Origin: Clostridia bacterium | GTDB lineage: Bacteria > Bacillota > Clostridia > Oscillospirales > Acutalibacteraceae | Direction of reading: 5' to 3' | Length of the DNA stretch: 19,215 nucleotides | Assembly (NCBI GenBank): GCA_017439205.1 | Contig: JAFRSZ010000272.1 | Span: 1-19,215, forward strand | Shown here: positions 1 through 19,215 of the stretch, one piece after another | How positions within the stretch are numbered: the first letter of the stretch is position 1 | Layout of the letters: every line of letters begins with the position of its first letter | Position numbers and translations under genes: made by a program | The notes under the pieces: model-generated | The model's database searches: none | The model's input: only the letters and a program-made list of their open reading frames with translations | What the model was told of the DNA's origin: nothing

Positions 1-4
1 AAGC

Positions 5-98
5 GAAGTCGCCCCTCAGGTAATCAGCTCCGAAGGAGCGTCTTCATTTCTTCATTAGCGAAACGTCTTCATTAGCCCCGCAAGGGGCGACTTCATTA
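5..98. repeat. Repeat-rich non-coding segment with four copies of CTTCATT (two as CTTCATTAGC), enclosed by a 12-bp perfect inverted repeat (5-16 vs 83-94) and a GCCCC-GCAA-GGGGC hairpin
   Basis: CTTCATT occurs at 42-48, 50-56, 67-73 and 91-97. GAAGTCGCCCCT (5-16) is the exact reverse complement of AGGGGCGACTTC (83-94). A GNRA-looped hairpin spans 75-88. There is no ORF, and the segment abuts the bidirectional terminator. Confidence 0.5.
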
Positions 99-125
99 AA
101 AAAGCACGCCTGAGCGTGCTTTTTT
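98..125. terminator. Bidirectional intrinsic terminator: GCACGC-CTGA-GCGTGC hairpin with A6 on the 5' side and T6 on the 3' side
   Basis: Perfect 6-bp GC-rich stem 104-109/114-119 with a 4-nt loop. A T-run 120-125 serves the plus strand and an A-run 98-103 serves the minus strand. It lies immediately 3' of tRNA-Trp on the minus strand. Confidence 0.7.
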
Positions 126-126
126 C

Positions 127-202
127 TGGCAGGGGCAGAAGGACTTGAACCCTCGGCACGCGGTTTTGGAGACCGCTGCTCTACCAACTGAGCTATACCC
201 CT
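127..202 (-). tRNA. trnW: tRNA-Trp (anticodon CCA), 76 nt with encoded CCA
   Basis: The reverse complement folds as a cloverleaf: acceptor AGGGGTA/TGCCCCT, D-stem GCTC/GAGC, anticodon stem GCGGT/ACCGC with loop CTCCAAA (anticodon CCA), and T-arm GAGGG-TTCAAGT-CCTTC. Discriminator is G followed by CCA. Confidence 0.9.
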
Positions 203-216
203 ATATTCAAATGATG

Positions 217-293
217 TGGTGGACCATCAGGGACTCGAACCCCGGACCGACCGGTTATGAGCCGGTTGCTCTAACCAACTGAGCTAATGGTCC
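217..293 (-). tRNA. trnM: tRNA-Met (anticodon CAT), elongator-type; could alternatively be tRNA-Ile2 (lysidine-modified CAU). 77 nt with encoded CCA
   Basis: The reverse complement is GGACCATTAGCTCAGTTGGTTAGAGCAACCGGCTCATAACCGGTCGGTCCGGGGTTCGAGTCCCTGATGGTCCACCA. The anticodon loop is CTCATAA and the T-loop is TTCGAGT. Position 1-72 is fully paired and the anticodon stem has no 3xG-C run, so it is not an initiator. Confidence 0.88.
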
Positions 294-310
294 TTGCCGA
301 CTGCCCCATT

Positions 311-339
311 ATTATATATGGACGGTAATAAAAAGTCAA
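311..339 (-). promoter_or_regulatory. Sigma-A type promoter for the tRNA-Met/tRNA-Trp unit: TTGACT-17-TATAAT
   Basis: On the minus strand the -35 TTGACT lies at 334-339 and the -10 TATAAT at 311-316, with an exact 17-nt spacer. The tRNA 5' end (293) is 17 nt downstream of the -10. The element sits 9 nt after the RT stop codon. Confidence 0.65.
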
Positions 340-348
340 GCATTATTT

Positions 349-1566
349 TTATTTATTTTTACCGGTCCTGTCTTCGCGGAAAACGTAGTATTCATGCACA
401 AGGCTCCGGTAGCCGAGCGCCTTCAGATCTTCGTACCTCGCGTTATACCGCGCTTTCGTGCGCGTATCTGTCAGCAGATACCGGATGCAGTCCTGCGCGT
501 AGCGGTCGATCTCGCCGAGCCGCTGCGCGGTTGTGATTACGGGGAAATACCAGAGCGACCACGTAAGCTCGTTATCGCCCGCGCTCTCAAACAGTTTTCG
601 GTTGAAAACGCGAATAAAAGCCTTCGCCGCTTTTTCATTCGGCAGGTCGCTGCGTTTCCGCCAGCGGGCAAGGGCTCTGGTTTTCCTGCGCATTTTCGCT
701 TTGAGTTTCTGCATCGACGCGGGGGCGACGTCCACTTCCCCGTTTTTGTACTCAAACCCAAGATAGATCCACCCTGTTTCGGGGGTGAACCGATCTTCTT
801 TTTTTTCATTCACCGAAAGGCCGTGCGTCAAAAGCTGCGCGCGGATCTCAGATGCATACGCTTCTGCCTTCTCCGCCGAATCCGCAAAAACAATGATATC
901 GTCCGAGTATCTGGCGTACAGAACGCCGCGTTCGGCAAAGACTGCGTCAAGATCGCCGAGATACAGATTCGCAAAAAACGCGGACAACGGCGTTCCCGCC
1001 ATGATGCCCTTTTGTTCCGTTACCGGTTTCCCGTTATCCATAACGTAAGGCTCGCAAAGCAGGCTTTCAAGAAAACGGCAGAGCGCGGCGTCATCACGAA
1101 GGATTCCGCGCAGTTTTACGAGCAGGGGTTCTATGGGGATGGAATTGAAATAATCGCTCACGTCCGCTTTATACACGTACATCCCGCGCATACCGGGCGC
1201 GTATTTCAGGCGCAGAACGGCGTCTTTTGCGGTTCGCCCGGGACGGAACGAATACAGATTGACTGAAAACACAGCGTCGTATTCGCGCAGCATCAGCCAG
1301 GTAAGCAGCTTCAGAACGGTGTTCTCCGCAAACGGATAGGTATATACCGTGCGCTTCTTCTGCGAGCTCATTTTGCATACGACGCTCTTTTTCGGAAGCG
1401 GGAACCGCCCGCCCGCAGCGATCTTTTCACATACGGGCAGGTAGGCCGCTGTGTCGATAAACGACCGCAGATCCCGCAGAAAGCTTTTCGGGCAGGACAG
1501 ATTGCTTTTATATTCGTAAAATGCCTCCCACATTTCGGGGCGGGACAAAAGATCAAGAAGACTCAT
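349..1566 (-). CDS. Stand-alone group II intron-like reverse transcriptase (RT fingers/palm plus maturase-like thumb/X domain; no endonuclease domain). The ORF track extends to a TTG at 1572; the first ATG is at 1564-1566
   Basis: The translation carries RT motifs. Motif 1-like is KRTVYTYPF..VLKLLTWL. Motif 2 is NLYSFRPGRTAKDAV, matching the group-II SYGFRPGRS. Motif 3 is YVYKADVSDYFNSI. Motif 4 is GTPLSAFFANLYLGDLD. Motif 5 is the catalytic YARYSDDIIVF (YxDD). Motif 6/7 is LSVNEKK...GWIYLGFEY. The C-terminal ~110 aa resemble a group II maturase (GIIM) domain (LTWSLWYF...IDRYAQDCIRYLL). The retron NAxxH and VTG motifs are absent, and so is the DGR SQ motif. Confidence 0.85.
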   Translation of the reverse strand: MSLLDLLSRPEMWEAFYEYKSNLSCPKSFLRDLRSFIDTAAYLPVCEKIAAGGRFPLPKKSVVCKMSSQKKRTVYTYPFAENTVLKLLTWLMLREYDAVFSVNLYSFRPGRTAKDAVLRLKYAPGMRGMYVYKADVSDYFNSIPIEPLLVKLRGILRDDAALCRFLESLLCEPYVMDNGKPVTEQKGIMAGTPLSAFFANLYLGDLDAVFAERGVLYARYSDDIIVFADSAEKAEAYASEIRAQLLTHGLSVNEKKEDRFTPETGWIYLGFEYKNGEVDVAPASMQKLKAKMRRKTRALARWRKRSDLPNEKAAKAFIRVFNRKLFESAGDNELTWSLWYFPVITTAQRLGEIDRYAQDCIRYLLTDTRTKARYNARYEDLKALGYRSLVHEYYVFREDRTGKNK

Positions 1567-1572
1567 AATCAA

Positions 1573-1757
1573 TAAAAAACAGCGCCCCGCAGACAGTAAA
1601 GCCCGCGGAGGCGCAAACCAAAACGAAAACAGAAAGGATTAAATCCCGGTAATTCCGGGATATACCGGGCCGTACATACGCGAACTGCCTGCGAAGTTTT
1701 ATAAGGCGTATGCCGGGTCCGCCGCAGGCGCAAAGCGTTCTGTTTTCGGTTTTGCCG
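1573..1757 (-). ncRNA. Candidate structured non-coding RNA element between the nuclease-fold gene and the RT gene. It may be an RT-associated ncRNA or a regulatory leader
   Basis: This 185-nt intergenic region has no ORF. An 11-bp perfect inverted repeat CGAAAACAGAA/TTCTGTTTTCG (1738-1748 vs 1624-1634) brackets the region. Inside it are nested stems GCCTGCG...CGCAGGC and GGCG...CGCC. There is a cluster of three CCGG-containing arms: GCCCGG tatat CCCGG, and TCCCGG-AATTA-CCGGGA as a perfect 6-bp hairpin. A GC hairpin plus T7 (minus-strand terminator-like, 1575-1612) ends 6 nt before the RT start. Confidence 0.3.
1624..1748 (-). repeat. 11-bp perfect inverted repeat pair (1624-1634 and 1738-1748) flanking the intergenic structured region
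   Basis: Plus strand 1624-1634 is cgaaaacagaa and plus strand 1738-1748 is ttctgttttcg. They are exact reverse complements spaced 103 nt apart, and 3-4 further pairs are possible beyond a 1-nt bulge. Confidence 0.6.
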
Positions 1758-2285
1758 TTATCTGAGAACCTTGCCGATGCGTTCCGTCACATATTTGCGG
1801 GTGTTCCACCAGCCGCTGTGGTCATAATAGAACCGCAGATACGGCACGCCTTCGGCTTCGGCGGCACGGCGGAAGCGCTGCGCTTCGCTGGATTCGCTTT
1901 TGAGCTCAACGATCAGCACCTTTGCGCCGTCACGGAAGAAGGTGTATATCGGGCTGAAGCTGTTTGATCCGGGCGCGGAAGTAAACGTATACGCGCCGAA
2001 ATCCTCACGGAAGATCTTTTCAAAATACTGGATATACGTACCGTTAAAATTATACTGATTTTCCTCTGCGGGAATATTGTCGTAAAAAGAATCGCCGTCT
2101 GGATATACGGATGCGGGAGTGGGCGCGGATTGCTGCGCTGCGGGCCTCGGCTGCGCCGTATGCTGCGAGGGTTTTTCAAACTGCAGCTTATCGGCTGCGT
2201 CCTTTAATTCCTGCGCCGCTTCCTTCATTTTATTGAGCGCGGATTCAACGTTTTTATCTGCGAACAGCTTATCGAACAAACCCAT
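1758..2285 (-). CDS. Small PD-(D/E)xK nuclease-fold protein (DUF559/Vsr-like C-terminal domain) with an N-terminal helical segment and a P/Q/A-rich linker. The true start is the ATG at 2283-2285, not the track's 2315
   Basis: The start has the RBS AGGAGG 7 nt upstream of ATG GGT TTG (MGLFDKLF...). The C-terminal domain carries a PD-(D/E)xK-like signature, FFRDGAKVLIVELKS, with the spacing D..(7)..E-L-K. It also has a DUF559-like tail, RFRRAAEAEGVPYLRFYYD, matching R..R..LE..GW.VLRF. Confidence 0.6.
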   Translation of the reverse strand: MGLFDKLFADKNVESALNKMKEAAQELKDAADKLQFEKPSQHTAQPRPAAQQSAPTPASVYPDGDSFYDNIPAEENQYNFNGTYIQYFEKIFREDFGAYTFTSAPGSNSFSPIYTFFRDGAKVLIVELKSESSEAQRFRRAAEAEGVPYLRFYYDHSGWWNTRKYVTERIGKVLR

Positions 2286-2385
2286 AATGATCCTCCTGCA
2301 AAAATAGTGTTTCAAATAAAACTGGCCGATAAACGCATAGGGATACCGGCCGGATTTTGTCTGTTAAGATGAATCGTCACATTGA

Positions 2386-2538
2386 TCAGTCTAAGGACGT
2401 AATGCCGGTCGCAAAGGAAAACAGGCCGCCTATTCTCTGAAAAATGTCCGTAAGATAAGAGAGGACAACTGCAAGCACCTGCAGCGCGGGAACAGCTCTT
2501 GAAACAGCGCCGTCCAGATTAACGCCTTCTTTATTCAT
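2386..2538 (-). CDS. Possible small ORF (50 aa, hydrophobic; MNKEGVNLDGAVSRAVPALQVLAVVLSYLTDIFQRIGGLFSFATGITSLD) within the long leader
   Basis: The RBS GAGGT sits 7 nt upstream of the ATG at 2536-2538. The frame is open to TGA at 2386-2388. The ORF starts ~45 nt downstream of the predicted promoter. It falls below the 60-aa cutoff of the supplied ORF track, and it contains one predicted hydrophobic helix. Confidence 0.25.
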   Translation of the reverse strand: MNKEGVNLDGAVSRAVPALQVLAVVLSYLTDIFQRIGGLFSFATGITSLD

Positions 2539-2592
2539 TGCAAATACCTCAACGGAATAAATCCGTCCCTTTCTTTATATTTTTTCATAATG

Positions 2593-2621
2593 ATTATACA
2601 ATACTTTCGGCAAAAAAGCAA
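2593..2621 (-). promoter_or_regulatory. Sigma-A type promoter TTGCTT-17-TATAAT (TG adjacent to the -10) driving the leader, nuclease-fold gene and RT
   Basis: On the minus strand the -35 lies at 2616-2621 and the -10 at 2593-2598, with an exact 17-nt spacer. It is located just after the stop of the PP2C-like gene. The predicted transcription start is ~300 nt upstream of the nuclease-fold gene start. Confidence 0.5.
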
Positions 2622-2640
2622 GCAGTTTTTTTATATGCGG

Positions 2641-3987
2641 TCAATCCTCATCGCCGCCTTCTTCGCTGCCTTCTTCACCGCCCTGATTTTCAGTGGAAAC
2701 ATCGCCGGTCTCGGGCTCCTGCGAAGAGGTGGGTTCTGTGGATTCTTCTGCATCGGTTGAGCCTTCGGTAGGTTCCTCTTCCCGTTCGGTGGTGGGGACC
2801 GTTGCGGGCTCTTCTTCGGTTTCATCCTCTTCCGGATAATTGGCTCTTGTTGGGGCGGACGTCGCTTTTTCTGTTGTCGGGGCTTCGGTGGTGGACTCCG
2901 CCGTTGTGGATACTTCAGTGGTTGAAGTTTCACTGGGTTTCTGCGTCGTGGACGTCTGCGCGGCGGCATTCTGCGATTCGCTTACCGAAACAGAAGCTGA
3001 AACGGAGCTGGGATCGACCGTGGAATCGCCGGGGTCTCCGTGGGATTCGGACCAGTATTTGATACCGAACAGAACACCAGCGATCACCGCGCACGCAAGA
3101 AGCAGAATCAGGAACAAACGTCCTGCCTTTTTGCCCTTGCTCACCGGAGCGGTTTCTTCTTCGCCGCCTTCTTCCTCAGGCTGCTCTTCGGCATGCTGTT
3201 CGGTTTTATCCGCGTCTTCTTCGGTAATCTCTTCAGCAGCGGCATGGGCAGCTGCAGCGGCGGCAGGAACCTCGGCAGGCGCTTTTGCGGCAGAAGGCTC
3301 GGCTTCGGTAATCTTAATTACGATGGCGCTGACGGCTTCTTTGCAGCCGTATTTTGCCGCCTGCGACGCGATCAGAGAAACGATCTTTTTCACATCACCC
3401 GCAGCGTTTTTGCAAACGGCTTCCAGCAGACCTGCGGGAAGGGACGACACCGTTTTACCGGAAAGCAGAATAAAGATATCTCCCGCCTTAACGTTGCTGC
3501 ACTGGGCAACGCCGAACGAGGATTTATTATCCGAAAAACCAATCTGCTGAGGAACGATCTCGATAAAAGTATCGTCATAAAAAGTATATGCTTTGTTGCC
3601 GCCTGCGGTGGCAATATAAACCGTATCGTCCACACCGGTAAGGATCGAGAAATCGCAGTCGGATGAAGAGAAACCGGTTTCGTTCAGCACTTTTGCAAAG
3701 GCTTTCAGATAATCCGCGATCAGCACCGCATCATTGGAACCGTCCTCGCTGAATTTTTCAACGCAGGACCGGAACAGGCTCGCCGCACTCTCCGCAGTCC
3801 CCTTCTTATCCGAACTCGCAAGCACATAGTAAGGGCGGTCGGAACCCGTACCGGCGGCACGGACCCCCTTTTCGCCGTTGACGACGTCTTTCGGCCACAG
3901 CTTACCGGAAACGTTTACGTAATCCGTATTAAAATCTCTTGCGGCGCCTTTTCTGGAAACGACCGCGGTTTCAACTGAAATGGACAT
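2641..3987 (-). CDS. PP2C-like (apparently catalytically degenerate) phosphatase-fold domain, followed by one transmembrane helix and a long acidic Ser/Thr/Glu-rich low-complexity tail
   Basis: The RBS GGAGG lies 8 nt upstream of ATG TCC ATT (MSISVETAVV). The N-terminus matches the PP2C pattern SR.GAAR.FNTDY. The canonical DGMGG metal motif is replaced by SSDKKGT and the CSDGL motif by LSGKT. The TM segment is LFLILLLACAVIAGVLFGIKYW. The tail has STTE/EEE repeats. The gene overlaps the folC end by 17 nt. Confidence 0.6.
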   Translation of the reverse strand: MSISVETAVVSRKGAARDFNTDYVNVSGKLWPKDVVNGEKGVRAAGTGSDRPYYVLASSDKKGTAESAASLFRSCVEKFSEDGSNDAVLIADYLKAFAKVLNETGFSSSDCDFSILTGVDDTVYIATAGGNKAYTFYDDTFIEIVPQQIGFSDNKSSFGVAQCSNVKAGDIFILLSGKTVSSLPAGLLEAVCKNAAGDVKKIVSLIASQAAKYGCKEAVSAIVIKITEAEPSAAKAPAEVPAAAAAAHAAAEEITEEDADKTEQHAEEQPEEEGGEEETAPVSKGKKAGRLFLILLLACAVIAGVLFGIKYWSESHGDPGDSTVDPSSVSASVSVSESQNAAAQTSTTQKPSETSTTEVSTTAESTTEAPTTEKATSAPTRANYPEEDETEEEPATVPTTEREEEPTEGSTDAEESTEPTSSQEPETGDVSTENQGGEEGSEEGGDED

Positions 3988-5302
3988 GCGAATTTCCTCC
4001 AATATATTTATAATCTTTCACTGTTTTCAATAAATGCGCTCTCACGTCGGACGCAAGATAAAGCGAACCGCAAACAACGAGCATATCGTAATCTTTCAGC
4101 TGAATGAAAGCCTCGTCGATCGCGCGTATGGGATCTTCCAGCGCCTGCGCCTCGGTTCCGCCGCGCCGCACAATACCGGCAAATTCCTCCGCAGGCATCG
4201 CGCGCGGGTTGGACGGCGTAACAGCGATCACCTTTGCGAAATACGGGCAGAGATGCTCCGTTGCCTTTTCACAGTCTTTATCTCGCATCATGCCCATCAC
4301 GGCGAGGATGCGTTTATTTGAAGCGAACCGCTCCAACAGCGCAGCCAGCGCAGCGGTGGAGCCGTCGTTATGGGAGCCGTCGAGAAGGATCAGCGGATCT
4401 CTGCAAACGATCTCCGTGCGGGCGGGGATAAACGACGCTTCAATACCTTCCTTGATCTGCTTTCTTGTGATATCGAGGCCGTTCACGCCGATCACTTCAC
4501 ACGCTTTCACGGACAGAGCTGCGTTCTGCAGCTGATGCTCCCCGGCAAACGGAATATGGATAGGCGTATCTCTGTATGTAACGTCGGCGCCGTCAAGCGA
4601 AGTCTCCCCTACCTGAAACAGGTCTTCCGAAGCCGCTTCAAACAGGAACGAGCCTTTTTCTGCGGCGACGGCGCGGATCACCCGGGCAGCCTCGGGCGCC
4701 TGCGATGCGGTTGTAACTGAGTGGCAGCGCGGTTTGATAATACCGCATTTTTCGTACGCGATCTCACCGAGCGTATTGCCCAGAACATTCATATGATCCA
4801 TCGAAACGGAAGTGATCACGCTGACGATCGGATCTTCAATGATGTTCGTTGCGTCGTACCTGCCGCCGAGCCCGGTTTCCAGCACAGCCACCCTGCAGCC
4901 CGCCTGCGCGAAATACAGGAAGGCCGCGGCGGTGATCGCCTCGAATTCGGTGGGCGAAACGCCCTGCGCGTTCAGAGCAAGAACGGCCTCTTTGACCTTT
5001 TCGGTGACCGAAACGAGCGCATCGGGCGGGATCATCCGGTTATCCACCTGTATGCGCTCTCTGAAATCGAGCACGTACGGCGAGGTATACAAGCCGGTTT
5101 TGAACCCCGCGACGCGAAGGATATTTGAAATCTCGGTGCACACCGTGCCCTTGCCGTTGGTTCCCGCAACGTGCACATAACGCATCTGTTTCTCGGGATG
5201 CCCCAGATATTCGCACAGAGCGCCGATCCGCTCAAGCCCGGGCCGGATGCCGAAGCGTTCCAGCGAATGGTAGAACGCGACTGCGCTGTTATAATCCATC
5301 AT
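3971..5302 (-). CDS. folC: Folylpolyglutamate synthase / dihydrofolate synthase (FolC, Mur ligase family)
   Basis: The P-loop VHVAGTNGKGTV is typical of Mur ligases. The ORF has the full-length FolC architecture (443 aa). Its ATG sits 1 nt after the valS TGA, so the two are translationally coupled. This matches the valS-folC synteny known from Bacillus. Confidence 0.85.
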   Translation of the reverse strand: MMDYNSAVAFYHSLERFGIRPGLERIGALCEYLGHPEKQMRYVHVAGTNGKGTVCTEISNILRVAGFKTGLYTSPYVLDFRERIQVDNRMIPPDALVSVTEKVKEAVLALNAQGVSPTEFEAITAAAFLYFAQAGCRVAVLETGLGGRYDATNIIEDPIVSVITSVSMDHMNVLGNTLGEIAYEKCGIIKPRCHSVTTASQAPEAARVIRAVAAEKGSFLFEAASEDLFQVGETSLDGADVTYRDTPIHIPFAGEHQLQNAALSVKACEVIGVNGLDITRKQIKEGIEASFIPARTEIVCRDPLILLDGSHNDGSTAALAALLERFASNKRILAVMGMMRDKDCEKATEHLCPYFAKVIAVTPSNPRAMPAEEFAGIVRRGGTEAQALEDPIRAIDEAFIQLKDYDMLVVCGSLYLASDVRAHLLKTVKDYKYIGGNSHVHFS

Positions 5303-5303
5303 A

Positions 5304-8015
5304 TCATTCAGATAAAACGATCTTTTCGATGCTCTGCAGAAGCATCTGTTCTTTATCGGTGAGCTTTGCCTCGTTTTCTTTCTGCTCGGCGATCACCTTT
5401 TCAGGCGCTTTGGCAAGGAAGCCCTCGTTAGAGAGCTTCGCGCGGATCTGCGCAAGCTTTTTGCGAACGTCTTCAAGTTCTTTGTTCAGACGCTGTTTTT
5501 CCGCGGCGAAATCAATCAGCTGCGCCATCGGGATAAAGATCTTTGCGCCCTCGGTAACAACGCACACCGAGGTATCGGTATCAAACGCGGGGACCGCCTG
5601 CGCGCATACGCCGGAAGCGGACGCAAGACGCATAAAATAGGGTTGGGCTGCGGAGAACAGCGCGGTATTCTCGGTTTCGATATTGAGCTGCGCCTTCTTT
5701 GAGGGCGGCACGTTCATTTCCGCGCGGCGGTTCCGCACGGCCTTCACGGCGGCCATGATCTGCTCCATATCGGCGCACTCCTGCGGGAAGCTCAGTTCCT
5801 CAGTCCACACCGGCCAATCGGAAACCATGATGGAATCGCCGATATGCGGAAGCGACTGCCAGATCTCTTCGGTAATGAACGGCATAAACGGATGAAGGAG
5901 CTTCAGCGTATTGGACATCACGAACGAAAGCACGGCTCTCGCGTTGTGTTTCTGCGTTTCATCAGGGCTATTCAGGCGGATCTTGCAGATCTCGATATAC
6001 CAGTCGCAGAGCACGTCCCAAATGAAATCGTAAAGCTTTGAAACGGCAACGCCGAGTTCATATTTATCGAGGTTGTCGGTCACTTCCTTCACAAGCGTGT
6101 TGTACTTGGTAAGGATCCACTTATCCTCCAGCGCAAGATCCTGCGGCAGGTCAGTACCGATCTCTTCCTCGCCGAGGTTCATCAGGATGAAGCGGGCGGC
6201 GTTCCAGAGCTTATTGGCGAAATTGCGCGAGGCCTCCACCTTTTCATCCGAGAAACGCATATCGTTGCCCGGGGAATTGCCGGTGGCAAGCGTAAAGCGG
6301 AGCGCGTCCGCGCCGTAACGGTCGATGATATCGAGCGGATCGATACCGTTGCCGAGAGATTTCGACATTTTTCTGCCGAGGGCGTCGCGCACAAGGCCGT
6401 GGATCAGCACCGTATCGAAGGGTGCTTTGCCGGTATAGGCAAGGCCGGAGAAGATCATGCGGCTTACCCAGAAACCGATGATATCGTACCCCGTGACCAG
6501 CGTGTTCGTGGGATAATAGTGTTTCAGGTCTTCGGTTTCTTCCGGCCAGCCGAGCGTGGAAAACGGCCAGAGAGCGGAAGAAAACCAGGTATCCAGCGTA
6601 TCGGGATCCTGCGTAAGGGCGGCGGAGCCGCAGTGCGGGCAGCTCGCGGGAGCTTCCTTTGCAACAATGGTCTTGCCGCAATGATCGCAGTACCACGCCG
6701 GGATGCGGTGACCCCACCAGAGCTGACGGGAAATGCACCAGTCGCGCGTGCCCTTCATCCAGTTGATATAATTCTTCGTAAAGCGGTCGGGCACGTAACG
6801 GATCGTACCGTCTTCCACCGCTTTGATGGCGGGCCCGGCAAGCGGTTCCATTTTCACGAACCACTGCTTGGAAACCATCGGCTCGATCTCGGTGTGGCTG
6901 CGGTAGCAGGTGCCCACCTGATGCTTGATCGGCTCGATCGATTTGATATAGCCGCCCGCCTCGAGATCTTCAAGGATCGCCTTGCGCGCTTGCCTTGTGG
7001 TAAGCCCCGCGTATTTGCCGCAGTCCAGCACTTCGGGCTCGCCCTTCGCCGCTCTGCCGGAAGCGATCAGCTCGTCCGCCGCCGCTTTTTCGGCGGCGCC
7101 GGTCAGACGGCCGTCGTAGGTAAAGGTGCGAACGATGGGCAGATCGTGCCGCACGCCAACCTCAAAGTCGTTGGGGTCATGGGCGGGGGTGATCTTCACC
7201 ACGCCGGTGCCCTTTTCCATATCAGCGTGCTCGTCCAGCACGATGGGGATCTCTTTGTTCAGCAGCGGCAGGATCACATGGCAGCCGTGCAGGTGCTTGT
7301 AACGCTCGTCTTCGGGGTTGATGGCCACGGCGGTATCGCCCAGCATGGTCTCGGGGCGGGTGGTGGCAAGCTCGAGCTTTTCGCCGGTCTCTTTTACCGG
7401 ATAGAGCAGATGCCAGAAATTGGAATCCTTTTCTTCATATTCCACCTCGGCGTCGGAGATCGAGGTATTGCAGCGGGGACACCAGTTGACCATGCGGTTG
7501 CCCTGATAGATCAGCCCCTGCTCATACAGGCGCACGAAAACTTCTTTTACCGCGTTGGAGCAGCCCTCGTCCAGCGTGAAGCGCTCACGGTCCCAGTCGC
7601 AGCTGGAGCCGAGCTTTTTGAGCTGTTCGATGATGCGTCCGCCGTATTGCCGTTTCCATTCCCACGCGCGCACAAGAAACGCTTCTCTGCCGATATCGTC
7701 TTTGGTAAGCCCTTCTTTACGCATCGCTTCCACGATCTTGGCTTCCGTGGCGATGGAGGCGTGGTCCGTGCCGGGAACCCAAAGCGTATCGAAGCCCTGC
7801 ATCCGCTTATAACGGATCAGGATATCCTGCAGCGTATTATCCAGCGCATGGCCCATGTGCAGCTGCCCGGTGATGTTGGGCGGCGGGATCACGATGGTAT
7901 AGGTCTTTTTGCCTGCCTCGCGCTTTGCATGAAAGTATTTTTTTTCGAGCCAGAAACGGTAGGTGCGGTCTTCCACCTGTTTCGGATCGTAGATTTTTTC
8001 AAGTTCTTTTCGCAT
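5304..8015 (-). CDS. valS: Valine--tRNA ligase (ValS). The true start is the ATG at 8013-8015 with RBS AGGTGA; the track's 8024 start is an upstream GTG
   Basis: This is a class I aaRS with the HIGH motif (PNITGQLHMGHAL) and the KMSKS motif (KMSKSLGN). It has a C-terminal coiled coil typical of ValRS. The protein is ~900 aa. Confidence 0.92.
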   Translation of the reverse strand: MRKELEKIYDPKQVEDRTYRFWLEKKYFHAKREAGKKTYTIVIPPPNITGQLHMGHALDNTLQDILIRYKRMQGFDTLWVPGTDHASIATEAKIVEAMRKEGLTKDDIGREAFLVRAWEWKRQYGGRIIEQLKKLGSSCDWDRERFTLDEGCSNAVKEVFVRLYEQGLIYQGNRMVNWCPRCNTSISDAEVEYEEKDSNFWHLLYPVKETGEKLELATTRPETMLGDTAVAINPEDERYKHLHGCHVILPLLNKEIPIVLDEHADMEKGTGVVKITPAHDPNDFEVGVRHDLPIVRTFTYDGRLTGAAEKAAADELIASGRAAKGEPEVLDCGKYAGLTTRQARKAILEDLEAGGYIKSIEPIKHQVGTCYRSHTEIEPMVSKQWFVKMEPLAGPAIKAVEDGTIRYVPDRFTKNYINWMKGTRDWCISRQLWWGHRIPAWYCDHCGKTIVAKEAPASCPHCGSAALTQDPDTLDTWFSSALWPFSTLGWPEETEDLKHYYPTNTLVTGYDIIGFWVSRMIFSGLAYTGKAPFDTVLIHGLVRDALGRKMSKSLGNGIDPLDIIDRYGADALRFTLATGNSPGNDMRFSDEKVEASRNFANKLWNAARFILMNLGEEEIGTDLPQDLALEDKWILTKYNTLVKEVTDNLDKYELGVAVSKLYDFIWDVLCDWYIEICKIRLNSPDETQKHNARAVLSFVMSNTLKLLHPFMPFITEEIWQSLPHIGDSIMVSDWPVWTEELSFPQECADMEQIMAAVKAVRNRRAEMNVPPSKKAQLNIETENTALFSAAQPYFMRLASASGVCAQAVPAFDTDTSVCVVTEGAKIFIPMAQLIDFAAEKQRLNKELEDVRKKLAQIRAKLSNEGFLAKAPEKVIAEQKENEAKLTDKEQMLLQSIEKIVLSE

Positions 8016-8056
8016 AGATATCACCTTTAATGCTGAAAATGATCAATATTTAATTT

Positions 8057-8085
8057 ATTATATCAATATTAAAAGAAAAAGTAAA
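8057..8085 (-). promoter_or_regulatory. Putative promoter for valS: TTTACT-17-TATAAT
   Basis: On the minus strand the -10 TATAAT lies at 8057-8062 and a weak -35 at 8080-8085. The valS upstream region is only 74 nt, so there is no room for a T-box leader. Confidence 0.3.
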
Positions 8086-8089
8086 GCAT

Positions 8090-10294
8090 TTATTCTGTCA
8101 AAAATGATTTTAATGCGGAATATCTTCGTTTGGTCTTGTTATTTTCCGTCATTCTGCGTACGCGCTGCTCATCGCCCACGATGATCAGCATCTTTTTTGC
8201 CCTTGTAACGGCGGTGTACAGCAGGTTCCGATACATCATGACCGGAGGGCAGTCGATCAGCGGCAGGATCACCACCGGGTATTCGCTGCCCTGGCTCTTA
8301 TGTACGGTAACGGCATAGGCAAGCTCGAGATCGGAGAGCATGTCGGACGGATATTCCGCCACGCGGTCGTCAAACAGGATATACATAACGTCCGTTACGA
8401 AATTGATTTTCTGTATGATGCCGATGTCGCCGTTAAAGATGCCGTCGCCCTCTTCGAGGTCCTTCTTCCAGTGGATATTGTAATTATTGCGCAGCTGCAT
8501 CACCCGGTCGCCCTCGCGGAAAACTCTGCCGGACGGCGTTTTCAGTTCGCTTTTGGAACGGTCCGGCGGGTTGAGCACCTGCTGCAGACGTTTATTGGTG
8601 TTCCCTGTGCCGCACTCCCCTCTTTTCGCAGGGCAAAGCACCTGGATATCGGCGATCGGATCGAACCCGTACGCTTCGGGGAGCCTTTGTGAGATCAGTT
8701 CGGTCACCGTTTTGCCGGTCAGAAACTGATTCGCCCGTTTCATAAAGAAGAAATCGTTATCGGTCCTGCCGAGCTCCGGCATCTCGCCGTGGATGATCTT
8801 ATGCGCGTTTGATACGATCAGGCTCTTCTGCGCCTGACGGAAGATCTCGTTCAGGCATACCACCGGCAGAACGCCGGAGCCGATCACGTCGCTGAGTACG
8901 TTGCCCGGGCCCACGCTCGGCAGCTGATCCGCATCTCCCACCAGAATGATGCGGCAACCGATGGGTACGGCGTCAAGCAGGCTCGCCATCAGCTCCACGT
9001 CCACCATGGAAACTTCGTCGATGATGATCGCGCCGGCCTGCAGCGGATTCTGCGCGTCGCGCCGGAACACAGGCTTGTCTTCATCGGTCCATTCCACCTC
9101 AAGCAGGCGGTGGATCGTTTTTGCCTCGCGCCCGGTCACTTCCGCCATGCGTTTGGCTGCCATGCCCGTGGGAGCGCACAGAAGGATATCGATATGCCTG
9201 CGTTCAAGGATTTCAATGATGCCGCGCACCGTGGTCGTTTTGCCGGTGCCCGGCCCGCCGGTAAGGATCAGAAGCCCCTTCTGCGAAGCGATGCGTATGG
9301 CCTCTTTCTGCTTCTCGGCATATTGTATGCCGTTTTGCTCTTCCAGCTCACAGACGTCCTTTTTGATATCCTTGTTCGAGGAGGGGGTGAACTTCACGGC
9401 GCGTTTCAGCCGCTCGGCGATCCGGCGCTCCGCCTCATAGATATCGGGAAGAAACAGATATTCTTCATCCTGCAGCGTTACCCGGTACAGACGTTTCAGC
9501 TCCGCAAGAAGCGCTACGGCGTCAAGCGCTTCCTCTTCGCCGATCTCCAGATAATCGCACGCAAGCGGGATGATCTTATTGGAAGGGATGCAGGTATGGC
9601 CGTTCTGATAGAGATTGTACGTTACGATATATAAGATCCCCGCCGTGTTGCGGAAGGTGCTGTCCGGCGTAAGATCCATATCCGTTCTCAGTTTTTCAAC
9701 ACGCTCAAAATTGAACCCGCGCACCGTACCGCACAGAACATACGGATTCTTGCGGATCACCTCAAGCGCGGTCACGCCGAAATATTTATAGATATTGGTC
9801 GATTCCGTTGGGGTGATGCCGTAGGATTCCAGCTCCAGCATGATCTTGCGCATGGCGTACTGGCGGTTGAATTCATTTGAGATATCCACGGCCTTCTTTT
9901 TGGAAATGCCGTTGATCACAGCAAGGCGGTCCGGCTCGTTTTCAAGCACCTCGAAAGCGCGGTCGCCGAATTCCCGGATGATCTTCGCTGCCAGCTTCGG
10001 CCCGACGCCTTTGATCGCGCCTGACGCAAGATAACGGAACAGCTTCGCCGCGGTATCCGGCAGCGTGCGGGAACAGGACGAAAAACGAAACTGCCGTCCG
10101 AAGGTTGCATGCGAATCCCATTTACCGTGCAGTTCCACCTCTTCGCCGGCGGCGACTTCGGAGATCATCCCCACCGCGGTGAGAATGTTTCCCTCGCTGT
10201 TGATCTCAATCACCGTAAAGCCGTTGGTCTGGTTCTGAAAGACCACCGATTCCACGACGCCTCTTACGGTCTCTTCATATTCGGGCGTACTCAA
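8090..10294 (-). CDS. recD2: ATP-dependent RecD-like DNA helicase (RecD2/YrrC family, SF1B)
   Basis: The N-terminal OB/HhH region is VVESVVFQNQTNGFTVIEI..GKWDSHATFGRQFRF..RYLASGAIKGVGPKLAAKI. The Walker A is LTGGPGTGKTT. It has the full SF1B motif set and is 734 aa. It starts at a TTG with GGAGG 11 nt upstream. That start overlaps the stop of the upstream gene as TTGA. Confidence 0.85.
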   Translation of the reverse strand: MSTPEYEETVRGVVESVVFQNQTNGFTVIEINSEGNILTAVGMISEVAAGEEVELHGKWDSHATFGRQFRFSSCSRTLPDTAAKLFRYLASGAIKGVGPKLAAKIIREFGDRAFEVLENEPDRLAVINGISKKKAVDISNEFNRQYAMRKIMLELESYGITPTESTNIYKYFGVTALEVIRKNPYVLCGTVRGFNFERVEKLRTDMDLTPDSTFRNTAGILYIVTYNLYQNGHTCIPSNKIIPLACDYLEIGEEEALDAVALLAELKRLYRVTLQDEEYLFLPDIYEAERRIAERLKRAVKFTPSSNKDIKKDVCELEEQNGIQYAEKQKEAIRIASQKGLLILTGGPGTGKTTTVRGIIEILERRHIDILLCAPTGMAAKRMAEVTGREAKTIHRLLEVEWTDEDKPVFRRDAQNPLQAGAIIIDEVSMVDVELMASLLDAVPIGCRIILVGDADQLPSVGPGNVLSDVIGSGVLPVVCLNEIFRQAQKSLIVSNAHKIIHGEMPELGRTDNDFFFMKRANQFLTGKTVTELISQRLPEAYGFDPIADIQVLCPAKRGECGTGNTNKRLQQVLNPPDRSKSELKTPSGRVFREGDRVMQLRNNYNIHWKKDLEEGDGIFNGDIGIIQKINFVTDVMYILFDDRVAEYPSDMLSDLELAYAVTVHKSQGSEYPVVILPLIDCPPVMMYRNLLYTAVTRAKKMLIIVGDEQRVRRMTENNKTKRRYSALKSFLTE

Positions 10295-11346
10295 AGCTCT
10301 TCATCCTCCGCCTCGTCCTCCGGCGAAATGTATACGTAACCGTTGTTTTCAAGGCTCTTTCTGTTCTGCAGCAGCCGCCCGAGCCCCAGCGCGGCGCACT
10401 GCCCCGGGCGATCGGCTTTTACGGTACGGATGCCGGTGTTCCATTCGATGAACCGGTCGATCCCGAACAGATTGGCGCTGCCGCCGCTCAGGATGATACC
10501 GGTATCGGCGATATCCGAAATCAGCTCCGGCGGCGTGATCTCAAGCACGCTGCGTATACAGCCGAGGATATCCTCCATATATGACTTCAGGATCCAGTAG
10601 ATCTCCGTGGAAGTGATCTCAAACAGGACCGGCATGCCGGTGTCGCAGTTCTTGCCGCCTGCGATCACGCCGATCTCTTCGTTGCGGTAAACGGCGGTGC
10701 CCACGGTCTTCTTGATTTTATCGGCGGTATCGCCGCCGACTTCGATATTATGTTCGCGAAAGATATATTCGCTGATGCGGTTTGAAAGCTGGTTGCCGCC
10801 GACGCGTACGCTTTTTGATACGGCGATGTTGCCCATGGTCACCACGGCGCAGTCGGTGGTTTCACCGCCGATATCGCAGATGAACGTACCGCGCGGTTCC
10901 GTGAGACTCACGCCGGAACCGACGGCTGCCGCAAGCGCTTCTTCGATAAAGCACGCTCTTCCCGCGCCGGCCTCGGTTACGAGATCGAGCAGCGTTTTCT
11001 TTTCAAGCTCCGATACGTTGCTGGGAACGCCCATCAGCACCGTCGGTTTCAGAAGCCGCCCGGCGCAGACCTTATCCAGATAACGCTTCAGCATGATCTT
11101 CGCTATGGGATAATTATTGATGATGCCGCCGCGGATCGGGTAAATGCAGACCATGGATGCGGGCAGCTTTTCAAGCATGCTTTTCGCCGCGTTGCCCATT
11201 GCGATGGGCCGCATGGAATACTTATCGCATATTACGGCGGATAACTCGCTCAGCACGATCCCCCTGCCCTGTGCGTATACGGTGAGGGTGGTGGAACCGA
11301 AGTCAAGGCCGAGTTTCATTCCGGGCATAGATTCACCCCATTTCAT
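10291..11346 (-). CDS. mreB: MreB/Mbl-family actin-like protein. The start is ambiguous: the track gives the ATG at 11346, but the internal ATG at 11326-11328 (MPGMKLGLDFGS) follows a GGGGTGA RBS and a TATAAT box
   Basis: It has the phosphate-1 motif GLDFGSTTLTVY, the connect and adenosine motifs DIGGETTD and GIILSGGSANLFGID, and an acidic C-terminal tail. Its stop overlaps the recD2 TTG start (TTGA). Confidence 0.8.
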   Translation of the reverse strand: MKWGESMPGMKLGLDFGSTTLTVYAQGRGIVLSELSAVICDKYSMRPIAMGNAAKSMLEKLPASMVCIYPIRGGIINNYPIAKIMLKRYLDKVCAGRLLKPTVLMGVPSNVSELEKKTLLDLVTEAGAGRACFIEEALAAAVGSGVSLTEPRGTFICDIGGETTDCAVVTMGNIAVSKSVRVGGNQLSNRISEYIFREHNIEVGGDTADKIKKTVGTAVYRNEEIGVIAGGKNCDTGMPVLFEITSTEIYWILKSYMEDILGCIRSVLEITPPELISDIADTGIILSGGSANLFGIDRFIEWNTGIRTVKADRPGQCAALGLGRLLQNRKSLENNGYVYISPEDEAEDEEL

Positions 11347-11534
11347 TTTATTATATTAACACACGCGCACGCCCGCATGCAAGCGTAAGAATACATTTTC
11401 TTTAAAAAATAAACAAATTACTTCTTTTTGGTTTGTATAAAACATAAAAATATAAGATATGCGGAAAAAACGGTTCCATTTTTCGGTTTGATATGATAGT
11501 ATAAATATAATATTTGAATAAGGGAGCTATGGTA

Positions 11535-12473
11535 ATGGATTACACGCACAATACTTTTTCTTTCCCCTCGCATACCGGCAATACCGATATCTTTGTGCAG
11601 AGCCTTTCCCCTGCAAATCCCGCGGATATCGTCGGCATCATCCAGATCGTTCACGGCATGGCCGAGCATACCGACAGATATCTTGACGTCGCGAAGTATC
11701 TTTGCGGCAGAGGTTTTTATGTGATCATGCACGATCACGCTGGTCACGGCAGATCCGTAAAGAGCGACGAGGACGACGGCTACTTCTGCGATAAGGACGG
11801 CTGGCTCTGCCTTGTGGACGACGTTTACGAGGTATCGAAGCTTGCGAAGAAGGAAGTGCCCGGCAAGAAGCTGATCATCTGGGGCCATTCCATGGGTTCC
11901 TTCATTACGCGCAAGTATATCGCAAAATATAAGAACAGCGCCGACGCGGCTGTGATCTGCGGCACCTCGGGCGCGAATCCCGGCGCCGCCGTAGGCATCC
12001 TGCTCGCGAACATCATCGCCTCGGTGAAGGGCAAAAAGTATAAATCCAAGCTCATCAACAATATCGCGTTCGGCACGTACAACAAACGCTTCAACGGCAA
12101 CACCGGCTTTGAATGGCTCTCCGTAAACGAAGACAACGTTACGAAATACGTGGCGGATCCCAAGTGCGGTTTCCTGTTTTCCGCTACCGGTTACAGAGAT
12201 CTTTTCAGCGTGCTGAAATCCGTTTCCTCCCCCGAATGGTACAAGGAGGTGCCCGCCGACCTGCCGATGTACCTGATCTCCGGCGAAGACGACCCCGTAG
12301 GCGCTTACGGCAAAGGCGTGACCGAAGTATACGACAAGCTGAAGGCCAGCGGCCATACCAACGTTACGATGAAACTCTACAAGGGCCTGCGGCATGAGAT
12401 CCACAATGAAAAAACGAATGCCGAGGTTTATGCGGACATCGCCGACTTTGCCTTATCCGTGATCGAAAAATAA
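11535..12473 (+). CDS. Alpha/beta hydrolase (lysophospholipase/monoacylglycerol-lipase-like); the only plus-strand gene in the window
   Basis: The nucleophile elbow is GHSMGS (GxSxG). A HGxxxH-type motif, HDHAGHGRS, follows a beta strand. The RBS AAGGGAG lies 8 nt upstream of the ATG at 11535. It is 312 aa. Confidence 0.75.
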   Translation: MDYTHNTFSFPSHTGNTDIFVQSLSPANPADIVGIIQIVHGMAEHTDRYLDVAKYLCGRGFYVIMHDHAGHGRSVKSDEDDGYFCDKDGWLCLVDDVYEVSKLAKKEVPGKKLIIWGHSMGSFITRKYIAKYKNSADAAVICGTSGANPGAAVGILLANIIASVKGKKYKSKLINNIAFGTYNKRFNGNTGFEWLSVNEDNVTKYVADPKCGFLFSATGYRDLFSVLKSVSSPEWYKEVPADLPMYLISGEDDPVGAYGKGVTEVYDKLKASGHTNVTMKLYKGLRHEIHNEKTNAEVYADIADFALSVIEK

Positions 12474-12486
12474 CCGTATTATTCCG

Positions 12487-12516
12487 CCGCAGCGTTCCGC
12501 GCTGCGGTTTTGTTTT
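12487..12516 (+). terminator. Intrinsic terminator for the hydrolase gene: CCGCAGCG-ttccg-CGCTGCGG followed by TTTTGTTTT
   Basis: An 8-bp GC stem lies 14 nt after the TAA stop and is followed by a T-rich run. Confidence 0.7.
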
Positions 12517-12520
12517 ATAC

Positions 12521-12566
12521 TCTCAAAAGAACAAACCTGCGTCCGCAGAAATCCGGGCGCAGGTTT
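12521..12566 (-). terminator. Intrinsic terminator for the SH3b membrane protein gene: AAACCTGCG...CGCAGGTTT stem followed on the minus strand by TTGTTCTTTT
   Basis: A 9-bp stem spans 12533-12541/12558-12566 with a structured loop. A T-rich tract follows on the minus strand. It lies 23 nt downstream of the TGA at 12589. Confidence 0.5.
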
Positions 12567-12588
12567 CGTATAGTATCTTTGTATACCG

Positions 12589-13434
12589 TCAGTCGGATAC
12601 TTTTTCGAGGTAAGCCATGGAAACGTAAAGCGTTTCGCCGTCGTATTCGATCTTGCCCCAATAGCGGTAATCCGGATCGCTCGACTTGCTTTCGACCACT
12701 TCGAGGATGTTCAGGATCTCGCCGTCGCCTACAGCGTCGTAAGCTTCGCTTTCCTTGTTGGGTTCATATCGCATCGAAAGCCCCCAGCCTCCCGTTTCAA
12801 CCGAATATCTGCCGGGCTTATACTCGGTGTTGGCGGCCGCTTCGGAGGTATCGCCGTTTGCGGTGACATCATCGCCGCCGGCGCCGGTGGTATTTTCGGG
12901 CGCGGCGGAAGCATCCTTCTTCAGATACTTCATAGCGACCCAGCCGGTCTCGCCGCTGTACGAACACTTGCCCCAGTATTCGATCTCGCCTTTGCCGACG
13001 GAAGCGTTTTCATCGTGGAAGATCTCGGTTACGGTAACGGACGTTTTGTTCGGGATCTTCGTTAAAGGCTCGCTGTTGATGGAATGGTTCTTTCGCATAT
13101 TCAGCGCAGATCCGTCGGTATCAACGATATAAGCGCCGGACTGATAAAGCGAAGACTGGGTCGTGGATTCGGGTTCCGTAGTGGAGGAAGCGGCATCCTG
13201 CGAGGCGGAAACGCTTTCGATCTCTTTTTCAACGTTCTTTACAGCGGAACGGTTGCCGAACAGCGCGCCGAAAACGATCGCAAGAAAAAGCAGGAACGCG
13301 AAAATGCAAAGCAGGAGCAGCTGCGCGCGCTGCTTTTCTCTCTTCTTCGATTTGCGGTAGGCGGAAGAATTTGTGCGGGACGCCGTGTTTGCGCGGGGCG
13401 CACCGGTATTAGAGCGGGTGTTGTTTTCATCCAT
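12589..13434 (-). CDS. Membrane-anchored protein with two bacterial SH3 (SH3b/SH3_3) domains
   Basis: The N-terminus is basic, followed by the TM helix LLLLCIFAFLLFLAIVFGALF. An S/T-rich linker follows. Two SH3b-like repeats are present: ALNMRKNHSINSEPLTKIPNKTSVTVTEI...GWVAMKYL and GLSMRYEPNKESEAYDAVGDGEILNILEVV...ETLYVSMAYL. The RBS GAGGA lies 10 nt upstream of the ATG. Confidence 0.7.
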   Translation of the reverse strand: MDENNTRSNTGAPRANTASRTNSSAYRKSKKREKQRAQLLLLCIFAFLLFLAIVFGALFGNRSAVKNVEKEIESVSASQDAASSTTEPESTTQSSLYQSGAYIVDTDGSALNMRKNHSINSEPLTKIPNKTSVTVTEIFHDENASVGKGEIEYWGKCSYSGETGWVAMKYLKKDASAAPENTTGAGGDDVTANGDTSEAAANTEYKPGRYSVETGGWGLSMRYEPNKESEAYDAVGDGEILNILEVVESKSSDPDYRYWGKIEYDGETLYVSMAYLEKVSD

Positions 13435-13457
13435 AATCTTACGATCCTCTCATGCAT

Positions 13458-14069
13458 TTATAATACGCAGGTATATTCCACAGCGATGCCGATGATATCG
13501 ATATCGGCTTCGTTGGCGTCAACATAAACGGGGGCGGTTTGCGGGAATGCGCCGTAAAACACCATACCGCCGTCACAGAAAGAAATCTTGCGCAGAAGCA
13601 CCTGCCCGCGGTAACGGAACAGCACGTACTGCCCTTCAAGGCAGGAATCCTGCAGACGGATCAGGAACAGCGCCCCCTGCGGCGCGGCAGGCGAAAGAGA
13701 GCCGTTATCGTCCTGCAGCATGATATACGCAAAGCCGGTTTCAAGATACTCAGGCAATATGCTTTTATAAAACAGCGGCTCATTCTCACCGTCGCCGTAC
13801 TGTGAAAGCCTGAACACCGGGATATTGGTACGCACCGCTCCTTCTTTGCCGAGTATAGCGTCTCTGCACATCAGGTAATCAAGGCTGCAGTCAAAAATCG
13901 AACTGAGTTCAACAAGCGTGTTGATATCCGGCTCGTTGGACCCGAGCTCCCACATCCTGACGGCGCTGCCGCTTTTTGCGAGCCTGTCCGCCAGTTCGTT
14001 TTGCGTCATGCCGGCATTCTTTCGCAGATTCTTTAAGCGAAAGCCGAAGCCGTTTTTTTCTTTTTTCAT
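13458..14069 (-). CDS. XRE-family HTH transcriptional regulator with a C-terminal S24 (LexA/CI-like) peptidase domain
   Basis: The HTH is LRKNAGMTQNELADRLAKSGSAVRMWELGSNEPDINTLVELSSIF. The S24-like domain has a Ser in NGSLSP and a Lys in VLLRKI, spaced as in the LexA/CI autocleavage dyad. Confidence 0.75.
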   Translation of the reverse strand: MKKEKNGFGFRLKNLRKNAGMTQNELADRLAKSGSAVRMWELGSNEPDINTLVELSSIFDCSLDYLMCRDAILGKEGAVRTNIPVFRLSQYGDGENEPLFYKSILPEYLETGFAYIMLQDDNGSLSPAAPQGALFLIRLQDSCLEGQYVLFRYRGQVLLRKISFCDGGMVFYGAFPQTAPVYVDANEADIDIIGIAVEYTCVL

Positions 14070-14093
14070 CGGCTCACCTACCTATTATGTAAT

Positions 14094-14122
14094 ATTATAC
14101 ACAACTTTTCTGCGTTTTGCAA
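14094..14122 (-). promoter_or_regulatory. Consensus sigma-A promoter for the XRE/S24 regulator: TTGCAA-17-TATAAT
   Basis: On the minus strand the -35 lies at 14117-14122 and the -10 at 14094-14099, with an exact 17-nt spacer. The -10 is 24 nt upstream of the ATG (14069). A near-palindrome TGTAATATTATACA (14087-14100) overlaps the -10 and could be an operator. Confidence 0.6.
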
Positions 14123-14147
14123 GGGTACAATGCAAGAAATTTTGACA

Positions 14148-16256
14148 TTAATCGCACGTTTTCTGCTGTTTCAGCGCCGAATACGGGATCTTATTCCCTT
14201 CAAAAGCATCCGCGTCGAATTCCCTGCCGAGGATCTTAACGCTTTTTACGAGCTTCTTTGTGCGTACGAATTCGTTTTTACCCGGACAAAACGGATAGAC
14301 GCCGATATTTGAAAACACGTACCACAGCGCCATGCTGCCGTTGTCTTCATCTCCGGGAAAGCCGTCGTCCCGATGGCTGAACAGCTCTTTGCAGATCCTT
14401 TCGACCCAAAAAGATGTTTTTTCAACGTCGCCCAGCGCAGAATAGATATACGGGATATGGAAGCTCGGCTGGTTGGAGATTGCGCACTGGCCGAAATCCA
14501 CCGCCGCCATTTCGGTCATCTCGTGGATCTCAATACCGTAGCCGCCGACGTCGTACACAGGAGGCGCATTGAAAAGCGCGTCGATTTTTGCAATCAGCTT
14601 CTCCTTTCCGCCATACAGAGAAGCCAGCCCTTCGATATCGTGCGGTACGGCAAAGGAATTCTGCCAGGCGCTGCCCTCCGTATAATCGAGCCCCCAAGAG
14701 AAGGGATCGAACGCTTTGCGGAAACTGCCGTCTTCAAATCTGGCGCGCATAAAACCCGTTGAAGGATCAAACAGATTTTTATAGTTTTTCGCGCGGCGGT
14801 CATATTCCGCAGCCACGTCGTTTTTTCCGAGGATTTCGGCGATGCGGGCGATGCACCAGTCGCCGTAGGCTGCGTCCAGCGTAAGATTCACGCTTTCTTT
14901 ATGCGCTTCGATCGGCACGTACCCGAGCCGCACGTAGCTTTCCGCTCCGCTGCGTCCGTAATCGTCGTTTACGGAATTGACGTTTGCGTGCTTCAGCATC
15001 CCCTCGAACGCATCCTCCAGCGTTTTGCCGGTGAGAATGCCCTTCACCGCCGCGTCGCACAGAACGGCGTCGAGAAGCGTGCTCGGCATACACCCGCGCT
15101 CGCCGATGGAAGGCCAGCGCGGCAGCCAGCCGCATTCTTTATAATCGTTCACAAAGCCTTCGCACATCTCGCGATACTCGTCTTCCGCCACCAGTGCAAA
15201 GAACGGATAAACCGTTCGGTAGGTATCCCAGAAGCCGTTATCGGTATATCTTACGCCGTTCCTCACGCTGCCGTCCGACGGACAGTAATGGATCGGTCTG
15301 TTATCTTTATCCCGCTCATAGCATTTATGCGGATAGAGAAACGCTCTGTACATACAGGAATAAAAGGTTTTCATCTGATCGTCGTTTTCGGGTTCGATCT
15401 CCACGCGGGATAAATACGATTCCCAGATCCGCTCCCCTTGCGCCTTGATCTCCTCAAAGCTCTTTCCTTCCAACTCACGGCAGAGATTAAGCTCCGCCTG
15501 TTCATAGCTGATATAAGACGTTGCGATATTAAGATCGAGAGCGCTGCTTTTCATCAAAAGATGGATACAGGCGTTTTCGCCCTGAACGGAATCAGCAAAA
15601 GCTGAACCGTTATCATCGCAGACGAAGCAATCATCACACAGCTGGTTCTCTCCGAAACGCGCCGCAACATACATCTTAAAACCGACCGCGTTCTGATCGC
15701 GGCAGTTTGTAACCATACCGTACAGGGTATTCGAAGCCTTATTATAATGAAACGACGAAAAGCCGTTCAACGGGAACAGGGATAGCGAAAGCCTCGGCGG
15801 CTGTTCGGATAGCAAGGGTGACTCTGCGACATGGCGATCAAATCGGGGCTCTTCATCGAAGCGGACGCGGATCGCGGCGCCGCGCTGCGTGGGAGTGAGC
15901 TCAAAATCGGCGCGGCTCTTCAAAAAACGGAGCTTCATATAATGCGGCTGAAGGATCGCATCTTCGGGCCGATATCCGGACCACCGCTCAGAAGCTTTAA
16001 CGCTGTGCGAATCACGCTGCGGCAGAAAGATCAGAGAACCGTAATCGGCGATCCAGGGGCTGGGCTGATGGGTAAGACGCACGCCCTCAAGGCAGCGGTC
16101 CGCCGGGTGAAAAAACCAACTGGATTCGCTTTTTGTCTGCGGAGCGAACGCGTTCATGCCGAAGGGAAGCTGCGTAAGAGGCAGCGTATTGCCGTGAGAA
16201 AAGCGCATTGTCGACGCGCTTCCCTGTTTGACGTTTACAAACGGAATGTATTTCAT
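14148..16256 (-). CDS. Glycoside hydrolase family 92 protein (putative alpha-mannosidase), cytoplasmic with no signal peptide
   Basis: The N-terminal GH92 signature is VNVKQGSASTMRFSHGNTLPLTQLPFGMNAF.PQT. The catalytic-region motif is GFPGDEDNGSMALWYVFSNIGVYPFCPG, matching GDEDNGqmSaWYvfsalGfYP. The RBS GAGGTGA precedes the ATG. It is 702 aa. Confidence 0.8.
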   Translation of the reverse strand: MKYIPFVNVKQGSASTMRFSHGNTLPLTQLPFGMNAFAPQTKSESSWFFHPADRCLEGVRLTHQPSPWIADYGSLIFLPQRDSHSVKASERWSGYRPEDAILQPHYMKLRFLKSRADFELTPTQRGAAIRVRFDEEPRFDRHVAESPLLSEQPPRLSLSLFPLNGFSSFHYNKASNTLYGMVTNCRDQNAVGFKMYVAARFGENQLCDDCFVCDDNGSAFADSVQGENACIHLLMKSSALDLNIATSYISYEQAELNLCRELEGKSFEEIKAQGERIWESYLSRVEIEPENDDQMKTFYSCMYRAFLYPHKCYERDKDNRPIHYCPSDGSVRNGVRYTDNGFWDTYRTVYPFFALVAEDEYREMCEGFVNDYKECGWLPRWPSIGERGCMPSTLLDAVLCDAAVKGILTGKTLEDAFEGMLKHANVNSVNDDYGRSGAESYVRLGYVPIEAHKESVNLTLDAAYGDWCIARIAEILGKNDVAAEYDRRAKNYKNLFDPSTGFMRARFEDGSFRKAFDPFSWGLDYTEGSAWQNSFAVPHDIEGLASLYGGKEKLIAKIDALFNAPPVYDVGGYGIEIHEMTEMAAVDFGQCAISNQPSFHIPYIYSALGDVEKTSFWVERICKELFSHRDDGFPGDEDNGSMALWYVFSNIGVYPFCPGKNEFVRTKKLVKSVKILGREFDADAFEGNKIPYSALKQQKTCD

Positions 16257-16264
16257 TTCTTCAC

Positions 16265-16294
16265 CTCAAAAAAAGCCCGGATATGCTTCCGGGC
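16265..16294 (-). terminator. Intrinsic terminator after the PRPP synthetase gene: GCCCGG-loop-CCGGGC followed by T7 on the minus strand
   Basis: A 6-bp GC stem spans 16275-16280/16289-16294. An A7 run at 16268-16274 gives T7 on the minus strand. It sits between the prs-like stop and the GH92 start. Confidence 0.7.
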
Positions 16295-16309
16295 GTTTCT
16301 GTTTTGCGA

Positions 16310-17503
16310 TCATTCGCTCTTGATCTCGATATTGAAGCCCTTTGACTCAAGGAAAGGCTTGATCTTCTGAGAATGGTTGAGCAGTGTGCTGACGGACATA
16401 TCGTGGTTCAGCGCGTCGATCAGGAGGGAGATGTATTTGGAGAGATCCACTTCACAGAACCACTCTCTCTTCAGCAATTCCGGCGTGCGGTAGATCAGAT
16501 TGGTGGTAAACACCTTGCTGATCGCGCCTTCTTCATAGGCAACATCGAACATTTCAAGGCCGTTGCAGAACAGGCCGAACGCACAGGCGACGTAAATATT
16601 CTCGGCGCCCATGGATTTGAGCTTTCTGGCAACCTCGAGCATGGATTCGCCCGAAGAGATCATATCGTCAACAACAAGAACGTCCTTGCCCGCAACGTTG
16701 GAGCCGAGGAATTCGTGCGCGATGATCGGGTTCCTGCCCTTTACCACGCGGGAATAATCCCTGCGCTTATAGAACATGCCGAGATCAAGGCCGAGGATCG
16801 AGGAATAATACACGCCGCGGTTCATGCCGCCTTCATCCGGGGAGATGATCATAAGGTGATCCTTGTCGATCTTCAGCGAAGGCAGGTTATTTACCATCGC
16901 CTTGATCATCTGATAGGTCGTGTATACGTTTTCAAAGCCTTTGAGCGGGATCGCGTTCATCACGCGGGGATCGTGCGCGTCAAACGTGATCAGGTTGTCG
17001 ATGCCGTAAAGCTCGTAAAGCTCCTGCAGCATCAGAGCGCAGTCAAGCGATTCGCGGGCGCTTCTTTTATGCTGGCGGCCTTCGTAAAGCATCGGCATGA
17101 TCACCGTGATGCGGCGGGCCTTGCCTGCCATGGCGGCGATGGCTCTTTTCAGGTTCGCAAAGTGCTCGTCCGGCGAATACGGAACCGTATATCCGTATAT
17201 TTCATGCGTGATGCCGTAATTAAAGCAGTCACAAAGAATAAAAACGTCGTATCCACGCACGGATTCCTTCAGCTGGCATTTTGCCTCACCGGTCCCAAAA
17301 CGCGGAAATGACGCTTTTAACAAGTAAGTGTCTCTCTGATACCCTTTGAATGCAATCGTGGTTTTGTGTTCGCTCTCTCTTTTCGTTCTCCACGAAACAA
17401 GATATGAATCGATCTTGGATGCAAGCTCTTCACATCCCGGCAGGGCAAGAATACCAAGCTTACCGAAAGGGATGTTTTGAAGATCATCGGTGTAAACAGG
17501 CAT
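16310..17503 (-). CDS. prs: Ribose-phosphate pyrophosphokinase (PRPP synthetase) family protein, long form (397 aa)
   Basis: The PRPP-binding motif is VLVVDDMISSGESM. An N-terminal Prs-like region is KESVRGYDVFIL. The RBS AGGAGAG lies 10 nt upstream of the ATG. Confidence 0.75.
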   Translation of the reverse strand: MPVYTDDLQNIPFGKLGILALPGCEELASKIDSYLVSWRTKRESEHKTTIAFKGYQRDTYLLKASFPRFGTGEAKCQLKESVRGYDVFILCDCFNYGITHEIYGYTVPYSPDEHFANLKRAIAAMAGKARRITVIMPMLYEGRQHKRSARESLDCALMLQELYELYGIDNLITFDAHDPRVMNAIPLKGFENVYTTYQMIKAMVNNLPSLKIDKDHLMIISPDEGGMNRGVYYSSILGLDLGMFYKRRDYSRVVKGRNPIIAHEFLGSNVAGKDVLVVDDMISSGESMLEVARKLKSMGAENIYVACAFGLFCNGLEMFDVAYEEGAISKVFTTNLIYRTPELLKREWFCEVDLSKYISLLIDALNHDMSVSTLLNHSQKIKPFLESKGFNIEIKSE

Positions 17504-17569
17504 AGTTCAAAATCTCTCCTTTTTTTATTTAGCGACGGAAAGAATCGTTTTCTGCCGCCAACATCTTCT

Positions 17570-17597
17570 ATTTTACAGCAAAAAAAACATTTTTCAA
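17570..17597 (-). promoter_or_regulatory. Putative sigma-A promoter for the prs-like gene: TTGAAA-16-TAAAAT
   Basis: On the minus strand the -35 lies at 17592-17597 and the -10 at 17570-17575. The predicted 5' UTR is ~45 nt. Confidence 0.35.
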
Positions 17598-17677
17598 GTA
17601 GATTCGCTTGATTTTTATGATCGGAAATGTAGAATAAATCGCTTATTTTTCGTACCTTTTGTGTATTTTTACTTTTT

Positions 17678-17723
17678 GGGAAAAAAAGAAAAAAGGCTGT
17701 ACCTTTCAGGTAAAGATACAGCC
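17678..17723 (-). terminator. Intrinsic terminator after the SPFH gene: GGCTGTA...TACAGCC hairpin followed by TTTTTTCTTTTTTT on the minus strand
   Basis: A 7-bp outer stem spans 17695-17701/17717-17723 with internal pairing. A long T-run follows on the minus strand, and the hairpin lies ~13 nt after the stop codon. Confidence 0.75.
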
Positions 17724-17735
17724 TTGCAAACATGC

Positions 17736-19065
17736 TTAACCCAAAGTGTCTTTATCGTCGAAGGGATCGCCGCATTCGGGGCAGAATTTCGGCGGATGAG
17801 CGGGATCTTCAGGCTCCCAGCCGCACTTGTCGCACTTGTAAAGAGGTGCGTCTGCGGGCTTTCTGGCGCCGCATTCAGAGCAGAACTTGCCCTTATTCTG
17901 CGCGCCGCAGGCGGGGCATACCCAGCAATTGGGATCCGCAGGCTTCGGAGCGCCGCATTCGGGGCAGAACTTGCCGGTCGCTTTCGCGCCGCACTTGCCG
18001 CAGACCCAGCCGTCCGCCGCAGGAGCCGCGGGAGCCGCCTGCTGCTGTGCCGCCTGCTGCGCCTGACCCATTTCAAACAGACTGGATACGTTGCCGCCCA
18101 TATTGCCGGCCATGCCCATTCCCATAAAGCCCGTAACAGCGCCTGCGGAATTGGTTGCCGCGCCGCGCATTGCGTCCGCCTGCGCAGCCGCGAGGTTGCC
18201 CGCCGCCATGTTGGGATTGCTGAGCGCCGCGCCGCGCTGCATCTGCTTGATCATTTCCTGATCTTCATCGGGCAGCGTAACGGAACCGAGAGCGACGCTG
18301 ACGACGCTGATGCCTCTGAGCTCGCTCCATTTGGAGGAAAGAGCCGCGTTCATGGCTTCTTCAAGCTCTGTGTTGTGAGCAATGATCTGGTTCGGACGGA
18401 TCTCCATTTCGGAGATCTTCGCGAACGCGGGCTGCAAAGCGGAAATGAACTCCGTTTTCAGCTGGCTGTCGATCTCTTCACGGCGGTAATCGCCCGAAAC
18501 GTTGCCGCATACGTTGGTATAGAACAGCAGCGGATCGGTGATCTTATAGGAATAGATACCGGAGCAGCGAAGGGAAACGTCGAGATCCATGCCGATGCGG
18601 GAATCAACAACGCGGAACGGCACCGGAGAAGGCGTGCCGAATTTATTATCAATGATCTCTTTGATATTGAAATAATAAACGCGCTGATCCTTGCCGGTGT
18701 CGCCGCCGTATGCAAATCTGCGGCCGATGGCCTTAAAGGTCTCTTTGATGCTGTTGCCGAGAGAACCTGCGAAAATGCTGGGTTCGGTGGAGGTATCATA
18801 AGTAAACTGACCGGGCTCGGCGCATACTTCTACAACTTTGCCCTGTTCAACGATGATCATGCACTGGCCGTCCGCTACGGCGATGCCTGAGCCGTTGGAA
18901 ATGATGTTGTCGTTCCCTTTGGTGTTGGTGGAACGGCCTGTGATACGCTTCTGGCCTTTGGTTACCAGAACGTTTTTATCAAGCGCCTCGCAATAGAAAA
19001 ATTCTTTCCACTGATCTGCAAGAACGCCGCCGATCGCGCCGACGCCGGCTTGAATAAGGCCCATA
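17736..19065 (-). CDS. SPFH/band-7 (stomatin/flotillin-like, COG4260-type) protein with C-terminal tandem zinc-ribbon repeats. The true start is the ATG at 19063-19065 (MGLIQAG), not the track's 19151
   Basis: The RBS AAAGGGGA lies 9 nt upstream of the ATG. An SPFH-like N-terminal domain is followed by an A/Q/G/M-rich linker. Then come three repeats of the pattern W/Y-x-C-x-x-C-G-A-x-(3-4)-G-K-F-C-x-E-C-G-A/D-x-K-P, which are zinc ribbons. Confidence 0.65.
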
Positions 19066-19097
19066 GAAAAATATCCCCTTTCGGTTGTTTTTTTATA

Positions 19098-19126
19098 TTT
19101 TAACCCAAAAAATATAAAATTGCAAT
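19098..19126 (-). promoter_or_regulatory. Sigma-A type promoter for the SPFH gene: TTGCAA-17-TAAAAT
   Basis: On the minus strand the -35 lies at 19121-19126 and the -10 at 19098-19103, with an exact 17-nt spacer. The ATG is ~33 nt downstream. Confidence 0.5.
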
Positions 19127-19215
19127 AGGATGCCGCCGAAAGTTCACGCAAAATGCATATATTAAGCTGTTTTTTTCGCCAAAAAATATGATATTGATTT
19201 TAATTATTACAAAAT

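What the first reader, a model, noticed from the sequence alone, without database searches (positions are those of the whole stretch)
349..2621. Candidate RT-based module: promoter - long leader with sORF - PD-(D/E)xK nuclease-fold protein - structured ncRNA-like spacer - stand-alone group-II-like RT
A consensus promoter (2593-2621) heads a co-directional unit. It encodes a small nuclease-fold protein and a 406-aa group-II-intron-like RT. No ribozyme domains are present, and the 185 nt between the two genes is too short for domains I-IV. The RT has no HNH/En domain. The two genes are separated by a 185-nt highly structured segment bracketed by an 11-bp inverted repeat. RT plus nuclease plus template-like ncRNA is the parts list of known defence-associated RT systems and of RT-linked repair. 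This particular combination next to a tRNA pair is not a named system. The nuclease-fold and RT assignments rest on motifs read by eye.
Basis: partly seen in the sequence, partly recalled or inferred. Interest (0 to 1): 0.8.

Follow-up and report, generated by a model that had tools for sequence, protein, structure and literature searches.

The report
UG26 reverse transcriptase with partner RNA
This is a catalogued but never experimentally studied three-part bacterial module (a small nuclease-fold protein, a folded non-coding RNA and a reverse transcriptase) that probably copies part of its own RNA into DNA; the RNA turns out to be larger and more elaborately folded than its database entry shows.

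Summary
On the minus strand lie a small gene (2285-1758), a 185-nt structured spacer and a 405-aa reverse transcriptase (RT; 1566-349).

It is not unnamed:
- The RT is a full-length match to PADLOC RT_UG26, a Class 2 UG/Abi RT.
- The small protein matches PADLOC RTasCOG2852.
- The spacer contains Rfam RT-5 RNA (RF03026).

Of 80 related loci from rumen and gut Clostridia, 74 carry the small gene and 75 carry the RNA, always in the same order.

New here:
- The RNA is about 137 nt (1754-1618).
- It contains a covarying 7-bp pseudoknot.

The small protein has a Vsr/DUF559-like fold. It lacks the canonical catalytic residues and does not match DUF559 by sequence.

The genomic context is variable. 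It shows no defence islands, phage or plasmid genes. The promoter, the sORF leader and the tRNA pair are local features, not part of the module.

Most likely mechanism, by analogy with DRT2, DRT9 and DRT10: the RT binds the RNA and copies a short segment of it into DNA, with the small protein as accessory or effector. This is inferred, not shown. UG26 has no published functional study in the library I searched.

The parts
2593..2621 (-). Candidate sigma-70-type promoter: -35 TTGCTT at 2621-2616, a 17-nt spacer, -10 TATAAT at 2598-2593. It is local to this lineage.
   Evidence: Read from the sequence. The -10 is perfect and the -35 matches 3 of 6, so the consensus scan did not list it. It is conserved in L081 at 95% nucleotide identity.
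2386..2538 (-). sORF of 50 aa, hydrophobic. It is lineage-specific and not part of the conserved module.
   Evidence: ORF. L081 has the same ORF with one amino-acid change, and a 50-aa gene sits at the same place in GCA_016648615.1. jackhmmer found no homologue upstream of the small gene in the other loci.
1758..2285 (-). Accessory protein of 175 aa. It has an N-terminal MGLFxKL helix, a disordered linker, and a C-terminal domain of about 105 aa with a Vsr/DUF559-like restriction-endonuclease fold. It corresponds to PADLOC RTasCOG2852, which I equate by name with Mestre cluster 1531 (the COG2852 protein).
1618..1754 (-). Complete ncRNA of about 137 nt, made of Rfam RT-5 plus the closing helix P0 found here.
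   Evidence: Rfam hit. The covariance model R1 gives one hit per locus in 75 of 80 loci.
1738..1754 (-). P0 5' strand, purine-rich. It starts 4 nt after the stop codon of the small gene.
   Evidence: It pairs with 1634-1618. On 70 sequences, 89.7% of cells are paired against 54-63% when the partner is slid, and 15 of 19 pairs show compensatory changes. Duplex z-score is below -2 in 70 of 76 loci.
1618..1634 (-). P0 3' strand, pyrimidine-rich. The family consensus is UUCUCUUUCUGYUUUUU.
1631..1733 (-). Match to Rfam RF03026 (RT-5 RNA).
   Evidence: 89.5 bits against a gathering score of 45.7, E 1e-17.
1723..1729 (-). Pseudoknot 5' strand, GCCUGCG.
   Evidence: It pairs with 1693-1687. Across 69 distinct sequences, 99.8% of cells are paired and 3 of 7 pairs show changes on both sides.
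1687..1693 (-). Pseudoknot 3' strand, CGCAGGC, in the P3 hairpin loop.
1666..1721 (-). Helices P1 (1721-1716 with 1671-1666), P2 (1713-1706 with 1681-1674) and P3 (1698-1695 with 1686-1683). The variable internal loop is at 1705-1699.
   Evidence: RNAalifold consensus and pair counts: 94.9% of cells paired against 26-42% when slid, and 23 of 31 pairs with compensatory changes.
1645..1659 (-). Hairpin P4 (CCCGG-loop-CCGGG).
   Evidence: All 6 pairs show compensatory changes.
1639..1643 (-). Invariant UUUAA in the single-stranded junction between P4 and P0. It is the candidate site for initiation or templating (inferred).
   Evidence: 100% conserved in 76 ncRNAs and flanked by two helices.
1585..1610 (-). 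Terminator-like hairpin followed by a U-run, between the ncRNA and the RT start. It is present in only a subset of loci.
349..1566 (-). UG26 reverse transcriptase (405 aa) with the catalytic YSDD at 909-898. No SD precedes the start.
   Evidence: PADLOC RT_UG26 E 1.2e-168, profile positions 1-397 of 398. Pfam RVT_1 only. D135 and Y220-S-D-D223 are invariant in 26 homologues. The AF2 model has pLDDT 91.5. The closest solved fold is the GsI-IIC group II intron RT at TM 0.70-0.78, followed by G2L4, DRT9 and DRT2.

Best explanation
The locus is a UG26-type module (Class 2 of the UG/Abi reverse transcriptases). It is one operon that encodes, in order, a small Vsr/DUF559-fold accessory protein, a pseudoknotted ncRNA of about 137 nt (Rfam RT-5 plus a closing helix), and the RT.

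Shown here:
- The identity of the three parts.
- Their near-obligate linkage and fixed order in this clade.
- An intact RT active site.
- An RNA fold with four covarying nested helices, a covarying pseudoknot and a long covarying terminal helix.

Inferred by analogy with the characterised Class 2 relatives (DRT2, DRT9, DRT10 = UG17, DRT3):
- The RT binds the RNA encoded immediately upstream of its own start codon.
- It uses a short single-stranded segment framed by two helices as a template for cDNA synthesis. The best candidate is the invariant UUUAA junction between P4 and P0.
- The small protein binds or processes the RNA/DNA product, or transduces its accumulation into an effect on the cell.

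Because the 3' strand of P0 ends 6-30 nt before the RT start codon, which often lacks a Shine-Dalgarno motif, RNA folding or RT binding probably also limits RT translation.

The biological role is most likely protection against phage or other invading DNA, but this is the weakest link in the argument.
For: Identity of the parts:
- RT_UG26 at 559 bits over the full length, and RTasCOG2852 at 164 bits.
- RT-5 at 89.5 bits.

Linkage across related loci:
- The small gene is present in 74 of 80 loci and the RNA in 75 of 80. There is exactly one RNA copy per locus, always between the two genes.

RNA structure:
- Covariation supports the nested helices, the pseudoknot and P0.

RT competence and relatives:
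- The catalytic residues are invariant.
- After UG26 and a generic RT model (PDLC01136), the best PADLOC matches are UG17 (= DRT10), UG4, a Cas1-fused RT model (Cas1_IIIb), Drt9 and UG27.
- The RT model resembles DRT9 and DRT2 as well as group II intron RTs.

Literature:
- Class 2 systems need a cis-encoded ncRNA that templates repetitive cDNA from a single-stranded window framed by two stem-loops (PMC12632851; bioRxiv 10.64898/2026.06.29.735271; PMC12483538).
- DRT10 is likewise a tripartite module of effector, ncRNA and RT (bioRxiv 10.64898/2026.04.29.721553).

Translation signals:
- An SD-like motif is present in 39 of 67 RT starts, against 53 of 55 small-gene starts.
- In the 12 loci where P0 ends within 15 nt of the RT ATG, 11 lack an SD.
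Against: - There is no direct evidence of cDNA, RNA binding or defence for any UG26 member. Mestre 2022 rated the defence prediction for UG26 as 'inconclusive'.
- The immediate neighbours of 71 loci are ordinary metabolic and transport genes, with no defence or mobile-element enrichment.
- No close relatives occur in phage, plasmid or IMG/VR collections.
- No convincing A-B-A' template pattern was found. The variable loop shows no enrichment over shuffles, and the conserved 3' tail is a helix strand rather than a single-stranded template.
- The accessory protein lacks the canonical PD-(D/E)xK residues, so its role as a nuclease is doubtful.
- Three intact RTs lack both partners nearby.
Confidence: 0.6

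Rival explanations
1. Retron-like mechanism. The long terminal helix P0 acts like the a1/a2 inverted repeats of a retron ncRNA. A conserved G at the inner end of the 5' strand (the AACGC motif) would supply a 2'-OH primer. The RT would copy from the UUUAA junction through P4 to give a short RNA-linked msDNA.
For: P0 pairs the 5' and 3' ends of the ncRNA and covaries. A conserved A-A-C-G-C sits at the inner 5' end, with A23 and C26 invariant and G25 at 90% or more. An invariant junction lies opposite it. Weinberg et al. 2017 speculated that RT motifs act in retrons (PMC5737381).
Against: The RT is not a retron RT. The retron St85 model scores 43.7 bits against a cutoff of 235, and retron RTs rank below group II, DRT9 and DRT2 in the fold comparison. 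Per the papers read, DRT9 and DRT10 are protein-primed (PMC12483538; PMC12632851); I did not check how DRT2 or DRT3 are primed. No msd-like long hairpin is present.
Confidence: 0.12
2. The RNA is mainly a cis-regulatory leader. The RT binds it, or it folds on its own, to throttle RT translation, as group II intron proteins do at domain IVa. The RT would act on other substrates, for example in DNA repair like G2L4, with the small protein as a nuclease partner.
For: The RNA ends 6-30 nt before the RT start codon. SD motifs are often missing there. A subset of loci has a terminator-like hairpin in between. The closest solved folds are the GsI-IIC RT and G2L4. The genomic context is housekeeping-like.
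Against: A 137-nt RNA with a pseudoknot, four helices and many invariant single-stranded bases is more than an operator needs. By HMM the RT belongs to UG/Abi Class 2, not to G2L. The accessory protein lacks canonical catalytic residues. Regulation and templating are not mutually exclusive.
Confidence: 0.15
3. A non-defence, host-beneficial function in rumen and gut Clostridia. The module would be a conserved RNP that makes a specific DNA product for a cellular process.
For: The RT and RNA are unusually conserved. Median pairwise RT identity is 0.61 across family labels, 0.618 within labels against 0.603 between them. There is a single copy per locus. Relatives occur in at least 579 species genomes. 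No defence-island or mobile-element context was found. Synteny with a housekeeping neighbourhood is stable within the genus.
Against: The position differs from locus to locus, which points to horizontal spread typical of accessory or defence cassettes. Per the DRT papers read here, the characterised Class 2 relatives (DRT2, DRT3, DRT9, DRT10) are antiviral; Mestre 2022 predicted non-defence roles for UG4 and UG27. Only immediate neighbours were examined here.
Confidence: 0.1
4. A degenerate or fragmented group II intron or other mobile retroelement.
For: NCBI annotates homologues as 'group II intron reverse transcriptase domain-containing protein'. The best sequence and fold matches in the PDB are group II intron RTs.
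Against: No group II ribozyme family was detected. TIGR04416 scores 109.6 bits against a cutoff of 300. There is no GIIM or En domain. The RNA lies only upstream of the RT and is 137 nt. The module is linked to a protein gene that introns do not carry. There is one RNA copy and one RT match per locus examined; whole genomes were not surveyed.
Confidence: 0.03

Closest known systems
UG26 group of Class 2 UG/Abi reverse transcriptases (Mestre et al. 2022, NAR, PMC9226505; PADLOC models RT_UG26 and RTasCOG2852)
   Same: The RT matches the family HMM end to end (559 bits). It has an RT domain only and is about 400 aa. It is co-located with the COG2852-annotated small protein, which matches the RTasCOG2852 model.
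   Different: Nothing differs in kind: this is a member. This analysis adds several points. In this clade the small protein is near-universal (74 of 80 loci), whereas the paper reports 9 of 35. The group has a dedicated ncRNA, which the paper does not report. The 'COG2852' protein does not match DUF559 by sequence.
Rfam RF03026, RT-5 RNA (Weinberg et al. 2017, PMC5737381)
   Same: The window scores 89.5 bits over model positions 1-104, lies next to an RT gene, and has the same nested helices.
   Different: The Rfam match covers 103 nt. The conserved element extends on both sides into a roughly 17-bp closing helix. In the consensus structure printed by cmscan, the two strands that form the pseudoknot are unpaired. 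No function or RT family was assigned in the original description.
DRT10 (UG17): RT plus ncRNA plus SLATT, telomerase-like tandem-repeat synthesis (PMC12632851; bioRxiv 10.64898/2026.04.29.721553 and 10.64898/2026.06.29.735271)
   Same: It is the nearest characterised UG group by HMM (RT_UG17 E 2.8e-30). It is also a tripartite module of effector, ncRNA and RT. Its ncRNA is structured, with single-stranded junctions framed by stem-loops.
   Different: The accessory protein here is a Vsr-fold domain, not a 2-TM SLATT. The gene order differs. The RNA is unrelated in sequence. No A-B-A' template was identified. No product is known.
DRT9 (UG28) and DRT2 (UG2): ncRNA-templated poly-dA, and rolling-circle cDNA giving the neo gene (PMC12483538; PMC12039810)
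   Same: The ncRNA is encoded directly upstream of the RT. DRT2 has a pseudoknotted RNA. DRT9 has a short invariant U-containing single-stranded segment. Both are among the top structural matches.
   Different: Those systems need only the RT and the ncRNA. Here a third protein is nearly always present. The U run is only 3 nt long. The RT is smaller and closer to group II intron RTs.
Retron ncRNA (msr-msd with a1/a2 inverted repeats)
   Same: The 5' and 3' ends of the ncRNA pair in a long helix, and the RT gene lies immediately downstream.
   Different: The RT is not of the retron family. There is no msd hairpin. The priming chemistry is unknown.
Vsr / DUF559 / I-Bth0305I / RAP-domain branch of the PD-(D/E)xK superfold
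   Different: There is no sequence-level match (Pfam, PDB profile). The canonical acidic and lysine residues are not conserved, and only E127 in beta-3 is invariant. The family has its own invariant motifs, PAEENQYNF and YYDHxGWWNTR.

Membership tests
UG26 (Class 2 UG/Abi RT) | The RT matches the group-specific HMM over its full length, better than any other RT group. | tested here: met
   PADLOC RT_UG26 E 1.2e-168, 559 bits, profile positions 1-397 of 398. The next specific group is UG17 at 103.5 bits.
UG26 (Class 2 UG/Abi RT) | Class 2 definition: an RT with no additional known domain. | tested here: met
   Pfam finds RVT_1 only in 405 aa. The AF2 model shows fingers, palm and a helical thumb only.
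UG26 (Class 2 UG/Abi RT) | Intact polymerase active site (motif A Asp, and YxDD). | tested here: met
   D135 and Y220-S221-D222-D223 are invariant in 26 homologues.
UG26 (Class 2 UG/Abi RT) | Association with the COG2852-annotated accessory protein (cluster 1531). | tested here: met
   PADLOC RTasCOG2852 E 9.4e-49 over the full length. The gene is present upstream in 74 of 80 loci.
UG26 (Class 2 UG/Abi RT) | Anti-phage defence activity (needed for DRT status). | not testable with these tools
   No experiment is reported. The context analysis shows no defence enrichment.
Rfam RT-5 RNA (RF03026) | Score at or above the curated gathering threshold over the full model. | tested here: met
   89.5 bits against 45.7, model positions 1-104. 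Eight homologous loci score 58.7-100 bits.
Rfam RT-5 RNA (RF03026) | Conserved secondary structure supported by covariation. | tested here: met
   94.9% of cells are paired against 26-42% when slid, and 23 of 31 pairs show compensatory changes.
Group II intron | Ribozyme domains I-VI flanking the ORF. | tested here: not met
   No intron family in 1-4200 at E <= 1. Only 185 nt lie upstream of the RT, and tRNA genes lie downstream.
Group II intron | The intron-encoded protein reaches the equivalog cutoff or has a maturase (GIIM) domain. | tested here: not met
   TIGR04416 scores 109.6 bits against a cutoff of 300. Pfam finds no GIIM.
Retron | Retron-type RT. | tested here: not met
   NF038233 scores 43.7 bits against a cutoff of 235. 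Retron RTs rank low in the fold search.
Retron | ncRNA whose ends pair (a1/a2), with a priming G and an msd hairpin; msDNA is produced. | tested here: inconclusive
   A terminal helix P0 is present and covaries. There is no msd-like hairpin. msDNA cannot be tested with these tools.
DRT10 / UG17 | UG17 RT, SLATT effector and an A-B-A' template loop. | tested here: not met
   The UG17 HMM is only a secondary match. Neither protein of the module matched a SLATT model in PADLOC or Pfam. There is no A-B-A' enrichment in the variable loop.
DUF559 / Vsr-like PD-(D/E)xK nuclease | Restriction-endonuclease-like alpha-beta-beta-beta-alpha-beta fold. | tested here: met
DUF559 / Vsr-like PD-(D/E)xK nuclease | Sequence match to the family model. 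| tested here: not met
   None of 66 members hits DUF559 at E <= 1. The family profile finds nothing in the PDB. It reaches only 280 clusters among 1.84 billion representatives.
DUF559 / Vsr-like PD-(D/E)xK nuclease | Conserved catalytic residues (Asp in beta-2, and (D/E)xK or ExD in beta-3). | tested here: not met
   Only E127 is invariant. K129 is Met or Leu in most homologues. There is no conserved Asp in beta-2. A variant site built from E74, E127, D155 and H156 cannot be excluded.

The most novel reading that the evidence does not exclude
UG26 plus RT-5 may be a new mechanistic type among Class 2 RTs. In this reading, an RNA closed by a retron-like terminal helix and locked by a pseudoknot directs synthesis of a defined or repetitive DNA from the invariant UUUAA junction. 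A catalytically degenerate Vsr-fold protein would read that product. The system might serve a conserved cellular role in rumen and gut Clostridia rather than classical defence-island immunity.
Probability: 0.25. Interest if true: 0.8.

Novelty: new member of a known kind. Interest (0 to 1): 0.5.

Why it matters
Each Class 2 UG reverse transcriptase studied so far has revealed an unexpected way of making DNA:
- DRT2 assembles a gene de novo.
- DRT9 makes poly-dA.
- DRT10 adds repeats like telomerase.
- DRT3 makes an alternating poly(GT/AC) double-stranded product.

UG26 is still a blank. This analysis ties three separately catalogued items together into one tripartite module: the UG26 RT, the 'COG2852' protein and the orphan Rfam motif RT-5.

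It also provides:
- the full boundaries and fold of the RNA, including the terminal helix and the pseudoknot;
- the observation that the supposed nuclease lacks canonical catalytic residues;
- a cultured carrier, Ruminococcus flavefaciens MA2007.

Together these make the system directly testable. The window itself is an ordinary member of the group.

Tried and rejected
1. The conserved pyrimidine tail (UUCUCUUUCUGYUUUUU) as a single-stranded A-B-A' or poly-U template. Rejected: it is the 3' strand of a covarying helix with the purine-rich 5' flank.
2. An A-B-A' template in the variable P2/P3 internal loop. Repeats of 3 nt or more occur in 24 of 70 loops, against about 26 expected from shuffles.
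3. GUAC-GGUCCG-GUAC (1675-1662) as an A-B-A' unit. Both GUA triplets are invariant, so there is no covariation to test. The fourth base is not concordant, and the middle segment is the covarying 3' strand of P1. Left as unsupported.
4. The sORF as a conserved component or effector. jackhmmer found no homologue in the other loci.
5. Conserved synteny with valS, folC or the tRNAs. Absent from the 80 genome-collection loci (L001-L080); found only in one close relative at 83% RT identity.
6. Defence-island or mobile-element context. Pfam and PADLOC scans of 131 flanking proteins gave heterogeneous metabolic genes. Phage, plasmid and IMG/VR searches gave only distant RTs.
7. A sequence-level link from the small protein to DUF559 or to any solved structure. 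None was found.
8. The afdb50 fold library was unavailable.
9. Compositional anomaly of the module. None: GC is 0.50-0.55, against 0.52-0.60 in the flanks.

Full report
**What is in the sequence**

Everything of interest is on the minus strand.
- A 405-aa ORF runs from ATG 1566 to the stop at 349. It is 407 aa if counted from TTG 1572.
- A 175-aa ORF runs from ATG 2285 to the stop at 1758. It is preceded by AGGAGG at 2297-2292, so the TTG at 2315 is not the start.
- The two ORFs are separated by exactly 185 nt (1573-1757).
- Upstream lie a 50-aa sORF (2538-2386) and a promoter-like site. Its -10 (TATAAT, 2598-2593) is perfect. Its -35 (TTGCTT) matches only 3 of 6, which is why the consensus scan did not list it.
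- Downstream of the RT stop, tRNA-Met (293-217) and tRNA-Trp (202-127) have their own near-consensus promoter at 339-311.

**Identity of the three parts**

The RT:
- It has Pfam RVT_1 only.
- It matches the PADLOC model RT_UG26 end to end (E 1.2e-168, 559 bits, profile positions 1-397 of 398). The next specific group is UG17 at 103 bits.
- It fails the group II intron equivalog cutoff (109.6 against 300 bits) and all the NCBIfam Drt and retron cutoffs.

The small protein:
- It has no Pfam hit.
- It matches PADLOC RTasCOG2852 over its full length (E 9.4e-49).

The spacer:
- It contains Rfam RF03026 'RT-5 RNA' at 1733-1631 (89.5 bits, gathering score 45.7).
- No group II ribozyme family was detected in 1-4200.

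Literature:
- Mestre et al. 2022 (PMC9226505) describe UG26 as a Class 2 UG/Abi group. They report it co-located with a COG2852 protein in 9 of 35 members, rate its defence prediction 'inconclusive', and report no ncRNA.
- Weinberg et al. 2017 (PMC5737381) list RT-1 to RT-19 as orphan motifs near RT genes.
- In the searchable library, UG26 as an RT group appears only in Mestre 2022 and in one virome survey.

So the module is a catalogued kind whose function has not been studied. The link between RT-5 and UG26 is not stated in what I could read.

**Relatives**

- The RT family is large: 3081 proteins at E <= 1e-10 among the candidates scored.
- Nearly all are rumen or gut Clostridia (Ruminococcaceae/Oscillospiraceae, Lachnospiraceae). 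They include the cultured Ruminococcus flavefaciens MA2007 (L060).

Among the 80 best loci:
- tblastn finds the small protein directly upstream of the RT, on the same strand, in 74.
- A covariance model built here finds exactly one RT-5 RNA in 75, always between the two genes.
- Rfam's own model scores above threshold in all eight RNA-bearing loci tested that were not N-masked; L079, whose RNA is partly masked, scored nothing.

Exceptions:
- Two loci are truncated by contig ends (L034, L072).
- Three RTs have neither partner (L048, L073, L074).
- One locus keeps the RNA but has a hydrolase gene where the small gene should be (L070).
- Divergent UG26 RTs (33-36% identity, still 310 bits to RT_UG26) on IMG/VR contigs lack both partners. 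This may explain the low co-occurrence in the published survey.

**The RNA**

*Nested helices and pseudoknot.* An alignment of 70 RNAs (A2) gives a consensus fold that agrees with Rfam. It has P1, P2 and P3 stacked in one arm, plus a separate hairpin P4. Counting pairs gives:
- 94.9% of cells paired, against 26-42% when the 3' partner is slid by 1-3 columns;
- 23 of 31 pairs with changes on both sides;
- 0 of 500 shuffles reaching the observed values.

The 5' segment GCCUGCG (1729-1723) pairs with the P3 loop CGCAGGC (1693-1687). This pseudoknot is 99.8% paired, and three of its pairs show compensatory changes. One example is U-A to C-G in six sequences.

*Closing helix P0.* Beyond the Rfam model, the 3' side continues as a conserved tail, UUUAA-YGNY-UUCUCUUUCUGYUUUUU. 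I first took this tail for a possible template. It is in fact the 3' strand of a long helix with a purine-rich segment (AAAAARCAGAAAGAGAA) that starts a few nucleotides after the small gene's stop codon.
- RNAduplex z-scores are below -2 in 70 of 76 loci.
- On alignment A6, the 19 pairs are 89.7% paired, against 54-63% when slid. That baseline is high because one strand is purine-rich and the other pyrimidine-rich.
- 15 pairs show double changes, with 101 compensatory cells against 26 in shuffles.
- In the window this helix is 1754-1738 with 1634-1618, with 15 of 17 positions paired.

*Overall architecture.* The complete RNA is therefore about 137 nt (1754-1618). It is closed by P0. It has two conserved single-stranded junctions framed by helices:
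- GUAYAU, between P1 and P4;
- (A/C)UUUAAYG, between P4 and P0, in which UUUAA is invariant in 76 of 76 sequences.

The only variable part is the 5' internal loop between P2 and P3.

**The proteins**

The RT:
- The AF2 model is confident (pLDDT 91.5).
- Its closest solved structure is the GsI-IIC group II intron RT (TM 0.70-0.78). G2L4, DRT9 and DRT2 follow (sequence-level results).
- The catalytic D135 and YSDD are invariant.

The small protein:
- It has an N-terminal MGLFxKL helix, a disordered linker, and a C-terminal domain of about 105 aa. That domain is modelled with pLDDT above 90 as alpha-beta-beta-beta-alpha-beta-alpha.
- Foldseek gives only a weak hit to a restriction enzyme.
- By sequence there is no link. 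None of 66 homologues hits DUF559 at E <= 1. The family profile finds nothing in the PDB. It recruits only 280 clusters from 1.84 billion representatives.
- In the alignment only E127 in beta-3 is invariant. The lysine of the window's E-L-K is Met or Leu in most homologues, and no Asp is conserved in beta-2.
- The family's own invariant motifs are PAEENQYNF and YYDHxGWWNTRxYV. Some members duplicate the domain or fuse it to a zinc ribbon.

The 'nuclease fold' is thus supported, but 'nuclease' is not.

**Context**

- The window's neighbours are housekeeping genes: folC, valS, recD2 and mreB.
- The same order is kept in a relative with 83% RT identity.
- None of the 80 loci shares this neighbourhood.
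- tRNA genes lie close to the RT in only a handful of loci, and they are of various kinds.
- The immediate neighbours of 71 loci are heterogeneous metabolic and transport genes, with no defence or mobile-element enrichment.
- Phage, plasmid and IMG/VR collections hold no close relative.
- GC content is unremarkable.
- RT identity is about 0.61 regardless of family label, but the nearest neighbours tend to share a label: 35 of 43, against 21 expected. This fits old diversification with some horizontal transfer.
- The sORF and leader occur only in close relatives.

**How it most likely works**

Shown: three co-inherited parts in fixed order, a competent polymerase, and an elaborate conserved RNA fold.

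Inferred: the RT binds this RNA and reverse-transcribes a short part of it. This follows from the characterised Class 2 relatives.
- DRT2, DRT9, DRT10 (= UG17, the nearest characterised group by HMM) and DRT3 all use a cis-encoded ncRNA as template.
- In each, a short single-stranded window is framed by two anchored stem-loops (PMC12632851; bioRxiv 10.64898/2026.06.29.735271; PMC12483538).
- DRT10 is also a tripartite module of effector, ncRNA and RT.

Here the junction that best fits is the invariant UUUAA between P4 and P0. A retron-like model would also start copying there, because it sits at the inner end of the terminal helix. I could not identify a template repeat pattern, so the product is unknown.

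The small protein is most likely a binder, processor or effector acting on the nucleic-acid product.

An additional and more directly supported point concerns translation. P0 ends 6-30 nt before the RT start. The RT start has an SD-like motif in only 39 of 67 loci, against 53 of 55 for the small gene. Where P0 ends within 15 nt of the ATG, 11 of 12 loci have no SD. RNA folding or RT binding probably limits RT translation.

A defence role is the default by family analogy, but it has no support from context.

**Verdict**

The parts list is right. The module is a named kind, not an unnamed one. The leader, sORF and tRNAs are not part of it, and the nuclease activity is doubtful.
- Novelty: a new member of a known, uncharacterised kind.
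- The RNA's extended architecture and the RT-5/UG26/accessory linkage are useful additions that make the system testable.

Noticed in passing
window 2386-2538 (-): A hydrophobic 50-aa sORF with a GAGG Shine-Dalgarno motif. It is kept in close relatives: L081 has one amino-acid change, and a 50-aa gene sits at the same place in GCA_016648615.1. It is absent upstream of the small gene in the other 74 loci. It may be a lineage-specific small membrane protein.
   Followed up: partly
L081 2164-3347: In a metagenomic relative whose small protein is 95% identical to the window's and whose leader is 95% identical in nucleotides, the RT is called as two ORFs of 111 and 275 aa. This could be a frameshift or pseudogene, or an assembly error.
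   Followed up: no
L082-L085 (IMG/VR contigs), e.g. L083 2461-3708: Divergent UG26 RTs (33-36% identity, PADLOC RT_UG26 310 bits) lie on low-GC contigs predicted to be viral. They have neither the RT-5 RNA nor the small protein. This looks like a separate UG26 subclade with different partners.
   Followed up: partly
L048 2695-3948; L074 5905-7206; L073 5862-7287; L070 5039-7194: Intact UG26 RTs without partners. L048 and L074 abut unrelated genes. L073 has a tRNA-Val 64 nt upstream of the RT. L070 keeps the RNA, but an alpha/beta-hydrolase gene replaces the small gene.
   Followed up: partly
window 1567-1617 and the equivalent stretch in L001-L080: The RT start codon has an SD-like motif in only 39 of 67 loci, against 53 of 55 for the small gene. 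Where helix P0 ends within 15 nt of the ATG, 11 of 12 loci lack an SD. A subset of loci (the window, L006, L009, L041, L080) has a terminator-like hairpin between the RNA and the RT.
   Followed up: partly
proteins P0240-P0244, P0249, P0330, P0336, P0348, P0352, P0353: The C-terminal domain of the small protein also occurs as tandem duplications (2-4 matched stretches). It also occurs fused to an N-terminal zinc ribbon, with a very long proline-rich or repeat linker in P0353 (P0352 instead shows only a weak bacterial-PH-like hit). The whole family comprises only 280 clusters at 50% identity.
   Followed up: partly
window 311-351: The near-consensus promoter of the tRNA-Met/tRNA-Trp pair (TTGACT-17-TATAAT, 339-311) starts 10 nt after the RT stop codon, and no terminator lies between them. 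RT transcripts could therefore read into the tRNAs.
   Followed up: no
A2 columns 32-53; L009, L028, L041, L043, L044, L059, L067, L001, L063: The only variable part of the ncRNA is the 5' internal loop between P2 and P3. It is usually 8-13 nt. Several lineages insert an extra hairpin of 10-15 nt or more there.
   Followed up: partly
window 2641-4002 (-): A 453-aa protein with no Pfam family, a predicted hydrophobic segment, and a long acidic, Thr/Ser/Glu-rich low-complexity C-terminus. It overlaps the end of folC by 32 nt. A 444-aa protein with no Pfam hit lies at the same position in the 83% relative.
   Followed up: no

Follow-up and report, generated by a model that had tools for sequence, protein, structure and literature searches.

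The RT-5 RNA, a UG26 reverse transcriptase and a small nuclease-like protein form a three-part cassette in Clostridia

What is a reverse transcriptase (RT) doing in a bacterial genome when its sequence recalls a group II intron and no intron surrounds it? The question is raised by a gene at positions 349..1566 (reverse strand) of the window, by which we mean the whole stretch of 19,215 nucleotides analysed here, from a Clostridia bacterium (assembly GCA_017439205.1, contig JAFRSZ010000272.1). The open reading frame is intact and starts with ATG, giving a protein of 405 aa in which the catalytic YSDD is intact and the last turn of a conserved C-terminal helix reads HEYY (residues 391-394); an alternative in-frame TTG at 1572 would extend it to 407 aa. 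An earlier note on this DNA, made from the sequence alone, had described weak initiation from an ATG or TTG, and the window indeed has no Shine-Dalgarno sequence ahead of the start codon, unlike most related loci, where one is present. The spacers have the sizes given there: the upstream one measures 185 nt (1573-1757), and the downstream one, which reaches to a tRNA-Met gene, 55 nt (294-348). The same note had read the gene as a free-standing RT of the G2L or maturase type, and much of what follows bears on that reading.

The identity of the RT is best seen from profile searches. The PADLOC profile RT_UG26 (PDLC03764) matches at 559 bits (E 1.2e-168) and covers 1-397 of 398, and the runner-up profile in that search reaches 113 bits only. 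Among characterised UG groups, the closest profile is that of UG17 (DRT10), with a partial match of 103.5 bits, while the Drt2 profile gives 77 bits over part of the protein. UG26 has been assigned to Class 2 of the UG/Abi lineage, whose RTs carry no further domain beyond the RT (PMC9226505). Here RVT_1 is the sole Pfam domain and nothing else is fused to it, which agrees with the absence of an endonuclease (En) domain remarked on earlier. Judged by its profile match and by the published classification, the protein is a UG26 RT of the Class 2 UG/Abi group rather than a G2L enzyme. Homologues in databases number more than 3000 and genome loci at least 575, and the C-terminal helix (...SLVHEYY), followed by a variable tail, is common to UG26 RTs. 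Public databases call these homologues ‘group II intron reverse transcriptase domain-containing’, a label that is misleading.

The resemblance to group II enzymes is nonetheless real at the level of the RT core. The motifs picked out in the earlier note are present (FRPGR at residue 107, GTP at 191 and ANLYL at 199), with the catalytic YSDD at 220 and LGF at 269, and motif 7 reads YLGF as in group II RTs. In a profile search against solved structures, the group II intron RT GsI-IIC was matched at 3e-30, G2L4 at 7e-13 and retron RTs at about 1e-7. The AF2 model, predicted with the help of database homologue sequences, shows one compact RT (pLDDT 91), and Foldseek aligned it to GsI-IIC with a TM score of 0.75, to G2L4 with 0.72, to DRT9 with 0.64 and to DRT2 with 0.59. 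The RT core is group-II-like in both sequence and fold, nearer to group II intron RTs than to retron RTs, so the first impression was partly right. By sequence, G2L4 stood below group II intron RTs, CRISPR-associated RTs and DRT9; the placement of UG26 relative to group II and G2L combines profile scores of this kind with the published classification, and G2L4 is the sole G2L enzyme compared. The core also scores alike against group II intron profiles (110 bits) and UG17 (104 bits), so that the transfer of Class 2 behaviour to this protein rests on the published classification.

Beyond the core, the likeness to group II RTs ends. There is no Pfam match to GIIM, and the group_II_RT_mat profile (TIGR04416) stops at residue 305, scoring 109.6 bits, far below its cut-off of 300; the GIIM-like C-terminal domain proposed earlier is not detectable in this way. 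The whole predicted RT structure nonetheless superposes on group II RTs. No group II ribozyme family (Intron_gpII, group-II-D1D4) was matched in Rfam scans of the whole window at the gathering threshold, nor any group II family at E<=1 over positions 1-4000, which rules out a group II intron and agrees with the earlier view that no ribozyme flanks the open reading frame. The retron_St85 profile (NF038233) gives 43.7 bits against a cut-off of 235, and the VTG motif is absent from the translation. The gene is part of neither an intron nor a DGR, and its RT is not of retron type. The earlier judgement that the motifs favour a G2L or maturase-type enzyme over a retron or DGR survives in its negative half and in the group-II-like core; its positive half gives way to a UG26 profile that fits from end to end.

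The upstream spacer, in which the earlier note had seen neither a GUGYG 5' end nor a domain V, is not empty: it contains an RNA. The Rfam RT-5 model (RF03026) matches at 1631..1733 on the reverse strand, as do all the RNA features below, with 89.5 bits against a gathering threshold of 45.7 and over its full length (model 1-104 of 104), taking in the P1/P2 hairpin, the P3 hairpin and conserved tails. This match lies inside a larger conserved structure at 1618..1754, which runs from the 5' strand of a closing stem, P0, to its 3' strand; our own covariance model of the extended RNA, R1, scores 142.7 bits here and has matches in 77 loci. P0 has 13 bp (5' strand 1738-1754, 3' strand 1618-1634), shows compensatory changes in 12 of its 13 pairs and was found de novo by RNAalifold. 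Within it, the long P1/P2 hairpin (1666..1722) has compensatory changes in 10 of 16 pairs and a variable asymmetric internal loop, CUUAUAA at 1699-1705 in the window, which accepts insertions of up to about 75 nt (in locus L001). The P3 hairpin, CCCGG-AAUUA-CCGGG (1645..1659), has compensatory changes in all five pairs, with 99.5% of cells paired, and is a candidate 5' template-boundary element. A pseudoknot joins GCCUGCG (1723..1729) to CGCAGGC (1687..1693) in the apical loop of P2. Its seven pairs, which were left out of the RNA search model, are 99.6% paired over 75 distinct sequences and show compensatory changes in three of the seven, including six changes from U-A to C-G; a nested CGC:GCG helix was considered as an alternative and fits worse.

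Taken over the whole extended RNA, 97% of cells are paired compared with about 45% in slid controls, the covariation score is 0.40 compared with 0.18 in shuffles, and every one of the top 13 mutual-information column pairs is an annotated base pair. The single-sequence fold of the window RNA has z = -4.1. The three-helix core is conserved in sequence across families of Clostridia and has invariant GUAC and UUUAA elements. Two unpaired junctions stand out. The first, J3/0 (AUUUAAUCCU, 1635..1644), lies between P3 and P0 and is 10 nt long in nearly all 77 loci, with a pattern of invariant UUUAA, four variable nucleotides and then the invariant UU of P0. The second, J0 (CGCUUUGC, 1730..1737), separates P0 from the pseudoknot; its length ranges from 8 to 15 nt among the loci and its general form is CGC-N2..9-YGC, a near-invariant GC coming after the P0 5' strand.

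The RT-5 motif was described by Weinberg et al. in 2017, whose main text takes RT-1 to RT-19 together as possible retron or DGR RNAs (PMC5737381). The Rfam model comprises the inner 104 nt only, and P0, the pseudoknot and the ties to UG26 and to a small protein are missing from the main text of that paper. The present work completes the architecture of an orphan Rfam RNA by adding the closing stem and the pseudoknot, and ties RT-5 to UG26.

Could RT-5 simply be a leader that governs the gene behind it? P0 is followed by a U-run in 56 of the 77 loci, so that a closing stem and U-run stand between the small upstream gene and the RT. In the window an extra intrinsic terminator was found by terminator scan and folding between the RNA and the RT start codon (1571..1614; hairpin 1582-1614, U-run 1571-1581), and this, together with the missing Shine-Dalgarno sequence, would restrict the RT further. 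Under such a reading the RNA would limit RT expression, either as an attenuator or as an operator to which the RT or the small protein binds, and the RT would act elsewhere or without a template as in Class 1 UG/Abi; two orphan UG26 RTs that lack the RNA would fit. A terminator, however, needs no invariant pseudoknot, no GUAC or UUUAA and no sequence-conserved three-helix core, and the characterised Class 2 systems all template from a cis-encoded RNA. We consider a purely regulatory RNA quite unlikely, and the roles of attenuator and template are in any case compatible.

The small gene lies just past the RNA-bearing spacer, at 1758..2285 on the reverse strand, and encodes 175 aa from an ATG at 2285, with a GGAGG Shine-Dalgarno sequence 8 nt upstream. 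The PADLOC profile RTasCOG2852 (PDLC03793) matches the protein end to end (E 9e-49), and the gene is directly upstream of the RNA and RT. At the N-terminus there is a conserved MGLF.KL helix, joined by a disordered linker to a C-terminal domain (about 110 aa) of Vsr/DUF559-like fold (alpha-beta-beta-beta-alpha-beta core). As for candidate catalytic residues, E127 alone is invariant at beta-3, M often replaces the K of ExK, and there is no invariant Asp on beta-2, with D155, H156 and GWWN conserved nearby. No Pfam nuclease family matched the protein, even at E<=10. We describe it as nuclease-like by fold, with a conserved canonical catalytic triad absent as far as its sequence can tell.

How closely do the three parts belong together? 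We fetched 80 related loci, no two of them from one genome record and almost all from ruminant-gut metagenome-assembled genomes, mostly of Clostridia. RT-5 is found with the RT in 77 of the 79 loci that could be evaluated, and in 76 of 79 the small protein is encoded immediately upstream; with the Rfam model alone, RT-5 was detected ahead of the RT in all 20 loci tested. Two of the 80, L046 and L067, carry neither the RNA nor the small protein. Sigma-70-like promoters and Shine-Dalgarno sites precede the small gene. No other gene family recurs near the RT among 81 loci, and tRNA linkage was dropped as a feature of the system, with tRNAs found within 3 kb in about 8 of 52 loci. That the cassette consists of a UG26 RT, RT-5 and RTasCOG2852 is, in our view, close to certain, and the near-obligate co-occurrence of its parts and the structure of its RNA are observed directly.

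UG26 is a catalogued group, and what we have here is an uncharacterised three-part system of that kind. Mestre et al. (2022) listed 35 UG26 members, with a COG2852 partner in nine, described no RNA and rated the prediction of a defence role inconclusive (PMC9226505). Compared with nine of 35, the partner is present in 76 of 79 loci here and the RNA in 77 of 79, and the homologues number more than 3000. The nuclease-like partner is therefore nearly obligate rather than occasional, and the family is large; this near-obligate partner, the tie to RT-5, the completed RNA and the size of the family are what is new. We found no experimental study of UG26 in the literature, whether of cDNA, RNA binding or phenotype.

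These observations weigh against a free-standing enzyme. A G2L-type RT would have no RNA of its own and would act on the ends of cellular DNA and RNA, for example in double-strand break repair as G2L4 does, and several points can be read in its favour: the closest solved folds are group II RTs and G2L4, group II gives the best sequence match, the neighbours are housekeeping genes that include RecD2 in the window, and the partner shares its fold with the repair endonuclease Vsr. Nevertheless, a UG26-specific profile explains the whole protein, G2L4 matches less well than do group II intron RTs, CRISPR-associated RTs or DRT9, and the RT almost never occurs without RT-5 and the small protein. With a conserved partner gene just past the spacer the RT is not free-standing, and an RT with a dedicated structured RNA and a partner is the pattern of a Class 2 DRT rather than a feature of G2L, which argues against a G2L-type enzyme. 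The earlier note had named clustering inside Abi clades as an outcome that would tell against its reading, and the published placement of UG26 in Class 2 of UG/Abi is that outcome. We find the G2L reading very doubtful.

The setting of the cassette is chromosomal and varied. Housekeeping genes surround it in six of six genomic contexts, the neighbourhood differs in every genome examined, and no defence islands, phages or plasmids were seen around it in those six contexts. A mobile retroelement, either a decayed group II remnant or a retrotransposon made of a nuclease and an RT, might be suspected from the combination of a nuclease-like protein, a structured RNA and a group-II-like RT in ever-changing surroundings. 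There are, however, no ribozyme domains, no conserved termini or flanking repeats were found, no neighbouring genes recur, no two of the 80 kept loci share a genome record, both proteins are intact and conserved with a promoter of their own, and no close relatives were found in phage, plasmid and viral collections. On the evidence of termini, neighbours and collections we rejected this reading, which has next to no chance of being correct. With neither defence islands nor mobile elements around it, one may ask whether this RT system serves immunity at all.

What, then, does the cassette make? In Class 2, ncRNAs encoded in cis guide the repeated copying of short templates that lie between two stem-loops, and the primer in DRT9 and DRT10 is a C-terminal Tyr or Ser located after a conserved helix (10.64898/2026.06.29.735271; 10.1101/2025.10.16.682844). 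Every characterised Class 2 system uses its cis-encoded RNA as template (10.64898/2026.06.29.735271). By analogy, the RT probably makes DNA on a short segment of its own RNA, and we regard RNA-templated DNA synthesis from RT-5 as somewhat more than an even bet. Our best reading, to which we would give a probability of about 60% on the same analogy, is a Class 2 DRT-like ribonucleoprotein in which a short internal template is copied repeatedly.

In this reading the cassette is an operon that comprises, in order, the gene for the small Vsr/DUF559-like protein, the structured RNA (about 140 nt), the attenuator formed by closing stem and U-run, to which the window adds the second terminator, and the RT gene. 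The RT would bind RT-5 as a scaffold, as in DRT2, DRT3, DRT9 and DRT10, and would copy, again and again, a short single-stranded segment between two helices. The likeliest such segment would be the 10-nt J3/0 junction AUUUAAUCCU between P3 and P0, giving (GGATTAAA)n; the alternative would be J0, CGCUUUGC. Synthesis may start from a tyrosine of the conserved C-terminal HEYY motif, and the small protein, as partner or effector, may bind, cut or be controlled by the product DNA. J3/0 leads among the template candidates, but we put it forward tentatively, by analogy, and hold to it loosely.

A repeat-making template might be expected to show A-B-A' homology, and we looked for it at both junctions. 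At either candidate, the A-A' homology comes to two or three invariant nucleotides, and covariation lends it no statistical support. At J3/0, a homology of at least 3 nt has a frequency of about 78%, near the value of about 71% expected from base composition alone, and covariation of A-B-A' identity gives no strong mutual-information signal, an association of position 1 with position 9 being apparent by eye only; the putative A' lies partly inside the invariant GAA:UUC end of P0. Identity covariation at J3/0 is thus not supported, and just the invariant UUU..UU remains. Product DNA was also sought in metagenome contigs by scanning for (TTTAANGN)x3+TTTAA. This gave at least 120 arrays from many environments, often at contig ends, and no RT-5 near any of them. 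Of these L084 looks best, with 22 units of TTTAACGC/TTTAACAC; its surroundings are unrelated tandem repeats.

A model for repeated copying is DRT10 (UG17), in which an ncRNA, a SLATT protein and an RT carry out telomerase-like tandem-repeat synthesis (10.1101/2025.10.16.682844; 10.64898/2026.06.29.735271). Each of the two cassettes has three parts, among them an RNA of about 140 nt, and UG17 is the nearest characterised UG profile. Both have a short unpaired segment just 3' of a stable stem-loop (P3 here), framed by a second helix, and an RT whose C-terminus has a conserved helix, a hydroxyl residue and a variable tail. There are also differences: the RT falls outside UG17 (104 bits, compared with 559 for UG26), a soluble nuclease-like protein takes the place of the SLATT membrane protein, the order is protein-RNA-RT instead of RNA-SLATT-RT, the RNA contains a pseudoknot as well as a closing stem, the cassette lies outside defence islands, and A-B-A' homology is without statistical support here. 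DRT8 pairs a UG7 RT with a PD-(D/E)xK nuclease effector (PMC9226505), and shares with our cassette the pairing of an RT with a protein of restriction-endonuclease-like fold. Its RT belongs to another group; here the partner is small, Vsr/DUF559-like and without the canonical triad, and there is a dedicated RNA.

DRT9 (UG28) and DRT2 (UG2) likewise have a stand-alone RT and an upstream cis-encoded structured RNA, which serves them as scaffold and template, and related RT folds (the TM scores of 0.64 and 0.59 above), but they need no partner protein. RT-5 lacks a conserved internal poly-U template, its own U-run being a terminator tail. Rolling-circle copying as in DRT2 would have P0 juxtapose the ends of the core, the whole of which would be copied into concatemeric cDNA with a stop-free ‘neo’ ORF and junctions in which ...UUUAANNNN runs straight into YUGCGCC.... 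P0 does join both ends of the core, and AAYGCY occurs just inside both P0 strands in about a third of loci. Against this, core length modulo 3 is unconstrained (30/23/23), and 53 of 76 cores have, owing to the invariant UUUAA, no frame without a stop on either strand; the two tests rule out a neo-like ORF from the concatenated core, and with it a stop-free repeat ORF of the DRT2 type. The core is also itself the conserved scaffold, pseudoknot included, and the Drt2 profile reaches 77 bits over part of the RT only, so we judge this reading highly improbable.

A single round of copying, as in retrons, deserves more attention. Here P0 would play the part of the a1/a2 repeats, the G of the CGC 3' of the P0 5' strand would prime through its 2'-OH, J3/0 and P3, in the 3' part of the RNA, would be copied once, and a short msDNA-like RNA-DNA hybrid would control the small protein. 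The layout does resemble msr-msd-RT, with a structured RNA immediately ahead of the RT on the same strand and a long covarying stem that joins the ends of this RNA, the GC after P0 is near-invariant, and Weinberg et al. proposed that many RT-n motifs are retron RNAs (PMC5737381). The low retron_St85 score, the gap between about 1e-7 for solved retron RTs and 3e-30 for group II, the absent VTG motif and the YLGF of motif 7 all speak for a different enzyme. The RNA has a pseudoknot and lacks a long msd-type hairpin, and the Class 2 UG enzymes characterised so far rely instead on a protein primer or on iterative templating. A retron-like mechanism is therefore unlikely.

Returning to repeated copying from a short internal template, its furthest extension leads to telomerase. 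Class 2 UG RTs have been linked to TERT, and RT-5 resembles the telomerase RNA core in that a closing helix encloses a ring with a pseudoknot and short single-stranded junctions beside boundary helices. The likeness is an analogy of architecture and covers a template candidate, not kinship of sequence or family, and were J3/0 the template, template and pseudoknot would come in a permuted order compared with telomerase RNA. On this analogy, the cassette could, unlike DRT2, DRT9 and DRT10, be a chromosomally fixed system of gut Clostridia outside defence islands, with a Vsr-like DNA-binding or nuclease partner, that makes protein-primed tandem-repeat DNA such as (GGATTAAA)n; we give this idea an outside chance. 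Its RNA would combine a core-enclosing helix, a pseudoknot and a short template beside a boundary helix, a picture that we hold to be just as speculative.

Class 2 UG RTs have recently been shown to make de novo genes, homopolymers and telomerase-like repeats. For UG26, we can offer predictions at the level of single nucleotides and residues: candidate templates, a product sequence and candidate priming tyrosines. If the telomerase-like reading were true, it could mean that these bacteria use an RT, its RNA and a nuclease-like protein for a housekeeping DNA transaction rather than for immunity.

We assigned the open reading frame at 349..1566 (minus strand, ATG start, 405 aa) to the UG26 reverse transcriptases (RTs), since the PADLOC profile RT_UG26 matches it end to end (E 1.2e-168, 559 bits). 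The runner-up PADLOC profiles, generic RT and UG17, score 113 and 103.5 bits. The NCBIfam group II maturase model reaches 110 bits against a cut-off of 300, and the retron model 44 bits against 235. Translation bears out the open reading frame and the motifs named in the earlier note, with FRPGR at residue 107, GTP at 191 and ANLYL at 199; the catalytic YSDD lies at 220 and a group-II-like YLGF at 269. The Pfam search returned RVT_1 as the sole domain, in line with the claimed lack of an endonuclease domain, and gave no support to the proposed GIIM-like C-terminal domain. No Rfam group II intron family matched anywhere in the window at the gathering threshold, nor within positions 1-4000 at E<=1, as the earlier note had expected, and with these families unmatched around the open reading frame we rejected a group II intron.

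The group-II-like impression recorded in the earlier note does have a basis. When a profile of UG26 homologues was compared with solved structures, the group II intron RT GsI-IIC came top (3e-30), followed by CRISPR-associated RTs (3e-26 and 7.5e-24) and other group II RTs, with DRT9 (8e-17), G2L4 (7e-13), DRT2 (1e-11), a DGR RT (2e-10) and retron RTs (~1e-7) at lower ranks. A confident AF2 model (pLDDT 91) superposes on GsI-IIC with a TM of 0.75, on G2L4 with 0.72, on DRT9 with 0.64 and on DRT2 with 0.59. GsI-IIC is thus the best match in both sequence and fold, but the protein is UG26 over its whole length at 559 bits. By profile scores, UG26 is about equidistant from group II RTs and its nearest UG neighbours, and its deep placement is that of the published classification, Class 2 of the UG/Abi lineage (Mestre et al. 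2022, PMC9226505). Overall, the observation is confirmed in part and its interpretation supported in part, ‘not an intron’ being correct. The published survey lists 35 UG26 members, nine of them beside a COG2852/YcjD-like protein, describes no RNA for the group and found its defence prediction inconclusive (PMC9226505). In the searchable literature, we found no experimental study of UG26 and no link between UG26 and RT-5 or RF03026.

The earlier note measured the spacers on either side of the RT gene correctly, at 185 nt (upstream) and 55 nt (downstream). The upstream one, in which it saw no GUGYG 5' end and no domain V, holds a full-length RT-5 RNA (RF03026) at 1631-1733, directly upstream of the RT gene and on the same (minus) strand, at 89.5 bits against a gathering threshold of 45.7 in Rfam. 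RT-5 belongs to the series RT-1 to RT-19, of which the original description says no more than that the motifs lie near RT genes and may be RNAs of retrons or DGRs (Weinberg et al. 2017, PMC5737381). The sequence on the 5' side of the Rfam match is complementary to that on its 3' side, and the window carries a different sequence in which the pairing is kept. This outer stem was predicted de novo by RNAalifold, and we named it P0 (5' strand 1738-1754, 3' strand 1618-1634, both minus).

In an alignment of 77 RNA sequences, 97% of cells are paired, against ~45% in slid controls, and the covariation score is 0.40 against 0.18 in shuffles, none of 500 shuffles reaching 0.40. Compensatory changes occur in 12 of the 13 pairs of P0, at 10/16 pairs of P1/P2 and at all five pairs of P3 (1645-1659, minus). 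Because the alignment model already contained the nested helices, these counts are biased in their favor; that the helices are real is supported by the de novo RNAalifold prediction and by the slid controls. A pseudoknot joins GCCUGCG, 5' of P1 (1723-1729, minus), to CGCAGGC in the apical loop of P2 (1687-1693, minus). It is 99.6% paired, with compensatory changes at three of seven pairs, including U-A to C-G in six sequences; because the pseudoknot is absent from the search model, these counts are not fitted. A competing nested CGC:GCG helix fits worse. The 13 column pairs with the highest mutual information are all annotated base pairs, and the window RNA folds with z = -4.1.

Two unpaired junctions complete the core, J0 (CGCUUUGC, 1730-1737, minus) and J3/0 (AUUUAAUCCU, 1635-1644, minus). 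The fourth base of J0 (alignment column 32, window ~1734) changes in step with the first variable base of J3/0 (column 343, window ~1638), a purine going with a purine and a pyrimidine with a pyrimidine, a pattern that is neither Watson-Crick pairing nor identity. Among non-adjacent pairs of unpaired positions in the RNA core, this one gives the strongest mutual-information signal. The self-complementary, near-invariant GUAC occurs twice around the 3' strand of P1, at a distance of 10 nt (window ~1662-1675, minus; alignment consensus GUACGgucnGGUAc); an alternative hairpin of 4 bp or a dimer contact between RNAs could arise from the two copies. An asymmetric internal loop of P2 takes insertions, of ~75 nt in the related locus L001 (2799-2977), apparently an extra hairpin, and of 10-15 nt in L027 and L009; elsewhere RNA length is unchanged.

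A U-run follows P0 in 56 of the 77 loci, and so, judging from this arrangement, the RNA probably ends there and the RT would be expressed by read-through. In most related loci a Shine-Dalgarno sequence directly follows the U-run. In the window, we found none before the RT start codon, in agreement with the earlier note; an in-frame TTG at 1572 is an alternative to the ATG. The window also has an extra, canonical intrinsic terminator between RT-5 and the start codon (1571-1614, minus). With this second terminator and no Shine-Dalgarno sequence, in contrast to most related loci, RT expression in this organism may be very weak.

Directly beyond the spacer lies a gene for a small protein (1758-2285, minus, 175 aa), which has no Pfam match and is covered end to end by the PADLOC profile RTasCOG2852 (E 9e-49). 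A database search returned more than 3000 RT homologues; the best 120 are 60-98% identical, ~400 aa long and almost all from uncultured Clostridia, and NCBI labels homologues ‘group II intron reverse transcriptase domain-containing’. When one genome per species was scanned, at least 575 loci came up, of which we kept 80, nearly all from ruminant-gut MAGs. Rfam placed RT-5 upstream of the RT in all 20 loci tested, and an extended covariance model matched the RNA in 77 sources, leaving four without a match, two of which (L033 and L066) are contigs ending at the RT. The small protein is upstream in 76/79 evaluable loci, many with a TTGACA-17-TATAAT promoter and a GGAGG Shine-Dalgarno sequence ahead of its gene. 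The small gene, RT-5 and the RT gene together make up a cassette of three parts, and all-against-all clustering of flanking open reading frames found no other recurrent family. A third cluster (28 loci, e.g. L002 2252-2842, minus) was rejected as an antisense shadow of the small gene rather than a gene, its clustering being due only to conservation of the sense gene. The cassette edges show no conservation among the related loci compared.

Three loci are exceptions. L046 (2695-3948) and L067 (2905-4206) are bona fide UG26 RTs, that of L046 matching PADLOC UG26 at 1e-165, with neither RT-5 nor the small protein; they directly follow unrelated genes, LigB-AMMECR1 and GGDEF in L046 and ABC-2 transporter genes in L067. 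In L064 the RNA is present and an alpha/beta hydrolase takes the small protein's place.

In six neighborhoods, those of the window and of five long contigs, the setting is metabolic or housekeeping throughout, with no integrases, transposases or known defence genes nearby. IMG/VR, GenBank phages and PLSDB plasmids contain no close relatives. The 55-nt downstream spacer runs up to tRNA-Met (217-293, minus), followed by tRNA-Trp (127-202, minus); such tRNA adjacency is sporadic among UG26 loci (~8/52). This spacer holds a near-consensus promoter, TTGACT-17-TATAAT (339..311), and a terminator-like hairpin lies at ~99-125, so that 127-339 (minus) looks like an independent tRNA operon. Upstream of the cassette, a 453-aa open reading frame (2641-4002, minus) has no Pfam domain and is not conserved beside other UG26 loci. 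Its C-terminal half gives weak, low-complexity-type matches to PADLOC PD-T4-6 (E 2e-7), GltJ and RodZ; this is probably a protein associated with the envelope or cytoskeleton and without relation to the cassette. The window also encodes a RecD2-type helicase (8090-10294, minus) and a LexA-like repressor (HTH_3 and Peptidase_S24; 13458-14069, minus), neither linked to the cassette in other loci.

In Class 2 UG systems, a cis-encoded RNA serves as both scaffold and template, with a short single-stranded template framed by two RT-anchored stem-loops and copied iteratively; in DRT9 and DRT10, a conserved helix precedes the C-terminal Tyr or Ser that serves as primer (10.64898/2026.06.29.735271; 10.1101/2025.10.16.682844). 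By analogy, the UG26 cassette would most probably work in this way, and two RT-5 segments fit the framing. J3/0 is a near-constant 10 nt, an invariant UUUAA then four variable bases, with the covarying P3 hairpin immediately 5' and P0 immediately 3'; its position 3' of P3 mirrors DRT10, which needs its template 3' of a stable stem-loop. If J3/0 is the template, the predicted product in the window organism would be a GGATTAAA repeat. The other candidate is J0, of the form CGC-N2..9-YGC between P0 and the pseudoknot. The A-A' homology of the template repeat scheme comprises invariant U residues only and lacks covariation support. A C-terminal helix that closes with HEYY is common to UG26 RTs; the tail beyond it is variable and 3-40 residues long, an arrangement compatible with C-terminal protein priming. 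A DRT2-like endless open reading frame was excluded for RT-5, and a telomerase-like RNP with a housekeeping role is a minority reading. Scanning metagenome contigs for predicted repeats, we found arrays in at least 120 contigs (L084-L163 among them) from soil, freshwater, marine and gut samples. Their units are 8 nt, of the form TTTAANGN, most commonly TTTAAGGG, TTTAAAGA and TTTAACGA; many arrays sit at the end of a contig, and some extend to 32 units. None of the array contigs found has RT-5 near an array, and telomere-like ends, ordinary microsatellites and assembly break points are candidate explanations.

Within UG26, a family catalogued but uncharacterised, the element is ordinary and intact. 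What is new here is the link to an RNA, the completed structure of that RNA and a near-obligate protein partner, together with family size and habitat, a context outside defence islands and explicit mechanistic predictions.

Follow-up and report, generated by a model that had tools for sequence, protein, structure and literature searches.

The RT-5 RNA is a conserved noncoding partner of UG26 reverse transcriptases in a compact three-part cassette of Clostridia

The stretch of DNA analyzed here, referred to as the window, comprises 19,215 nucleotides of contig JAFRSZ010000272.1 from a member of the Acutalibacteraceae and carries a compact cassette near one end. The gene for a protein with a predicted Vsr/DUF559-like nuclease fold, the RT-5 noncoding RNA (ncRNA), and the gene for a UG26 reverse transcriptase (RT), which belongs to class 2 of the UG/Abi RTs, follow one another in this order, all of them on the minus strand, which is the sense strand of the RT. 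The RNA occupies the spacer between the accessory gene (1758-2285) and the RT gene (349-1566). A weak promoter-like site upstream of the accessory gene (TTGAAA-17-GATCAT, 2287-2315, minus strand, 9/12 consensus matches) may, on the consensus match alone, drive the whole cassette.

The RT is a 405-amino-acid protein with a YSDD motif that matches the PADLOC profile RT_UG26 over all of its 398 positions (residues 1-398, E value of 1.2e-168, 559 bits), while the next-best RT group, UG17 (DRT10), reaches an E value of 2.8e-30 and a generic RT model 2.8e-33. Pfam finds RVT_1 only, and the protein thus has no fused domain, as is characteristic of UG26 within class 2. An AlphaFold2 (AF2) model with a pLDDT of 91 places its fold closest to group II intron RTs in structure comparison, and homologous RTs carry the NCBI label "group II intron reverse transcriptase domain-containing." Because the conserved C-terminal tyrosines (HEYY) lie in a confidently predicted helix of this model and not in a free tail, the model lends no support to protein priming.

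The accessory protein (175 amino acids) is predicted to consist of an N-terminal helix, a low-complexity linker, and a C-terminal Vsr/DUF559-like domain of the PD-(D/E)xK fold. It matches the PADLOC profile RTasCOG2852 (E value of 9e-49) and has no match in Pfam, NCBIfam, or the sequences of the PDB, so that only the predicted fold is informative. In its core, E127 is the single invariant acidic residue and a catalytic Asp or Lys is not conserved, and the protein may not be an active nuclease.

By covariance-model search, the spacer is a copy of the Rfam family RT-5 (RF03026), an RNA that has been catalogued without an explained function. The match extends from 1733 to 1631 on the minus strand, covers 104/104 model positions, and scores 89.5 bits against a gathering score of 45.7 (E value of 8e-18); its end lies 65 nt upstream of the RT start codon at 1566 on the same strand, the adjacency to an RT gene that is typical of the family. 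Apart from RT-5, an Rfam scan of positions 1 to 3000 of the window (E ≤ 1) returned tRNAs and weak chance matches and no other family. The minimum free energy (MFE) of the 185-nt spacer RNA is -78.5 kcal/mol, compared with a mean of -59.0 ± 4.4 kcal/mol for shuffled sequences (z = -4.5), and 0/200 shuffles were as low. The initial annotation of this DNA had described a structured spacer closed by a flanking inverted repeat and had suggested covariation analysis and an Rfam search as checks, and both bear the description out, as the inverted repeat is present and its helix covaries among 75 copies.

The core of the RNA, in which P1, P2, and P3 stack into one arm beside a hairpin, P4, is closed by a long purine/pyrimidine helix, P0. 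The purine-rich 5' arm of P0 (CAAAAC-C-GAAAACAGAA, 1738-1754, minus strand as for all elements of the RNA) lies outside the Rfam model, and the pyrimidine-rich 3' arm (UUCUGUUUUCG-UUUUG, 1619-1634) is placed by the inverted repeat, the MFE fold, and covariation. In the window, the perfect 11-bp repeat (1624-1634 and 1738-1748), a length that was attained by 3 of 2,000 mononucleotide shuffles of the spacer, is part of a 16-bp pairing interrupted by one bulged C (1754-1738 with 1634-1619). A junction (CGCUUUGC, 1730-1737), whose G, C, and GC positions are near invariant, leads from P0 to the strand GCCUGCG (1723-1729), which lies just 5' of P1 and pairs with CGCAGGC (1687-1693) in the loop of hairpin P3 to form a 7-bp pseudoknot. 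P3 itself (1683-1698) is formed around this loop by AACU and AGUU. The 5' strands of P1 (CGGACC, 1721-1716) and P2 (GCAUACGCC, 1713-1705) together span 1705-1721, and the 3' strands of P2 (1682-1674) and P1 (GGCCCG, 1671-1666) span 1666-1682 with an invariant AC between them; P1, P2, and P3 are all present in the Rfam consensus structure. Hairpin P4 (AUCCCGG-AAUUA-CCGGGAU, 1643-1661) follows, and a single-stranded junction (UUAAUCCU, 1635-1642) then connects P4 to the 3' arm of P0. The UUAA of this junction is conserved at 99 to 100% (alignment columns 251-254). Most of the conserved unpaired bases of RT-5 sit at helix junctions, and a near-invariant G (column 26, 97%) is found two nucleotides 3' of the P0 5' arm.

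This fold is backed by covariation in an alignment of 75 RT-5 copies, with the pseudoknot counted over 73 distinct sequences and some tests made on 74. Paired cells amount to 92% in the alignment, compared with 82% in shuffles and 37 to 48% in slid controls; compensatory changes occur in 41 of the 51 pairs, and the covariation score of 0.356 (0.171 in shuffles) was attained by 0/500 shuffles. P0, which reaches up to 17 bp across the copies, has compensatory changes in 16/17 pairs and 90% of its cells paired, and such changes are likewise found in 11/15 pairs of the P1/P2 helix, 4/4 pairs of P3, and 7/8 pairs of P4. In the pseudoknot, 99.6% of cells are paired and three pairs covary, with changes from UA to CG (five times), CG to UA (once), and CG to GU (three times). 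The strand is also clear, since our covariance model (R1) scores 112 to 167 bits on the sense strand of the RT, whereas no antisense score exceeds 27 bits, and frequent G-U pairs, for example, in 34/73 sequences at one P1 pair, support the same orientation.

The association of the three parts holds well beyond the window. Of 80 genome loci, which represent the closest relatives of the window RT (55 to 68% identity) and are therefore a narrow sample, 75 have RT-5 upstream of the RT and 74 have the accessory gene, making the protein-RNA-RT cassette nearly invariant, and it is common in rumen Clostridia. No additional neighbor gene recurs at these loci: 399 flanking open reading frames fell into 301 clusters, the flanks vary between species, and a 50-amino-acid reading frame of the window (2386-2538) is not conserved in the other loci. 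At least 567 species genomes, for the most part from rumen and gut Clostridia, carry a relative of the UG26 RT, and RT-5 with covariation is represented by at least 93 independent copies; a pattern scan of metagenomes contributed 18 real RT-5 copies among the 80 matches listed, the remainder being mostly chance. RT-5 is the dedicated ncRNA partner of the UG26 reverse transcriptase.

How the RNA is transcribed can be approached through a few genomes in which RT-5 appears, from sequence, to have a promoter of its own. Three loci (L086, L122, and L160) carry TTGATT-16-TATAAT upstream of P0, with about 7 nt between it and the 5' arm, and a fourth (L070) has TGCTATAAT at the same position, so that transcription is predicted to begin at the first nucleotide of P0. 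At L086, a strong terminator follows directly after P0 and the RT lies 4.3 kb away, and at L160 no RT is found within 750 nt of the RNA. Because of these promoters at P0 and the copy with its own terminator 4.3 kb from the RT, we regard RT-5 as a discrete ncRNA and not as a leader switch or a retron. A discrete ncRNA 5' of the RT was one of the options raised in the initial annotation, and the full-length Rfam match and the stand-alone units make it the best fitting of them.

In the window, the RNA and the RT start are separated by a putative intrinsic (Rho-independent) terminator (1571-1614, minus strand), in which a GC-rich hairpin (1614-1582; 13 bp, about -25.3 kcal/mol) is directly followed by a U-rich tract, UGUUUUUUAUU (1581-1571), or UGUUUUUUA in the full-stem fold; a terminator scan matched 1610-1585 followed by CGCTGTTTTT. 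The GC hairpin next to the RT start had thus been described correctly, and the T run is six long, not seven, and ends 7 nt before the ATG, the U-rich tract ending 4 nt before it. No Shine-Dalgarno (SD)-like sequence is found in the 25 nt that precede the RT start codon (tgcggggcgctgttttttattgatt), as had been pointed out, and an SD is present for all five window genes with an unambiguous ATG (those for the accessory protein [AGGAGG], an SH3 protein, an HTH protein, GH92, and PRPP synthase); the true starts of the other genes are uncertain, so that the claim of an SD before every other gene is only partly checked. The terminator and the missing SD do not hold up as parts of the module: comparable terminators follow the RNA in 13/75 loci and are unrelated in sequence, SD-like sequences precede 50/75 RTs, and the RT starts within 30 nt of P0 in 33/75 loci. 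The window terminator is a lineage-specific feature. Here, most transcripts would terminate at the hairpin once the RNA has been made, so that, with the SD absent as well, there would be little RT in proportion to its RNA.

The best explanation for these observations, to which we assign a probability of roughly 55%, is that RT-5 is a discrete ncRNA that would serve as both scaffold and template for the UG26 RT, the product of which would control the nuclease-fold partner. Every step beyond a conserved structured RNA adjoining an RT is drawn by analogy, in this case with DRT2, DRT9, and DRT10. In our proposal, RT-5 would be the scaffold to which the UG26 RT binds, and a short template within the RNA would be copied into DNA many times over; the folded template considered in the initial annotation is still plausible. 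The likeliest template would be the invariant single-stranded segment between P4 and the P0 3' strand, xUUUAA-YGN-yUU(U), with P4 as the 5' template boundary; in the window, it would read UUUAAUCC followed by UUU, and the predicted product would be (GGATTAAA)n or A-rich. This DNA would probably build up upon a trigger such as phage infection and then control the partner protein. Within the segment, the bases of the direct repeat xUUU...yUU(U) match in 43 of 74 copies where 31 are expected, which is a weak signal (naive P value of 0.0008, uncorrected for phylogeny); the UUU and UU cannot covary because both are invariant, and the 3' repeat overlaps the first pairs of P0. A second invariant direct repeat, GUAC-N6-GUA, flanks the P1 3' strand and is an equally arbitrary template candidate.

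The closest parallel is DRT10 (UG17), an RT-ncRNA-SLATT system with telomerase-like tandem-repeat synthesis, in which a boundary stem-loop, SL5, and the basal stem, SL1, border a template loop of about 19 nt (bioRxiv 10.1101/2025.10.16.682844; 10.64898/2026.06.29.735271). Both systems combine a class 2 UG RT, an ncRNA, and an effector in a tripartite arrangement, and in both the RNA ends form a basal stem decorated with hairpins, with a short single-stranded loop separating its 3' strand from a hairpin. The candidate loop of RT-5 is at the position of the DRT10 template loop but has 8 to 10 nt in place of about 19 nt, and the A-B-A' pattern of DRT10 is weakly indicated. The effector of the RT-5 system has a nuclease fold instead of SLATT, and RT-5 contains a pseudoknot, which neither DRT10 paper mentions for its RNA. 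DRT10-type effector and priming features were looked for and are lacking, as there is no SLATT protein and the conserved C-terminal Tyr residues are in a predicted helix. It is tempting to go further and to picture an uncharacterized DRT-type immune system in which the RT copies the P4-P0 loop of 8 to 9 nt into (GGATTAAA)n in the manner of telomerase and DRT10 and the repeat DNA activates the nuclease-fold effector; this fuller version is speculative and, in our estimate, rather doubtful. If such a telomerase-like reading is true, RT-5 would also resemble telomerase RNA in having a pseudoknot beside the template.

DRT9 (UG28), in which protein-primed poly(dA) synthesis uses a U-tract template and experiments were made with a U4 tract (Tang et al. 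2025, PMC12483538), likewise has a class 2 UG RT, preceded by a structured ncRNA of high sequence conservation, and the solved structure of its RT is among the closest matches to the window RT (TM score of 0.65 to 0.67). It differs in that the candidate loop of RT-5 has an invariant UUU (plus AA) only, the window RT is smaller by about 90 residues, its model shows no free C-terminal Tyr tail, and the UG26 cassette includes an accessory protein. In DRT2 (UG2), too, the ncRNA lies upstream of a class 2 UG RT; a stem of this RNA brings the ends of the template together, and the RNA gives rise to rolling-circle cDNA encoding Neo. A similar endless reading frame was searched for in RT-5: concatemers of the core have no stop-free frame in 52/75 copies, including that of the window, and core length modulo 3 is evenly spread (24, 31, and 20 copies), which together exclude a Neo-type gene. 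Should RT-5 be copied, the known modes of class 2 UG reverse transcription would be joined by a fourth, one that is coupled to a nuclease-fold effector.

An alternative that we consider unlikely, if the one to be taken most seriously, is that RT-5 organizes or licenses the RT as a scaffold or regulator without being copied, while DNA synthesis is untemplated and protein primed as in AbiK, Abi-P2, DRT4, and DRT1. Untemplated synthesis is established in these other UG/Abi RTs, covariation pinpointed no template in RT-5, and the location of its conserved unpaired bases, mostly at helix junctions, is what protein or tertiary contacts would lead one to expect. The untemplated systems have not been described with an ncRNA, however, whereas the characterized class 2 systems that have one, DRT2, DRT9, and DRT10, all copy it; a 2026 preprint generalizes that class 2 DRTs polymerize ncRNA-templated products, and UG26 is nearest by HMM score to UG17 (DRT10), UG4, DRT9, and UG27. 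Clearly less probable is a cis-acting leader, similar to an attenuator or riboswitch, in which structure in the RT 5' untranslated region would sense a signal and toggle between a terminated or occluded state and read-through to control RT translation. The window itself invites this reading with its strong terminator and an SD-less start after the structure, the RT start is close to P0 in the 33 loci mentioned above, and three CCGG arms (GGCCCGG-UAUAU-CCCGG-AAUUA-CCGGGA), which lie at 1673-1643 as the initial annotation described, can re-pair there, arm 1 with arm 3 at -11.9 kcal/mol. The mutually exclusive hairpins and RNA switch that had been built on these arms turn out to be strong in the window only. 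Over 74 copies, the alternative pairing averages -5.9 kcal/mol, compared with -4.2 kcal/mol for shuffled arms and with -8.3 and -11.0 kcal/mol for native P1 and P4, the covarying helices to which the three arms belong (the first is the P1 3' strand GGCCCG, and the second and third form P4). All helices, moreover, covary as one fold, most loci lack the terminator and most RTs have an SD-like sequence, and the RNA also exists as a separate promoter-RNA-terminator unit (L086) and without an adjacent RT (L160). A place among riboswitches or attenuators is accordingly not supported for RT-5.

A retron-like reading, in which P0 would correspond to the a1/a2 repeats, the conserved G would prime via its 2'-OH, and the RT would copy inward from the 3' arm to yield branched RNA-DNA, strikes us as more improbable still. 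The RNA ends are indeed paired by an inverted repeat as in msr-msd, the RNA adjoins an RT gene, the near-invariant G is suitably placed just past the P0 5' arm, and retrons were raised as a possibility for RT motifs by Weinberg et al. The RT, however, belongs to another clade, with UG26 as its best match and the best retron model (NF038233) at 43.7 bits against a cutoff of 235, and neither an NAxxH nor a VTG motif is visible in its sequence. The lack of a long msd stem, already remarked upon in the initial annotation, is confirmed, and the pseudoknotted three-helix arm with its short hairpin differs from an msr-msd core; the upstream accessory gene, moreover, is none of the known retron effectors. 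The closing helix thus resembles a1/a2 in architecture only, and the retron-like organization once suggested for this spacer is not sustained. That the spacer is a chance structure or the functionless remnant of a mobile element, such as a group II intron fragment, has a negligible probability. The NCBI label of homologous RTs and the fold of the RT point toward group II introns, but no group II intron RNA was matched in the Rfam E-value scan of positions 1 to 3000, and covariation across at least 93 independent copies effectively refutes this explanation, against which the fold z score of -4.5 also speaks.

Our analysis joins two lines of work. RT-5 was reported by Weinberg et al. in 2017 (NAR 45:10811, PMC5737381) with the remark that such motifs "may be retrons" and with neither a function nor an RT class, and it has been in Rfam without a function since that survey. 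The window RNA shares with RF03026 the P1-P2-P3 arm, the terminal hairpin, and the position upstream of an RT gene, but the Rfam model stops short of P0 and its consensus structure line has no pseudoknot, both of which are supported by covariation here. UG26 was named by Mestre et al. in 2022 (NAR 50:6084, PMC9226505), who counted 35 members with an accessory gene in 9/35 and reported no ncRNA or mechanism. The window system agrees with theirs in its full-length UG26 RT profile and COG2852-type accessory profile, and a relative is now seen in the at least 567 species genomes noted above, with the accessory gene in 74/80 and RT-5 in 75/80 loci. In the literature searched, we found no paper linking RT-5 with UG26. 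For the window alone, the outcome is mainly the correct annotation of an intergenic region. RT-5, UG26, and the accessory protein together make up a compact 2-kb system that is testable by the assays that solved DRT2, DRT9, and DRT10, and the refined RNA model, with P0, the pseudoknot, the candidate template loop, and the predicted transcription start at P0, can guide cloning and mutation.

As for a role in defense, Mestre et al. considered the association of UG26 inconclusive (PMC9226505), and we found no experiment on UG26 in the literature searched. Searches of IMG/VR, INPHARED, and PLSDB returned no UG26 relative, only distant RTs of less than 30% identity. The cassettes of the window and of one other locus (L081) lie among housekeeping genes, and the flanks elsewhere are also mostly of this kind.

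The spacer at 1573-1757, which lies between the RT gene (349-1566, minus strand; 405 aa, YSDD, ATG at 1566) and the accessory gene (1758-2285, minus strand; 175 aa), contains a member of a known RNA family, beside an RT whose group is known but mechanistically unexplained. A repeated Rfam scan matched the whole model of RF03026, "RT-5 RNA," at 1733-1631 on the minus strand (E 8e-18; score 89.5 bits, with the gathering cut-off at 45.7). RT-5 belongs to the series of motifs RT-1 to RT-19 that comparative genomics found beside RT genes; it was given no function, and retrons were offered as speculation (Weinberg et al. 2017, PMC5737381). The RT matches PADLOC RT_UG26 over its full length (E 1.2e-168), and the upstream protein matches RTasCOG2852 (E 9e-49). 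UG26 was assigned to class 2 of the UG/Abi RTs by Mestre et al. (2022, PMC9226505), who counted 35 members, 9 of them with a COG2852 partner, and reported no ncRNA for the group; our literature search found no later paper on UG26 and none on RT-5 function.

The 11-bp perfect inverted repeat described in the initial annotation is present at 1624-1634 / 1738-1748, has a length reached by just 3 of 2000 shuffled spacers, and lengthens to 16 bp with one bulged C (1754-1738 with 1634-1619). The spacer RNA folds at -78.5 kcal/mol (z = -4.5), a value equalled by 0 of 200 shuffles, and the CCGG arms noted earlier were located at 1673-1643 as GGCCCGG-UAUAU-CCCGG-AAUUA-CCGGGA. A GC hairpin of 13 bp (1614-1582; about -25 kcal/mol) precedes UGUUUUUUAUU, which stops 4 nt short of the RT ATG. 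The earlier description is accurate, with a single correction: the T run counts six, not seven. The RT start indeed lacks an SD-like sequence, and the presence of one at the other genes holds for those of unambiguous ATG start.

The RT family comprises 3080 database proteins (E<=1e-20), with a relative in at least 567 species-representative genomes, almost all from uncultured rumen or gut Clostridia. Among 80 genome loci of the closest RT relatives (55-68% identity, mostly MAGs), RT-5 lies just 5' of the RT in 75, and 74 have a same-strand accessory gene just 5' of the RNA; two of the departing loci are contig ends. Our covariance model found a single copy per locus; sense-strand scores ran from 112 to 167 bits, and antisense scores did not exceed 27 bits. 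Since the RNA and the accessory gene recur and no recurrent further neighbour gene was found around the loci, accessory protein, RNA and RT form a self-contained, roughly 2-kb cassette; the synteny of the window is common to a close relative of 83% identity. Individual variants include two tandem accessory paralogues 5' of one RT-5 copy cut by the contig end (L084:132-1424) and about 580 nt with an apparent small ORF between RNA and RT start (L032:2090-2654), a gap of 12-150 nt in other loci. At L079:3872-3893, 22 N in the genome record fall exactly over the 5' stretch of RT-5 that is best conserved (pseudoknot strand and P1), and this copy was excluded from the alignment.

Covariation analysis, which the initial annotation had proposed, bears out a conserved fold across 75 aligned copies. 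Counting the Rfam helices plus two additions, 92% of cells were paired (82% when shuffled, 37-48% when slid), compensatory changes occurred in 41 of 51 pairs, and the covariation score of 0.356 (control, 0.171) was reached by 0 of 500 shuffles, on a MAFFT alignment anchored on conserved words and with a structure partly derived from the same sequences. The inverted repeat does close a structured domain: this helix, P0 (typically AAAACAGAAAGAGAA / UUCUCUUUCUGUUUU), is 90% paired over 17 aligned pairs, of which 16 show compensatory changes, and its 5' arm lies entirely beyond the Rfam match. A pseudoknot joins the 5' strand GCCUGCG (1729-1723) to the P3 loop CGCAGGC (1693-1687); it is 99.6% paired, with double changes UA>CG, CG>UA and CG>GU, and its predicted geometry, in which one nucleotide crosses the 7-bp helix from the 3' end of the P3 5' strand, would be of the ordinary H-type or loop-strand kind. 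Unpaired positions that are invariant are concentrated at junctions: CG..C follows P0, GC precedes the pseudoknot, AC separates P2 from P1, GUA precedes the hairpin P4, and UUAA lies between P4 and P0. Of the CCGG arms, the first is the P1 3' strand and the second and third form P4; the alternative pairing is strong in this window only and not across the family, and the idea of a switch built on mutually exclusive hairpins is thus not upheld.

Could RT-5 be purely a cis-regulatory leader of the RT? In 33 of 75 loci, no more than 30 nt separate P0 from the RT start, and the RT lies directly downstream in 13 of the 18 genuine copies among the matches listed from an RNA-first metagenome scan. Only 13 of the 75 loci have a terminator-like hairpin and U-tail separating RNA from RT, with unrelated sequences, and 25 RTs lack an SD-like sequence, so that the window's terminator and missing SD are lineage traits outside the conserved module. 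Against a leader stand also loci in which the RNA is apart from its RT. In L086, RT-5 is a stand-alone gene with its own promoter (6949-6922), RNA (6925-6767) and strong terminator (6756-6728), and the UG26 RT (2426-1227) is 4.3 kb away with unrelated genes between. An orphan copy scoring 131.9 bits, L160:2329-2540, has a promoter of its own (TTGATT-16-TATAAT), with no RT within 750 nt and neither RT nor accessory gene in the 3.2-kb locus sequence. This promoter, shared by the related loci L086, L122 and L160, which are without the accessory gene, ends about 7 nt short of where P0 begins, and L070 has TGCTATAAT at the position equivalent to the -10 box, again about 7 nt before the closing helix. 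Own promoters and terminators, together with separation from the RT, indicate from sequence that RT-5 is a discrete RNA, begins with the P0 5' arm and is able to act in trans, and this counts against a purely cis-regulatory role. The earlier reading of a discrete, closed and structured RNA thus survives, while its switch and retron aspects do not.

Other arrangements were also seen. L070:3846-5194 and L122:1013-2402 consist of RT-5 and RT without the accessory gene. Between RNA and RT, L086 carries a GH43 gene, another ORF and a gene for a 794-aa HD-domain protein that ends exactly at the RT start and may be an alternative partner; in L160, a GH43-like ORF downstream of the RNA converges on it, and the terminator hairpin of this ORF lies directly against the RNA. 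Three UG26-like RTs (L049, L073 and L074; 58-61% identity, at about 2707, 4001 and 4001) have neither RT-5 nor accessory gene within roughly 4 kb on each side, lie among ordinary metabolic, transporter or tRNA-methyltransferase genes, and may use an RNA encoded elsewhere in the genome. In seven loci (L054, L063, L067, L026, L053, L034 and L036), a terminator-like GC hairpin with a U-run lies in the 40-60 nt that lead from the accessory stop codon to the closing helix, with no promoter space between it and the P0 5' arm; RNA and RT there would rely on read-through or processing.

The characterised class 2 relatives lead us to propose that RT-5 would serve as scaffold and template for the UG26 RT. 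In DRT2, DRT9 and DRT10, which are all the class 2 UG RTs characterised with an ncRNA, the ncRNA has both roles, yielding a rolling-circle cDNA in DRT2, protein-primed poly-dA from a U-tract template in DRT9 (Tang et al. 2025, PMC12483538), and telomerase-like tandem repeats from an A-B-A' template, flanked by a boundary stem-loop and the basal stem, in DRT10 (bioRxiv 10.1101/2025.10.16.682844; 10.64898/2026.06.29.735271). DRT10 (UG17) is the nearest PADLOC relative of UG26, and RT-5 has the same general layout, with a single strand between P4 and the P0 3' strand. This strand, xUUUAA-YGN-yUU(U), is the sole long invariant single strand of RT-5 and our candidate template, from which the window's product would be repeats of GGATTAAA, or A-rich. 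Matching of x and y (43 of 74 copies against 31 expected; naive p 0.0008, with no phylogenetic correction) is a lead only. Another candidate for the template is the second invariant direct repeat, GUAC-N6-GUA, which flanks the P1 3' strand; a Neo-type ORF over the RT-5 core was excluded. In the window, the terminator and SD-less start would hold the RT scarce relative to its RNA, in agreement with UG2 and UG28, for which ncRNA reads were reported to exceed RT mRNA more than 1000-fold (Mestre et al. 2022, PMC9226505).

The RT model (pLDDT 91) most resembles group II intron RTs (TM 0.72-0.77), followed by G2L4 and DRT9, and several conserved C-terminal tyrosines lie within a predicted helix. The accessory protein has no sequence match in Pfam, NCBIfam or PDB; its AF2 model (pLDDT 82; residues 70-175 above 90) has a predicted alpha-beta-beta-beta-alpha-beta core, and P72, Q77, Y87, F88, E127, Y149, Y153, GWWN158-161, Y165 and R169 are invariant. 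A complete conserved PD-(D/E)xK catalytic set was not found, and therefore nuclease activity of this predicted nuclease-fold protein is not assured.

A defence role is plausible by family membership. The cassette's neighbours are housekeeping genes, searches of phage and plasmid databases found no copies there, and the defence-island analysis of UG26 was called inconclusive (Mestre et al. 2022, PMC9226505). Our findings newly link RT-5 to UG26, add its closing helix and pseudoknot and a near-obligate partner of predicted nuclease fold, and provide sequence evidence for an independent transcript as well as a specific, testable template hypothesis.

All genes in the window are on the minus strand. 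The RT gene is followed directly (97-340) by tRNA-Met (217-293) and tRNA-Trp (127-202), with a near-consensus promoter, TTGACT-17-TATAAT (339-311), within the RT 3' flank and a hairpin at about 97-126 with T-runs on either side. At the left edge (38-100), four CTTCATT copies within about 60 nt, three of them in [GT]CTTCATTA, surround the GC hairpin GCCCCGCAAGGGGC. Upstream of the cassette are a hydrophobic 50-aa ORF (2386-2538, minus strand), which was not found in the other 80 loci and is hence not a cassette component, and a 453-aa protein (2641-4002, minus strand) without a Pfam match, with a transmembrane segment and a long acidic tail rich in Ser/Thr/Glu. The close relative GCA_016648615.1 has size-matched genes (50 and 444 residues) at both positions.
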